From an uncultured Alphaproteobacteria bacterium (GTDB lineage: Bacteria; Pseudomonadota; Alphaproteobacteria; Caulobacterales; Parvularculaceae), in assembly GCA_963765165.1 (NCBI GenBank), contig CAVXVQ010000026.1, positions 85,636 through 149,635 on the forward strand: a stretch of DNA of 64,000 nucleotides, in the 5' to 3' direction. The notes beneath the pieces are model-generated. The model did not search any database. It was not told the DNA's origin and saw only the letters and a program-made list of their open reading frames with translations. A program made the translations under genes and the position numbers. Each line of letters starts with the position of its first letter. Position 1 is the stretch's first letter. Positions 1-64,000 of the stretch are shown in pieces.

Positions 1-1
1 T

Positions 2-205
2 CGCGCCGCGCGCTTTACCAACGCCGCGCTGAAAGACGCGATCTTCACCGGCGCCGACCTTTCCGGCGCCGACTTTGCCGGCGCGCGGCTTCAGGGCGCC
101 GATCTGTCGGCTGCGCAAAATCTCACCGTCGAGCAGGTCGCGGCCGCTTGCGGCGATGCGAGCACAAAACTTCCACATGGGATGACGCTTCCGGCCTGCG
201 AATAG
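2..205 (+). CDS. Pentapeptide-repeat protein, C-terminal part (truncated by window start)
   Basis: Manual translation of frame 2: RAARFTNAALKDAIFTGADLSGADFAGARLQGADLSAAQNLTVEQVAAACGD...PACE*; A(D/N)LXX repeats. Confidence 0.85.
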   Translation, partial: RAARFTNAALKDAIFTGADLSGADFAGARLQGADLSAAQNLTVEQVAAACGDASTKLPHGMTLPACE

Positions 206-206
206 A

Positions 207-1031
207 TTATTCGCGGTCCGGCTTGCCGAAATCACGAGGATCAAGCGCCTGAAGCACCGCGAGCACCAGCGGCGAGAGGCCCTTCATTTCAAATCCCGGC
301 GGATAAAGGCCTGACCAGTCGGACCCGCTGCGCGCCTGCGGGAAAATCGAGCCCGCAGCGTCGCGGAGCAGCGGCGCGAGCGACTTCTCGATCCGCTCGC
401 CGATGTCGTGGATCGCCTCTTTCGCGCCGCCGATCGTCTTGCGGAAACTTTCAACGACCTCGCCGACGGTTCGCTCGCGCGCGCCGTCATAAAAGACGTG
501 GCGGTTCGCTTGCGCCGCGGCCGGCAGGATCGCGGCCGCGCTCGTCGCGGCGTTCGCGGAGAGGAGCTTTTTCGCGCCGCCCGCACCGAGGAAATGCGCG
601 GCATAGAGTTCAGCGGCGTCGACCGCGCGCCCTAACGCGCCTTCAAGCGTCGCCTTGTTCTCGCGCGCAAGTTCGCCCGCAAGCGCGGCGGCTTTTTCCG
701 GATCGAAGCGCAGATCGAGTATCTGTTGCCGGCGCGCCGCATCGGCGACGCCGAGCCTCCCGTTCGCGCCAGCAGTGATGTCGGCGGCGTACTGACCAAG
801 CCCGTGGGCGGATCCGTATGTCTTCACCGCCTGAAGCCAGGTCTGCTCGATGAACTGGAAAAGCCCTGCGGCACTCGATGTCTTCGCCGTCGCTTCGGGG
901 TCGAGCGAACTCTCGCGCACGGCGACGCGGTAGAGATAGTCAAACCCGACGCCGGTCGTCTCGGCGGCCTTTTTAAGGGCGCCCGAAACCGCGGCCTTTG
1001 CAGCCGTCGCGGATTGGATGGCGTCGGTCAT
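207..1031 (-). CDS. Lytic transglycosylase (SLT-domain) protein
   Basis: AVRESS catalytic Glu motif, SSAAGLFQFIEQTW, LYAAHFLGAGGA. Confidence 0.85.
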   Translation of the reverse strand: MTDAIQSATAAKAAVSGALKKAAETTGVGFDYLYRVAVRESSLDPEATAKTSSAAGLFQFIEQTWLQAVKTYGSAHGLGQYAADITAGANGRLGVADAARRQQILDLRFDPEKAAALAGELARENKATLEGALGRAVDAAELYAAHFLGAGGAKKLLSANAATSAAAILPAAAQANRHVFYDGARERTVGEVVESFRKTIGGAKEAIHDIGERIEKSLAPLLRDAAGSIFPQARSGSDWSGLYPPGFEMKGLSPLVLAVLQALDPRDFGKPDRE

Positions 1032-1053
1032 GTCGAAAACTCACACTTCATGG

Positions 1054-2155
1054 TCAAGAAACTCCTAACTGGTTGAACCGCGCCGCCGAAAAGGCGGCGA
1101 TTGAGGGGTCGAGGCGTCCTTCGACGATGAGGCGGACAATCGCGTCCGCTGTCGCCGGGGCGAGCAGGATCCCGTTTCGATAGTGCCCGAGGGCGAAAAT
1201 GACGCCCTGCGTCTCCGGCGCCGGGCCGATGATCGGCGCGCCGTCTTTCGTCGCCGGACGAAGGCCGGCCCAGCGCTCTACTTCAACGGCGTCCTTCAAG
1301 GCAGGGAAGGCGAAGGCGGCGCCCTTTTTCAGCGCCTCGACGCGGGCGTCGTCGGCGTTCAATGACCAGTCGCCCGGCACTTCTGTCGCGCCGATGACGA
1401 CGCGTCCGTCCGCCTTCGGACAAAGATAGGCGCTCGACGTCCGAACGACGCGGTTTGGTCCCGACGCGGGGCGCTTGATCGCGAGCGCTTCGCCTTTGAC
1501 GGGAAAGGCGGCGCCCTTCGGCAGGTCGGCAAGACCCGCGACGCGCGCACCCGTCGCAATGACGACGCACGCCGCCGCCAGCGTCTCGCCGTCGAAAAGC
1601 CTGGCGTTGACCGCCCCCTTTTGCTCCGGCGCGAATATCGGCGACGGATTTCCCGCGCAGGATGCGCCCGCCGTCGCGACCAAGCGCGAGTTCGAGCGCC
1701 GTGCGCACAAGGCGCGGATCGATCTGGCCGTCATCCTTCGCATAGCGCCCGCCGAGGACAGAAGGCGCCATCGCCGGCTCGAGCTTAAGGACGTCGTCGC
1801 GCGTCAGCCGCTCGCCGCCGTCATGATCCTTCCCGAAGGCCGCCGTTTCCGTTTCATCGAAAGCGACCGACAAAACGCCGCGCTGAAAATCGCAGTCGAT
1901 CCCGCTCCTCTCGCGCAGCATTTCCGCAACTTCCGGCCAGCGCGACAGGCTTTGCGCGCTGAACGCCGTGAGATCCGCGCCCGTTTTATGCAGCGATGTC
2001 TCGAACGACGGCGCCAGCATCCCGGCGGCGGCGTTGGTCGCCGCCGGCATCCCTGAATCGACCACCGTCACGCCGACGCCGGCGCGCGCGAGCATCCATC
2101 CCGTCATCAATCCGATGACGCCGCCGCCCGCGATGAGGACGTCAGGACGGGTCAT
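1054..2155 (-). CDS. thiO: Glycine oxidase ThiO-like FAD-dependent oxidoreductase (frameshift near 1600-1640)
   Basis: GGGVIG, AAAGMLAP in ORF 1283..2155; WAGLRP and GHYRNGILLAP in ORF 1054..1743. Confidence 0.75.
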
Positions 2156-2166
2156 GCGGGCAACTG

Positions 2167-2385
2167 CTTCACCTCTCCCTTGGGAGAGGTCGAAACCGCG
2201 TCCTTCGAGACGCCCTGGTTCTCCTCATCCTGAGGGCGTTCGCGAAGCGAACGCGTCTCGAAGGACGAGGAGAACCAGGTTCCTCAGGAGAGGGCGGTTT
2301 CGGGTGAGGGGTCCGCCCTTTCCGTTCGAGTGCCGACCCCTCACCCGCGCGCTGCGCGCGCTGGCCTCTCCCAAGGGAGAGGCGG
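2167..2385. repeat. Nested intergenic palindromic (REP-like) element
   Basis: Outer CCTCTCCC/GGGAGAGG and GGGTGAGGGG/CCCCTCACCC hairpins enclose TCCTTCGAGACG...CCTCAGGA and TCATCCTGAGG...CGTCTCGAAGGA units; inverted relative at 50822-50958. Confidence 0.8.
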
Positions 2386-2403
2386 GGACTTGCGGCGCGA
2401 CCA

Positions 2404-2968
2404 TCACTCCTCCACCTTTTTCACGCCGGAAAGCAGCATCGTCTTTTCGCGCGATCCCGCCGAAGAGCCAAAGAAATAATTGACGACCGCAGCGGTCATC
2501 GTCGCCAGCGCGCCGAGCATGATTGCGAACTCGGTCTCGGCGCCGGGCGGCAATTTGCGCGCGACCATCGCGGCGAGCGTCAAAAAGAACCCGCCGACGA
2601 TCAGCGCGCCAAGGACGGACGGCGTCCAGTCGCCGAGCTTTGTCTGGCGGTCGCGCGCGCTCGCCCGGTCGCCGGCGTCGATGCGCTGTTCTTCGACGGC
2701 GGCGTTCCGGATCGCCAGACGAAACTCGTTCTCGGCGCGTTTGAGGGCGATCAGCTGATCGGCGCTCGCATTCGCCACCGCCTCGGCAAGATCGTCTTCC
2801 TCGACGTTTTCCTTGCCGAAGATCGCCCGCGCGATCGCCGCAACAGCGGCGCCGGCGAGCGGCCCGCCGAGCTGTTCTGCAATTTTCGGCGCGGTTTTCG
2901 CGACCGCCTTTTTTGAGACGGCCCCGCTTTTCAGCCTTTGCGGCGCCGTCGTCCTTATCGTCCGCCAT
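2404..2968 (-). CDS. 3TM holin-like membrane protein (GTA/phage type), frameshift in a T-run near 2910
   Basis: Joined frames give ...APKIAEQLGGPLAGAAVAAIARAIFG...DRASARDRQ...two TM segments...VVNYFFGSSAGS; SD AGGAG upstream. Confidence 0.6.
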
Positions 2969-3029
2969 CGTTCTTCTCCTTACGCAACTGGCGTCTTGAT
3001 CCTGGAACGAATGATAAGCCCTCCCGGAA

Positions 3030-3065
3030 GGTGTGGGATAAACTGGGGGATAAGTAGGGGGATAA
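3030..3065 (-). promoter_or_regulatory. 3x 12-bp tandem DnaA-box-like repeat (TTATCCC[A/C]C on - strand) upstream of the holin-like gene
   Basis: + strand ggtgtgggataa actgggggataa gtagggggataa; same family as 62040-62111. Confidence 0.7.
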
Positions 3066-3174
3066 GTCCGTCCGTTTTGATTAGGTCGCTGATATCATTA
3101 CAGAATTTTTATCCTTGAAACCGTTTGCGAAAAAAAGCGGATCAATTCAGGGTTGAATCCTCAGTTCGGCGTCG

Positions 3175-4437
3175 ATGACATTTTCGCGCGGATCTCGTTC
3201 TCTTTGGCTTGGGCAGATGGGCTGGCTTGCATTTCTTGCGGCGCTAACCGCGATTCCGGGGATCGCATCGTCGCATTTTGCCCGCAGAGCCGCCGCCGCT
3301 CCCGCCTTGACGATCGCCGCCGGCGCCGCGCTCGCGGTCTTTTTCGGCCTCTTCAATCTTCCTGAACCGCCAGCCGACTGGATCTCTTTCGCCGCGAAAG
3401 CTGGATTGGCGATGCTCGGCTTTGCGTCGGCTGCGCAGCTCCGCGTGTCAAAACTTGCGCGGCAATGCCCGTCGTCCTTCCGTCTCACCTGCGGCGGCGC
3501 GCCGCTTTATTTCTTCGCCTGCTCGCTTGCCGCTTTCATCATGCTGCCGCAGCTTTCCATTCCGTCGGCGATGCTGGTCGGCGGCGCGCTGATGCTGAAC
3601 GGCGCCGCCTTCGATCGGCGCGCCGTCGTCAACACGCCGGCGCCGGCCGCGATCAAGGCGGCGGTTCGCAACGAGAGCGCGGCGATCATCGCGCTCGGCA
3701 TCCCGCTCGCAACGCTTCTCGCCGCGAACGCGACCGTGTCGACGCCGAACGAGCCCTCGCTCGGCCCGTTGATGGTGTCGAGCCTTGCGGTGCTGAAAGG
3801 CTTTGCGTTCGGCGGCGTTGCAGGACTTGCCGCCAGTCTTGCCGGCGCGCTCTATCGCCGCCGCATGATGCAGCAGCGCGCGCTTGACGGACAGTTCGCC
3901 ATCCTCGCCGGCGTCGTCATGTTCGTCATCGGCCCGGCGATCGGCTGCGATCCGATCGTTGCGGCGACTGCGGTTGGCCTCCTCTGGGGCGAGCAGACGA
4001 GCGCCGCCTCAACGACGCGCCTCCGGATCCGCCGCTATGTCGATCGCGCGGTGACGCCGCTCGCCTATTTCACCTTCGGCGCCGTGCTCTTGCCGCGCCT
4101 TTTGCAGGCCGACATGCTCGCCGTCGTTTTCGCGCTCGCCGCCGTCACCGTGATGCGCGCGGGACCACGTCTTGCAATCCTCCAGACGCCGATGCTGCCC
4201 AAGGAAAGCCAGATGTTCCTTGCGTGGTTCGGCGGCGCGCCGGGCGCGGCGTCCGCGCTATTCGTGATGACGCTCCTCGGCAATCCCGCGCTCATCGACG
4301 CCGACGCGGTCCTTATGGTGACGACGCTTGCGATCCTCTTCGGCGTCGCCGCCGCGCGCCTCACCTCGCGCCCGCTCGCAAGGCTTTATGTCCGCCAGTC
4401 GGCGATCGCAAAGCAACGGCGGGCTTGGGTCGGGTAG
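3175..4437 (+). CDS. Cation:proton antiporter (CPA1/NhaP-like), divergent
   Basis: ~12 TM segments, FLAWFGG motif, R-N-E-S at the ES..ND position. Confidence 0.65.
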   Translation: MTFSRGSRSLWLGQMGWLAFLAALTAIPGIASSHFARRAAAAPALTIAAGAALAVFFGLFNLPEPPADWISFAAKAGLAMLGFASAAQLRVSKLARQCPSSFRLTCGGAPLYFFACSLAAFIMLPQLSIPSAMLVGGALMLNGAAFDRRAVVNTPAPAAIKAAVRNESAAIIALGIPLATLLAANATVSTPNEPSLGPLMVSSLAVLKGFAFGGVAGLAASLAGALYRRRMMQQRALDGQFAILAGVVMFVIGPAIGCDPIVAATAVGLLWGEQTSAASTTRLRIRRYVDRAVTPLAYFTFGAVLLPRLLQADMLAVVFALAAVTVMRAGPRLAILQTPMLPKESQMFLAWFGGAPGAASALFVMTLLGNPALIDADAVLMVTTLAILFGVAAARLTSRPLARLYVRQSAIAKQRRAWVG

Positions 4438-4489
4438 GCTTTTCGCCATTGACATCCGGGGACGGCCCCGCCGACGTTTCCCGTGGCAA

Positions 4490-4566
4490 GCGCCCGTAGC
4501 TCAGCTGGATAGAGTGCCAGACTTCGAATCTGGATGTCGGGAGTTCGAGTCTCTCCGGGCGCGCCA
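4490..4566 (+). tRNA. tRNA-Arg, anticodon TCG
   Basis: GCGCCCG acceptor stem, TAGCTCAGCTGGATAGAG D-arm, CCAGA-CTTCGAA-TCTGG anticodon arm, GTTCGAGT T-loop, encoded CCA; TTGACA at 4449-4454. Confidence 0.95.
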
Positions 4567-4631
4567 TTGCGTCTAGCGGCCTGTAACCGCTGACCAAACT
4601 TTCCACAGTGGCGGATCGCCCCGGCATGGCG

Positions 4632-4647
4632 GTAACCACCTGTTAAC
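4632..4647 (+). promoter_or_regulatory. Possible CtrA site upstream of the TipN-like gene
   Basis: GTAA-N7-TTAAC, one mismatch to TTAA-N7-TTAAC. Confidence 0.35.
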
Positions 4648-4754
4648 CGGCGATGGCGATGCCGCCAATGCCCGACAAGTCGTTGAACGGCGCGCTCAAT
4701 TGGCGTTCACTGGAAATTGGGTTATTCGAGGCTAGTGTTGCGCCGGGCGAAGCC

Positions 4755-7222
4755 ATGACGAATTCCGCAGAGATAACAGACGCTTCGCGGCGGGACGCCA
4801 GCGTGGAACTCGAAAGCGCAAAACTGCGCCTTCGCGGGATCTCGGAGTTCCGGGGATGAAAATCCGCCGTCGGAATTTCGCACCTTTGAAAAATGGGCGG
4901 CGTCGGAAGGACGCGGCCGCGACCGTCAGGTCGTGAGGCTCGGCCGCCTCGGCGCGCGTCTTGAGACATGGGCGCGGTTCGCGGCCGTCCTCGTCTTTGC
5001 GTGCGTGTTCCTCGGCTGGCCGATCGGCGCGTTGATGGCGCATGTCAAAGTCGCGGGCTCGCTCGCGGGCTTCGCGCTTTCGGGCGGCTACACCGCCTGG
5101 GCGGTCGCCGTCGGCATCATCGTCCCCCTCTGCCTCTTCCTGCTCGGCCATCTCGCCGCGCGCATGACGACGATGATCGGCGCCGCCGAAATCGATCGCG
5201 GCCGTCGCGCAGCAGATGATGCAGCCTGACCGCGCCGCGATTGAGAACGTCCAGACCGTCGGCTCGGTCGTCCGTGAACAGATGGAGGCGCTCAACGCCG
5301 GCATCGACGACGCGCTGATCCGCCTTGCCTCCGCCGAAGCGATGATCCGCCAGCATGTCGGCGCGATCGAACAGGCGGGCGCCGCCGTCGAGAGCCGCAC
5401 CTCGAACGCCGCCGAGCGCGTCGCCGCCGAACGCGCGCGCCTCATGGACCTCACCGAAACCCTCAACGTCCGCGCCGACGAGTTCGCGACCGCGATCGCC
5501 GAGAAGGCGCAAGCCAATATCGAGGCGCTTCACAACGCCGGGACGGCGACGCTCTCCGCCGAGGCGCGTTTCGACGACCGCCTCGCCCGGCTTGAAGCGG
5601 CGGCCCAGCGCGCGCTGCAAAGTTTCGAGGCGCTCTCTTACGCGCTTTCCGAAGCCGACGAACACATGCGCACGACCTCGGGCTCGATTGAAACGTCGGC
5701 GAGCGAGGTGAAGCGCGTCTCCGAACTCGCCGCGCGCATCGCCGACGCCGCCGCCGAATCCGCCGCGAGAAACGCCGCCAATATCGGCATGTTCTCCGCG
5801 CAAGCCTCCGAGCGCGCGCAAAAGGCCGCCGAACAATCGATCGAGATCTCCCGGCGAGAGGCCGAGCGCGCGACCGACGCCGCCGTCGAATTTGCCGTGC
5901 GCGAATCGCAGCGCGTGACCGACGCCGCCGCCAAGGCGGTCGAGGGTGTCCGCGCCGCAACAAAGAGCGCGGTCGAGACCGCCGCGGTCGACGCCGAAAA
6001 AGCCGCCGCCGCCGCGAACCTCGTTTCCGAAGCGGCGCGCCTGACGACGGCGGCGGCGCGCGAAGCGTCGGTTGAAGTCATGAAGGCGGGCGAAGTCGCC
6101 AAGAAAAGCGCCGACGACGCGATCGGGATTTCAGAAGCGGCGACCCTGCGCGTCGAGACGCGCAACACGGAGCTTGCCGCCGCGAGAGCCTCGCTTGAGG
6201 CCGAGAACACGCGCCTTGAATCGCTGATCGACGAGCAGCGAAAGCGCGCGGACCGCCTCGCCGACGCGATTGCGACGCAGACGGAGCGCCTTTCCAAGCT
6301 TGCTGAAAATCAGCTGCGCGAACAGGAAGCGGCGGCCCGCCTTGCCGAAGCGCAGGCGCAGATCCAGCAGACGCGCGCCGCCGAATCCGAAAGGCAGTCG
6401 CGTCACGACGCTGAAAAGCGTGCAAAGGAAAAGGAAGAAGCCGAACGCGCGGCGAAGGCGGAAGCGGCAAAGCTCGACGCCGAACGCGCGGCGAAAATCG
6501 AAGCCGAGGCGAAGGCCAAGAAGGCCGCGGCGGCGGACAAGGAAAAGCTGAAAGCGAAGCCGGCGTCGGCGCGCGCGTCCGGCGCCGAGCCGTCGAACGT
6601 CCTTGAGCTCGGCAAGGCGTCGCGCCAACGCGCGCCGCAGCCGCCGCAAGGCGGCGGCGCAGCGGCGACCGCCGCGCGTCTTGAAGATCTCGCCGAAGAC
6701 ATTGCGCGGTCGAAAAACGGGTCCGCTGAAAGCGCTCCCAAGGACGAGGAACGTCGCAGCAAGGACGGCGTTTCCTGGCGCGAGATTCTCTCGGCGACCG
6801 ACGAGGCGGAACCCCTCGATCTCGGCGCCGCGGACCGTCGCGGCGACGCGGCCCGCGCCGCAACCTCAAATGCGGTCAAGATCATCGCGGATCTGCAGGC
6901 CTTCACGCTCGATCTCGAAACCCGCCTTTACGGCGATCCGCCGCCGGCGCTGCTTGAGCGTTTCGAGCGCGGCGACCGCAACGTCTTTGCGAACCGGATC
7001 CTCCGACTCAACGAAGCGGACGTGAAGCGGCGCATCCGCGCCGAATCGAGCCGCGACAAGTCGTTCGAACGCGGCATCCACGATTTCCTGCAGGGCTTTG
7101 AACGCCTGCTCGAAGACGCAACAACGTCGGCGACGGCGGATGAAGAGCTTGAGGAATATCTCTCCTCGCCGCTCGGCCGCGTCTACCTCCTCGTCGGCGC
7201 AACGGTCGGCTATTTCGCGTAA
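4755..7222 (+). CDS. TipN-like polar landmark coiled-coil protein (frameshifts near 4855 and 5190)
   Basis: Two N-terminal TM helices, long Ala/Glu coiled coil, C-terminal GVSWREIL...YLSSPLGRVYLLVGAT resembling TipN/GPR C-termini. Confidence 0.6.
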
Positions 7223-7270
7223 TTCGCTAGTGCCGCATGGCGGCGCGCGCCGGCGATGGGCGCGCGGCGT

Positions 7271-7978
7271 TCAGGATTTCGGCGCCTCGGCCGCCTTTTC
7301 CGCTTCTTCGAGCGTCCAGTCGACCAACTCGCGCTGGATTTTTTCGAGCCCCGCATTGAGCGCGGTCGCCGCCGCGCCGGCGTTATCGGCGGAGACGGGC
7401 TCCGCGGCCGTGAAGAGCTTCGACGCATGGACGATGCTGCGTCCGTTGGTGAGGCGCGCGAAGATCGAGACTTCGGCCGATAATGAACCGTTCTCGTGGG
7501 TGATCGTCAGCGTGCGGACGTCGGTTTGCAGCGCAAAGGTCGAGATCGGCAGCGTCACGCGGCTGCCGACGCCTTTGACGGCGCCCGTGTTCTCAAAGCT
7601 TCTGACGAGCGCGGCGCCAAGAAGGCGCGGCGCGCGGTCGACCCACTCGCCGCCTGAATAATATTCGATGCGCGCGGGTTCGCGCGAGAGCGCGATCTTC
7701 GCGGTGTTGAACGCCAGCGTCGCTTCCGGCTCCTCGACGCCGAGCGTCCACGCGACCGGCGAGCGGTCGCCGGCGACCGTCACATCCGTCACCTGATAGC
7801 GCGCGGAGGCGGGCGGCGCGTCGGGAAGGACGGAGACGCAAGCAGCGAGGCCCGTCATCGCCGCGAGCATCGCGACGGTGAACGGGAATCGGGAATCGGG
7901 AATCGGGAATTGGAAGGCGCGCCGGAACTCGATTCCCGATTCCCGATTCCCGATTCCCGCTTTTTTTACGGAACTCAC
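7271..7978 (-). CDS. ABC-type transport auxiliary lipoprotein (PqiC/DUF330-like)
   Basis: Lipobox LAAC, EWVDRAP, last gene of the MCE operon, GTG overlaps the mlaD stop. Confidence 0.8.
   Translation of the reverse strand: MSSVKKAGIGNRESGIEFRRAFQFPIPDSRFPFTVAMLAAMTGLAACVSVLPDAPPASARYQVTDVTVAGDRSPVAWTLGVEEPEATLAFNTAKIALSREPARIEYYSGGEWVDRAPRLLGAALVRSFENTGAVKGVGSRVTLPISTFALQTDVRTLTITHENGSLSAEVSIFARLTNGRSIVHASKLFTAAEPVSADNAGAAATALNAGLEKIQRELVDWTLEEAEKAAEAPKS
7883..7959. repeat. Heptamer inverted repeat (CGGGAAT)4-N21-(ATTCCCG)4
   Basis: Perfect 28-bp arms read directly from the sequence; followed by a T7 run on the + strand. Confidence 0.95.
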
Positions 7979-8874
7979 TGCCTCTCCCCCTCATATCTCG
8001 GCGTCAACTCGCCGAGGAGATAGCCGCGCGGATCGCGATCGATTTCGCGAAGCACCTGATCAAACGTTCTGAACATCTGCCGCGCCTCGGCGACGGCGGG
8101 GCCGACCTGCGCGAGGCCCTGATCGGTGAAGACGCGGATCGACTCGCGGTTTTCGGCGACAGCGCCGCGCATTTCAACGATGAGCGCCTTTGTCTCGGCG
8201 AGCGTCGCCTTCGCCTCTGCCATCGTTTGCGGCGCATCGTCGGCCAGCAGTTTGTCGAGGTTGGCGGCGGTCCGGTCGAGATTGGCCGACGCGGCCGCCG
8301 AATTCTCCATCGTCGCGGTGATGTTGTCGTCCTGCGCGGCGAGCGCGCCTGTCAGCGTATCGACGCTCGCGAGGATGCGGGTGAAAGCCGCCGTGTTCTC
8401 TTCCGACAAGAGCAGGTTCGCCTTGGCGACGATCTCGTTGCCGCCGGCAAGAATTTGCGCGATGCCGCCGGCGTCCGCCTCGAGGCGGGGAACGCCGCGC
8501 GTCACGTCCTTCAACAGCGGCTCTTCGGCGCTGCCGCCGACAAGCTGGATGATCGCAAGCCCCGTGAAGCCGACGAGTTCGAGCTCCGCCTTGGTGTCTG
8601 TCTTGACCGGCGTGTCGTCGTCGACCTGGATGCGCGCGATGACGATCCCCGGATTGTCGGACGCGATCGAGAGGTCCATGACCTCGCCCTTCTGGATGCC
8701 GTTGAACGAGACCGCGGCGCCGACCGAGAGGCCCGAGACGCGCTCGCGGAATATGACGTCGTATTCGTCGTAATCGCGCTTCGCCTGGCCGAGCCAGAGC
8801 ACGAAAAGAAACGCGAACGCCACCGAAATGAGGACGAAGGCGCCGATCAGCACGTAATGCGCGCGCGTTTCCAT
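7975..8874 (-). CDS. mlaD: MCE/MlaD-family protein
   Basis: METRAHYVLIG N-terminal TM, VSGLSVGAAVSFNGIQKGEV MCE motif. Confidence 0.9.
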   Translation of the reverse strand: METRAHYVLIGAFVLISVAFAFLFVLWLGQAKRDYDEYDVIFRERVSGLSVGAAVSFNGIQKGEVMDLSIASDNPGIVIARIQVDDDTPVKTDTKAELELVGFTGLAIIQLVGGSAEEPLLKDVTRGVPRLEADAGGIAQILAGGNEIVAKANLLLSEENTAAFTRILASVDTLTGALAAQDDNITATMENSAAASANLDRTAANLDKLLADDAPQTMAEAKATLAETKALIVEMRGAVAENRESIRVFTDQGLAQVGPAVAEARQMFRTFDQVLREIDRDPRGYLLGELTPRYEGERQ

Positions 8875-8880
8875 GCCCGT

Positions 8881-9693
8881 CTACACTCTCTCGGCGGGCT
8901 TCAGCCCGCCCTGTTCCTTCGCCGACAGCGCCGCCCGGCCGCGCGGTCCGGCGAAATACTCCTGTATCCACGGATGATCGGAGCCGCGCACCTCATCGAG
9001 CGTCCCGACGGCGATCACCCGCTTTTCCGCGATCACCGCGACGCGGTCGCAGGTCGCGTGCAGCGTATCGAGGTCATGGGTCACCATAAACACGGTTAAC
9101 CCTAAGGAATTCTTGAGGTTGACGATGAGCTGGTCGAAGTTTTCGGCCCCGATCGGGTCAAGGCCAGCGGTCGGCTCGTCGAGAAAGACGATTTCGGGGT
9201 CGAGCGCGAGCGCGCGGGCGAGCCCGGCGCGCTTGTTCATGCCGCCTGAAAGCTCGGAGGGGAATTTGGCGCCCGCGTCGGCGGGAAGGCCCGACATCGA
9301 AATCTTCATCGCCGCGATATCGGCGGCGAGCTCTTTTGGAAGTTTCAGATGCTCGCGGATCGGCGCCATGACGTTTTGCGCAACGGTGAGCGACGAGAAG
9401 AGCGCGCCGCCCTGAAACATGACGCCCCATCGCCGCTCGATCTCGATCTGCTCCTGAGGGGACTTTTCGTAGAAATTTTCACCGAAGACTTTGACTGTCC
9501 CCGCCGTCGGGAGCTTCAATCCGATGATCGCGCGCATCAGCACCGATTTGCCGGTGCCCGACCCGCCGACGACGCCGATGATTTCGTTCCGGCGGACGAC
9601 GAGATCGAGATTGTCATGGATGACATTGTCGCCGAACTGCGTGCGCAGTCCCTTGACCTCGATCACCGGCTCGGAGGCGCCCTCGTTCGCCAT
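8881..9693 (-). CDS. mlaF: ABC transporter ATP-binding protein (MlaF family)
   Basis: GGSGTGKS, LSGGM, FLDEPTAGLDP. Confidence 0.9.
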   Translation of the reverse strand: MANEGASEPVIEVKGLRTQFGDNVIHDNLDLVVRRNEIIGVVGGSGTGKSVLMRAIIGLKLPTAGTVKVFGENFYEKSPQEQIEIERRWGVMFQGGALFSSLTVAQNVMAPIREHLKLPKELAADIAAMKISMSGLPADAGAKFPSELSGGMNKRAGLARALALDPEIVFLDEPTAGLDPIGAENFDQLIVNLKNSLGLTVFMVTHDLDTLHATCDRVAVIAEKRVIAVGTLDEVRGSDHPWIQEYFAGPRGRAALSAKEQGGLKPAERV

Positions 9694-10823
9694 CAGTAAT
9701 CGATCTCCAGGAAGAACATGGCGAAGAAGGCGTCGAGAATGATGACGAGGAAAAGCGCCTGCACGACGGAGAGCGTCGTGCGCTGGCCGAGGCTTTCAGA
9801 GCTGCCTGCGACCTCCATGCCCTGGTAACAGCCGATGATGGCGATGACGAAGGCGAAGAACGGCGCCTTGATGATCCCCACCCAGAAATTCGACATGGCG
9901 ATCGTTTCCTGCAATCGGCCAATGAAGAAAGCCGGCGAAATGTCCATCGCCGTCCAGGCGACGAGCCCGCCGCCAAGAATGCCGAGCAGCGCCGCAATGA
10001 ACGCCAGCAACGGCATCAACACGACGAGCGCGATGACGCGCGGCAGCACGAGAACTTCCATCGGGTCGAGCCCGAGCGCGCGCAGCGCATCGATCTCTTC
10101 GCGGATTTTCATCGTGCCGATCGCCGCAGTAAAGGCGCTTCCCGACCGACCCGCGACGAGAATGGCGGCGAGGAGCACCCCGAATTCGCGCAGGACCGAT
10201 ATCCCGACAAGTTCGACGGTGAAGACCTCGGCGTTGAAGAGACGCAAGATCTTGGCGCCCATGAAGGCGACGACGGCGCCGATGAGAAACGACATGAGGC
10301 CGATGATCGGCACGGCGTTAAGTCCCGCCTCTTCGAGATGGTAGAAGATCGATGTGACCCGAAGGCGCTTTGGATGCGTCAGGACGCGCCAGAGCGTGAT
10401 GAGCGTCAAGCCGATGAAATTGAGGATCTCGAGGGCGGTGTAATAGCTTTCGACGATGCCCCGCCCGAGCCGGTTCGTCATCATCAGGAAGGCGTTGCGG
10501 TGCGCCGGTTCGACGTCACAGGGCGCAAGATGCGGACGGACGTTTTCGAGAAGCTGGGCGTGCACCGGGCTCGCGCCGACGATCTTCGAGAGTTCGGTGC
10601 GCTTCGAGCAGGATTGCAGAACGCGCTCGAGCACCATCGCCCCGGCGGTGTCGAGGCGGCCGACCTTCGATACGTCGATGATCAGCTCGCGGCCGACGGA
10701 ATCGTCCTCGAACGTCCTCAGATCGCCGTCGATCGGGCCCAAAAAGCGGGCCAGCCAGTCGCCCGTGGCGACAAGCCGCATCAGACCGTTTTCAACGTCG
10801 ATCGAATAGGCGGCGGGCTGCAT
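9693..10823 (-). CDS. mlaE: MlaE-family permease with N-terminal STAS-like domain
   Basis: LDTAGA, LREFGVLLAAILVAGRSGSAFTA, EEIDALRALG. Confidence 0.9.
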   Translation of the reverse strand: MQPAAYSIDVENGLMRLVATGDWLARFLGPIDGDLRTFEDDSVGRELIIDVSKVGRLDTAGAMVLERVLQSCSKRTELSKIVGASPVHAQLLENVRPHLAPCDVEPAHRNAFLMMTNRLGRGIVESYYTALEILNFIGLTLITLWRVLTHPKRLRVTSIFYHLEEAGLNAVPIIGLMSFLIGAVVAFMGAKILRLFNAEVFTVELVGISVLREFGVLLAAILVAGRSGSAFTAAIGTMKIREEIDALRALGLDPMEVLVLPRVIALVVLMPLLAFIAALLGILGGGLVAWTAMDISPAFFIGRLQETIAMSNFWVGIIKAPFFAFVIAIIGCYQGMEVAGSSESLGQRTTLSVVQALFLVIILDAFFAMFFLEIDY

Positions 10824-10982
10824 CCTGCCTCGCTAGAACAATGGTTAACGACACGCAAACGGCGTGCGCTTTGCATTGTTATTGCCTAGCGCAGGATGAT
10901 AAATTCATCCTGAACCATGGTGAACGGCTCTTAATCTTGAAGGGCCGTTTTCAGGCACGATCGGGGTTTCGGAGCATTTTGG

Positions 10983-13232
10983 GTGGCTAAGTCGATGTTT
11001 GCAGCCCGGTGGCGGTGGCTTGGGGCCCTGCCGCTGCTGGCGATGATCGCGGTGATGGCGGCGCTTGCTGTAATGACGCTCGCCAACGCCGGCGTGCGCC
11101 ATGGCGGACCGCGCGAGCATCTCTTCGACCTCTACCAGCGCCTTTTTCCAGCGAAGATCGCTGCGACTTCGCCGTTCCATGTCGTCGAAATCGATCGCGA
11201 GAGCGTCGACAAGATCGGACCGTGGCCGTGGCCGCGCTCGCTCGTCGCGGAACTCGTAACCGCCAGCGCGGAAGCCGGCGCCAAAGGCGTTGTCTATGTC
11301 GAGGGCGTCGATCGTCCCGACCCGCTGTCGCCCGAAACCATCGGCGATTTCTGGCTCGCCGGCGCACGCGATCCGCGCCTTGCGCAACAGCTCGCGCTGC
11401 TGCCGAGCACCGATCTCATGCTGGCGCAGTCGCTCGCCCGAACCAAAGGCGCGGTCGCCATCGACGCATCCTCCGTCGCGCGCGACGTCTCGCGCCTCGT
11501 CCTCGAGCGCGCCGACGCCAAATCGACGGCCACCATCGACGCCGGCGCAGGCGTCCAGTTTTTCGGCCTGCCGGCTGCGCGTCCGCTCGCCCCGATCGAC
11601 CCCGACCTCACCGCTGCGGCGGCCCTGACAGTTGCAGCGCTCCCCGCTGATGAAGACGGCGTCGTCCGCTCGGCGACCCTCCTTTGGTCCGCTGGCGGAA
11701 AATTCGCGCCGCTCGCCGCGTTAGAGGCCGCAAGGCTGGCGCTCGGCGCCGAGAAGATCGCCGTCGGCGCCGATCCGACCGCCGTCACCTCCGTCGGCCA
11801 GTCGCCGATCGCCATCCGTCTCGACGGCCGCGAATTCAGCGTCGATCAGATGGCGGCGACGCGCATCTATCTGCCGCGCCGCATCGACACGCCGACGACC
11901 CCGGCATGGAAACTGATCAGAGAAAAATCTTCGCTCGGCCAGCTTTCCGGCAAGGTCGTGATCATCGGCCTCGATGGCGTCGTCGGTCCGACAATCAAAA
12001 CCGCGCGCGGCGAATTATCGCTCCCCGCAACGCAAGCGCTGATCGCCCGCCAGCTCGCGAGCGGCGAAGCGACGAAGCGTCCCTCATGGATCGGGTATCT
12101 CGAAGCGCTTTGCGTCATGTTGCTCGGCGCCGCCGCGATCATGTGGTCGCAACGGCTCGATTTCTGGAAGGCGATCGGCGTTGCTGCAATCGCCTCGGCG
12201 GCCCTCATCGGCCTCTCGCTCGGCGCGTTTGCGGGCGGGAATTTCCTGTTCGATCCGCTCGCCCCGTCGGTCGCGCTCTTTCTCGGCGCAATGTCCGTCG
12301 CGGGCGGAAGGACGATCGGCGGCGCGCTGAAGGACGACAACGTCCGCGGCGCGTTCAAGGGCGCTCTGCCGGAAACGACGATGCGGCGCGTGCGCGAAGA
12401 AGGCGCCTCCGACGTGCTCGAAGGATCGCTTCGTCCGCTGACAGTACTCTCTTGCGAATTGAGCCTCGTCGAGGAAGATATCGCGCGTCTGGCGGAGACG
12501 CCGGGCGAAGTGACGGCGCTCGTCGCGATGGGCTGCGTCCATCTGAAGAAAGCGATCATCGAAGCCGGCGGCGCCGCCGATCAGGCGGAAGGCGGACGCG
12601 TCCTTGCTTATTTCAACGCGCCGCTTGAGAACGCCGATCATATCCGAGAGGCGTGCTCGGCCGCGCTCCGGCTCATCGAGAGCATGGACAAGGTCAACGC
12701 CGAATTCGAGAAGGCGCCGCATCTGCGCGGCATCCAGCTTCATCTCGCGATCGGAATTGCAAGCGGCGACTGCTATGTCGGGCCGATGGGCCATGGCCGG
12801 CACAATCGCTATTCGGCGATCGGCAAGCCGATCGAACTCGCGTCGTTTCTCAGCCGCCAGGCGACCGTTTACGGCCCCGCGATCATTTGCGACGAGGCGA
12901 TCCAGCGCAAGGTCAATCACCATTACGCGTTCCTCGAGCTTGACCGCCTCAAAGAGCAGGGATCCGATCGTCCGTTCACGATCTACGCCCTCGTCGGCAA
13001 CCCGTTCATCAAGTCAAGCAAGGGCTTTCGCGCGCTTGAAGAGGCGCATCGCCAGATGCTCGCGGCCTACCGCGAAGGCGACTGGCTCACGGCGCGAGGA
13101 AATCTCCTGAAAGCCCGTCAGTCGCCCGGCGCAAGGATCGCGCTGTTCGATCTTTACGAGCGACGCATCCAGAAAATGCTGGACGAGGCGTCAACCGAAA
13201 AATGGGACGGCGCGGAGCCGGTGACGCTGTAA
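10983..13232 (+). CDS. CHASE2-domain class III adenylate/guanylate cyclase-like membrane protein (catalytic residues degenerate)
   Basis: IDRESVDKIGPWPWPRS CHASE2 motif, 3 TM, cyclase-like C-terminus FNAPL...IGIASG..VGPMG. Confidence 0.85.
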   Translation: MAKSMFAARWRWLGALPLLAMIAVMAALAVMTLANAGVRHGGPREHLFDLYQRLFPAKIAATSPFHVVEIDRESVDKIGPWPWPRSLVAELVTASAEAGAKGVVYVEGVDRPDPLSPETIGDFWLAGARDPRLAQQLALLPSTDLMLAQSLARTKGAVAIDASSVARDVSRLVLERADAKSTATIDAGAGVQFFGLPAARPLAPIDPDLTAAAALTVAALPADEDGVVRSATLLWSAGGKFAPLAALEAARLALGAEKIAVGADPTAVTSVGQSPIAIRLDGREFSVDQMAATRIYLPRRIDTPTTPAWKLIREKSSLGQLSGKVVIIGLDGVVGPTIKTARGELSLPATQALIARQLASGEATKRPSWIGYLEALCVMLLGAAAIMWSQRLDFWKAIGVAAIASAALIGLSLGAFAGGNFLFDPLAPSVALFLGAMSVAGGRTIGGALKDDNVRGAFKGALPETTMRRVREEGASDVLEGSLRPLTVLSCELSLVEEDIARLAETPGEVTALVAMGCVHLKKAIIEAGGAADQAEGGRVLAYFNAPLENADHIREACSAALRLIESMDKVNAEFEKAPHLRGIQLHLAIGIASGDCYVGPMGHGRHNRYSAIGKPIELASFLSRQATVYGPAIICDEAIQRKVNHHYAFLELDRLKEQGSDRPFTIYALVGNPFIKSSKGFRALEEAHRQMLAAYREGDWLTARGNLLKARQSPGARIALFDLYERRIQKMLDEASTEKWDGAEPVTL

Positions 13233-13269
13233 ACAGCGTAGCCGGGTTCGGGTGCAAAGAAACGCGGGA

Positions 13270-13896
13270 TCAATTCGATCCGGCGGCGACCCGCGCCTCG
13301 GAACCGGCGAGCGCTTCCGAGTTTTTCTTCATCGCGTTTTCCGCAAGCTGGTCGGCGACGTCGCCGAGGTCTTTCAGAACTTCGTCGAAGGAATCCTTGA
13401 TGCGGTCGGCGATGTCGTCGTCGGCGTCGAGCTTTTTCACCGAGGCGACGTAGATCGCGCGGGTTTCGCGAAGGTCCGCGATCGCGTCTTCGATCAGCGC
13501 GACGTCGGAAAGTCGAGGGCTCGGCGAATTGCAGGCTTCTTCCGCAACCGCCTTGAGGACGCGCGCCGCTTCCAGATGGCGGTCAGCGTCCGCCATGATC
13601 AATATGTCGGCGGAAGGCGCGCTTTTCAGGCTGGCGACGTAAACCTTCACCGCATCGTCACGGGAGACTTTATCCTCATCCGCATCGCCGCCGGCGAGGC
13701 GTTCGGCCAGCGACGAAGAGGACGGTTTTGGCCAGGGAGATTTGGCGACTTCGCCAGCAGCCTCGCGAAGGGCCTCGCGTTCGGCGGCGCCGGCGCGGTC
13801 GTCCTTGCCAGACGTTTTGATGACGGTCGAACACGCGCTTGACGCGAGCGCGACAGAGGCGAGAACGCAACAAAGTCGCAAATACGAACTCTTCAC
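13270..13896 (-). CDS. Hypothetical lipoprotein
   Basis: Signal peptide with SSAC lipobox, helical body. Confidence 0.55.
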   Translation of the reverse strand: MKSSYLRLCCVLASVALASSACSTVIKTSGKDDRAGAAEREALREAAGEVAKSPWPKPSSSSLAERLAGGDADEDKVSRDDAVKVYVASLKSAPSADILIMADADRHLEAARVLKAVAEEACNSPSPRLSDVALIEDAIADLRETRAIYVASVKKLDADDDIADRIKDSFDEVLKDLGDVADQLAENAMKKNSEALAGSEARVAAGSN

Positions 13897-14081
13897 TAAA
13901 CCCTACTTCCGGCGCACTCGCCCGCCGAATTCAACGCTAGATTGGCCCCAAAGCCGCTCCGCCGAGGTCCGACGATGGAACGCCGGCCCCGATCGCGATG
14001 TCCTTTAGTCCGTCGGCTTGATTGCAAGCCCCTGCCCCCTTTAAGCGTTAGCACGCCGAAAGAAACCGAGTCAGCATCAAA

Positions 14082-15036
14082 ATGACGGATCGCCGAGATC
14101 TTTATCCCGCCATCGAGCCCTATGAGACCGGAAGGCTCAAGGTCTCGGAAATTCACGAAATTTACTACGAAATCGCCGGCAATCCGCAGGGCAAGCCGGT
14201 GGTCGTATGCCATGGCGGGCCGGGCGGCGGGGTTACGCCCGCCATGCGACGTTATTTCGATCCGGCGAAGTATCGGATTGTCCTCTTCGACCAGCGAGGC
14301 TGCGGGAAGTCGACGCCCAACGCGGAACTGAAGCGACAATACGACCTGGGATCTTGTCGGCGACATGGAGAAATTGCGGCGGAGATTGGACATCGAGAAA
14401 TGGCAGGTGTTCGGCGGCTCCTGGGGCTCGACGCTCGCGCTCGCCTACGCCGAGACCCATCCTGACCGGGTGGCGGAGCTGGTCCTGCGCGGAATCTTCA
14501 CGATCCGGAAAAGCGAAATTCACTGGTTCTATCAGGAAGGCGCGAGCTGGCTCTTTGCTGACGCCTGGGAGCGCTATCTCGATCCGATACCGGTCGAAGA
14601 ACGCCAGGACCTGATCCGCGCCTATTACCGGCGCCTCACCGGCCGCAATGAAGCGGAGAAGCTGCGCGCCGCAAAAGCGTGGAGCGCGTGGGAGGGCGGC
14701 ACCGTCTCGCTCATTCCTTCTCAGGACCGCATCGACAGCTTCCGCCGACGCCTTTGCGATCGCCTTCGCGCGCATCGAATGTCACTACTTCGTTAACGGC
14801 GGATTTTTCGAGCGCGACGACCAGCTGATCGCCGACGCTAAAAAGCTCCGGCGGTGCCCGGATCATCGTCCAGGGCCGCTATGACGTCTGCACGCCGATG
14901 AAGACCGCCTGGGACCTGCACAAGGCATGGCCGGAAGCGGAGTTCCTTATCGATCGACGACGCAGGCCACGCCGCGAGCGAGCCCGGCATCATTGACGCT
15001 CTTGTCAGGGCGACGGATCGCTTCGCGTCGCGGTGA
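14082..15036 (+). CDS. pip: Proline iminopeptidase (several frameshifts)
   Basis: HGGPGGG, FDQRGCGKS, VFGGSWGSTLALAYA, QGRYD. Confidence 0.9.
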
Positions 15037-15236
15037 CGCTAGGCCCGCCCGGCATTCGGCGAATTGCGCGCGCCGCGGTCTCCTCCCGTTAAGGATTTTC
15101 TAATATCGATTGGCCGCCCGCGCGGTCGGCCGATAGATAGAATTTTAACGCCTCGGGGGCGAAGATCGCAGTCTGGGGAGAGGAGAACCGGCGTCGCCGC
15201 CAGCGGCGTCGTTCCTCCAAAAAGGATAGGCGTATC

Positions 15237-15605
15237 GTGACCGATCGAGACGATCTTGCGTCGCTGGTCGACTTTACCCAGATCGACAGCCTGCTTGAGG
15301 CGGCTGGCAAGGACGGCGTCGATGAAATTCTGGCGGCGTTCTGGCGATCGACCGACGATCTCGCCTGTCAGCTGAAATCGCATATCGACTGCCGAAACCT
15401 GCCGGAAGCGGCGCGCACGTCTCATGCGGTCAAGGGATCGTCGGCGAATGTCGGCGCGCAGCTTCTCTCGTCCGTCGCGCGCGAGGTCGAAGCCTGCTGC
15501 AAGAATAACGATCCCGACGGCGCGCTTGCGGCGCTGAACCGTCTGCTTGCCGCCTACAAGAAGACGCGCGTTGTGTTGACCGAGCGGGTCGCCGCCTTCG
15601 GCTGA
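15237..15605 (+). CDS. Stand-alone Hpt (histidine phosphotransfer) protein
   Basis: SHAVKGSSANVGA motif. Confidence 0.9.
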   Translation: MTDRDDLASLVDFTQIDSLLEAAGKDGVDEILAAFWRSTDDLACQLKSHIDCRNLPEAARTSHAVKGSSANVGAQLLSSVAREVEACCKNNDPDGALAALNRLLAAYKKTRVVLTERVAAFG

Positions 15606-15636
15606 CCGCGGCGCCGGCCGATTTCCTCAAACGAAA

Positions 15637-16774
15637 TCAGAACCCGCCGCCCTCGGTGTCGCGGCTCATATGCGCGCTCATGACGATGCCAAAGCCGATC
15701 ATGATCGTCAGCATGACGGTGCCGCCATACGATACGAGCGGCAGCGGAACGCCGACGACGGGGGCGAGCCCCATCACCATGCCGGTATTGATCAGAATAT
15801 AAAGCGCGAAAGTGACCGTCATGCCCATCGCCGCAAGACGCGCAAAATGCGACCGGGCGCGCAGCGCGATGTTCATGCCGGTCATCACCACCGCGAAATA
15901 TAAAAGCAGCAGGCCGATCGAGCCGACAAATCCGAATTCTTCCGCGAAGATCGTGAAGATGAAGTCGGTCTGCATCTCGGGCAGGAAGTTCAGCTCGCGC
16001 TGCGTCCCCAGCATGTAGCCCTTGCCGACGACGCCGCCCGATCCGATGCCGATCTTCGACTGCAGGAGGTGATAGCCGGCGCCGAGCGGGTCGCGACTCA
16101 GGATCAAGGAACGTGAAGATCCGTTTCAATTGGTAATCGTGAAGGATGCCGAACCGAAAACCGGCGATCGCGCCCGCGACCGCGCCGACGGCGCCGAGAA
16201 AAATCAACCGCCATGAAAGGCCCGCAAGCAACATGATCGCGGCGCCCGTCGCGCCAATCATCACCGCGGTGCCGAGATCAGGCTGCAGGAAGACGAGGCC
16301 GACCGGCGCTGCGATCATCAGGATCGGCGGAATGAGAAAAAGGATATGCGACACCTGTTCGGCCCTGAGGCCGTGATAATAACGCGCAAGGCCGAGCACG
16401 ATGCCGACCTTCATCAGCTCCGACGGCTGGAACTGCATCGGTCCAAGATCGATCCATCGCCGGGCGCCCATGTTCACTTCGCCGATGAAGGGAACGAGCG
16501 CGAGCGCGATCAGTGCGACGGCGTAGATCGGATAGGAGAGAAACATCCAGTAACGGATGCCGATGAAGCCGACGACGATGAGCGCGGCCATCGAAATCGC
16601 AAAGCGCAGCGCATGCGTTCCGGCCCAGGGCGACCACGAACCGCCGCCGACGGAATAAAGCGTCGCGACACCCGCGCCGGCGATCAGGGACAGCATGATG
16701 ATCAGCGGCCAATGGAGGCGCGCGAACTGATCCTGAATGCCGCGACGAGGGCCCGGAAGGATGATCGACGGCAT
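15637..16774 (-). CDS. rodA: Rod shape-determining protein RodA (frameshift near 16100)
   Basis: GARRWID, QPSELMK, QPDLGTA, FLPEMQTDFIF, PLVSYGGT. Confidence 0.95.
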
Positions 16775-16776
16775 TC

Positions 16777-18713
16777 TTATCCCTCCCGCGATCCGCGCGC
16801 GTTTTCAGCAAGCGCGCCGGGCTCAGCGCTTTGAGGCGCGCTGGATTCTTCGTCATCACCGCCGTCATGATTTCCTTCGCCTTCGGGCCGGCCATGCGCG
16901 CGCCGCCGATGCCGTGCTCGACGACGACGGCGCAGGCGTAGCGCGGCGCCTCATACCGGGGCAAAACAGACAAAGAGCGCGTGGTCGCGCCGATGCCAGG
17001 GAAGCTGTTCGGGCTTTGTGAGGCCGCGCGCGCGTTCTTCATTGGTGATCGCGATAGACCTGGCTCGTCCCGGTCTTGCCGGCGAGCTGCCATTCCTTGT
17101 TGTCGAAGGCGGAACGACCCGGCGGTGCCGCCCGGCTCATTGACGACGGCGTCCATGCCGTCGCGCACGACCGCGAGATACTCGTCCGAAATATCGAGCT
17201 CTCGACGAAAGGTCGGCGACGGCAATTCGAGCGAACCGCGAAACGCGGACCAGCCGCGGCCGGACTTCGCGGCCGGATCCAAGGCGCGCCGCCATGACGG
17301 CCAGCTGCAGCGGCGTCGCGCTGACATAGCCCTGCCCGATCGCGACCGAGAGCGTTTCGCCGGGAAACCACGTCTGGTTTTCCGGCGTGCCGGCGTAGAA
17401 GGCGTTTTTTCCACGCGCGGTCGGGAACGACGCCTGAATGCTGGCCGGGAACGCCGAGCTCGAACGTCTGGTCAAGCCCAAGTTTTCGCGCGGCGTCCGC
17501 AATGATATCGACGTCGAGTCTGGGTGGCGACCGTGTAAAAGAAGTGTCGCAGGAATGTTTGATCGCGTTCTTCATGTCGATGCCGCCGCCATGGCCTTCT
17601 TTGCGCCAGCAGTGGAAGAAGCGGTTGCCGTACCAGAACTTGCCGTTGCACCGCACGGCGAATGACGGGCTGATGCCGGAGCGCATGGCGGCGATCGCGG
17701 TCACCATCTTGAAGGTCGAACCCGGCGGATAAATGCCGCCGAGCGGCTTGTTGAGAAGCGGCTTGTACGGGCTCTCGTTAAGCTCCCTCCAAAGATCGGA
17801 CGGAATGCCCTTGGTGAAGATGTTCGGGTCGAACGCCGGCGTCGACGCCAGAACCAGAATGTCGCCCGTCTCGACGTCGATGACGACCGCCGACGCGCTC
17901 TCGCCTTCAAGCGCCTTCATCGCCGCCATCTGCAATTCGGCGTCGATGGTGAGGCCGAGCGTTTCGCCCTGCACCGGCGGCTTGACGCTGTCCTCGACCT
18001 CTTCGATCACCCGGCCGTGCGCGTTGACCTTGACGTCCATCGTGCCGGCGACCCCGCGCAATTCCTTTTCATAGGTGCGCTCTAGGCCGTCGCGGCCGAC
18101 CTTGAACCCGGGCTGACGCAGCAAAACCTGCTGGTCTTCATTGTCGGGCGCCTGAAGGTCGCGATCGGTGACGGCGCTGACATAGCCGATGACGAAAGCG
18201 GTCGCGTTGCCGAGCGGGTAATCGCGCGCCTCGCTCGACCTCGGGGTGCGCGCCCGGCAGATGCGGCAATTCGAAATTGATCTTCGAGAAATCGTTCCAC
18301 TCGAGATTGTTGACGACTTCGACCGGCGCGTAGCCTTGCGTGCGGCGGATTTCACGCAGCAGTTTGGCGTGCTTGTCGTCCGAGATGGCGACGATGGTCC
18401 GGATTTTGGCGAGCGCTTCCTCGATGTCGCCCGCTTCGTCCGGCATCAAGAGCACGCGGAAATTCTGGCGGTTCGACGCGAGCGTCTTGCCGAACCGGTC
18501 GACGATCTCGCCCCGCAGCGGCGTGATGATGCGCGTGTTGAACTGGTTTTCCTGCGCAAGACGCATGTATTTGTTGTGGTCGACGATCTGCAGCTGCGCG
18601 AGCCGTGCGCCGATTCCAAGCAGCAGCAGGCTGAAGCCGCCGCTGACGATCGCAGCGCGTCGCGTGACGATTTCTTTCTTTTCGGGATCGTTGGAATTGA
18701 CGCGCGTATTCAT
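16777..18713 (-). CDS. mrdA: Penicillin-binding protein 2 (multiple frameshifts; end approximate)
   Basis: PLRGEIVDR, YPPGSTFK, SCD, AGKTGTSQV; position in mre operon. Confidence 0.9.
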
Positions 18714-18717
18714 GAAC

Positions 18718-19230
18718 TCAAACCTCGATGATCACGCGCCGATGGATGCTGCCAAACGCGACGGCGAACAGCGGGTAGACCGCGATCGTCGTCATCATCT
18801 GGAAGGCGAGGCCGCCAAGCGGCAGCAAGGTCGCCGACATCAAGCTCATGAACAGCCACAGTATAAGCGAGACGCTGACCGCCGCCACGGCAAATCCGAT
18901 CCAGACGACGTGAACTTCGCGGCCGAGAAAATAGGCCTGCTGCGACATCGCGACGTACTGAACGGCAAGGTAAACGGCGGGCCAAAGGCCAAGCGGCCCG
19001 CCGGTCAGGAGATCTTGAACGAGGCCGATGAGGAAGACGCTGACCGCCGGCAGGTAGCGCGGGGAGTAGAGCGACCAGAAGTAAACGACGACCAGCGGGA
19101 TGAGCGGCGTCGCGACCGCTCCTTCAAAGAGTCGCAGCGGCGCAGCGAGAAGGAGCGCGCCGAAGAGGCCGAGCGCCGTCGGCATCGCCGCGCGCACCAC
19201 CCGTCCAAGCGTCTCGCCGCGTGCGGACAT
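18718..19230 (-). CDS. mreD: Rod shape-determining protein MreD
   Basis: Hydrophobic, GLVQDLLTGGPLG, between mreC and mrdA. Confidence 0.9.
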   Translation of the reverse strand: MSARGETLGRVVRAAMPTALGLFGALLLAAPLRLFEGAVATPLIPLVVVYFWSLYSPRYLPAVSVFLIGLVQDLLTGGPLGLWPAVYLAVQYVAMSQQAYFLGREVHVVWIGFAVAAVSVSLILWLFMSLMSATLLPLGGLAFQMMTTIAVYPLFAVAFGSIHRRVIIEV

Positions 19231-19231
19231 C

Positions 19232-20263
19232 TCAGTCGCCCTCGTCAACGGTGGGCGGTTCTGGCGTCGCCTCCGCCGTCTGGGCGACGGGCGTTACGAT
19301 GGCGGCGTTCGCCTGCGGCGCCGGTTCCGTACGAGCTGGCGCGGCGGCGGCTTGCGGCGCGCTTCCCGCTGAGGCGTCGCCGACTGGCGCTGCGGGCCCT
19401 TCCTCGATCGCTTCGGGATCGACCTGCGGGAAGTCGTAGTCGATGACGCGGACCATGCGCGTCCTCGCATAGTCGGCGGCAAGATCGATCGTCGCTTCCT
19501 TGTCGTTGACTTTTTCGACGTAGCCGACGGTGAGGCCGCGCGGCAGAACGCCGCCGGCGCCGGATGTGATGACGCGCTGGCCGGGCTCAATCTTGTCGCC
19601 GTCCGCCAGCATCGTGATGGCGATCGTCGGTTTTGTCGTCGAGCGGCCGACCAGAAGGCCCTCGACATAGGATCCTTCGACGAAAACCGGGATGCGGCTC
19701 TGGACGTCGTTCAGAAGGAGAATGCGCGAGGCGTTCGCCGATACGTCGACGATGCGTCCGATCATGCCGCGCTCGTCGACGGCGGCGAGCCCGCGCGCGA
19801 CGCCTTTCTTCGCCCCGGCGTTGACGATCATCGAATGCGCGTAGGCGTCGTTCGCCTCGCCGATGACGAAGGCGTTGATCGGTTTTGCGGCCGGCGGCGC
19901 TTCATAGACGTCGAGTTCGTCGAGCGCCGAAATGACGCCGCGGAGCGAGCGCGCTTCTTCTTCCCACTGACGAAGCGCGGCGTTCTCTTCGCGCAGCGCC
20001 TCGTTTTGTTCGAGCACGCGGAAATAATCGCCGACGTCGCCGACGCGGTCCTGTACCTAGCCGATCGGACCTGAGAAGGCTTTGAGAATTGGCGAGGCCG
20101 CTTCGAGCGCCGTCTCGCGGGCCTTCTGAAAGACCGAGGCTTCGGCGGCGTAAAGGCTCGACAGGAGAAGGATCAGCGAAACGAGGGAGAAGACGAGATG
20201 GCCGACCTGCGTGTCGGACCGCCGTCCGAATGTCTCCCGACCCTCTTTACCCAATACGTCCAT
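19232..20263 (-). CDS. mreC: Rod shape-determining protein MreC (frameshift near 20020-20060)
   Basis: LREENAALR coil, GMIGRIV, VITSGAGGVLPRG. Confidence 0.9.
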
Positions 20264-20389
20264 ATTCTGATCCGGCTCATTAAACTGGCGAAGGCGCCGA
20301 AGGCAGATCGCCCGGCGCCTCCGATTATCCCGCGACTCGCTGCCTCGTTACAAACCCTCGAAGCCGTGTCCATTCAATATTCGCCAAGG

Positions 20390-21439
<1,050 letters not shown>

Positions 21440-21588
21440 CTATGCCGGTAATTCCCGACGATCCATTTAACCTTAATGGGTTCCGAAATCGTCAACAAAA
21501 CCCGCCCAATCCGCCCCGATAGCGAAAAGACCGCTATCCATACAGGGATTTTGCGCGTTCCGGTCAAATAAAGAGCGGTAATCCGGAA

Positions 21589-22356
21589 TTAAAGCTGGGC
21601 GTCGCGCCGACGCATGGTTTCGTAAATCCAGCGGACCAGCAGCAGAAACGCCAGCCACCCGCCGACGATGCCGATCAGAAGGGCGATGTCGCGCGGCTCG
21701 CGGCTCATGAAGAATTCGAGAATGCCGTCGACCCCTTCCGCCAGGGTGTGTTCGTCCGGCGCGAAAGTCCCGAGTGCGACGACCAGCAGGATTTTCGGGA
21801 CGATGCCGATGCTGGTCCCGGTCCAGTATTTCCAGAGCGGGATATGGGCGGCGCCCGCCGCCGCATTGACGACGATAAAAGGCGCCGAGGGAACGACCCG
21901 GATAAGGCCGCTCGCCAGAATGCCGTGGCGGCTGATGAAATCGATCGTCGCCTGCACCCGCTCGCCGCCGAAGCGCTTGACGAAGCCGCCGCCATACCAA
22001 TGGCCGAGCCCGAAGGTGAAGGTCGCGCTGATCATGGTCGCGAGCCAGGAATAGAAGGCGCCGTCGCGCCCGCCGAACGTGAAAACCGTCGCCGTAATCA
22101 GCAGAATCTGGGGGAATCCGGTCAGCGCCAGAATGACGAAGACCGACACCACGATCGGCACCGCCCAGGGCGATTGCGAGGCCTCGAACAAGACCCGGTT
22201 GAGCTGACCGTCATCATCCAGGTTCAGCCATCGCTGGCCAAAGAAGAACATGCACAGGACGAAAATGAGGAGGACGACCGACACGAAAAGCGTGGTCGCC
22301 GCCTTGGCGTCCATCGAGGTCAGGAACCGGCCAAGATCGCTCAGCGGCTTGAACAT
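21589..22356 (-). CDS. DedA/VTT (TVP38/TMEM64) family membrane protein
   Basis: IRVVPSAPFIVVN...TSIGIVP motif. Confidence 0.85.
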   Translation of the reverse strand: MFKPLSDLGRFLTSMDAKAATTLFVSVVLLIFVLCMFFFGQRWLNLDDDGQLNRVLFEASQSPWAVPIVVSVFVILALTGFPQILLITATVFTFGGRDGAFYSWLATMISATFTFGLGHWYGGGFVKRFGGERVQATIDFISRHGILASGLIRVVPSAPFIVVNAAAGAAHIPLWKYWTGTSIGIVPKILLVVALGTFAPDEHTLAEGVDGILEFFMSREPRDIALLIGIVGGWLAFLLLVRWIYETMRRRDAQL

Positions 22357-22451
22357 TTACCCGGATCCTGGAACCGGCGCCGCCACACAGGCGGCGCCCG
22401 CATTCCTGACGCTCGATCGACGAACCCCTGCCCCGGCCGCCCTGCGGCTGC

Positions 22452-23381
22452 TTAGCCTTCCGGGCGCGGCGAGGCAACGCCGGCGCGAAGCCGGTCCGCA
22501 GCCTCATCCGGATCGCCAGCTCTCGGCCAGTCCGCCGTCTGGTTGCGGAACCAGGTCAGTTGCCGTTTGGCGAACCGGCGCGAATTGCGCTTGGCGAGAT
22601 CGACCGCCTCGTCGAGCGACATCCCGCCCGCCAGATGCGCCAGAAGCTCCGCCGCGCCGACCGCCTTCATCACCGGCAATGCCGGATCAAGGCCGCGCGC
22701 GGCGAGCGTCCTCGCTTCCTCTAATGCGCCCTGCGCGACCATCCCGTCGAACCGTTTTTCAATCGCCGCGTAGAGCGCCTCGCGCGGCGGTTCGATGACG
22801 ATGCGCGCAACGACTGCCTCAACGATCGGCGCGCCGTGTCGTTGATGCAACTCCGAGAGCGGCGTTCCAGCAGCGCGATAAACTTCCCACGCCCGGATAT
22901 GACGCTGACGATCCGCCGGATCGAGACGGGCCATCGCCGGATCGAAAGAGAGCACTTCGGCGCGAAACGCCTCGGCGCCGATTTCCTCAAAGTGCGCCCG
23001 CGCCGCGTCGCGAATGTCAGTCGGGATTTCGGGCGCCGCCGACAGGCCAAATTCCAGCGCCCGAAAATAAAGCCCGGTTCCGCCGACAACGATTGCGGCG
23101 CGCCCGCGCGAGGCTATTTCCGAAACAGCGATAGCAGCGTCGCGCGACCATTGGCCTGCGGAATATCGGGTTGCCCCGTCGATATGGCCGTAAAGGTGAT
23201 GGCGCGCGCGGCGCTCGTCCTCCGGCGCCGGGCGAGCCGAGAGTATTCTGAGATCGCGGTAAACCTGCAGCGCGTCGGCGTTGACGATCTCGCCGCCGAT
23301 TTCCTGCGCGAGCGCGAGCGCGGCCGCGGACTTGCCGCTCGCCGTCGGCCCTGCGATAAGAATGACCCGTTTTTCCGGCAT
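22452..23381 (-). CDS. miaA: tRNA dimethylallyltransferase
   Basis: AGPTASGKS, NADALQVY, VGGTGLY, FAKRQLTWFR. Confidence 0.97.
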   Translation of the reverse strand: MPEKRVILIAGPTASGKSAAALALAQEIGGEIVNADALQVYRDLRILSARPAPEDERRARHHLYGHIDGATRYSAGQWSRDAAIAVSEIASRGRAAIVVGGTGLYFRALEFGLSAAPEIPTDIRDAARAHFEEIGAEAFRAEVLSFDPAMARLDPADRQRHIRAWEVYRAAGTPLSELHQRHGAPIVEAVVARIVIEPPREALYAAIEKRFDGMVAQGALEEARTLAARGLDPALPVMKAVGAAELLAHLAGGMSLDEAVDLAKRNSRRFAKRQLTWFRNQTADWPRAGDPDEAADRLRAGVASPRPEG

Positions 23382-23385
23382 CGGA

Positions 23386-24294
23386 ATGCCTGTTACCGCA
23401 ATCACCCTCGTTTGCAATCCGGAAACGGAAGCGCTCGACGACGACCTTGTCGACGAGGCGATGCACCGTCTCCTTGAAAGCGCCGACGGCGCCGAGATCA
23501 TGCGCCAGACGCTTGCTGAGGGCGTCGCGGAGGATTTCCTTGTTGACGAGGCGATCAGCCGCGCCGTCGCCGAAAGAACGTTGGCGGATCTGATCGCCGA
23601 TGCGCCGATCGACATCATCGTGCAGCCCGCCGCGCACCGTCGTAAGCGGCTCCTCGTCGCCGACATGGATTCGACGATCATCGGCCAGGAATGCATCGAC
23701 GAACTGGCGGATTTCGCCGGCCTCAAGACCGAGATCTCGGCGATCACTGAACGCGCGATGCGCGGCGAGCTTGATTTTGATGCGGCGCTGAAAGAGCGCG
23801 TCGGCATGTTGAAAGGGCTTTCGGAAAGCGTCCTCGACGAGTGTTTCAGGACCCGCATCCGGCTCAATCCGGGCGCCGAAACGCTGATCCGGACCATGAA
23901 CAAGTCCGGCGCGACGACGGTCCTCGTCTCCGGCGGCTTCACCTATTTCGTCGAGCGCATCGCGCGCCTCGCCGGCTTCCAGCATTTCCAGGCGAACGAA
24001 CTCATCATCGAGAACGGCGCGCTGACAGGAAACGTGCGCCTTCCTGTTCTCGGCCGCGAGGCGAAGGCCGCCGCGCTTCGTCAGTTCGCGGCGCACTTCG
24101 CGATCCCGCTCGCCGATACGCTCGCCGTCGGCGACGGCGCCAACGATCTCGCCATGATCGCCGCTGCGGGGCTCGGCGTCGCCTATCGCGCCAAGCCTGC
24201 GGTCGCGGCGGCGGCGGACGCTTCGATCCGACATGGCGATCTGACGGCGCTGCTTTATGCGCAGGGTGTTCGCGCCGCCGATTTCGCAACCTGA
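23386..24294 (+). CDS. serB: Phosphoserine phosphatase
   Basis: ADMDSTII, ITERAMRGELDF, VSGGF, VGDGANDL. Confidence 0.97.
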   Translation: MPVTAITLVCNPETEALDDDLVDEAMHRLLESADGAEIMRQTLAEGVAEDFLVDEAISRAVAERTLADLIADAPIDIIVQPAAHRRKRLLVADMDSTIIGQECIDELADFAGLKTEISAITERAMRGELDFDAALKERVGMLKGLSESVLDECFRTRIRLNPGAETLIRTMNKSGATTVLVSGGFTYFVERIARLAGFQHFQANELIIENGALTGNVRLPVLGREAKAAALRQFAAHFAIPLADTLAVGDGANDLAMIAAAGLGVAYRAKPAVAAAADASIRHGDLTALLYAQGVRAADFAT

Positions 24295-24361
24295 ACGCGC
24301 AAAAGGAACCGCCGGGCCGCCTCAGACGTTGATGTCTGGAAGAAGCGGAATGGTGGATTCA

Positions 24362-24496
24362 ATGAACAAACTGATCGTGGCGCTCGTCGCCGTCGCCTTT
24401 TTTTCGGCTTGCGAAACGCTCAAGGGCGCCGGTCGCGACGTCGAAAGCGCGGGCGAAGAAATGGATGAAGCGATCAACGAAGAAGACGCCAACTAG
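24362..24496 (+). CDS. Entericidin EcnA/B family lipoprotein
   Basis: SACETLKGAGRDVESAGE. Confidence 0.85.
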   Translation: MNKLIVALVAVAFFSACETLKGAGRDVESAGEEMDEAINEEDAN

Positions 24497-24521
24497 CGTC
24501 TTCGTTCGTTCAGCGGCGGGC

Positions 24522-25896
24522 TCAGGGACGAAGCGACTCGTAAAAGAGGAGTTCGCCGCGCTGGACGTAAATCTGCACCGGACCTGAATTAAGATTCCTG
24601 AGCTTGTCGAGCTTCGTGGCGGCGGCCTCGGGGCGCGTCATGCGTTCCCAGCCGATTTCGAGAATGATGTCGCCGGGCTGCAGGACGATTGCCGCCTGGC
24701 TGTCCGGATCGACCGCGGTGACGACGACGCCGTCGACGTCGGGCGACAGGCCGAACGCTTCGATGACGTCGCGCGTCGGCCGCTCAAGCGTCAGGCCCGA
24801 CGCCTTCAGGCCGCCGGGAAGCGGCGCGCCGGGAGCGTTGGCGAGCACGCGCGTTTCGCGCCGGTCGACCGTCACCTTCAAAACGACGCGCTTTCCCTCG
24901 CGCAGCACCGTCATCGGCACCGTCGAGCCGACGGGCGTGTCGGCGACGGCGCGCGTCAGGTCGCGCACGGAATTGACCGGACGCTTGTTGAAATCGAGGA
25001 TCACGTCGTTCGGCTGCACGCCCGGCCGAGAGCGCGGGGCTGTTCGGACGCACGACCGAGACGACGGCGCCGCGCGGCCGCTCAAGGCCGAGTTCGGAGG
25101 CGAGTTTCGGCGTCATGTCGTCAATCGAAACGCCGAGCCATCCGCGCCGCGTCTCGCCATGCGTCAGCAATTGATCGACGACGATGCTGGCGAGGTCCGC
25201 GGGAACGGCGAAGCCGACGCCGACCGATCCGCCGGTCTGCGAATAGATCGCCGTGTTGATGCCGACGACGCGGCCGCTGAGATCGAACAGGGGCCCGCCG
25301 GAATTGCCGCGGTTGATCGCGGCGTCGGTCTGGATGAAATCGTCGAAATTGCCGGCGTCGATGTCGCGGTTGCGCGCCGAGATGATGCCGACGGTGACCG
25401 TGCCGCCAAGGCCGAACGGATTGCCGATCGCAATCACCCAGTCGCCGACGCGCGCGGCGTTCGAATTGCCGAAATTGACGAAGGGAAGTTTCGTCGTCGG
25501 CGGCAGCTCAAGCTGAAGGACGGCGATATCGGTTTCGCGATCGACGGCGCTGATCGCCGCCTTGAACTCGCGTCCGTCATGCATCGTCACCGTCACCTGG
25601 TCCGCATTGTCGATGACGTGGTTGTTGGTGACGACGATGCCCTTCGCATCGATGATGAATCCCGAGCCGAGCGAAACCGCCTGCGGCGAGAATTTTTTCT
25701 GCAGCTGCGAGTTGCCGGCCGCCGGGGCGCCTTTGACCTTCTGGGCCGATGAAATGTTGACGACCGCCGGCGAGAGCCGCTCGGCAAGATCGGCGAAACT
25801 TTCCGGCGCGCCGCGCGCCGGGCTCGCCGCGATCGCGGGCGAAGACAAAATCATGGTCGCGGCCGCAACCGCGGATGTCAGGAATTTCAACGCCAT
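24522..25896 (-). CDS. Do/DegP-family serine protease with two PDZ domains (frameshift near 25030)
   Basis: GSGFII, TNNHV, IQTDAAINRGNSGGPL; downstream of hflKC. Confidence 0.93.
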
Positions 25897-26003
25897 ACCT
25901 CGCCTCTTCACCCCGCCGTCGCCCATAGGGGAACGCGGGCCCCGCTGTTAAGGGACGAACGTTACCGGAAATCCGGCCTGTCGGCAAAGCCGGCGCTTTT
26001 CGC

Positions 26004-26876
26004 CTACCGCCGACCCCGCACATTGTTGAGATAGCGAAGGAATTCGCTGTCGGGCGACAGGAGGATCGTGGTGTCACCCTGCCTCAGGGCCTCCTCATAG
26101 GCGATCAGCGATCGGTAAAAAGCGAAGAATTCCGGGTCCTTGCCATAGGCGGCGGCGAAAACGGCGTTGCGCTCGGCGTCCGCCTGACCGCGAAGCTTTT
26201 CGCTTTCCTCGGTCGCCTTCGACCGGATCTCGGTCGCGGCGCGGTCCGCTTGCGCGGTGATCTTTTGCGCTTCCTCGTTTCCTTGCGCGCGGATCTGCTG
26301 CGCGAGCTGGCTTCGCTCGGTGATCATCCGCTGGAAGACGGCCTGGCTGTTTTGCAGCGGCAGATCGGCGCGGCGGATTTTCACATCGATGATTTCGATG
26401 CCGAGCTGGCGCGCGCTCGAGCCGAGAAGTTCGCGGATGCGGAGCATCAGTTCATTGCGTCGTCCTGAAACGATGTCGTCGACCGTCGCCTCGCCAAGGA
26501 CGCGGCGCACGGTCTGGTTCATCTGCGTTCTGAGGCGATCGTCGCCAGCTTCCTCGGAACGGACCGATTGATAGAACTGCAGCGGATCGATGATGCGATA
26601 GCGCGCAAACGCGTCGACAAGAAGGCGTTCCTGATTGGCGACGATCACCTCGATCGGATCCTGATCAAGCTCGCGATTGCGCTTGTCGATATAGACGTAG
26701 TTCTCGACGAACGGCGCCTTGACCTTGAGGCCCGCCTGCGAGTGCTGGGTCTGCGGATCGCCGAATCTGAGAACGATCGCGGACTGCCATTCCGGCACGA
26801 CGAAGACGGAATTGAGGACGATGAAAAGACCGCCGGCGATGGCGGCGACGATGACGGCTATGGGCGCGTTCCGCAT
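26004..26876 (-). CDS. hflC: FtsH modulator HflC
   Basis: SPFH domain, DPEFFAFYRSL, LSPDSEFLRY. Confidence 0.95.
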   Translation of the reverse strand: MRNAPIAVIVAAIAGGLFIVLNSVFVVPEWQSAIVLRFGDPQTQHSQAGLKVKAPFVENYVYIDKRNRELDQDPIEVIVANQERLLVDAFARYRIIDPLQFYQSVRSEEAGDDRLRTQMNQTVRRVLGEATVDDIVSGRRNELMLRIRELLGSSARQLGIEIIDVKIRRADLPLQNSQAVFQRMITERSQLAQQIRAQGNEEAQKITAQADRAATEIRSKATEESEKLRGQADAERNAVFAAAYGKDPEFFAFYRSLIAYEEALRQGDTTILLSPDSEFLRYLNNVRGRR

Positions 26877-28042
26877 TATTGCACGCTCTTCTTGTTGAGT
26901 TCGTTGAGCGGAAGATAGGGAACGACGCCTCTGCTCGCGCCCTCTTCCATGATGATCTTGTTCATCGGCCCGAGCACCCGCTCGGCCGTTTCGAGATACA
27001 TGCGCTGGCGCGTCACTTCCGGCGCCTTCTGGTATTCGCCGTAGATCGAATCAAAACGCGCCGCCTGACCGCGCGCGTCGGCGGTCACCTGCGCCTGATA
27101 GGCGCCCGCGTCTTCAAGCGTTTTCTGCGCGAGGCCGCGCGCTTCCGGGACGACCTTGTTCGCGTATTCGCGCGCGCGGTTGATATACTGCTCGCGGTCC
27201 TGCGCCGCCGCGATGACGTCGAGGAACGCCTGGTTCACTTCCTCCGTCGGCGGATCGGCCTTTTCGAGGTTGACCGATTCGATCAGGATTCCGGTTTTCT
27301 GCGCGTCGAGCGTCTGCTGCATCAGCGAGCGCGTTTCCTCCATGACGACAGCGCGGCCGTCCGTCTGGACGAAATCAAGCTCGTTCTTGCCGACGACTTC
27401 GCGGATCGAGGCCTCGGCGACGGTGCGGACGAGATGTTCCGGCGCCTGAATCATCAGCTTGAAATTGGCTACCGCGGGAAGGTCGCCCGCCGGCGCCGTA
27501 ATTTCCTCCTTGATCCGCCACTGAACCTTGAGCCCGATGTCGACGATGTTCTTGTCTCCGGTGAGCATGAGGCCGCTCGACTGGCCGCGCTCCGTGTTCG
27601 CCGACGGCACGAGCTCCTCGCGGACGCCGGTCACGTTTTCCGTTCTGACCGCCTGAAACGGGAACGGCATCCGCCAGTGAAGTCCGGGCATGGTGACTGA
27701 ATCGAATTTGCCAAAAGTCGTGACGACGGCCCGGTCTTGCGTGCCGACCTGATAGAAACCGCTCAATAGCCAGAGGATCGCGACCCCGGCGGCCGCGAGC
27801 GCGCCAGTCCGGGGGCTGATGGTCACCGGTCCGCCGCTTGGTCCGCGCGGGAACGCGCGTTTCAGCCGCTGCTTCGAGGCTTTCAGCAATTCCTCGAGGT
27901 CCGGCGGCTCCCCGCCCCGTCCAGGACCACGGCCATTGCCGCCGCCATTATCGCCGCCGCCCGGTGGTTTCGGGGGCTGTCCCCATGGACCGCGCACGGG
28001 GCCTCGGCCGCCGCCTTTACCGGAATTGTCCTGCCAGGGCAT
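26876..28042 (-). CDS. hflK: FtsH modulator HflK
   Basis: MPW...PPDLEEL, MLTGDKNIVD, APEVTRQRMYLET. Confidence 0.96.
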   Translation of the reverse strand: MPWQDNSGKGGGRGPVRGPWGQPPKPPGGGDNGGGNGRGPGRGGEPPDLEELLKASKQRLKRAFPRGPSGGPVTISPRTGALAAAGVAILWLLSGFYQVGTQDRAVVTTFGKFDSVTMPGLHWRMPFPFQAVRTENVTGVREELVPSANTERGQSSGLMLTGDKNIVDIGLKVQWRIKEEITAPAGDLPAVANFKLMIQAPEHLVRTVAEASIREVVGKNELDFVQTDGRAVVMEETRSLMQQTLDAQKTGILIESVNLEKADPPTEEVNQAFLDVIAAAQDREQYINRAREYANKVVPEARGLAQKTLEDAGAYQAQVTADARGQAARFDSIYGEYQKAPEVTRQRMYLETAERVLGPMNKIIMEEGASRGVVPYLPLNELNKKSVQ

Positions 28043-28201
28043 TCGATGTCCTTCATTGCAATTGGGGGGCGGCCCCGACCCGAACAGGTCAGGGGCTCGC
28101 CAAAGGATTGAGCCGTATATATGTCAACGCTTTCCGCGGGCGCAATGCGAACGCCCGATTTTTAGCGATCGCCATCATGCACTTACCGTCAGGGATTTAG
28201 G

Positions 28202-29275
28202 ATGAGCGACGCCGCGCTGCTGATGAAGGTCCGCGCCGCGCTGAAAGAGGTCGCAGCGCCAGCGGGCGGGGATGTCCTGACCTCCGGCGCGATCGAGGGC
28301 CTTTCCGCGACGTCCGAAGGCGTCGTCCGCTTCACGTTGAACGCCGGGAAGTCCGGCGGCGACGCCGACGCCCTGCTCGCCGCCGCAAGGCGGGCCGCCG
28401 CCGGCGTTCCGGGCGTCGCGCGGGTCGCCGCCGTCGCGACCTCCCACAAGAAACCGCCCGGCGGCCACGACAATCCCTTCGGCCTCAAGAAAGAATCGCG
28501 GATCGAGACCGCGGCGAAGGAACTCAAAGACGTCAGGAACGTCATTGCGGTTGCGAGCGGCAAGGGCGGCGTCGGCAAATCGACCCTCGCCGCGAACCTC
28601 GCCGTCGCCTTCGCGAGGAGAGGCCTCAAGGTCGGTCTTCTCGACGCCGACATTTACGGACCCTCGCTGCCGACGCTGTTCGGTCTTTCGGGCCGACCCG
28701 AAATGCGCGGGGAAAAAATCGCGCCGGTCGAAAAATTCGGCCTGCGGATGATGTCGATCGGCCTCCTCGTCAACGAGGATCAGGCGCTCGCCTGGCGCGG
28801 GCCGCTCGTCATGGGCGCGGTGCGCCAGCTGATCAGCGACGTCGATTGGGGGGCGCTCGACGTTCTCGTCGTCGACACGCCGCCGGGCACCGGCGACGCG
28901 CATCTGACGCTCGTCCAGTCGAAACTGCTGACCGGCGCCGTCATCGTCTCGACACCGCAGGAAATGGCGCTCGCGGACGTTCGGCGCGGCGTCGAGCTCT
29001 TCAAGAAAGTCGGCGTTCCAATCCTCGGCATCGTCGAGAACATGGCGTGGCTCGACGACGGCGATGGCGGACGGAATTATCTTTTCGGAAAAGGCGGCGC
29101 CGAACGCGCCGCGGCTGATCTCGGCGTTCCGTTTCTCGGGGCCTTGCCGATTTATCCAGACCTCAGGATCGCGAGCGATGAGGGGATCCCGCTCGCTGCG
29201 CGCGACGAGAATGCGCCGGCGGTGAAAGCGTTCGAGGCGCTCGCGTCGCGGATCGCGCCCGCGCTTCGGCGCTAA
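28202..29275 (+). CDS. mrp: Mrp/ApbC family ATPase (Fe-S carrier)
   Basis: ASGKGGVGKST, DADIYGPS, DTPPGTGD, GIVENM. Confidence 0.93.
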   Translation: MSDAALLMKVRAALKEVAAPAGGDVLTSGAIEGLSATSEGVVRFTLNAGKSGGDADALLAAARRAAAGVPGVARVAAVATSHKKPPGGHDNPFGLKKESRIETAAKELKDVRNVIAVASGKGGVGKSTLAANLAVAFARRGLKVGLLDADIYGPSLPTLFGLSGRPEMRGEKIAPVEKFGLRMMSIGLLVNEDQALAWRGPLVMGAVRQLISDVDWGALDVLVVDTPPGTGDAHLTLVQSKLLTGAVIVSTPQEMALADVRRGVELFKKVGVPILGIVENMAWLDDGDGGRNYLFGKGGAERAAADLGVPFLGALPIYPDLRIASDEGIPLAARDENAPAVKAFEALASRIAPALRR

Positions 29276-30390
29276 TTTTCGGCGAGGGCGTCTACGGCCT
29301 TGGGCGCTGCGCCGGCGATCCGCGTGTCATGCACGATGCGCCAGCGTCCTTCCGCCAGCCTCATGACGAGGGTCACGACGCCTTTCGATGTCGATGACGC
29401 TCGAGAAAGCGAATAGCGTCCAAAGACTGTAGCGACATCATCGGCTGTCATCTTCACATCGAGGCCTTCGAAGGCGAGGCGTCCCATTTCGCCCGCAACA
29501 GCTGCTTCCTGCTCATAATTCTGTTTGACAGGCCCCCAGCCCGTCGTCGCGGCGGCGTCCCTGATCATCGTCACGTCGGGCGTATCGGCGTAGCCGGCCA
29601 TGAAAGCGTCGAGATTTCCTTCGTTCCACGCGGCCGCCGTCGCCGCGATGACGCCGCGGATGACATCTTCGGCGGCGCGCGGCGCGATCCCTGCGACGGG
29701 TGCGGGTGCGACTTTCACCGGCTCTGCGGAGGCAACCACCGTCTCATCGACGACGCCATCAAGCGACGGCTGCACGCCGACGAGCCGCCCGGCGCCGGTC
29801 GATCGCGACGGGCGCGGCGCGTGATAGTCGATCGGACCCGCCGCCGCCGCGAGGATGACCGGAGCGCCAACGTCGCCGGGCGCTGTCATGACGGGGTCGG
29901 CCGACGCTATCGCTGCCGGTTGTTCAAGCTTGTCGAGCTGCTCATCGAGCGGAAGATCGCTCGCAGCGGCGACGCTCGCCGCCGGCGTCGGCGCGATCGC
30001 TTCAGCGGACGTGGCCGGCGCCGCGAGTTCAGCAATCTGTGATGCGGGCGCGCCTTCAACGCTCGACGCAGGTCCGCCTGCAAGGGCTGCTTCAATTTCG
30101 TCGGCCGCCGCTGCCGTGCAGTCGAATCCATCCGCAATCAAGGTGGCGGCGAGTTCCGCAGCGCGAGCGCGGCAAAAGTTCGAATCGACATTGGCGTTGT
30201 AGGGCACGGTGACGTTGGCGCCGCCGTCGCGGACATAGACGACGTCGCAAGCAGCCCCGACATTGCCGGGCGCCGCGATCTCGATGATCCGCTCGTCTGA
30301 GCCCTTGCGGCAGACTTCCGATCGCGGCGTTTGCGCGTACGCGCTCGCCGACCACAGCAGTCCCGCCATCAAGAAAAACGCCGTTCTCAT
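29272..30390 (-). CDS. Secreted protein with C-terminal SnoaL/DUF4440 domain
   Basis: Signal peptide, Cys-rich N-domain, low-complexity linker, AAWNEGNLDAFMAGY...WRIVHD. Confidence 0.7.
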   Translation of the reverse strand: MRTAFFLMAGLLWSASAYAQTPRSEVCRKGSDERIIEIAAPGNVGAACDVVYVRDGGANVTVPYNANVDSNFCRARAAELAATLIADGFDCTAAAADEIEAALAGGPASSVEGAPASQIAELAAPATSAEAIAPTPAASVAAASDLPLDEQLDKLEQPAAIASADPVMTAPGDVGAPVILAAAAGPIDYHAPRPSRSTGAGRLVGVQPSLDGVVDETVVASAEPVKVAPAPVAGIAPRAAEDVIRGVIAATAAAWNEGNLDAFMAGYADTPDVTMIRDAAATTGWGPVKQNYEQEAAVAGEMGRLAFEGLDVKMTADDVATVFGRYSLSRASSTSKGVVTLVMRLAEGRWRIVHDTRIAGAAPKAVDALAEN

Positions 30391-30545
30391 TCCCCCTCCA
30401 TGCGAAATCGCCGCGCGCAGTAGCCTTGTTCTGCCTGACGCGGAAGAGCGGCGCATTTTCGCAGTCGCAATGTAAACGCGGCCTTAACTTATTACGATGG
30501 ATTTTACCGGGACTGGCCTGTGGAAGACTGCCGAAAATCAGGCGG

Positions 30546-31046
30546 TTAACGGCGATCCAGAATGAAAAAGCGGCAAGTGTGCTCGTTACGCACCGATTTC
30601 TCGCATCCCCCGTCCGGGGTCCTTGTCCACGCCGCCGGATCGATCTCCGGGAAGTGAACGTCGCCATCGACGAGGGCGTCGACCTCGGTCAGGTGAATGC
30701 GATCGGCGAGCGGCAAGGTCCGTCGATAGACTTCCGCGCCGCCGATGACGCAGATTTCGTCAACGCCAAGGCGAGCCGCCGCGTCCGCGGCAAGGCGCAG
30801 CGCGTCGTCGACGGTTCGCGCGAGGATGACGCCGTCCTGCGGCGCCATCGACCGGCTGACGACGATATTGGTGCGACCTTTGAGCGGCTTTCCGATGCTG
30901 TCGAAAGTCTTGCGGCCCATGACCACGGGCTTGCCGGTCGTCAGCGCGCGAAAGCGTTTGAGGTCGTCCGAAATTTTCCAGGCGAGACCGCCGTTTCGGC
31001 CGATGACGCCGTTCTTCGCGACCGCAACGACGAGCGAGATCCGCAT
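30546..31046 (-). CDS. folA: Dihydrofolate reductase
   Basis: NGVIG, VVMGRKTFDSI, IGGAEVY, GDVHFP. Confidence 0.96.
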   Translation of the reverse strand: MRISLVVAVAKNGVIGRNGGLAWKISDDLKRFRALTTGKPVVMGRKTFDSIGKPLKGRTNIVVSRSMAPQDGVILARTVDDALRLAADAAARLGVDEICVIGGAEVYRRTLPLADRIHLTEVDALVDGDVHFPEIDPAAWTRTPDGGCEKSVRNEHTCRFFILDRR

Positions 31047-31528
31047 CAGGCCTCTCTTGCGAGCGTATCGAGCGCGTCGCCCGCAAGGCGGTAGATCGTC
31101 CATTCGTCCATCGCGACGGCGCCGAGCGATTTATAAAAGTCGATCGCCGGCGCGTTCCAGTCGAGCACCGACCATTCGAAACGGCCGCAGTCGTTTTCCT
31201 TCGCGATCCTCGCGAGCCGCGCGAGAAGCGCCTTGCCGATCCCCTTGCCGCGATGGCTCTCGCGCACGAAGAGATCTTCAAGATAAACGCCGTGCTTGCC
31301 GACAAAGGTCGAGAAATTGAAGAAATAGAGCGCGAAGCCGCAAGGCTCGCCGTCCCATTCCGCGATCAGCGCGAAGGCTTTGGGCGACGCGCAGAAAAGC
31401 GCGCGATCCATGTCCGCAACGCTCGCAACGGCGGCGTCTGCGAGTTTTTCGTAGACCGCGAGTTCCTCGATGAATTGGAGGACCAGCGGGCTGTCGCCGG
31501 GCCTCGCAGTTCGGATGTTCAGCGTCAT
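31046..31528 (-). CDS. GNAT acetyltransferase (SSAT/diamine acetyltransferase-like)
   Basis: [31 protein letters not shown]. Confidence 0.9.
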
Positions 31529-32319
31529 ACGGCGATCGGCGCCTTTATCGTCGGTTCCGCGACGTAATTTTTTATCGCAATGTCGTCAAAGGCGAAATCG
31601 AACACGCGCTTGACGCCTGGATTGAGTTCGAGCGTCGGCAGCGGTCCGGGCTGTCGCGCGAGCTGCGCGCGCGCCTGATCGAAATGATTGTGATAAAGGT
31701 GGGCGTCGCCGAAAATGTGGACGAACTCGCCGGCCCTGAGGCCGACCGTTTGCGCGACCATGTGCGTCAGCAGCGCGTAGGACGCGATGTTGAACGGCAC
31801 GCCGAGAAAAATATCCGCCGAGCGCTGGTAAAGCTGGCAGGACAAACGCCCCTTCGCGACGAAAAACTGGAAGAGACAGTGACAGGGCGGCAGCGCCATG
31901 TCGGCGATCTCGGCCGGGTTCCACGCGCTGACGATCATGCGCCGCGAGTAAGGATTGCGCTTCAACTCGTCGATCACCCAGGAAAGCTGATCGATCGTTC
32001 GCCCGTCATGCGCCGGCCATGACCGCCACTGACGACCGTAAACGGGACCAAGCTCGCCTTCTTCGTTCGCCCATTCGTCCCAGATGGTGACGCCATGCTT
32101 GTTGAGATAGGCGATGTTGGTGTCGCCCGCGATGAACCAGAGAAGCTCGTGGACGATCGATTTCAGGTGCAGCTTCTTGGTCGTCAAAAGCGGAAATCCG
32201 GCTTCGAGGTCGAACCGCATCTGATGGCCGAAAATCGACCTGGCGCCGGTGCCCGTCCGTTCGTTCCGGTCGTCGCCTTCGTCGAGGACTTTCCGCAACA
32301 GGTCGAGATATTGCCGCAT
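31525..32319 (-). CDS. thyA: Thymidylate synthase
   Basis: [26 protein letters not shown]. Confidence 0.98.
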
Positions 32320-32426
32320 TGAGCCTCTATCCTTGGGGCGCCGGAGCCGGTTGCGCCGTCTTCCGGTTGTCGCTTCTCGGCGGCAGGGGCCTAGTGTGAT
32401 AGGATCCGCGCCACAGGGGTCGGGGT

Positions 32427-33950
32427 ATGACTGAAAAACCGAAAAAACAAGCGGCGGCCGATCTGGCGGAAAGCGGTCGCGGGCTCGGCCTTTTGAGCCT
32501 CGTCGTCGGCCTTGCGACGGGCGGCGCCACTTACTGGATCGTCGATCGCTGGATCGACGCCTCGACCCCCTCGCCTGTTTCGATCACGACCCTGCAGTCG
32601 ATCATCGCGTTCAGCGCCGGCTGGCTCCTCCTTTCCGAGCGCAAGGATTTCCTGCGCCCGATCGTGCCGGCGGCTTTGATCGCGGCGCTCCTTGCGGGGC
32701 CAAGCTGGTTCATGGCGTCGTCGGATCGCGGGCACAGTTACGAACTTAAATCCTCGCCCTTCATCTTCTGGTTCTTCCTGTCGGCGCCGCTCGCCTTTTA
32801 CCTTCTGCTGTCGCTCGCGAAATCGACGCTCGAGACCGGCCTGCCGCCGAAATACACGTCGCTCTATTTTCACGGGCTGACGCTGCCGCTTATCGCCGGC
32901 GGCGCGAAACTCTTCGCCGGCCTCGCCCTCATCCTGCTTTACGCTTGGGCGGCGCTCTTGAAGCAGATGGACGTCAAGTTCTTTTCGGAGCTCTTCGACG
33001 AGCCGTGGTTCATCTTGCCGTTTCTCGGCGCCATCGGCGGGCTGTCGATCGCGATGATCCGCGGCCAGCAGGCGGTGCTTGGCGCGCTGCGCTTCATCCT
33101 CTTGCTCTTCTCGCGCATCGCGATGCCGATCATGGCGCTGTTCTCGCTGACCTTCCTGGTCGTCCTCGCGCTCAAGGGTCCCGGCGCCATTCTCGATTCG
33201 GAATTTTTCTTCGGGCGCCCGGGCGGCGTCATTTTGTTTCTCGCGCTCGTCGGCATGCTGGTTTTCAACGGCGTCTACCAGAACGGCGAAGGGTCGCCGC
33301 CGCCCGCATGGCTGCGCCTTGCGACAGCGGCCGCGATTGCGACTTTCCCCGTCTATACGGGTCTCGCCTTCTATGCGCTCTTTCTGCGCGTCGGCGACTA
33401 TGGCCTGACGCCGCCGCGCATCGGCGGCCTTGCGATGACCGCGCTCGCCTTTGCGTATTCGTTTGTATTGATCGCGGGCCTGCTGACGGAGCTCAACTGG
33501 AAGGGCAAGCGCTGGATGCCGCTGGTCGCGCCGCTCAACACGCTTATGGCGGTTTTGTGGGTCGGCGTTCTGCTGACCTTGTCGTCGCCGTTTTTCAACA
33601 CCTGGGCGATGAGCGCGAAGAGCCAGGAGGAATTGCTGCTCTCGGGCAAGATCGACGCCGCGAAATTCGACTTTGGCTATCTTCGTTTCAGGCTCGGCGC
33701 GTATGGCGAGGCGTCGCTTGCGCGCATCGAAGGCGCGACGGGCCATCCGCAAGCCGCCGACATCCGTGCGGGCGTCGCGCGCGCCAGAGCCGCGCAGAGT
33801 TATTGGGAATACCAGAACCCGGATTTGACAACGCCGGCGGAGGCGCCTCCGTCAGGGGAACCGACGCCCGCTCAGCCGGGGCCGATGGATCTCGAACTCG
33901 ATCCGAACGATGCGCCTGCGGACGGATCCGCGGCGACCCCGGAGCCTTAA
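32427..33950 (+). CDS. DUF4153-family multi-pass membrane protein
   Basis: Many TM segments, [12 protein letters not shown] motif. Confidence 0.75.
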
Positions 33951-34222
33951 CCGGCGGTAAGTTCCGCCTCCTTGTCTTTTTCTTTTTTCGGTTTTTCTTC
34001 GCGCCGCTTAATCTTGCGATGAGGCCCGTGATAATCCTCGACGCCTTCGGCGAGCGCAAAACACGCGAGTCGCACCGAGCGCGGAATTTCAACGGCGTCG
34101 CCGTCGCGTTCGCCCTTCTCGTAATACTAAATCATCCGTCGTTTGAGGCCGAGGGCGTGCGCCGCTTCCTTCTGCGAGAATTTCTGCGACTTGCGCCATT
34201 TCTTGAAGTCAGCCGGCTCCAT
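33947..34222 (-). pseudogene. XRE-family HTH regulator with an internal TAG at 34127-34129
   Basis: Manual translation: MEPADFKKWRKSQKFSQKEAAHALGLKRRMI*YYEKGERDGDAVEIPRSVRLACFALAEG...; absent from the ORF track because of the stop. Confidence 0.75.
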
Positions 34223-34479
34223 TGCGCACCTGTTGCGTCACGCCCCCATCGGCGCGTGAAATCACCCTATTGGCCGCGTGTAACAGCGGTTTGACAAATC
34301 GAAGAAAGTTCTGCGTCACTCGGGCGTTCCCGAAAAGTGCGGGCGGTTTTCGGGCCGGACCGCGCGGCGACAAAGGAGTCAAGGCCGCATTCCGCAACCT
34401 GGCCGCAACCTGGCCGCGACCTGGCGTCCATAAACGTCATCCGGGGGCTTCAAAATTAAGCGATTAGTCCCTACGTTGG

Positions 34480-34800
34480 TGGCGCCGGCTTGCCGGCTAT
34501 GGCGATAAACGGCCCGTGCAATAAGCGGTTCGGACCCGGGGGCGGTACCCGGCGGCTCCACCAAAGTCTCCTCAGGCGGGGATTTCGGCGGGGCCGAAAC
34601 AGGATCGACGGACGTGTAAAGACGACGCTTTCGCCCGGATGGTCTCCGTTATTGGACCAACCTTGATAGTTGCCAATGACAACTCTCGGGAAGAGTTCGC
34701 TCTCGCCGCGTAAGCGGCTGAGCTGCTCAAATGCTAAGTCCTGACCTCTTCCAAGGTCAGGCGGGGCCCCCCGGCGCCTGGCAACAGAAGCCGGGGACTT
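34480..34800 (+). ncRNA. ssrA: Two-piece (permuted) alphaproteobacterial tmRNA; ends approximate
   Basis: Segment ending GGCTCCACCA (34563), intervening segment, GGGGCCGAAACAGGATCGAC at 34590, tag ORF ANDNSREEFALAA* at 34672-34713. Confidence 0.95.
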
Positions 34801-35068
34801 TATTTTCAACAATTGAAGGCGCCGGGCTTTTCGATTGTCGGCTTCGCCGACGGGAGCACCTGGCAACAGAAGCCGGGGGCTGTTCCCAACAACCGTTCAA
34901 TTCGACGCGGGCGATTTCGCCAGCGCCGGCGCCCTCTCGCCAGTCCGGGCGGGCCAATAGCGCCGACCAACGGGTTGAGCCAGCGACAAATCCTGACCCA
35001 TGGCCTCCTTCGTATCAGGCGGAGCCGGATGCATTTCGCCCCGGCTTGGGCTACATGCGATATCGGGG

Positions 35069-35578
35069 ATGACGGCGGGGGAACATGCCGTCGATGGGGT
35101 GACTGGCGAGGATCGCTTGAAAGACGTCGAGATCGATTACGATTTCCTGACCCAGCAGGCGTTGAAGCAGGTCGTGCGCGACGTGCTTTTGATGACGGAA
35201 GAGCTTGGCGCTGCTCCGGGCGACCATCATTTCTATGTCGAGTTCGACACACAGGCCGAAGGCGTCACGATCGCGGATCATCTGCTGACGACCTATCCCG
35301 CGCGGATGACGATCGTTCTCCAGCACCAGTTCGACGACCTTGAAGTGCGCGAGACGGACTTTTCGGTGACGCTCTGGTTCAAGGGCGTTCAGGCGCGCCT
35401 TACCGTTCCGTTCGAAGCGGTGACAAGTTTTGCCGATCCGAGCGTGCAGTTCGGCCTGCGCTTTGACGCGGCCGCGGAAGCGGCAAAGCCAAAGCCCGAA
35501 GCGAGCGTAAAGCCGATCCGCGAGGAGGAGGCTCCATCAGGCGCCGTGCTGCAGCTCGACGCGTTCAGGAAGAAGTAG
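35069..35578 (+). CDS. sspB: ClpXP adaptor SspB (alpha type)
   Basis: [24 protein letters not shown]-terminal LDAFRKK; adjacent to ssrA. Confidence 0.93.
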
Positions 35579-35585
35579 GCGGCCG

Positions 35586-37084
35586 TTACTGGATGAGATC
35601 GCCCGGCGCCTCGTCTTCGGGGGCGCGCGTTTCAAGCCGCAACAATTCCGCATGGTCGCCGGCGCCCGCTGCGTCGAGCAGCGGCTTCGGCAAAGATTTC
35701 GCCGTCGTTGCGCCCAGGGCTTTCAGCAATTCGGTCTGGCGCACGAGATTGCCGGCGCCGGTCGACAGCTTTTTCATTGCTTCCTGATAGGCGGCGTCGA
35801 GCTGGCCGAGCCGCCCTCCGATTGTCTGCATGTCGCCGGCAAAACCGACGAACTTGTCATAAAGCCCGCCAGCGCGCGACGCGATGTCTTCGGCATGCTG
35901 ATGCTGGCGCTCGACCCGCCACATGGCCGCAACCGTCTTCAATTGCGTCGTCAGCGTCGTCGGCGTCGCAATCGCAACCTTGTTGTCGAGCGCATCGAGG
36001 CTCAGCAACTCGTCAGCCTTGAGCGCCGCGCCGAGCGCGGCTTCAATCGGCACGAACATGATGACGAAATCGAGCCGCGTGCCGACGCGCGACTGATATT
36101 CTTTCGACGCCAACCCCTTCATGTGATTGCGCATCGAGCGCGCGTGGGCGGCAAGACGCAGTCCTCGCGCCTCCTCATCGCTCTCATTCACATAGGCTTC
36201 AAAATCAGCGAGCGAGACCTTCGAATCGATGATGAGGCGTTCTCCCGCCGGCAGGTTGACGATATAATCGGTGCGCGCGCGTCCATCCTCGCCAATGAAA
36301 CTCTCCTGACGGGAATACTCAACGCCGTCACGCAAGCCGAGGCGCTGAAGGATCGTGTCGACGATCATCTCGCCCCACGCGCCCTGCATCTGCACGTCGC
36401 CCTTGAGTGCGCGGGTCAGGTTCTCGGCTTCTTTCGAAACGGCGGCGGACTGGCGGCCGAGCTGTTCGAGCTGTTCTTTCAGCGATCCGTGCTGCGTCGC
36501 GCTTTGCGTGTGGGCGTCGCCAAGAGTTTTTTTGAAAGTGTCGATGTCGTTTTTCAGCGGGGCGAGAAGATTTCCAATCTGCTCGGAGTTCTGCGCCTTG
36601 AAGGTCGCGCTGTGCGTTTCCAGAAGCGCATTCGCCGTCTCGCCGAAGGACTGGCGCATCTGGTCCTTGGCTTCTTTCAGGTCGGCGATCTGACGCTCGA
36701 GGCCCTTGGCCTCCGCGCGCTCGCGCTCGAGCATGCGTTCGATGCCGCCTTTTTCCTCGCGCAGCGCCCGCAACTCCTCCGCGCCGCGACCGACATCGCC
36801 GAGCAGCGCCGCGATACGCTCCTTGGCGCTTGCGGCGTCGGCGGCGAGCGCCGACGTCTCGCGCCCAAGCCTATCGACCTCAGATCGAGCGGTCGCGAGT
36901 TCAGACTGAGCGGCGTCGGCGGCCCTCGCGCGTTCTTCGTCCGGGCGAGCGCGGCGACAGTTTTTGATCGCGAGCGTTCCGCGCGGAAGGCGAGCCACCC
37001 CGCCAGCGCGAGAAGGCAGAGCGCGGCGATCAACGCGGCGGCGAGGACGATTTCGAGCGCAGCGCCCGGCGCGGCTTCGGCCAT
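35586..37084 (-). CDS. rmuC: DNA recombination protein RmuC (frameshift near 36950)
   Basis: N-terminal TM, coiled coil, [23 protein letters not shown]. Confidence 0.92.
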
Positions 37085-37202
37085 GACGACTCTCCCATGG
37101 AGAACAAACAATGAACCTGCCGTCGCGCCGACCCATGAAGTCAAGCGCCTGTTCAAAGCGCCCCATATCTCCTATGCCGCGCGCAAATCTCTCGAGGCCG
37201 CC

Positions 37203-38592
37203 ATGAAAAAGACCCGCACCGAAACCGACAGCTTCGGCCCCGTAGAGGTCGATGCGACGCGCTATTGGGGGGCGCAGGCCGAACGCTCTCTCGGCAACTT
37301 CAAGATCGGCTCTGAAAAGCAGCCTCCCGCCATCATCCGCGCGCTCGGGATCGTCAAGCGCGCCGCGCGCGGAAACCAACATGGCGATGGGGCGGCTCGA
37401 TCCGAAAATCGGCGAGACGATCGTCAAGGCGGCGCAGGAAGTCATCGAAGGAAAGCTCGACGCGCATTTCCCGCTCGTCGTCTGGCAGACGGGTTCGGGC
37501 ACCCAGTCGAACATGAACGCCAACGAAGTCATCTCGAACCGCGCGATCGAAATGCTGGGCGGAGAGATGGGCTCGAAGAAGCCCGTCCATCCGAACGATC
37601 ATGTCAATATGAGCCAGTCGTCGAACGACACCTTCCCGACGGCGATGCACATCGCCTGCGCGGAGGAGATCGATCACCGCCTCCTCCCGGCGCTTCAAAA
37701 ACTCCGCAATGCGCTGAACGACAAGGCCGAGGCGTGGAAGTCGATCATCAAGATCGGTCGGACGCACACGCAGGACGCAACGCCGCTGACCTTGGGTCAG
37801 GAGTTTTCGGGCTACGCCAAGCAGGTCGAGAACGGGATCAAACGCATCGAGCAGACGATGCCGGCGCTGATGGAGCTTGCGCAGGGCGGAACCGCCGTCG
37901 GCACCGGTCTTAACGCGCCGGTAGGCTTTGCCGAGAAAGTCGCCGAACGCATCGCCGCGATCACGCAGATGAAATTCACGACGGCGCCGAACAAGTTCGA
38001 AGCGCTCGCCGCGCATGACGCGATGGTGATGAGCCACGGCGCGATCACGACGGTCGCGGCCTCGCTCTTCAAGATCGCGAACGACATCCGTTTCCTCGGC
38101 TCGGGCCCGCGCGCCGGGCTTGGCGAATTGTCGCTTCCCGAGAACGAGCCGGGCTCCTCGATCATGCCGGGGAAAGTAAACCCGACGCAGTGCGAGGCGA
38201 TGACGCAGGTCTGCGCGCATATCATGGGCAACAACGCGGCGATCGTCTTCGCCGGGAGCCAGGGCCATTTCGAGCTCAACGTCTTCAACCCGATGATGGC
38301 CTACAATTTCCTGCAGTCGGTGCGGCTGATGGCGGACGCCGCCGTCTCCTTCGCCGACAATTGCGTCGTCGGGATCGAGCCGCGCCTCGACAACATCAAG
38401 GACGGCGTCGAGCGCTCGTTGATGCTCGTCACGGCGCTCGCGCCGAAATACGGCTACGACCGCGCGGCGAAGATCGCCAAGGCCGCCCACAAGAACGGCA
38501 CGACGCTCCGCGAAGAAGCGATCAAGGACGGCATCCCCGCCGCCGATTATGACGCGATCGTCAGGCCTGAGAAGATGATCGGGCCGGGCTGA
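37203..38592 (+). CDS. fumC: Class II fumarate hydratase (frameshift near 37370)
   Basis: [35 protein letters not shown]. Confidence 0.97.
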
Positions 38593-38687
38593 GGCCGATC
38601 CCCCGGGGAACCTTTCGCGGACCGCCTGCGTTTGTCATGAGGGCGGGATTCAGCGCCCGAATGCTGCAATTTTGGAAGGGGCCTTCA

Positions 38688-39251
38688 ATGAAAACACAGA
38701 TTTTGATGACCGTCGCAGCCGCCGCGGCGGCTTTTGGCGTCGCGGCTTGCGCCACCGCGACCGCGCCCGCGTCGACCGACGCCCAAGTGAGTGAGACCGT
38801 CCAGAGCGACAAAAACGTTGACGCGCTGAATTCGCTGGCGTCGATCGCAATCGACGCCGAGGCGCTTTATCGCGAGTTGGCGCAGATCGTCGACAATGCC
38901 GACCTCAAGGCGGAGCTGCTGTTCCTCGCCGGGGAGCGCGCCAAACTCGCGGCGGCCCTCCAGACCAAGGTCGCGGCCATGGGCGGCGTTCCCGCAGAAG
39001 CCGGCCAGGCGCTCGGCTTCGGGCACCGCATCTTCACCGATATGCGAAGCGCTTTTGAAAATGACGAGAAAGTCGCGGCGAGCGAAGTGCTGCGCGGCGA
39101 GCAGTATCTCGTCGATAAAATGAACGAGGCGATCAGCGACGCGGCGCTTGGCGCGGAAACCACGGCCGCAGTCAGCGCCGCCCTGCCCGGAGTCGAAGCC
39201 GACCGCGATCGGGTCTTGCAACTCGCACGCAAATTCGGCGCCGATGTTTGA
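38688..39251 (+). CDS. PA2169/DUF2383 four-helix-bundle protein with lipoprotein signal
   Basis: VAAC lipobox, HRIFTDMRS...EVLRGEQY. Confidence 0.75.
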   Translation: MKTQILMTVAAAAAAFGVAACATATAPASTDAQVSETVQSDKNVDALNSLASIAIDAEALYRELAQIVDNADLKAELLFLAGERAKLAAALQTKVAAMGGVPAEAGQALGFGHRIFTDMRSAFENDEKVAASEVLRGEQYLVDKMNEAISDAALGAETTAAVSAALPGVEADRDRVLQLARKFGADV

Positions 39252-39375
39252 GGCCTGAAGGCCGGACACGGAAGGCGCGGCTGCGCTCCAGCCGCAACCG
39301 ATCGACGCCTTGGTTCATCGTGTCCGCCTTCACGCGGGATATGGAGCGATTTTTGGCGCGGTGTTCGGAAAAGAG

Positions 39376-39993
39376 ATGAGCGTCAACGGCGTTGCAAAAG
39401 ACTTTCCCGTCGTTTGCGTCGGCGGCTCGGCCGGCGGCCTCGACGCCTATATCCGTTTATTGCAAAATCTGCCGGCGGATTTGGGCGTCGCCGTCGTGAT
39501 CGTCAATCACCTGCGGATCGTAGACACGACGCTCCACGAAATACTCCCCCGCTATACGAAAATGCCGGTCGAACTGATCACGGAACGACTGGTGATCGAA
39601 CCCAATCATGTGTTCATCATCCCGCCACAGCGTGACTTGCACGTTTTCGACGGTGAGTTCCGCCTCAAGCCCATTTCAAAGCCCAGGGGATGGCCCGACG
39701 TGATTACCGTCTTCCTGCGTTCCCTGACCGAGCACTGGGACGGCAGACTGATCGCCGTCATCGTCTCCGGCTATGACGGCGACGGCGCGGCCGCCCTTTG
39801 CGGCATAAGAGAAGTCGGCGGCATCACCATCGCGCAGAGGCTTGATACGGCTGCGGAGCCGGACATGCCCGAAAGCGCCATCGAGAGCGGGTGCATCGAT
39901 TTTGTCCTGTCACCCGAGGATATTGCTGAAGCAATCAAGAAAATCGCAAAGTCGAGCGCCGCCGTCGGACGCGTCAAGGCGGCGAGCGGGTGA
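39376..39993 (+). CDS. Stand-alone CheB methylesterase-domain protein
   Basis: GGSAGG, VNHL, SG..GDGA, DMPESAI. Confidence 0.9.
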   Translation: MSVNGVAKDFPVVCVGGSAGGLDAYIRLLQNLPADLGVAVVIVNHLRIVDTTLHEILPRYTKMPVELITERLVIEPNHVFIIPPQRDLHVFDGEFRLKPISKPRGWPDVITVFLRSLTEHWDGRLIAVIVSGYDGDGAAALCGIREVGGITIAQRLDTAAEPDMPESAIESGCIDFVLSPEDIAEAIKKIAKSSAAVGRVKAASG

Positions 39994-40187
39994 GGCCCCA
40001 TCCGGACCTCCGCCCCGGCCAACGCAGCCGCAAGGCGAAATTCCGACCCCCGCGCAATCGGGCCCGACCCGCGCGTCAACCTTGCTGCAGGCGTCGCTTG
40101 GACCAGTTCTTGCTGGACAAGGCGCAACGCCGATAGGCATCGTCCCTCGGCTATTCGTCGTCACTGGGTCATTTGGGGTAAACTAGC

Positions 40188-40407
40188 ATGTCCGAAGCAA
40201 AATCGCCGAGCCAGACGCGTCTCGTTCTGGCGCAATTCCTTTTCGCGAACGGCATCGACATCGAGGCGCTCTACAAGGCGCTGCGGCGCCGAACTCGCCG
40301 ATTGCGATGCCGAAGCCGTGTCGCACATGGCCGGCATCATCGACGGCGTCACCATGGCGACGCAGAAGATCAAGGCCCACGGCCTCGACAACTGGACCCG
40401 CGGCTAA
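40188..40407 (+). CDS. Small hypothetical protein (frameshift near 40283)
   Basis: MSEAKSPSQTRLVLAQFLFANGIDIEALYKAL joined to GAELADCDAEAVSHMAGIIDGV...NWTRG*; typical codon usage. Confidence 0.6.
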
Positions 40408-40419
40408 GAGCCTTCCCGG

Positions 40420-42011
40420 TCAGGATTTTTCCGCGACGACGATCCCGCCATAGGGCGGAAGGATCGCCGTCGCGCCGTCCGTCGTTCCCGGTAGTCCGTA
40501 GGCCAATGGTTGCCCCGCGCCCGCAGGGAGGTCGAACGTCGATCCGGCCCCGCCGAGATTGAAGAGGCATAGAAGGCTTTCGCCGCCATGGCGGCGGCGA
40601 AACGCGACGACGGGCTCCTCCGCGTCAAGAAATTCGATCGTCCCCAAACGGAGCGCCGCGTGCGCGCGGCGGAACGCGATGAAGCCGCGCGCAAGGGTCA
40701 GCGTCGAGCGCAGATCTTTCTCCTGCGCATCGACAGCGAGCGGAAGGTGGCGCGGATCGACCGGAAGCCAGGGCTCGACGGAGGAAAATCCCGCATTCGG
40801 CGCGCGCCGATTTCCACGGCATCGGCGTCCGGCATCCGTCGCGGCCGAGACTGTCCGGCCAGAAACGAATTCCCTCGGGATCCTTGAGACGGTCGAAGGG
40901 AACGTCCGCTTGCGGAAGACCCAATTCCTCGCCCTGATAGAGAAAGATCGTGCCCCGAAGGCACATCAGCATCCCGAGCAGCATTTGCGCGAATTCAGCG
41001 CCGGCGTCCTTGCCGCCCCAGCGCGTCGCGGCGCGAACGACGTCGTGGTTGGAAAACGACCAGCTCGGCCACGCGCTCTCGCTCTGTCCAGCTTTCGATC
41101 GCGGAGCGGATGAAGCGCGCCGAGAGCGGGCCATTCTCGAGCAGAAAGAGGAAATTATACGCGGTGTGAAGCCGTCCCGGCGCGCAATACTCGGCGCTCC
41201 GTTCTGCGTAGGGATCGCTGACGATTTCCGCGACCGACATCCGGTCCGGATAATTGTCGAGCAGTCGGCGCAGCTCCTCCATGAAGCCAAGCGTTTCCGG
41301 CTGCGAGCGGTCGTGGAGATGGCGCTGGTGCTGATAGGGACGCGCGAAGCCGCCGCCTTTTGTGCTTCGGCGGATTGTCGCGGAGCCGTAGGTCGCAATA
41401 GAAGAAATTCGCGACATCGAGACGAAAGCCGTCGACGCCGCGGTCGAGCCAGAATTTCGCAACATCGAGAATGTTCGCGGCGGACGTCCGCATTGTGGAA
41501 ATTGAGATCGGGCTGCTCGGCGAGAAAATTGTGCAGGTAGTATTGCCGCCGGCGCGTGTCCCATGCCCAGGCCTGACCGCCGAAAATAGAGATCCAGTTG
41601 TTCGGCGGGCCGCCGTCCGTCCTTCGCGTCGGCCCAGACATACCAGTCCGCTTTCTTGTCGCGGGCGCGGCGGCTCTCTTTGAACCAGGGATGCTGGTCC
41701 GACGTGTGCGAATAAACCTGGTCGATGACGACTTTGAGCGATCGCGGCGCGCGCGGCGGAAAGAAGCCGTCGAAATCGGCGAGCGAGCCGAAGATCGGAT
41801 CGACGTCGCGATAATCGGAGACGTCATAGCCGAAATCGCGCATCGGCGATCTGAAGAACGGCGACAGCCAGACGCCGTCGACGCCGAGGCTCTTCACATA
41901 GTCGAGCTTCGACGAAACGCCCCGGAGATCGCCGACGCCGTCATCATCGCTGTCTGAAAAGCTGCGCGGATAAATCTGGTAAATGACGGCGCCGCGCCAC
42001 CATTCGGTCAT
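40420..42011 (-). CDS. GH13 alpha-glucosidase (multiple frameshifts)
   Basis: [44 protein letters not shown]. Confidence 0.93.
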
Positions 42012-42032
42012 CGAAGCGCTCCCGCCGCCGAT

Positions 42033-42548
42033 TTACTCCGCAGGCGGACCATCTTCCGGAGGCGGTCCCGCCGGGGTCCCTTCAGGCTTGTCGTCCCGCC
42101 GCCCGCCTCGCTTCAGGCGCTTTTCAAGATGGCGCGCGAGCGTCTTCCTGTCTTCGAGCGAAAGCCCTTCCGCCGCTTCGATCATGATTCGCGCCATGTC
42201 GCTTCGGAACGAGGCGTCGAGCGCTTCGAATTTCGCGGCGACCGTTTCCGCCGCCGCGCGATCGAAGGTCTCAGCGGTGATCACATCGATGAGCTCGCGA
42301 TGAAGCTCGCGCATCTCGCGCCAGACTTCGGCGTTGTCGTCGCGGTGTTCCTGGAACGCGCGGTGAAGCGCGTCGCGCGCGGCCGGCGACATGTCGTCGT
42401 GATCGCCATGACCGCCGTGGCGCCGCTCGAAGCGCGGCGGTTCGCGGCCGCTTTCCTGGCCCGCGATCTTGCCGGCGAGAAAACCGCCCAGAAAGACGTT
42501 GGCGGCAAGCGAAAGGCCGAGCGCGACCGTCAATCCCCTGTTCACCAC
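42033..42548 (-). CDS. Periplasmic heavy-metal sensor / Spy-CpxP-like protein
   Basis: SLAANVFLGG TM, His-rich linker, LSLEDR C-terminal motif. Confidence 0.8.
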   Translation of the reverse strand: MVNRGLTVALGLSLAANVFLGGFLAGKIAGQESGREPPRFERRHGGHGDHDDMSPAARDALHRAFQEHRDDNAEVWREMRELHRELIDVITAETFDRAAAETVAAKFEALDASFRSDMARIMIEAAEGLSLEDRKTLARHLEKRLKRGGRRDDKPEGTPAGPPPEDGPPAE

Positions 42549-42913
42549 TCGCTCTCCATGGAATAGCTGAAGGACTCGTCGAGCGCGGCGATAAGCTCTT
42601 CATCTGCGCCGCCGCCTGTCGCCGATACGCCGGCGATGAAGCCGACCACGCACAGGGCGGCGAGGATCCCCGCCGGCGCCAGCGGCCGGCCGAGCGGGCG
42701 CCACCCGAACGCTTCGGCGAAAGACGAGAGCGAGAGGCGGGTGCGGCGCCGGCGCTGGAAATCGTCGAAGCCGGCGAGCAGGCGCTGGCGGTAATCCGGG
42801 CCGAGCGCTTCGTCGAGCACACGGTCCTGTTCGCGCCAGTCGGCGATTACGGCGTCGACGATCGCGCGCGCCGCGTCGTCGGTCTCGATTTCTTTTCTTT
42901 GGTCGTTGGTCAT
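42542..42913 (-). CDS. Putative membrane anti-sigma factor
   Basis: Single C-terminal TM, directly downstream of the ECF sigma gene. Confidence 0.6.
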   Translation of the reverse strand: MTNDQRKEIETDDAARAIVDAVIADWREQDRVLDEALGPDYRQRLLAGFDDFQRRRRTRLSLSSFAEAFGWRPLGRPLAPAGILAALCVVGFIAGVSATGGGADEELIAALDESFSYSMESEW

Positions 42914-43482
42914 TCGGCCCCCTCCATCAATTCCTCTCGACGCGCCGACAGCGCGTCCTTGAGGCTTTGTTTTGCCCGCGACAGCAGTGATTCGACCGCT
43001 TCGACGCTGATCGACATCGCCGCCGCGGCCTCGATATTCGACATCTCCTGATAATGGCGCAGCGTCATGGCGATCCTCTGGCGCTCCGGCAGCGTCGCGA
43101 GAGCGGCGCGCACGGCGCGCGCGCGATCATCGACCACGAGCCTGTCGACCGCCGACATGGCGCCGTCCGCAAGCTCGGCGGCGGCTTCCTCCGGCGCGTC
43201 GCGCTTTCGCCGCCGGATACGGTCGAAACAGGCGTTGCTCGCGACCCGATAAAGCCATGTTTCAAGGCGAGCGCCCCGAGGCTCCCAGCGCGCGGCGTTC
43301 TCCCAAAGCTTGAGGAACGTCTCTTGCGCCGCGTCTTCGGCGCCCGCGCGATCGAACAGAATTCGGCGGCAAAGGGCATGCACCCTCGACGAATGTCGAG
43401 CGATGACGATCGCGGCTGCGGACCGGTCGCCCCGGCCCGCGCGCGCGACAAGCGCTTCGTCGCTTTCGTCATCATCCGACAA
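42910..43482 (-). CDS. ECF RNA polymerase sigma factor
   Basis: AEDAAQETFLKLW, TWLYRVASNACFD, LPERQR..VESLLSRA. Confidence 0.93.
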   Translation of the reverse strand: MSDDDESDEALVARAGRGDRSAAAIVIARHSSRVHALCRRILFDRAGAEDAAQETFLKLWENAARWEPRGARLETWLYRVASNACFDRIRRRKRDAPEEAAAELADGAMSAVDRLVVDDRARAVRAALATLPERQRIAMTLRHYQEMSNIEAAAAMSISVEAVESLLSRAKQSLKDALSARREELMEGAE

Positions 43483-43512
43483 ACGGTCGCCCGTTCTCTG
43501 GTATTGGCGCCT

Positions 43513-43923
43513 TTAATCTTCATCCCGGTCATGATGGCGCATGCCGCGATGATGGTCCGACATTTCGTCCGTTGTAAGCAAGCCGTCGCCATTCTTGTCG
43601 AGGTCGGCGAAGCGCGTCCGGGCGGCGTCCTCGAATTCGCGGCGGTCGACGGAGCCGTTCTTGTCGGCGTCCGGGAAACGCCGGGCTTCGTGGTCGGCCA
43701 TGCGGGTCTCGTGCATCGCCTTCATTTCAGCTTCGGTGATGAAGCCGTCGCCGTCCTTGTCGGCCTTGGCGATGAACTCCTTGTGGCGGGTGTCGAGGTC
43801 GGCGATCGCGACCTTGCCGTCGCCGTCCTTGTCGAAGCGGCTGAAATAGTCCTTCGAACCTCCGGCGTAGGCGACGGCGACAAGGGCGCCGGCGGCGGCG
43901 GTCAAGGCGAGAATGGTCTTCAT
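43513..43923 (-). CDS. Secreted EF-hand protein
   Basis: Signal peptide and four DxD/NxDG loops (DKDGDGK, DKDGDGF, DADKNGS, DKNGDGL); His-rich tail. Confidence 0.9.
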   Translation of the reverse strand: MKTILALTAAAGALVAVAYAGGSKDYFSRFDKDGDGKVAIADLDTRHKEFIAKADKDGDGFITEAEMKAMHETRMADHEARRFPDADKNGSVDRREFEDAARTRFADLDKNGDGLLTTDEMSDHHRGMRHHDRDED

Positions 43924-43972
43924 TTTTTGAGCTCCTTTGAGCGGAAATCGCCCTCTTGAGCCTTTGAACGCC

Positions 43973-45127
43973 TCAGCGGCGGGATTCCGTCGCCATCCTT
44001 GACAATTCTCGGAAGGCGGCCGCGAGCCGGCTTTCCCCGGTGTCGTGAAGATGCGCGCCGGCCCGCTCGCGGGAGGGGAACATGACCTCGAGCGGGCGCC
44101 CGTCGAGGGCGGAGGCGGCGACTTCCGCAAAGGAAAGCGCTCGCCGCAGGCGCGGGGACGAGGCCGACGAGGTGATCCGCCCGACGGTCTCGCCGCGCGC
44201 GACAACGGCGGCGCCCGCCGGGGCGGCGTCGGCGTCGATCGACAAGACGACGAGATAGCGTTCTGGCGGCGGCGCGGTCTTCATCGACTGGCGCCCGTTG
44301 AACCAGGTGCGGTTCGGCGGCGCGAGATGCGGCAAGCCGATTTCATTCGGGCGGCGCCGGTCTTCAGCGCGCGCGCGATCGGCGCTGATGAAATCGGTCC
44401 CAAGCCTTGGCGCGCCGCCTTCGATACGGAGGATCTCGATCGCGTCGAGCCCGGCCAGCGGCAGCGCCCGCTTGCGGCGCAGCCGTTCGAAAACGACGAG
44501 CGCATCCTCGGCGGGATAGATGATTTCGACGCCCGGCGCCGAGCCGATGCTGATCGGCCGGATCGCAAGTTCGACGCCGCGCACGCGCCCTTGCGCCGTT
44601 GCGTCAGCGGAAAGGACGTCGATACCGGCGACCGCCGCGGCGTTGCGCGAGGCGGGACCGATGACGCCGAGCGCGGCGACCATCGCGCCGATATTGCTGA
44701 CGACGACGTCGAAGGAACGCGCGGCGAGCGCGAGCCTGCGGTCGACCGGCGTTCTCGTCGTCAGCAGAAAGAGATCACCGGAAAGCCGCGTCAGGTCGGC
44801 AAAATCGACGACGGCGCCGTCAGCGTCGAGAATGAGGCCGCGCGCGCTTTCGGCAACTCCAAGCTCAAGCACCGGCGTCGTCGTCAGGCGCGCGAGCAAC
44901 GCCGCCGCATCGCGCCCGCGAACGGTGTAGCGGCAGAGAGCGCCGAGATCGACGAGCGCCGCGTCCTCGGACATCGCGCCGTACTCCTCCTCGAGCGACG
45001 TATAAAGCCGCGCGCACGCATAGCCGTTGACCGACGTCCAGCTGTTGGCGGTCGAGAGCGAGGCGGTGGCGGCGTAAAGCGCGCTCGCGCGGGGTTCTTT
45101 CGCATCGTCGGCGGCGGGAAAATTCAT
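43973..45127 (-). CDS. GcvT-family aminomethyltransferase-like protein (divergent)
   Basis: ALVDLG..YTVRGRDAAALL, GLDAIEILRIEGG, VGRITSS..SP. Confidence 0.8.
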   Translation of the reverse strand: MNFPAADDAKEPRASALYAATASLSTANSWTSVNGYACARLYTSLEEEYGAMSEDAALVDLGALCRYTVRGRDAAALLARLTTTPVLELGVAESARGLILDADGAVVDFADLTRLSGDLFLLTTRTPVDRRLALAARSFDVVVSNIGAMVAALGVIGPASRNAAAVAGIDVLSADATAQGRVRGVELAIRPISIGSAPGVEIIYPAEDALVVFERLRRKRALPLAGLDAIEILRIEGGAPRLGTDFISADRARAEDRRRPNEIGLPHLAPPNRTWFNGRQSMKTAPPPERYLVVLSIDADAAPAGAAVVARGETVGRITSSASSPRLRRALSFAEVAASALDGRPLEVMFPSRERAGAHLHDTGESRLAAAFRELSRMATESRR

Positions 45128-46616
45128 GACGACGCCTCGTCATGCTTGAAGAAATCGAGCGCGCGCTCGCTGGCGCGGCGCCCGCCGAAAGACTGACCGC
45201 GCCGCCAAGAAGCGCTTCGGGGCCGCAAAAGAAATAGCCTTCAAGGCCGGAGGCGTCGGCAAGCCGCTTGCGGCGCTCGATCGCGGCGAGCGTCGGCGCG
45301 GACGACGGCTCGGCGGCGTCGATCTCGGCGGCCGCGATCTGCGAGACCGCGCCCGGCGCGAAGACCCCGAACGCCGCCTTCGCCGCCGCTACGACTGATC
45401 GGCGCCACGCCTCATCCGACAGCGGACGATCGGCGACGGGATGGAGCAGCATCGTCGCCGTCGAGCATCCCTGCGGCGCAAGCGAGGGATCGATGGCGCT
45501 CGGAAAGACGAGTTCGGCGATCAGCGGCGCATCGGCCCCGCCCTCGTCCGCGGCGTTGAAGGCGCGATCGATCTCCGACGCCGTTGGCGCGAGGAGGAAC
45601 CGCCGATCCATCCTGGCCGCCAGATGCGGCTCGCCGAGCGGGCCGTTGATGGCGAGATGAACCCGCGCCGACGCGATCGCGGGCGGCGTCTCGTCGAGCG
45701 CTTTGGCGAATTCGATGTCGAGCCGCGCCCGGCCGACGAAATCAATGAAAGTCTCGCGCGCCGGCAGCGCGCTGATGATGATCGGCGCCCTGATCTGGCT
45801 GCCGTCGTCAAACTCGACGCCGGCGACACGGTCCCATTCGACGATGACGCGCCGCACGCGGTCGGTCTGCCGGATCGCGACGCCGAGGGCCTGACCGGCG
45901 CGCCGGAGCGCCCCGGAAAGCCCGCGCCCGCCGCCCTCGATCGCCGCGACGGCGCCCTGAAGGCCGGCGGCCTCGCCCGCCCAGCGGCGGAGCAGCGCAA
46001 AATAAGTGAACGCCTCCGACGGGCGCGACAGCGACCCGAGGGCCGCCTCGGCGCGAAGGTAGTCCTCAAGCCGCGCATCGCCAAACCGCCCGACGATCGC
46101 TCCGTCGACGGAGGAAGTCGCCGCGTCCGCGGTCGGACCCGCGAGCACCGTCGGCGCTTCGCCGCCGGAAAACCAGTCCGCCAGCGAGCGCGCGGCGCGG
46201 CGCTCTCCTTCGGCGAACGCCTCGAAAGGCGCGGCGTCGGCTTCCGACATGACCGCGACCGCCTCGCCCCAGAGCGCCGGATCGCCGGGCAGGATCAGGG
46301 CCGCGCCGTCCGTGAAGCGCACGAATGTTTCAAGCCGGCGCCGCGCGAAAGCCAGACCATGGCGATACAGATCGAGCGCGTCGATGACGCCGGCGTCGAG
46401 CGCCGTCGCGAGCGGATCGCCGTCGAGGGCGAAATAGCCGGGCGCGAATTCGCGCCTGTCCTGATAGCGCCCGGTCCCTGTTTCAATCTCGATGACGTGG
46501 AGCCCGGCCTTGGCGAGAAGCGCCGCCGCCGCCATCGCATCCGGCGTCGCGCCGAGCACGACGACATCGACGCCGCCTTCGATTTTCGGCCCCTGCCGTT
46601 TGCGCTCGTTAGTCAC
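45124..46616 (-). CDS. Phytoene-desaturase-like FAD/NAD(P) oxidoreductase (degenerate; frameshift near 3' end)
   Basis: LDLYRHGL, GGGRGLSGAL, AGVEFDDG, PSAIDPSLAP. Confidence 0.7.
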
Positions 46617-47864
46617 GGCGGACGATCTCCATCGCCAGCGCGGCGGCGGCGCCGATGTCGTCATGCGAGGGAGCGGGCGCGTGGATCGCCGGCGCATCGA
46701 ACGAGCGGCGACGCAAGCCGGCGGCGGCGTCCGGCCCGATCGTCGCCTCGATCTCGCGCGGGGTTCCGACATCGCCGAACAGGCGCTCGATCTCCTTCGT
46801 CGCATGGCGCGCGAGAATTTGCCGGTCCTGTCCTGTCCATTCGCGGAAATGCCCGTTCTCGCGAAGCCGCGCCGGACAATAGGGCGCGCGTGCGATGACG
46901 TCCTTTCCGCAGAATTCGAAGGTGAGCGGCGCATCTTCCGCGATGCGGCCTTCGGTCATGGCGTTGCGCGCGCGCCGGATCTGGTCGCGGCTGGTCGCAG
47001 TGAAGTAGCGCGCGGCGGCGTCCCGTCCCGACAGTTTCGGGCGCCGGTCGTAGCGGATGCGGATCGTCGCCTCGGCGCCCGCGCGGCGGAGCAGCGGCGA
47101 GCCCGCTGACGTGATCCGAAGTCCCGCCGCTTCGCCGATGACCGCCGATGACGCCATGACGTCGCGCGCCCGAAGATCGCGCCCGTCGGCCATCGTGATC
47201 GCCCAGCTTTTTCCGTCGGCGCGCCGGACGGCTTGCAGCCGCTCGTCGCGAATATCGACGCCGGCGGCGAGCGCGGCGGATTTGAGCGCGTCGTCGAGCG
47301 CGCGGCGGAGCGTCCGCCGCCGGCCGGCGCCCGCGAGCGACGCCAGCGCCTGCGCCGATCCCGCTTCGTCGCCCGCAAGGCCGAACCGGGAGACAAGCGC
47401 GCTTACGAGATGCGTCTTCAGGTCCTCGTCGTCGAAATAATCGTCAAGCGCCGCATTCGCCGACATGAACCGTCCAGGCGCAAGATTGCCGCGATCATCG
47501 GCGGCGCGTCCCGCAGCGAGCGTCAGTTCCTCGACAAAGCCCGGCCACAAGAAGGCGAGCGCCGGCTCGCGCGCCGCGAGACCGTCGGCCGTCGCGCGCG
47601 CATCGGCGGCCGTCGACAGCGCCGTCTTCTCCGAGAGAAGCGTCGTGTCGTCGCCGGGTCTTCAAAGCGAAGATCGTATTGATGAAGGTCGAGCAGGCGC
47701 CAGATGAAATTCGGCGGCTCGGCGACGAAGCCGTCGTCAACGACCTCCCCGCCGGTCGGCGCCAGCGCGACCTTGGCGCCGGCGCGCGCCGCGCACGCGG
47801 CCGCTGCAAGGCCCGCGGCGTCGGCGCCGATGACGACGAGATCGATTACGCTACGCTGGGCCAT
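46609..47864 (-). CDS. Second phytoene-desaturase-like oxidoreductase (degenerate; frameshift near 47640)
   Basis: DLVVIGADAAGLAAAACAARAG, LDDYFDDEDLK. Confidence 0.6.
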
Positions 47865-50763
47865 CACTCGCCCGTACTCCCGCCGCACCTGCGACGGTTA
47901 CTTCGTAGACTGAGCGGACGCCGGCTTCGAGCGAAATCAGCCGGGCTTCGGCGTCCGTGATCTCGTCCGCGTCGAGGAGCGCGGCCATCAGGCGCCGGAC
48001 GGCGTCGCCTGCGGCGCCGGGCGCGAAAACGCCACCGGTCGCCGCCCTGCTCATCTGCTGAATCGATTCAAGGACGACATGCGCGTTTGCAAGAACCGCA
48101 GCGGCGTCGGGGGCGAGCGCGCCGCGGTCGCGGAGCGCCCTGATCGCCGATCCCCTGTCCCGCCTTGTCGCCGCGTCCATGCCCGAAACATGGGCGAGGA
48201 TTAGATACTGAACGGTGAAATCGGCCTCGATAAAGCCGCCGACGGCGTTCTTGAGGTCCCAGGGACCAAGGCCGGGCTTGGCGGACCGCAGCCTCTGGCG
48301 CATGGCCTCGACATCGCGCGCGGTCGCGGCGGCCTCGCGCGGCGCGGCGAGCGTCTGGTCGACAGCCGCCATGATGCGCGCGCCGAGCGCCGGATCTCCC
48401 GCAAACACGCGCGCTTTGGTGAGCGCCATCTTCTCCCAGGTCCACGCCTCGTTCGCATAATAATGGCGAAAGGAGGCGAGGCTGACCGCCGCCGGTCCTT
48501 TGGCGCCGGACGGGCGAAGCTGCATGTCGACGTCGTAAAGGACGCCCTCTTCCGTCGGCGTCGTCACCGCCGCGAGGAACCGCCGCACGAGGCGCGCATA
48601 ATAGGTGACGGCGTCAAGCGCGGCCTCGCCTGAGGCGCGCGCGCCATCGCCCGCTTCATAGATGAACATGAGATCGACGTCGGACGCCGCCGTCATCGCG
48701 CGCGCGCCAAGACGCCCGAGCGCGACGATCGCGATCGTTCCGTCGATGACGCCGAAGAGGCGTTCCGATTCATTCTTCGCGGCGTCGAACAACGCGCGCA
48801 ACGACGTCTCCGCGATCTGCGTGAACCGTTCGGCGGCGGCGTCCGGCGCAATCGCCCCGACAAGAAGCTGCGCCGATACGGAAAGGGATTCTTCCGACGC
48901 CCAGCGACGCACGGCGCTGAGCACCGCCTCGTAGTGATCGGCGGCGCCAAGGCGGACGGCGAGCTTTGCTTCAAGCTCGGCTTCGCTCGGCGCGGGTTCG
49001 GGCCAGCGGCTTTCGATCAGCGCTTCGGCGAGATAGGCGCGCCTGGCGACCTCGCGCGCAAGATAGGGTGACAACGCCATGATGCGGACAAGGCGCTCAA
49101 AGACGTCCGGCCGGTTCAAAAACAGCGAAAAGATCTGCACGCCCGCCGGCAGCCCGCGCAGAAATCCGTCGAAGGCGGCGAAGGCGTCGTCGGGCGAACC
49201 GGCGCGCGCGAGCGCCTCGATCAGCTGCGGCGCAATCTTCGCGAGCAGGGTCCTCGCGCGCGCCGACCGTGTCGCGCGGGTCTCGCCCGCATGCCAGCGG
49301 CGGAACGAATCCGCCACCTGTTCGGGACGTTCAAAGCCGAGCGCGCGCAAGGTCGCGATCGTCGCCGGATCGTTGTCGACGCCGGTGAAGGACAAGGGCC
49401 CAATCGTCGCCGTCGCGCGCGTTTCGGGCTGGAAGAACGGCGTCGTCAGGCGATGGGTCGAGCGGAAGACCTCGCCGAGACGGGCTTCGAGCGCCGGAAG
49501 GCTCGGCTCGCCGAGAAAGGCCGCAAGGCGGCTCGCCTCAACTTCGGTTTGCGGGATGCGATGCGTCTGTTCGTCGGCGATCATCTGCAGCCGGTGCTCG
49601 ACCTTGCGCAGATAGCGATAGCGCTCCGACAGCGCGTCGGCGGTCTCGCCGGCGACGACGCCCGCCGACGCCAGCGCCGCCATCGCCTCAAGCGTCGCGC
49701 GCGCGCGGAAGGCGGGGTTCTTGCCGCCGCCGATCAGTTGTTGCGCCTGAACGTAGAATTCGATTTCGCGGATCCCGCCGCGTCCGCGCTTCAGGTCATG
49801 GCCGAAGAAATCGAAATCGCCGGCGCCCTTGCCGGCGTGGATCTGGCGCATCACCGCATGGATTTCCTCGATCGCCGCGAAATCAAGGAACTTTCGCCAG
49901 ATGAAGGGGCGAAGGCGGCGGATGAACTCGTCGCCGAGGGGCAGATCGCCCGCCGCCGACCGCGCCTTGATGAACGCCGCGCGCTCCCAGTTCTGGCCGT
50001 AGGATTCGTAATAGGTTTCCGCCGCGTTGATCGACACCGCCGCCGCCGAGACGCCGGGATCGGGCCGCAGGCGCAGATCCGTGCGGAAGACATATCCGTC
50101 CGCTGTCTGATCGTTGAGGATTTTGACGATGGCGCGCGCGACGGCGACGGCGACGCGCTTTGATTCCTCGCGCCCGCCGAGCGCGTCGGACGCGCTGTCG
50201 AACAAGATGACGAGATCGATGTCGCTTGAATAATTAAGCTCGAAGGCGCCGTGCTTGCCCATCGCGAGCGCGACGACGCCGCAGCCGATCTCGGGCCGCG
50301 CCTCGTCCGTCGCCCGAAAGCCGAGCCGCGTCGCCTGCCGGAGCGCGATCCGCATCGCCGACCCGGCGCAAGCGTCGGCGAACTGCGAGAGCGCGTCCGT
50401 CGCCTCCATTGTCGTCCATGCGCCTGCGATCTCGCCCAGCGCGAAAGATAGCGCCGCATCCGATTTGGCGAGGCGGAGCGCCTTCATGTGCGCGCTCTGT
50501 TCGACTTCTTCCGACGCTTTCCACGCCGCCGAGACGACACGCTCAAGGCTCTGCCGAAGCGAGGACGCAAGCGCCGCGCGCGCCATCTCCGGATGGCGGG
50601 CGATCAGCCGCGCGAGATAGGGCGAGCAGCCGGCGACGCCTTCGATCAGCGCGCGTGCGGGATCGCGTCCGTCCCAACCTTCAAGCGCGCGCTTTCCGGC
50701 CTCCGGATCATAGGGCGGCGGGGCGAAAGCGATCAGCGATGACAAAGGCGCGTCGTCAGTCAT
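47851..50763 (-). CDS. glnE: Glutamine synthetase adenylyltransferase
   Basis: MGKHGAFELNYSSDIDL, RTDLRLRPDP, GRGGIREIEF, second NT domain YDVDMQLRPSG. Confidence 0.95.
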   Translation of the reverse strand: MTDDAPLSSLIAFAPPPYDPEAGKRALEGWDGRDPARALIEGVAGCSPYLARLIARHPEMARAALASSLRQSLERVVSAAWKASEEVEQSAHMKALRLAKSDAALSFALGEIAGAWTTMEATDALSQFADACAGSAMRIALRQATRLGFRATDEARPEIGCGVVALAMGKHGAFELNYSSDIDLVILFDSASDALGGREESKRVAVAVARAIVKILNDQTADGYVFRTDLRLRPDPGVSAAAVSINAAETYYESYGQNWERAAFIKARSAAGDLPLGDEFIRRLRPFIWRKFLDFAAIEEIHAVMRQIHAGKGAGDFDFFGHDLKRGRGGIREIEFYVQAQQLIGGGKNPAFRARATLEAMAALASAGVVAGETADALSERYRYLRKVEHRLQMIADEQTHRIPQTEVEASRLAAFLGEPSLPALEARLGEVFRSTHRLTTPFFQPETRATATIGPLSFTGVDNDPATIATLRALGFERPEQVADSFRRWHAGETRATRSARARTLLAKIAPQLIEALARAGSPDDAFAAFDGFLRGLPAGVQIFSLFLNRPDVFERLVRIMALSPYLAREVARRAYLAEALIESRWPEPAPSEAELEAKLAVRLGAADHYEAVLSAVRRWASEESLSVSAQLLVGAIAPDAAAERFTQIAETSLRALFDAAKNESERLFGVIDGTIAIVALGRLGARAMTAASDVDLMFIYEAGDGARASGEAALDAVTYYARLVRRFLAAVTTPTEEGVLYDVDMQLRPSGAKGPAAVSLASFRHYYANEAWTWEKMALTKARVFAGDPALGARIMAAVDQTLAAPREAAATARDVEAMRQRLRSAKPGLGPWDLKNAVGGFIEADFTVQYLILAHVSGMDAATRRDRGSAIRALRDRGALAPDAAAVLANAHVVLESIQQMSRAATGGVFAPGAAGDAVRRLMAALLDADEITDAEARLISLEAGVRSVYEVTVAGAAGVRASDGPA

Positions 50764-50821
50764 CGGAAGGTTTCTACGGGAAGTCGGGATCGAATGAAAA
50801 CGTCCGCGCGTGTCAGCGCCT

Positions 50822-50958
50822 GCCTCTCCCTCGGGAGAGGCCAGCGACCCCGGCGCAAGCCGGGGGAGCGGGTGAGGGGTCGGTCTTCGGCCTGCGAGCG
50901 CAGTCCCCTCACCCAAAATCGCTTTGCGATTTTGACCTCTCCCAAGGGAGAGGTGAAG
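50822..50958. repeat. Intergenic palindromic REP-like element
   Basis: CCTCTCCC-TC-GGGAGAGG...GGGTGAGGGG...CCCCTCACCC...CCTCTCCC-AA-GGGAGAGG; end is the reverse complement of 2167-2191. Confidence 0.85.
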
Positions 50959-50973
50959 AAAGACTGGCGGCCC

Positions 50974-52407
50974 TTAACCTTTGTGGAACGTCGGAAAGGC
51001 GATTGTCACCTTGAGGCCGCGACGATCGCCGACAGCCGACGCGTCGCCGAGCGCGATCGACCCTTGATGGGCGCGCGCGATCGCGGAGACAAGCGACAGG
51101 CCAAGGCCCGATCCCGGCGTCGTGCGGCTTTGTTCAAGGCGCACGAAGCGCTTCAAGACGCTGTCCCGTTCGGCCTCGGGAACGCCCGGGCCGTCGTCGA
51201 GCACCGACAAAAGCACGCGGCCTTCCGACCCTTTGCGGACGTCGATCCTGATCGTCGTGCCGCCGACGGCGTATTTCAGCGCATTGTCGAGAAGATTGGC
51301 GAGCGCCTGGCTGAGCAGCGAGCGCGAGCCGCGGACCGGCGGCGACGGCGCCGTCTTCAATTGCAGGATGAAGCCGGCGTCCTGCGCCGCGGGTTCATAC
51401 AGTTCGACCATTTCCTGCGCGATGGCGACGAGATCGACCGCCTCCATCTGGCCGGCGCCCTCGCCCAACTCGATGCGCGCGATCGAGAGCAGCGCGTTGA
51501 AGGTCATGATCATGTTCTCCGCGTCTTCAAGCGTCGCGCGGAGCGCCTCTTCCTTTTCGGCGGGACCCGCTTTCATCGCCTCGGTGAGGCGTCCTCGAAT
51601 GCGATTGAGCGGCGAGCGCAGGTCATGCGCGATGTTGTCGGATACCTCGCGCATGCCGCCCATCAGCCGTTCGATCTGGTCGAGCATGGCGTTGAGGTTG
51701 ATCGCGAGGCTTTCAAGCTCGTCGCCGGCGCCGGTGAGCGCGATGCGCTTCGACAGATCGCCGTCGCGGATCGCGCGGGCGGTGCGGTTGACGCCGTCGA
51801 CGCGGGTCAACAGCGCGCGGCTGAACAACAGCCCGACGATGATGCCGAGAAGGATCGTCGCGGCGCCGATGCGCGCCATCTGCTCCTGGCTGCTCTCCCG
51901 GAGCGCTTCGCGCGTCGAGATATCGCGCGCCACAAAGACGAGGAATGACGTCTCCGCGTCCGGTGTCGGCTTGAAGCGCCTTATCTTGCCGCGCGCCTCC
52001 CGCGTCTCGATGCCGATTTCGCGGCCGGCCGCGTCGAGGCGCGGGCGCTCGAAGGTGAAGTTGAAGAAGCCCTCGCCGGCCGACAGCGCTTCGGGCGGCA
52101 GCGCCGAGAGATTGCCGGAAAGAACCGCGCCCGACGGCGCGCCGATCAGCATGTAGAGCCCGTCGTCGCGCCACGCGGCGCGCTCGCGCACGACACGGCG
52201 CAGGACGCCCGCGCCCTCCGTCGAAAACACCTCCGAGAGAACCTGGATTTCCTGATCGACGATCGCGTCGGTCTGCTTCGACATCGCGCCGAACGTGTCC
52301 TGGTAGAACAGGAGGCCGAGCAGCGCGACGGCGATCGCGAACACGAACACGTAAATGATCGTGAAGCTGAACGACGTCGTCCGGAGGATGCGGAATATCA
52401 TCGTCAT
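50974..52407 (-). CDS. HAMP-domain sensor histidine kinase
   Basis: AHDLRSPL H-box, NLLDNALKY, DDGPG, GSGLGLSLV. Confidence 0.95.
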   Translation of the reverse strand: MTMIFRILRTTSFSFTIIYVFVFAIAVALLGLLFYQDTFGAMSKQTDAIVDQEIQVLSEVFSTEGAGVLRRVVRERAAWRDDGLYMLIGAPSGAVLSGNLSALPPEALSAGEGFFNFTFERPRLDAAGREIGIETREARGKIRRFKPTPDAETSFLVFVARDISTREALRESSQEQMARIGAATILLGIIVGLLFSRALLTRVDGVNRTARAIRDGDLSKRIALTGAGDELESLAINLNAMLDQIERLMGGMREVSDNIAHDLRSPLNRIRGRLTEAMKAGPAEKEEALRATLEDAENMIMTFNALLSIARIELGEGAGQMEAVDLVAIAQEMVELYEPAAQDAGFILQLKTAPSPPVRGSRSLLSQALANLLDNALKYAVGGTTIRIDVRKGSEGRVLLSVLDDGPGVPEAERDSVLKRFVRLEQSRTTPGSGLGLSLVSAIARAHQGSIALGDASAVGDRRGLKVTIAFPTFHKG

Positions 52408-52475
52408 CAGGGATTGGGCTTGAATAGGCCGCGCCGCGGCCATCCCCTAACACCGAACGCCCAAAACCCCAAAAC

Positions 52476-53161
52476 CTAATCCTGGTCCGTGATCGTGTAG
52501 CCGGCGCCGCGGATCGTCTTCAAAAGCGCCTTGTCGAAATCCTTGTCGATTTTCGACCGGAGGCGCGAGATGTGCACGTCGATGACGTTCGTCTGCGGAT
52601 CGAAATGATACTCCCAGACGTTCTCAAGAAGCATCGTGCGCGTCACCACCTGGCCGGCGTGGCGCATGAGATATTCAAGGAGGCGGAACTCGCGCGGCTG
52701 CAGGTCGATCTTCTTGCCCGCGCGGCGGACGGTCCGCGTGATGACGTCGATCTCGAGATCGCCGACCACGATAGCGCGTCGTGACGCTCGTCGGCGCCGC
52801 GTCCGGCGGCGCCCCAGAGCCTCGACCCGCGCGAGGAGTTCCGGGAAGGCGTAGGGTTTCACGAGGTAATCGTCGCCGCCGGCCTTGAAGCCTTTGACGC
52901 GGTCGTCAACCTCGCCGAGCGCCGACAGGAAGAGCGCGGGCGTCTCGTCGCCGCCGGCGCGCCGCTTCGAGAGAAGCGACACGCCGTCGAGCTTGGGGAG
53001 CATGCGGTCGATGACGTAGGCGTCGTAATCGCCGGCGCCGGCCATGTTGAGCCCGACCTCGCCGTCGACGAGCGTGATCGACGACATGGCCGGCCTCGCG
53101 CAGTCCCTTCGAGACATGCAGGCCGCCGCTTCGACGTCGTCTTCGACACCAGAATTCGCAT
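52476..53161 (-). CDS. OmpR-family response regulator (frameshifts in the N-terminus)
   Basis: IDRMLPKLDG, GGDDYLVKPY, TNVIDVHISRLR, TIRGAGY. Confidence 0.93.
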
Positions 53162-53181
53162 GGGCGCCCGTGTCACTGCCT

Positions 53182-54735
53182 TTAATCCGGTTCTTGCTGT
53201 GGCTGTACACCGCGCGTTTCAGGGCGCTGAACTGTTTGGCGTCGCCGAGCTGGAGGCGAAGGAGCATGGCCTCCTTGCCCGCCGTCTTGGCGTCCTCGAT
53301 CTTTTTCTTCAGTGCCGCCGCCGGACGTCACCGGCTTGCCGTCCGCCTGCAGAGATGACCATGCCGGGACGAAGTCCCGCTTCCTCCGCCGCGCTGCCGG
53401 GTTTGACGCCGGTGACGAGAACGCCGGCGACGCCCGCCGGAATCGGAACTGCTGCGCGCATCGGTCGGTGAGATCGGCGACGCGAAGCCCGAGTCCGGTC
53501 GACAGCGAATCCTCGACGGCGCGAGCGGCTCGTCATCGTTCGCCGCGCCACATCGGCGTCGCGGTCGGGCCGAGCGTCACCGTGAGATCGGCGTTCCGCG
53601 CCGTTCCGAAGCACGGTGATCTTCAGGTTGTGCGCCCGGCGGCAGGGCCGAGATCGGTGCGCGTCAGATCGCGCGGGCTCGCAATCGTCGGCGCCGTTGA
53701 GCTTCAGCACGAGGTCTCTGCGTCTCGAAACCCGCTTTCGAAGCCGGCGTTCCAATCGGCACGACGTCGCAGATGATCGCGCCCGCCGTTCCCTTGCGTC
53801 CGAGCGCGGCGGCGATTTCCGTCGTCACATCGGCTGGATGTGACGCCGAGCCAGCCGCGCGTGACCGAGCCGTTCGCTGATCAGCTGGGCGACCGTTTCC
53901 TTGGCGACTTGCGCGGGAATCGCGAAGCCGATGCCGACGCTGCCGCCGGTCGGCGAGTAGATCGCCGTGTTGACGCCGACGACGCGGCCTTTGAGGTCGA
54001 AGGTCGGGCCGCCCGGAATTGCCGCGGTTGATCGGCGCGTCGATCTGGATGAAGTCGAGGAACTGGCCGTCGCGGCTCTCGCCGCCGATCGCCGAGACGA
54101 TGCCGGCCGTCACCGTGCCGCCAAGTCCGAAGGGATTGCCGACCGCGATGACCCAGTCGCCGACGCGCAAGCGCACATCGTCCGCGAACTGAACAACGCC
54201 TGTCCCTTCGGCGGCTCGACTTTCAGGACCGCGAGATCGGTCGAGCGGATCGGCGCCGACGAGCGTCGCCTTGATCTCTTGCCGTCGGCCAGGCGGACCT
54301 TGATCTCATCGGCGCCCTCGACGACATGGTTGTTGGTGACGATGTGGCCGGCGCCGTCGATGAAAAAGCCCGAGCCTTGGGCCTCCATCCGCTGCGGCGA
54401 TCCCTCGCCGCCAAAATCATCCTCGCCGCCGTTCTGCGGCGGCTGGCCGAAGCGGAAGTGGAAGAGATCTTGCAGCTCTTCGGGAATCTGCTGCGTCTCG
54501 ACTTCGCGTTCGACAGAATGCTGACGACCGAGGGCGCCACGCGCTCGACCAGATCGGCGAACGACAGCGCGCCGTCGGCCGCTCCGTTCAGCGAGACTGG
54601 CGGCGGAGCGACGAGGCGCGGCGCTTGCGCCTGCGCGCCGGGAACCAGCAGCACCGCGGTTGCGCCAAGCGCGACGCTCGCGGCGACGCCGGCAAGCAAC
54701 CCATTCCTGAAACTCTTGCGTCCAAATTGGCTCAT
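53182..54735 (-). CDS. Do/DegP-family serine protease (heavily frameshifted; end approximate)
   Basis: [42 protein letters not shown]. Confidence 0.88.
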
Positions 54736-55032
54736 TGCAGTCCTTCAACTCCAGTTGTGCGCCGCCCGTCATCCGTACAAACACATACGCGCAAAGAGAT
54801 AGGCCCCGCCATGGCGGCTGAATCCCGGCGGAGCGAATTAAACTTTGTCAACAATCCGGGGCGCTTGCCAATAAAATCAACGCCAATTCTGCGACAAATG
54901 TCGCAACTGTGATCCAGGGCAAAATCCGATCAAGTGGAATCCGGTTGATCGCAGATTTTGCCCTGAAACTTGAGATTGGAGCAAATTCCGCGCGCCAGCG
55001 CGCGGAATTTGCTCCAGGCGCGCGGCCGCCGG

Positions 55033-56504
55033 TCATGCCGAGACCGCCGCCGCCGACGCGCGCTCTTTAAGGAGCGCGATTTCGTTCGCCGGCAACAGCG
55101 GTTCGGCGGATTTAAGGACGGCGTCCATCCGCTTTTTGGCGGCGTCGCGTTCGCCGCCCTCGGCCGCGCGGATCTCGAGGATGAGATCGCCGGCGTAGCG
55201 CCGCGTTTCCGCAAGCGCCGTCGCAACGAGGCTTTCGGCGGCGTCCGGCCGGTCGAGCTTTTCGCCAAGGACGCCGGCGCGCGCGAGAAAGGCGGCGCCG
55301 CTTTGCGCCGCGCGTTCGGCGCCGCGTTCGAGCGGGCGGTCGATGTCGGGGCGAAGCGCCATCAGCCGCGACGAGCCGCCGGCGTGCCGCGTCGGGTGGA
55401 CGCGCCTCAGGGCGGCGAGCGCCTGTTCGGCGTAGCGCGCGAGCGCCAGCGCGGCGAGATCGCGCGAGGCCTCGATGCGGTTGGCGAGCGCCGTTTCGCG
55501 GATGCGCGCGGCTTCCTCCGCCATGCCGCGCGCGAAGGCGGCGAAATGCTCGATCCGCGCCGGCGCCTCGTCCGTATCGGGATCATCGTCGGCGTCGCGT
55601 TCGAGCGCCCGCGCAAGGCCTTCGAAATCGTCAAAGAGCGCGTCAATGACGGCGTCCGCGTCGGCGCGCGCTTGCGGCAGGTCCGCATCGGCGGCGTTTG
55701 CAAGATGGCGCGCAAGCGAAAGCGCGCGCCAGGGCGCGTCCATCCGCGCCGCAATCGCAAGGAGGACATAAGGCGCCGCGTCGCGATTTTCAGCGAACGC
55801 GGCGGCGTAACGGCGCCGCGCCGCATAAAGCCCTTCTTCGGTGAGCGCCGCCGTCGGCCGCGGAAATTCCCGCTGCGCGGATTTCAACGCGCCCGCCAAA
55901 GGAACAAGCGCGGCGATTTCGGCAAGATCGTGCAGCGCCGCGGCGCCCGACTGCGCGTCGCCGCCCGAAAGCCGCGAGGCGAGATCGCCGCGAAAGGCGT
56001 CGTCGGCCTCGGCGTGCGCGATCAGGCGGTTGAACCCCTCTCCCGCTTCGCGAAAAAGCGCGTCTTCGAACGCGGCGACGTCGAACGCGCCAGCCGCAAT
56101 CGCGGCGTCAAGATCGGCGGCGGCCCGCGACGCGCCGGCGCAGGCCGGATCCGTTTTGACGAGCGCCCAGAGCGGCGCGATCGAGGAGCGCGCGATGCGG
56201 GCGCGGCGCTTCTTCCCCGGCGCGCCGAGACGAAAAAATCCTCGAACGGCGTGAAGAACAGTCTTTGTGCGGACGGCTTTCGCGCCGGAAACCGCGCGCC
56301 GCCGTCGACAAGCCGTGTACGGATGATCGCCAGCATCTCGGCGGCGGGGAGCTTCGATCCGGCGCGCGCGTCGGCTTCGAGAGCGTCAAAGAGGCGTGCG
56401 GCGGCGGCCATCGGAAGCGCGCCGAGAAAAGCCTCGATCCGAGCCCATTTGCGCGCCGAAACGCCGCGCGGGGCGACCAGAAATGCGGAGGAAAAATCGA
56501 TCAT
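55033..56504 (-). CDS. Helical hypothetical protein (frameshifted)
   Basis: Joinable ORFs 56022..56504 and 55033..55899; RLFFTPFEDFFV motif. Confidence 0.55.
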
Positions 56505-56605
56505 GCCGACATCGTTCTACGCCGCCGGCTTGCTCCGTCGCAACCGCTCGCAAGCGGGCGTCCCGGCGACGCAAGACTGAAGGATCGCCGGGTGCGCTCG
56601 GATCA

Positions 56606-57601
56606 TCAGGCCCCCGCGAAATGCTTGCGAGGCGACTGCGCCTCGCCCGCGCTCCAGCGCTTGACGAACTCTTCAAGCTCCCGGTCGCCGCCTTCGGGAA
56701 GAACGATCTTCAATTTTACATATTGATCGCCGGCTGGCGCGCCCTCGCGCGCGACGCCGCGGCCCTTCAAGCGCAAGACCGCGCCCGAGCTCGTGTTCTT
56801 CGGCACCGAGATCGACACGTCGCCCGCGATCGTCGGCGCGGTGATCTTGCCGCCGAGGACCGCCTCTTTGAGCGTGATCGGCGCATCGATATGAATGTCG
56901 TCGCCGTCGCGCTCGAAGAGCGAATGCGGCTTCACCGCGATCTCGACATAGACGTCGCCGGCGCCGCCGCCGCCGATGCCGGATTCGCCCTGCGCTTTAA
57001 GGCGCAGGGTCTGTCCTTGCGCAACGCCGGCCGGGATCGCGATATCGAGCGTCTTGCCGTCCGCCATGGTGACGCGCTTTTTCGCGCCGCAGGCGGCGTC
57101 GAGAAAGTCGACTTCCAGCCCGTATTTGACGTCGCGCCCGCGAAATTGCGCGCCGGCGGCGCCAGCGCTTGCGCCTGCATGGGCGCCGGCGGCCGAATGC
57201 CCGCCAGATCGGCCACGCCCGAAAAGGTCGGCGAAAATATCGCCGAGATCGTCAAAATCGCCCTTGTTGGCGAAGCCGCCGGAATAGGCGGCGCCGCCCG
57301 GGCCGTAGGCGCCGGCGCCTGCGCCTTGTCCGCCCGCGCCGGGAGACCACTGGCGCGAGGGATGGGCGGCGCGCTCGCGGCCTTGTTCGTCAAGCTCGCC
57401 GCGGTCGTATTTCTTGCGGCGGTCGGCGTCGCCGACGATGTCGAAGGCGGAGGAGACTTCCTTGAATTTCTCCTCGGAGGCCTTGTCGTCCTTGTTGCGG
57501 TCGGGATGGAATTTTTTCGCAAGGTTGCGGAACGCGGCGCGGATTTCCGCGTCGGACGCCGACGACGGCACGCCGAGCACGCTGTAAGGATTTCTCGCCA
57601 A
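56606..57601 (-). CDS. DnaJ class B (CbpA-like) co-chaperone
   Basis: J-domain with HPD, G/F-rich region, DnaJ C-terminal domain, no Zn finger. Confidence 0.92.
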   Translation of the reverse strand: MARNPYSVLGVPSSASDAEIRAAFRNLAKKFHPDRNKDDKASEEKFKEVSSAFDIVGDADRRKKYDRGELDEQGRERAAHPSRQWSPGAGGQGAGAGAYGPGGAAYSGGFANKGDFDDLGDIFADLFGRGRSGGHSAAGAHAGASAGAAGAQFRGRDVKYGLEVDFLDAACGAKKRVTMADGKTLDIAIPAGVAQGQTLRLKAQGESGIGGGGAGDVYVEIAVKPHSLFERDGDDIHIDAPITLKEAVLGGKITAPTIAGDVSISVPKNTSSGAVLRLKGRGVAREGAPAGDQYVKLKIVLPEGGDRELEEFVKRWSAGEAQSPRKHFAGA

Positions 57602-57720
57602 GGTCTACCGGGCTCCTTCCGGCCGCAAAACGACGCTCACGGGGTCGAGGCCCCATGAGGTAGATAGGCGATCCTGACACAAAATGAAGGGAACACGGTT
57701 AATTTTGGGGGGCGAAACCA

Positions 57721-58263
57721 TCAGCGCCGGCTCTTTGCCCAGGCGGACCAATCAACCTGCTCGCTGGCGACTTCGACCAGGGCGTCCGGCGCCGCGTTAT
57801 CAAGGAAGACGACGAGGTTGGCGCACTCATAGCGCGCGCTCGGAGCGATCAACCCGTCATAGCCAAGGAACGCGGCGGCGGCGCCGATTTCCTGCGTCCT
57901 TGGATAGAGGATCTCGCGGTACCGGCTCATCTCGACGCCGAGCGCAGCGAGTTGCTCGATGTCGAGGAGTTGAAGCGCCTTTGGCAGCGTCGCGCCGAGC
58001 TTCCAGAGGACATGCCTCATCCGAGACGGAAAGACCGGCTGGCCGCGGCTCAAGTGAAAATGAACCTCGGATAGCGCGCCGTCGCGCTCTTCGGAGCCAT
58101 AAAGCACCGACAAATCCGAGGGATTCCATCGTCCTGCGCCGCGCGATCCGTCGGCCGGCGACCGACCCTCCCGCACGACGCGCCAGACCGTTCGGTCGTA
58201 AAGGGCGGGCGCGATCTTGCTGATCGCGTCGAGAAGGCGGTCGTCAAGCGGGCGGCGCTCCAT
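57721..58263 (-). CDS. RES-domain toxin (NAD+ phosphorylase family)
   Basis: VWRV, GRWN, LY...ALSE, GYDGLIAPSAR. Confidence 0.88.
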   Translation of the reverse strand: MERRPLDDRLLDAISKIAPALYDRTVWRVVREGRSPADGSRGAGRWNPSDLSVLYGSEERDGALSEVHFHLSRGQPVFPSRMRHVLWKLGATLPKALQLLDIEQLAALGVEMSRYREILYPRTQEIGAAAAFLGYDGLIAPSARYECANLVVFLDNAAPDALVEVASEQVDWSAWAKSRR

Positions 58264-58272
58264 CACCATTCA

Positions 58273-58382
58273 CCGCTCATCCCGGCGCAAGCCGGGATCC
58301 AGAAAAGCGCCCTTCGCAAGGGATGGCGAATTCAAGTCTGTATAAGGAAGAACTGGATCCCGGCTTGCGCCGGGATGAGCGG
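58273..58382. repeat. 30-bp perfect inverted-repeat element between antitoxin and toxin
   Basis: CCGCTCATCCCGGCGCAAGCCGGGATCCAG (58273-58302) and its reverse complement (58353-58382). Confidence 0.93.
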
Positions 58383-58415
58383 AGGAAAGGGTCGAGCGCT
58401 CGAAATAGAACCGGT

Positions 58416-58772
58416 TCAAAGATAAACGCCCGCGTCGAGCCGCTCGATCACTTCAAGGACTTCAGCCGTCCGTCCACTGACGATAAGATCGTAAGGCCGC
58501 GCGCCGACAAGCTGCGGATGCGCCGATTGCAGCCAGAGGCGCGCCTCATCTGGCTCGTAGAAATCGGAAAGCCGCTCGGCGACCCATCGCAGCTCGGCGA
58601 TGATCTGCTGCTTCTCGATCGTCGGCCCGCTTTCGCCGCTCTGCCAACGCGACACGGTCGGCGGCGACACGCCGAGAATGTTGGCGATGTCGCGGCCGGT
58701 AAGACCCCCGCGCTGGCGGAGGTCGTCCAAAAGCCGGGAAACGGCGGTTTTCTGAGCAATTGCGGCGGACAT
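58416..58772 (-). CDS. Xre/MbcA/ParS-type antitoxin
   Basis: HTH IANILGVSPPTVSRW; C-terminal ARLWLQSAHPQLVGARPYDLI. Confidence 0.9.
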   Translation of the reverse strand: MSAAIAQKTAVSRLLDDLRQRGGLTGRDIANILGVSPPTVSRWQSGESGPTIEKQQIIAELRWVAERLSDFYEPDEARLWLQSAHPQLVGARPYDLIVSGRTAEVLEVIERLDAGVYL

Positions 58773-58792
58773 AGGGGTTTTCTCCGACCCTC

Positions 58793-58821
58793 AAGTTACG
58801 TATTGATTTTATAACTGTCAA
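58793..58821 (-). promoter_or_regulatory. Sigma70 promoter of the TA operon with an overlapping inverted repeat
   Basis: - strand TTGACA-N17-TAACTT; AGTTA-N13-TAACT palindrome lies across it. Confidence 0.7.
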
Positions 58822-58908
58822 GGTATGAAACTCATTTACAACCATTGGCCTGGCCCTTTTGTGCGAAGCCCGACAGCGCGAAGCGGCTTCAGGCTGAGGT
58901 CGGGGGTC

Positions 58909-61211
58909 CTAAACATTGACCTCCCCCCAGCCTCCGACCCCCACCAGATCCGAGATTTGCGCGACTTTGACGTTGAGCGGCGGGCGTCCGCTTGGGTAAG
59001 CCGACGGCGGGAAATCCGCCGCCAGCATCACCGCCAGATAGGTGAACGCCGCGCTTGAAACCTCCGCTGTCCGGATAAGCGCGGCGTTCGCCCAGATCTC
59101 GACGCGGTAGCGCTCGAAGGCCTCGCTCAAGGGAACGTCCTCGCCGGCCCAGCTGAATCGCCGCCTTTGCGCGTTCTGCGCTTCCAGCTGACGAGGAGAT
59201 CGCCCTCCGCCGTTTCGACGGCGAGGAGATGGACGGGCGAAAGCGGTTTAACCCCCGCGCGTCGGCCGTGAAGGTCTTTGTACGGAATGTTTCTTCGCTC
59301 GGGTGGTCGTCGGCGGGCCCCGCGGACCAGTCGAAGGAAATCCCGCGAAGATCGAACGGCGCCTCGGCCTGCACGACCGCGGCGGTGAGGAGAACGAAGC
59401 GCGCGCCGGCGCCGGCGCCCGCGGCGGCTTGCTTTTCCGTGCCGTTCTGGCCGCGAAGGAGCCCTTTCAGACTCCAGACGCCGTCCGGCCCGAGCGTCGC
59501 GTCGCGGAATTGCAGGACCTCGAAGCCCTCGGCGGTTTCGATCGCGGCGGCGTTGGCGCCGGCGAAGACTTCCTCCGGCTCGCGCGAGGCGAGCGCGCCG
59601 AAGGAGAGCCGCACACGGATTTCCCGCTCGTCCCATCGCCCGGAAACGCCGGGCGCCATCGCTGCATCGAGCGTTCCGATCACCGCGCGCTGCGTCGCGG
59701 TTGCGGCGAGCGCGGTCCCGTTCCGGTAAAGCGCGACCGCGCCCGGCCAGGGATCGGCGTAGACGGCAAGATAGGGCGCCGCCGGATCGTCGTCGTCCCG
59801 AAGGAGCGGCAGGTTCATCAACTCAAAGGCCGGACGCCCGAATTGCGGCGCGGCGGCGGGCGTCTTGAACCCTCCGGTAGCGATCGGCGCCTCATAGACG
59901 GCCGGCGACACGCGGACGGCCTCGACTTTGCGCGCGAGGCCGTCGGTGATCTGCACAATGCGGAAGTCGCGGGAGACGGAGTCCAAGATCGAGCGTGATC
60001 GCGTCGCCGGGTTCGAGCATCGCGCGCGACGGCGGGAGCGCAAAAATCACTGTCTCGCGCATCACGCCGGCGTCGGCGAGAATGGAGCGCGCCCGCGCCG
60101 CCGCGCTCGCTTCATCCATCACGGCCGGGAGTTCGAGCCCGATTTCGCGGATATCGTCCGCATAAGGACTGCGCGCCTCGGCGAGCGCCGGGAGATAGTC
60201 GCCGCCCTCGTCGATATAGCCGAGACGAACGGCGGTCGGCAGGTCCGATTTCTGGCCGACGGTGAGCGCGAAGGCGCCGCCGCCCTTATCGCCGCCTTCG
60301 TCGACGAGCGCGGCGCGGTCAATGAGCGCAAGGCTCGCCGCGCCGCGCGCCTGAAAGCGCAAGCCGTCCGCCGTTTCGACCATGTCGAACTGGAAGACGT
60401 CGGCGAGCGGATCGATCATCTGGCGCGGGGAAAGCGGCCGGTCGACGATGTAGCCCGCGAGCGAACCTTTGAGCGCCGACGCGTCGACCGCCGTCACGCC
60501 GCTTTCAGCGGCGAGCGCTTCGACGAGCGCGTCCAGGGGCGCGCGGGTCAGCCGCCCGTTCAGCCAGTGGCCCTTTTCCCAATTCGCGGCGTCGCCCCAA
60601 AGATCGGCGCGCGCCGGAAAATACGGCCAGGGCCGCGCATCGACCGCATAGACGTAAAGCCGGTCCGTCTTCGATCATCGGACCGCCGTCATGCGTCTCA
60701 TTATGCGTCCGCCAGTAATCGTGGACCGCTTCGAGCGCGCGCCGCTGGACGAGATCGTCGCGCGCGCCGTTTGAAAACGGCGGCAGCGCGGATTCCGAGG
60801 ATTTCGGATCGACGAAGACGTTCGGCGCGTTCGCCCCCTTGTCGACGGCGGGAACGCCGATTTCGGTGAAGCGGATCGGCTTTGATTTCGGAACCCACGC
60901 CGTCGCCGCCGCATTGCGCGTGAAAGTCGGGCGGTCATGATGCGCGTTCCGCCACCAGTTCCTGATGTCCTTGGCGCGCCAGACCCAGGGCTCGTCATAC
61001 GTCGCGTCAGTAATCGGCGTTCGAATTTGCGCGGCGCGGTCGGCCTCGCTCGCGTAATACCAGCTGTAATTCTCGCCGCCTTCGATATTCGCCGCGATAT
61101 AGGCGCGGTCATACTGGCTTTTGAAGCCCGCCTTGAGGTCGGCGTGATCGAACCCGTCGCGCCAGTCGGCGAGCGGGGGATAATAATCGACGCCGACGAA
61201 GTCGATCGAGG
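58909..61211 (-). pseudogene. GTA baseplate 'megatron' (g15-like), N-terminally truncated, several frameshifts
   Basis: IDFVGVDYYPPLADWRDG, EPWVWRAKD, GANAPNVFVDPKSSES, GHWLNGR, VYADPWPG, LLRGQNGTE, VAQISD. Confidence 0.88.
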
Positions 61212-61623
61212 CGTCCGACCACGCCGCGTGAAACTGGTGACCGCGCAGGCCATCGGGGTCTTCGGACGAAAAGACGTAGGCGACGGAGCCGTTCTTCGGA
61301 AAGACGAGGCGCCGGCGCGAAGGCTCGTAAGTCGGGCGCTCGGCGGGCGGGCCGATATGCGCGAGCCCGGAATTTCCCTCGATCATGACTTCCCTCCCGT
61401 CGGCGTAGGTTTCGGAGACGAGAGCGACGCGCGCGGGCTCTGTCCTTCTGCGGACGAAATCGCGCACCCATTCGGCCCCGGCGCGCGTTTTTCCGGCGCC
61501 GCGCCCGCCAATGAGGAGCCACAAGGTCCACTCGTCGCCGAGGGGCCATTTTTGGTGTAGGTGCGCGGAATGCTCATACCAGTCATGCTCCGGCACTCCC
61601 TCTTTCAGCAGCTTGCGCGCCAT
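61212..61623 (-). pseudogene. GTA large terminase, N-terminal ATPase part only, fused in frame to megatron
   Basis: WLLIGGRGAGKTRAGAEWV, REVMIEG, SSEDPDGLRGHQFHAAWSD, then an abrupt switch to megatron sequence. Confidence 0.88.
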
Positions 61624-61982
61624 CAGCTTGAGCACCGCCCTTAGTTCCGCCGCCTGATAATCCGTCGATGTAATTTGCGAACCGTCGGGCGAGTTCTTGT
61701 TCGTATCGGTCAAGATCGGCGTCGCTGACGCCTCCGCTGTTTTCATGCGCGGTTGTTTCCTTGCGTTTGCGGGCGGCGAGCGCATCGACTTCGGTCGCGA
61801 CTTCGAACCAGCGAAAGCGCGGTGCGCGCTGCGCGGTCAAACTCGACATTGTCTTCCGACTCGGTCGTGTCGATCGTCGCCAGCCGCTTGCGGGCGTTGA
61901 TCAGCGCAAGGTCAAAGATCGTCTGAACGACCGTTTCGGTCGTCGCGCTGAGTTCGATCGTCGCTTTGCGTTCTTCCGTCAT
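61583..61982 (-). CDS. Putative GTA small terminase (g1-like), frameshift near 61800
   Basis: MTEERK...FDRAARTALSLVR joined to VATEVDAL...DLDRYEQELARR; overlaps the large terminase start. Confidence 0.6.
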
Positions 61983-62039
61983 CGGCTCTTCGCCCTCGTG
62001 AAACTTCAAATTCGAGGGTGAGCCTAAGGGGGCTGCGAA

Positions 62040-62111
62040 GGTGTGGGATAAGTTGTGGGATAAGTAGGGGGATAAGGTGGGGGATAAATAGGGGGATAAG
62101 TAGGGGGATAA
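62040..62111 (-). promoter_or_regulatory. 6x 12-bp tandem DnaA-box-like repeat upstream of the GTA operon
   Basis: + strand ggtgtgggataa gttgtgggataa gtagggggataa ggtgggggataa atagggggataa gtagggggataa. Confidence 0.75.
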
Positions 62112-62300
62112 GTTTTTATTATCGCGCGGAATCAACGCGCTTCATGGTTAACGAAAAAAGGTTGGTTAACGAAAATTCGCGCCGGAAAAACGTAGCAGAA
62201 GATTCCATTTTTTGCAGCCGCCGGCAGGTATTCCGTAGACGGATGGTCAACCGGCGGATGAAATACGCGGCGCCGCCTTTCGCGACGGCGCTCGCGGCGA

Positions 62301-62556
62301 GAAACCCTCCCCGCCCTCCCTTTTCAAGGGAGGGAGAGAGAAGCGGCTTTCTTCCCTCCCTTGAAAAGGGAGGGCTTTCGAACCCGGCGTCGCAGACGCC
62401 GGTCTCGTTCGAAAGGGAGGGTTCGCTCCTGCGCGCTTCAATTTCAGATGTCGAAACTCGCGGCAAGAAACCCTCCCCGCCCTCCCTTTTCAAGGGAGGG
62501 AGAAGAAGGAAGGACGCCCCCGCATTCCCTCCCTTTCAAGGGAGGGAGAAGAAGGA
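62301..62556. repeat. Cluster of CCCTCCC-TTTTCAA-GGGAGGG hairpin repeats
   Basis: Copies at 62301-62337, 62354-62374 (inverted), 62464-62510, 62527-62556. Confidence 0.9.
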
Positions 62557-62558
62557 AA

Positions 62559-62969
62559 TTAATCCGTACCGCGCTCAAGTTTCAGCCGGCGCGCCTCCTC
62601 GATGATGCGCTCGACGACGCCGAGAGGATTTTCGTGCACGTCGCCGTTCCAGAACCGGAGCACTGACACGCCTTTCGTGTGCAGGAATGAGGTCCGCTCT
62701 CTGTCCTTCGCTTCGGCGCCCGCAACGCCGTGGCTGTCGCCATCGAGTTCGATCGCGAGCTTCACATCGGCGCAGTAAAAATCGACGATGAACGGTCCGA
62801 CCGGGTGCTGCCGGCGGAATTGAAGGCCGTCGGCCTGCTTTCCTCTGAGATGGAGCCACAGCTTTCGTTCGGCGGGCGTCGATTCGCGGCGAAGGCGCTG
62901 CGCTTTCCTGGTGGTCTCGCGGGTGACGGTGAACTGGTGCTGATAATAGGACACTGTCGCCCTCTTCAT
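62559..62969 (-). CDS. DUF559 (Vsr-like PD-(D/E)xK) endonuclease
   Basis: LRRESTPAERKLW, FRRQHPVGPFIVDFYC, IELDGDSH, VLRFWN. Confidence 0.92.
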   Translation of the reverse strand: MKRATVSYYQHQFTVTRETTRKAQRLRRESTPAERKLWLHLRGKQADGLQFRRQHPVGPFIVDFYCADVKLAIELDGDSHGVAGAEAKDRERTSFLHTKGVSVLRFWNGDVHENPLGVVERIIEEARRLKLERGTD

Positions 62970-63002
62970 TTCTCACTGCGACGGCGAGTCTGGCGCTTGC
63001 TT

Positions 63003-63049
63003 CAAGAAACCCTCCCCGCCCTCCCTTTTCAAGGGAGGGAGAAGAAGGA
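63003..63049. repeat. 47-bp copy identical to 62464-62510
   Basis: caagaaaccctccccgccctcccttttcaagggagggagaagaagga. Confidence 0.93.
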
Positions 63050-63127
63050 GCCGCTTGAATGCCCTCCCCCGAAAAGGGACGGTTCAGCTTTTTTCAACGA
63101 CTTCCGGACTCTCGGCTTGATCGACTG

Positions 63128-63403
63128 TCAGATCACACCCGTCGTCGGATCGATGACCTTGTCGATCTCGGAAATGCGGTCGAAGGGGATGCCGCTGATT
63201 TCGGAATGGCGCCGGATCGCATCCTCCAACTCCGCGAGATAGACGCAGAACGTCCGGTCGCCGGCGACGTAGGAATGCACCCATTGAACGGCGGGAAACA
63301 ATTCCGCGATGGCCGCGTTCGACGTCGCCGCAGCGCCGGAGAGCTCGCAGGGCGCCATCTTGCCGATATCGGGAATCGTCCGTTCGATGAGGTATTTTCT
63401 CAT
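63128..63403 (-). CDS. DUF4242 family protein
   Basis: YLIERTIP, VQWVHSYV..DRTFCVY, IRRHSEISG.P.DRISE. Confidence 0.85.
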   Translation of the reverse strand: MRKYLIERTIPDIGKMAPCELSGAAATSNAAIAELFPAVQWVHSYVAGDRTFCVYLAELEDAIRRHSEISGIPFDRISEIDKVIDPTTGVI

Positions 63404-63526
63404 GGGACCGGCCCCTCGCGCCATGCGGGCTCCGCAGCCCGTCATCGCCTGATCATCGCCCGATCATTGCCTACAAGGCAAGCCGGCGCCTATCATCGGG
63501 CGAACGGCCAAGGGTGCGGGCAAGGC

Positions 63527-64000
63527 ATGGCGGACGTCTTCATCTCTTACGCGCGCGAAGATCAGGCGCGGGTCGAGCCGATCGTAAGGGGGCTCGAAGC
63601 CGCCGGGATTTCCGTCTGGTGGGACCGCCAAATTCCGGGCGGCGCCGATTTCGTCATCGACACGGAAAAGGAGCTGACCGACGCCGCCGTCTGCGTCGCC
63701 TGCTGGGCGGTCCATTCGGTCGGGTCGCGCTGGGTAAGGGATGAGGCCTCGGCGGCGGCCGAACAGGGAAAGCTCATCCCCGTGCAGCTTGACGGCGAAC
63801 GCCCGCCATTGGGGCTTCGCCAGTATCAATGTCTCGATCTCGCCGCGTGGAACGGCGATCCGGCCGCGCCGGCCTTCGCCGCGCTCGTCGAAGCCGTCCG
63901 CCGGCGGATCAACAAGGCGCCGGCGGAAGCGGCGGCCGCGGAAGGATCGATCGCCGTCCTTCCTTTCGCCAACCTCTCGGGCGATACGACCTGCCAGAAT
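63527..64000 (+). CDS. TIR-domain protein with TolB-like SIAVLPF module (runs off window end)
   Basis: Manual translation: MADVFISYAREDQ...VWWDRQI...SRWVRDEA...LIPV...GSIAVLPFANLSGD. Confidence 0.88.
   Translation, partial: MADVFISYAREDQARVEPIVRGLEAAGISVWWDRQIPGGADFVIDTEKELTDAAVCVACWAVHSVGSRWVRDEASAAAEQGKLIPVQLDGERPPLGLRQYQCLDLAAWNGDPAAPAFAALVEAVRRRINKAPAEAAAAEGSIAVLPFANLSGDTTCQN

Follow-up and report, generated by a model that had tools for sequence, protein, structure and literature searches.

A putative terminase::megatron deletion scar in RcGTA-type clusters of uncultured Parvularculaceae

How does a GTA large terminase come to run in frame into the distal part of a megatron, and does such a joint belong to one genome or recur? 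The question is raised by a locus within a 64,000-nucleotide stretch of DNA from an uncultured Parvularculaceae bacterium (the window, whose genome is labelled G000 in all comparisons). The open reading frame at 60505..61785 on the minus strand matches two Pfam profiles, Terminase_6N at residues 91-191 (profile positions 2-103 of 215) and GTA_TIM at residues 178-373 (profile positions 81-282 of 299). Around the joint the chimera reads ..LRGHQFHAAWSD|ASIDFVGVDYYPPLADWRDG. The joint itself, TGG TCG GAC G (61212..61221, minus strand), encodes W-S-D and the first base of the next codon. The Pfam matches and the alignment to intact relatives confirm the in-frame fusion at a W-S-D microhomology that had been proposed in the initial annotation.

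The terminase (g2) part occupies 61213..61785 on the minus strand, has a putative start codon and extends from Walker A (GGRGAGKT) to Walker B (..AAWSD). It aligns to residues 39-228 of the intact terminases of G008 and G016 and is as conserved as intact copies. Ala stands in place of the Walker B Glu, nothing from the catalytic Glu onward is retained and Pfam finds no Terminase_6C, so that the window copy is not a complete large terminase with a Walker A and B ATPase and a nuclease domain. The loss of the Walker B Glu and of the nuclease domain had been correctly recognized, as the truncated Terminase_6N match also indicates.

The megatron (g15) part consists of the C-terminal ~770 codons (58909..61212, minus strand). 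It carries the remainder of the TIM-barrel (peripheral) domain, Phage-tail_3, Rcc01698_C and the natural stop. By tblastn it corresponds to residues ~535-1301 of the g15 of G008 and G016, spread over four frames. The downstream frames match Phage-tail_3 (6.7e-36) and Rcc01698_C (6.8e-27) in Pfam, in an order co-linear with the intact relatives, and the remnant is 74-78% identical to the nearest intact g15. The chimera does not end at 60505, as was initially assumed, since the g15 remainder runs on to 58909 in other frames. A full-length megatron of ~1300 aa with iris and adhesin domains and a whole TIM barrel is not present in the window.

In intact relatives, the breakpoint sites read ..QFDAAW[S/G/C]DE in the terminase and ..HLDPLW[S/A]D in g15. 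The g15 motif, first given as LWxxxxIDF, is actually LW[S/A]D-x-x-I-x-F. W-S-D is therefore present in both parents and the joint does fit both of them, as had been suggested. In the intact cluster of G008 the two sites read TGGTCTGA, with eight identical bases, whereas in most intact clusters, which do not include the direct parent allele of the window, the shared stretch is only TGG..C.GA. The terminase and g15 W-x-D sites lie 10.5-12.0 kb apart in five intact clusters (G008, G016, G010, G043 and G047), while in the window the two remnants abut directly (tblastn). In close relatives both parent genes are intact, with order and chromosomal site unchanged, and the TIR and DnaJ neighbour genes are common to the window and these relatives. 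A distant fused lineage shows the same order (TIR/TPR gene, g1, chimera, DnaJ-like gene).

None of the portal, protease, capsid, tail and tape-measure genes that separate g2 from g15 in a functional RcGTA-type cluster lies between them here. Neither portal (PF04860) nor capsid (PF05065) was found elsewhere in the assembly of the window, whose stated completeness of 67% is probably depressed by indel errors. The missing particle core anticipated in the initial annotation amounts to about 11 kb, and the assignment to a GTA non-producer lineage is supported as well. A deletion of ~10.5-12 kb would have taken the C-terminal half of the terminase, the portal, protease, capsid, adaptors, tail, tape measure, hub and peptidase, together with the first ~530 megatron codons. 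It would have joined the terminase Walker B ..W-S-D in frame to a W-[S/A]-D triplet of the megatron TIM-barrel domain and would leave the cell unable to build particles. We consider it probable that the locus is a genuine chromosomal RcGTA-type deletion scar, independently recurrent, that marks short-lived non-producers in uncultured Parvularculaceae.

The region upstream was described at the outset as intact, and this holds: all six of the six 12-bp TTATCCCCC repeats are present and their spacing is that of intact clusters of the genus. The array (62046..62111, minus strand; six phased repeats, NNNTTATCCCCC on the coding strand) precedes g1 and is presumed to be the operator of the GTA promoter. 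Nine intact clusters of the genus carry a six-repeat array equally far from the terminase, and seven further repeat arrays occur in the G000 genome. The first gene of the cluster, the small-terminase-like g1 (61583..61982, minus strand), is split into two frames in the assembly by a frame change near 61802, where an otherwise identical 151-nt environmental contig lacks one base. Its first 60 residues are 44% identical to the 141-aa g1 of G049.

The joint is found in 4 of the 37 species of this uncultured Parvularculaceae genus (G000, G049, G001 and G012). One further genome of the genus retains only g14-g15 and five have no match to the terminase::g15 query. The breakpoints in G049, G001 and G012 fall at terminase residue ~228 and g15 residue ~535 in the numbering of the intact references. 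G001 and G012, both 96% complete, carry neither portal nor capsid; G008 and G016 carry both. Proteins from metagenomes and from other genera also contain the joint, and besides the window it is identical at the codon level in G049, G001, G012, P0002, P0003, P0004, P0039, P0040 and P0122. A junction profile compared with 1.84 billion representatives retrieved the fused proteins P0121 and P0122, as well as P0124 and P0123, among the 150 matches listed; since this set is clustered at 50%, fused counts from it are a lower bound. A scan of metagenome contigs yielded 27 terminase loci, and in none did the match to the query extend over the joint.

Trees place these fusions apart from one another. 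Fused genomes occupy three places in the tree of isoleucyl-tRNA synthetase (IleRS), and the tree of the g15 C-terminal part is congruent with it. An AU test on this g15 part rejects a single fused clade (p-AU 8.8e-17). In a 77-row tree with 60 intact rows, 10 changes are needed to account for the 11 fused tips. Each fused allele is a single tip and never the sister of another; fused/intact sister pairs include P0018/P0014 (support 99) and P0002/P0012 (95). Several independent events gave rise to the joint, and in every case the closest relatives of the affected lineage keep an intact cluster.

Why the same site is reused is a separate matter. The terminase W-x-D breakpoint is also joined to g15 at ..FTE|[IT]GCPAVDK in P0018 and in Hyphococcus P0111, to g15 at ..DWSE|(Y to D)FGYHP in P0124, and to unrelated sequence in the Rhizobiaceae MAG L135. 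Among 74 loci sampled by way of their terminase, 4 have the break exactly after W-x-D. In 60-nt local alignments within five intact clusters, the g15 site ranks 4th to 137th among the partners of the terminase site, and in a 12-nt end-anchored comparison of intact clusters 50 to >3000 sites match the terminase breakpoint as well or better. DNA homology was rejected as the cause of site reuse because neither type of alignment singles out the g15 site. The motif TGGNCNGA is not enriched either (10 found for 6.9 expected; 12 for 8.4). The microhomology-mediated deletion first put forward is correct in that a W-S-D microhomology is present at the joint, but microhomology alone does not explain it, as dozens to hundreds of other sites match the terminase breakpoint equally well or better. 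The choice of site is a mechanistic puzzle because neither homology length nor distance accounts for it. A model of neutral scars leaves this main oddity unexplained, since one codon-level joint is found in at least seven well-separated lineages without a cause in DNA similarity.

Three explanations of the reuse were weighed. The leading one, to which we give slightly less than an even chance, combines a mutational preference for TGG-NCN-GA(Y/R) triplets with the survival of products that stay in frame. Selection for a chimera that is tolerated or useful is a less probable candidate that still carries real weight, and spread of one old allele by recombination is improbable. A broader proposal, tentative and clearly behind the preferred reading, is that GTAs of Parvularculaceae and of at least some other Alphaproteobacteria possess a built-in, codon-precise weak point at the Walker B W-x-D. 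Recurrent recombination with the megatron W-x-D/E would collapse the cluster to an in-frame chimera, either because DNA is cut or switched there or because only beta-strand-swapped chimeras are tolerated or favoured, and would provide a steady supply of non-producers.

The fate of the fused alleles bears on whether the chimera is a scar or a protein in use. Beside the joint, contigs of run X5 share 95-96% identity with the window, compared with no more than 78-86% for the nearest species representatives. These contigs run on into an intact g15 (..DGRFFHLDPL|W), and on the terminase side they diverge from the fused sequence once past the joint. Sequence comparison with these contigs suggests that the deletion in G000 is young. 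Other fused alleles also look young and appear to be starting to decay. In G012, a 145-nt deletion breaks the frame of the terminase part and two operator repeats are mutated; G001 is missing four of its six operator repeats. We infer that the chimera is a functionless by-product, which marks recent non-producer ('cheater'-type) lineages that do not persist.

The alternative that survives best, although unlikely, is that the chimera is a kept, working protein in which a terminase P-loop piece is combined with the megatron central and fibre-binding domains, selection limiting the joints that are seen. A reduced derivative with a function, an option drawn from the initial annotation, is likewise a possible reading. 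Of the ten class-1 chimeras, eight have a single open frame (G000 counted after indel removal), including those of G049 (1005 aa) and G001 (1006 aa); the others are G012, with a split terminase, and the partial P0122. Both class-2 chimeras are open. Protein-database chimeras are biased to open frames, since a gene with a broken frame would not yield a single protein call. End branches of the fused copies in the g15 tree measure 0.17-0.24, no longer than those of intact copies, and open frames with ordinary branches would also be expected under purifying selection on a functional chimera. The g15 part of G012 is open despite its broken terminase part, and G002 retains a full g15 after loss of g1-g13. 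Moreover, the terminase part is conserved as in intact genomes, Walker A is kept, and all joints lie at a predicted beta-strand end followed by an acidic residue (W-x-D, W-S-E, F-T-E).

Pairs of fused copies give a dN/dS of 0.25-0.30 (pairwise Nei-Gojobori), like intact pairs at equal dN, but such pairwise values mix the history before and after deletion. If the events are independent, the paths lie mostly in the pre-deletion history and dN/dS is no test of constraint after it. Set against the pattern of an exapted gene, the frames are open and dN/dS is in this mixed range, but there is no clade of fused copies only; that every fused allele is a lone tip is unexpected for a long-lived useful gene. 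The operator is shrunk in G001 and mutated in G012, where the terminase part is also dispensable. A predicted fold of the N-terminal 400 aa of the G049 chimera, from a 46-row alignment, had a mean pLDDT of 60 and a pTM of 0.58, with the Walker A region below 50; values this low speak neither for nor against a folded chimera.

Somewhat less probable than a working chimera is that the window copy is a true pseudogene whose four g15 frameshifts, and that of g1, are real mutations of the strain. All four g15 indels are private and lie on the minus strand. A +1 indel at 60664..60669, which ends the homology of the open reading frame at 60505-61785, is absent from G012, G001, G008 and G016 and, near 60669, from an environmental contig ~95% alike. 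A second +1 indel (59981..59987) is absent from a contig ~94% alike and a +2 indel (59154..59157) from one ~96% alike, while a -1 indel near 59255 (59254..59256) lies outside the coverage of the listed environmental contigs. With the four removed, the g15 part is open, with no stop before ..GEVNV* at 58909. The indels fall outside long homopolymers, one of them inserts two bases, and five occur in ~3 kb compared with three in ~26 kb of the genes checked outside IleRS. The environmental contigs without three of the indels are only 94-96% identical and therefore come from other strains.

The same assembly nevertheless breaks the essential IleRS into at least six pieces, with ~7 frame changes in 2.9 kb, a gene split in none of 36 relatives, and fumarase C, PtsP and an MFS gene show one frame change each. 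Its stated completeness (3.1 Mb, 26 contigs) contrasts with 90-100% for relatives of the same size. Furthermore, the 151-nt contig without other differences has no extra base at 61802, and no nonsense codon appears in 770 codons after indel removal. As IleRS is broken in this indel-rich assembly, the four frameshifts that seem to end the chimera are no evidence of decay. They are most likely assembly errors, and so most likely is the apparent truncation at 60505.

It is improbable that the fused copies descend from one old deletion allele, identical by descent and either carried as a producer/non-producer polymorphism or passed between species. Transfer could occur for example in GTA particles, able to carry a 3 kb scar but not a 14 kb cluster, and later recombination with intact alleles would make the flanks look native. 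Consistent with this, the codon-level joint is identical in ten alleles and the base after GAY is G in all ten, when only ~41% of intact g15 have a G-initial codon there. In addition, G001 and G012 share 15 nt (TTC GAT GCA GCG TGG) left of the joint that are absent from the clade to which G001 belongs, and intact alleles from near-conspecifics occur in nature alongside the G000 type.

The AU test on the g15 parts nevertheless rejects their common ancestry. To the right of the joint, G001 is native to its clade from the first codons: the first 14 (..IGIDQYAPL) have DNA identical to G020 and G047. A terminase part in the native clade is not rejected (p-AU 0.48). An introgression of the fused allele into G001 was considered, because the terminase tree put G001 outside its clade on a long branch, and was discarded on this p-AU; the likeness among fused copies in early windows came from terminase-derived codons in the alignment. 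The junction of the same terminase codon to three other partners implies separate events. One old allele would also need repeated transfer across 25-45% protein divergence without donor tracts.

No listed contig from four sequencing runs bridges 61212-61221 by at least 31 nt, and a run search with sampled words of the window listed no run above 19% and no RNA run. All genomes concerned are metagenome-assembled and the window's own assembly is error-rich, but an assembly or chimeric-read artefact is very improbable, as the joint recurs in four assemblies made in different studies with different assemblers (one on a 1.03 Mb contig), the shared stretch of at most 8-10 nt is much shorter than the words that assemblers use, the two 96%-complete genomes G001 and G012 lack the genes in question, and a G000-like joint is also present on a separate Logan contig of run SRR20217205. 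The initial caution that the joint might be a misassembly, or a snapshot private to this genome, is dispelled by its presence in the assemblies of G049, G001 and G012 and in several metagenome proteins.

The survival of altruistic, lethal GTA production despite non-producers is a standing question. Under the preferred reading of a recurrent deletion scar, GTA loss has here a recognizable molecular signature, one joint recurring at tips beside intact relatives. If it arises de novo at a measurable rate, it would serve as a direct marker, countable by PCR, of how often non-producers are born and what becomes of them in cultures and metagenomes. If the codon-precise weak point is true, the dynamics of GTA producers and cheaters would be measurable by a single junction PCR. 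Annotation also calls for caution: such chimeras stand in the databases under names such as 'glycoside hydrolase TIM-barrel-like' or 'phage tail' protein, and in long-read MAGs rich in errors their decay looks more advanced than it is.

In the open-access texts searched, we found no description of an in-frame joint of terminase Walker B to megatron that is reused with codon precision. Pseudogenised or lost GTA clusters have been read as cheater lineages (Kogay and Zhaxybayeva 2024, PMC10883770) and GTA 'small clusters' have been described (Shakya et al. 2017, PMC5721377). As in those studies, GTA production is lost repeatedly in our cases, at the tips of a clade in which the cluster is otherwise kept. 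However, both studies treat loss in general terms, whereas here an in-frame joint is reused with codon precision.

The closest known system is the RcGTA-type head-tail cluster of Rhodobacter capsulatus, g1-g15, in which g2 is rcc01683 and the megatron g15 is rcc01698 (Bardy et al. 2020, PMC7296036). The window resembles it in the order g1-g2...g15, in the Pfam families of both parents and in a chromosomal site common to relatives with the full cluster. According to the RcGTA domain map (PMC7296036), the g15 part that is kept comprises the end of the peripheral domain and the central and fibre-binding domains. Unlike RcGTA, the window lacks at least 11 genes between g2 and g15. Its terminase differs by the absence of the catalytic Glu, the rest of the ATPase domain and the nuclease domain, and its megatron by that of the iris/penetration and adhesin-like domains and the first part of the TIM barrel.

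Two Pfam families match the 426-aa ORF at 60505-61785 (- strand), Terminase_6N at residues 91-191 (profile positions 2-103 of 215) and GTA_TIM at residues 178-373 (profile positions 81-282 of 299). The protein includes GGRGAGKT and later FSSEDPDGLRGHQFHAAWSD, which directly abuts ASIDFVGVDYYPPLADWRDG at the joint. As located by tblastn with the proteins of intact relatives, the terminase part ends at reference residue 228 and the megatron (g15) part begins at approximately 535. The remainder of g15 is spread downstream over three other frames, all on the - strand: one with Phage-tail_3 (59892-60497), one with Rcc01698_C (58889-60043) and a further frame with the final 73 codons (58909-59130). 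The host genus of uncultured Parvularculaceae is represented by metagenome-assembled genomes only. A Pfam family search for portal and capsid found neither in the assembly to which the window belongs (contig C26, 85636-149635; 3.10 Mb, 26 contigs, rated 67% complete).

The initial annotation had read this ORF as the scar of a terminase::megatron deletion. This is confirmed, since the joint is reproduced in other genomes. A junction-spanning query searched against the 37 species of the genus gave contiguous matches beyond the window in G049, G001 and G012, all broken at the same codons. The chimera is a single open frame of 1005 aa in G049 (on a 209 kb contig) and of 1006 aa in G001. In G012 (1.03 Mb contig) the g15 part is open to its natural stop and the terminase part carries a frame-shifting deletion of about 145 nt. 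Portal and capsid are absent from G001 and G012, each 96% complete, and present in G008 and G016. With the joint shared and these genes missing, misassembly is excluded and the deletion is shown to be fixed in the chromosome. Searching proteins with the chimera of G049 retrieved further fusions in which all four Pfam families occur: P0002, P0003 and P0004, at 72-75% identity, plus P0039 and P0040, at 56-57%, which represent another genus-level group. The joint of all five is identical to that of the window. P0122 carries the same type of joint (class 1) in a more distant lineage.

The frameshifts are a different matter. DNA alignment of the g15 part revealed four indels private to the window (- strand): +1 near 60669, +1 near 59987, -1 near 59255 and +2 near 59154. 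Once these are removed, the g15 frame is open to its natural stop (..GEVNV*) with zero nonsense codons. When 24 long genes of G012 were mapped onto the window's genome, the isoleucyl-tRNA synthetase (IleRS; C24:16200-19200) proved to be cut into six or more (about 8) frames, and fumarase C, PtsP and an MFS transporter showed one frame change each. Among the 37 species, IleRS is fragmented in the window's genome only. Three of the four g15 indels are absent from environmental contigs 94-96% identical to the window, and a 151-nt environmental contig, otherwise identical, has one base fewer at 61802, inside the small terminase-like gene g1, which coincides exactly with the g1 frame break. The private indels, the IleRS fragmentation and the environmental contigs argue that the frameshifts are, with high probability, assembly errors; the apparent truncation of the chimera would then be an artefact, and in the living cell the chimera very likely forms one frame of about 960 codons. 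The low completeness score is probably due to such indel errors, so that no pseudogene should be called in this genome without support from reads.

In G008, G016, G010, G043 and G047, all of the genus, the cluster is complete and a single contig carries both terminase and g15. At the breakpoint the intact terminase reads ..QFDAAW[S/G/C]DE LCKW and the intact g15 ..FFHLDPLW[S/A]D-x-N-I-x-F. Both parents therefore carry W-x-D, as the initial annotation had proposed. In G008 the stretch common to both sites is TGGTCTGA; in most other intact clusters it is TGG..C.GA only. The two sites lie 10.5-12.0 kb apart.

The IleRS tree places the fused genomes in three positions: the window's genome and G049 with G002 and G045; G001 with G043, G047, G020, G011 and G006; and G012 alone. 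A tree of the g15 C-terminal part (756 columns, joint codons excluded) is congruent with it. In the AU test, monophyly of the fused copies was rejected (delta lnL 246, p 8.8e-17), as were all partial fused groupings tried. The G001 DNA just 3' of the joint, GAT CAG TAT GCG CCC CTT, is as in G020 of its own clade and unlike that of the other fused genomes. In a 76-row tree the fused proteins are all single tips beside full-length g15 (e.g. P0018/P0014, P0002/P0012), with no fused-fused sister pairs. By parsimony, the 11 fused tips (with 60 intact rows) require 10 changes, on a quick tree with many weak forks and a long P0124 branch. The fusion events are independent.

The terminase breakpoint is also used with other partners. 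In P0018 (same genus) and P0111 (a Hyphococcus sp. RefSeq protein), ..AAWSD(E) is joined to [IT]GCPAVDK, the residues that follow ..RFTE of g15. In P0124, ..TAWAD is joined to DFGYHP where the intact g15 reads ..DWSEYFGYHP; the change of Tyr to Asp is consistent with one or two leading bases of the terminase Glu codon having been kept. In the Rhizobiaceae MAG locus L135 (JABABQ010000021.1, 3683-4387), the cut falls after W-C-D, again at the Walker B codon used elsewhere, and the terminase is followed by 58 unrelated residues, ARTIWGSIVALIAAAASAF..; no g15 was found near it, and a two-component system sits downstream. Other joints do occur: P0123 (1388 aa, ENA metagenome protein) is a different in-frame terminase::megatron fusion, in which the terminase extends halfway into its nuclease domain and g15 begins ahead of a complete TIM barrel. 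In a terminase-anchored sample, 4 of 74 loci break exactly after W-x-D and the normal terminase continues in the other 70. The base following GAY is G in all fused alleles; among intact g15, the codon at the corresponding position starts with G in only about 41%, and many have Pro. Separately, the metagenome protein P0201 (129 aa) has a flavodoxin/WrbA-like N-terminus, ..DLLWAD, running into g15 ..ANFDFVGIDNYLPLSDWRD, so that here yet another, third kind of alpha/beta protein meets g15 at its W-A-D site, through a common LWAD. It may be an assembly chimera.

Local similarity does not single out the g15 site, which ranks 4th to 137th against the terminase breakpoint in five intact clusters; in a 12-nt end-anchored comparison, dozens to thousands of sites equal or beat it. 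Nor is the motif TGGNCNGA over-represented; its codon-phase occurrences in G008 fall in the terminase, the portal gene and four g15 places, two of which are the observed deletion partners. In HMMER, intact g15 proteins match positions ~38-70 of the junction profile, in its terminase-derived half; the alignment pairs terminase ..VAYVFSSEDPDGLRGHQFDAAWSD with g15 ..ISYAADWSEYFG..DG.FFHLDPLWSD. Behind this cross-match is a weak resemblance of two successive strand-plus-acid segments, terminase ..VAYVFSSED..QFDAAWSD and g15 ..ISYAADWSE..FFHLDPLWSD. Both g15 strand ends, W-S-E and W-S-D, serve as deletion partners. The resemblance may be relevant to DNA pairing or to protein tolerance; an AlphaFold2 model of the N-terminal 400 residues of the chimera is of low confidence.

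Upstream of the chimera lie g1 and a six-fold phased 12-bp repeat (62046-62111); within the genus, nine intact GTA clusters conserve its number and its position before g1. Phased 12-bp repeats with a TTATCCCCC core, three to six per array, form eight arrays in the window's genome. The others are at 3036-3065 in the window and, elsewhere, at C7:83573-83626, C7:199228-199269, C12:111130-111195, C14:103585-103626, C22:134585-134614 and C26:9264-9317 (contig coordinates). Together they look like the operator set of a GTA regulon, still present after the core deletion. The neighbours of the chimera include a TIR-like ORF (from 63059), a DnaJ-like ORF (56606-57601) and, immediately past the g15 stop on the - strand, two small ORFs, a putative Xre/DUF2384-type antitoxin (58416-58772) and a putative RES-domain toxin (57721-58269), all identified by eye. 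The same neighbourhood (TIR/TPR gene, g1, chimera, DnaJ-like gene) recurs in a distant fused lineage.

In one sediment metagenome (run X5), contigs flanking the joint on each side share 95-96% identity with the window. On the g15 side one runs on into an intact g15, with ..DGRFFHLDPL ahead of the Trp, and on the terminase side one diverges from the fused sequence past the joint. Of the species representatives compared at these flanks (14 for the terminase, 19 for g15), the nearest are only 78-86% identical. Either the deletion in this lineage is young, then, or the species is polymorphic. Decay has begun in other fused genomes; in G012 the terminase part is broken and two of the six presumed operator repeats are mutated, and four of six are lost in G001, while six of six are kept in the window's genome and G049. 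Five of the 37 species gave no match to the terminase::g15 query. G002 (locus L101, C164:15300-33000, 463-5100) has lost all but a full-length open g15 and the NlpC/P60 peptidase g14; unrelated DNA bearing repeats has taken the place of the operator through g13. Partial loss of the GTA thus comes in a second form, with g15 again spared.

The deletion described by the initial annotation therefore stands but not as a one-off: on the sequences compared, it is one case of a recurrent, codon-precise collapse of GTA clusters. GTA loss is already known; within a limited literature search, the reused joint had not been described. The fused state has many origins, is confined to tips and shows early decay followed by absence, the pattern predicted by published discussions of GTA cheaters (PMC10883770).
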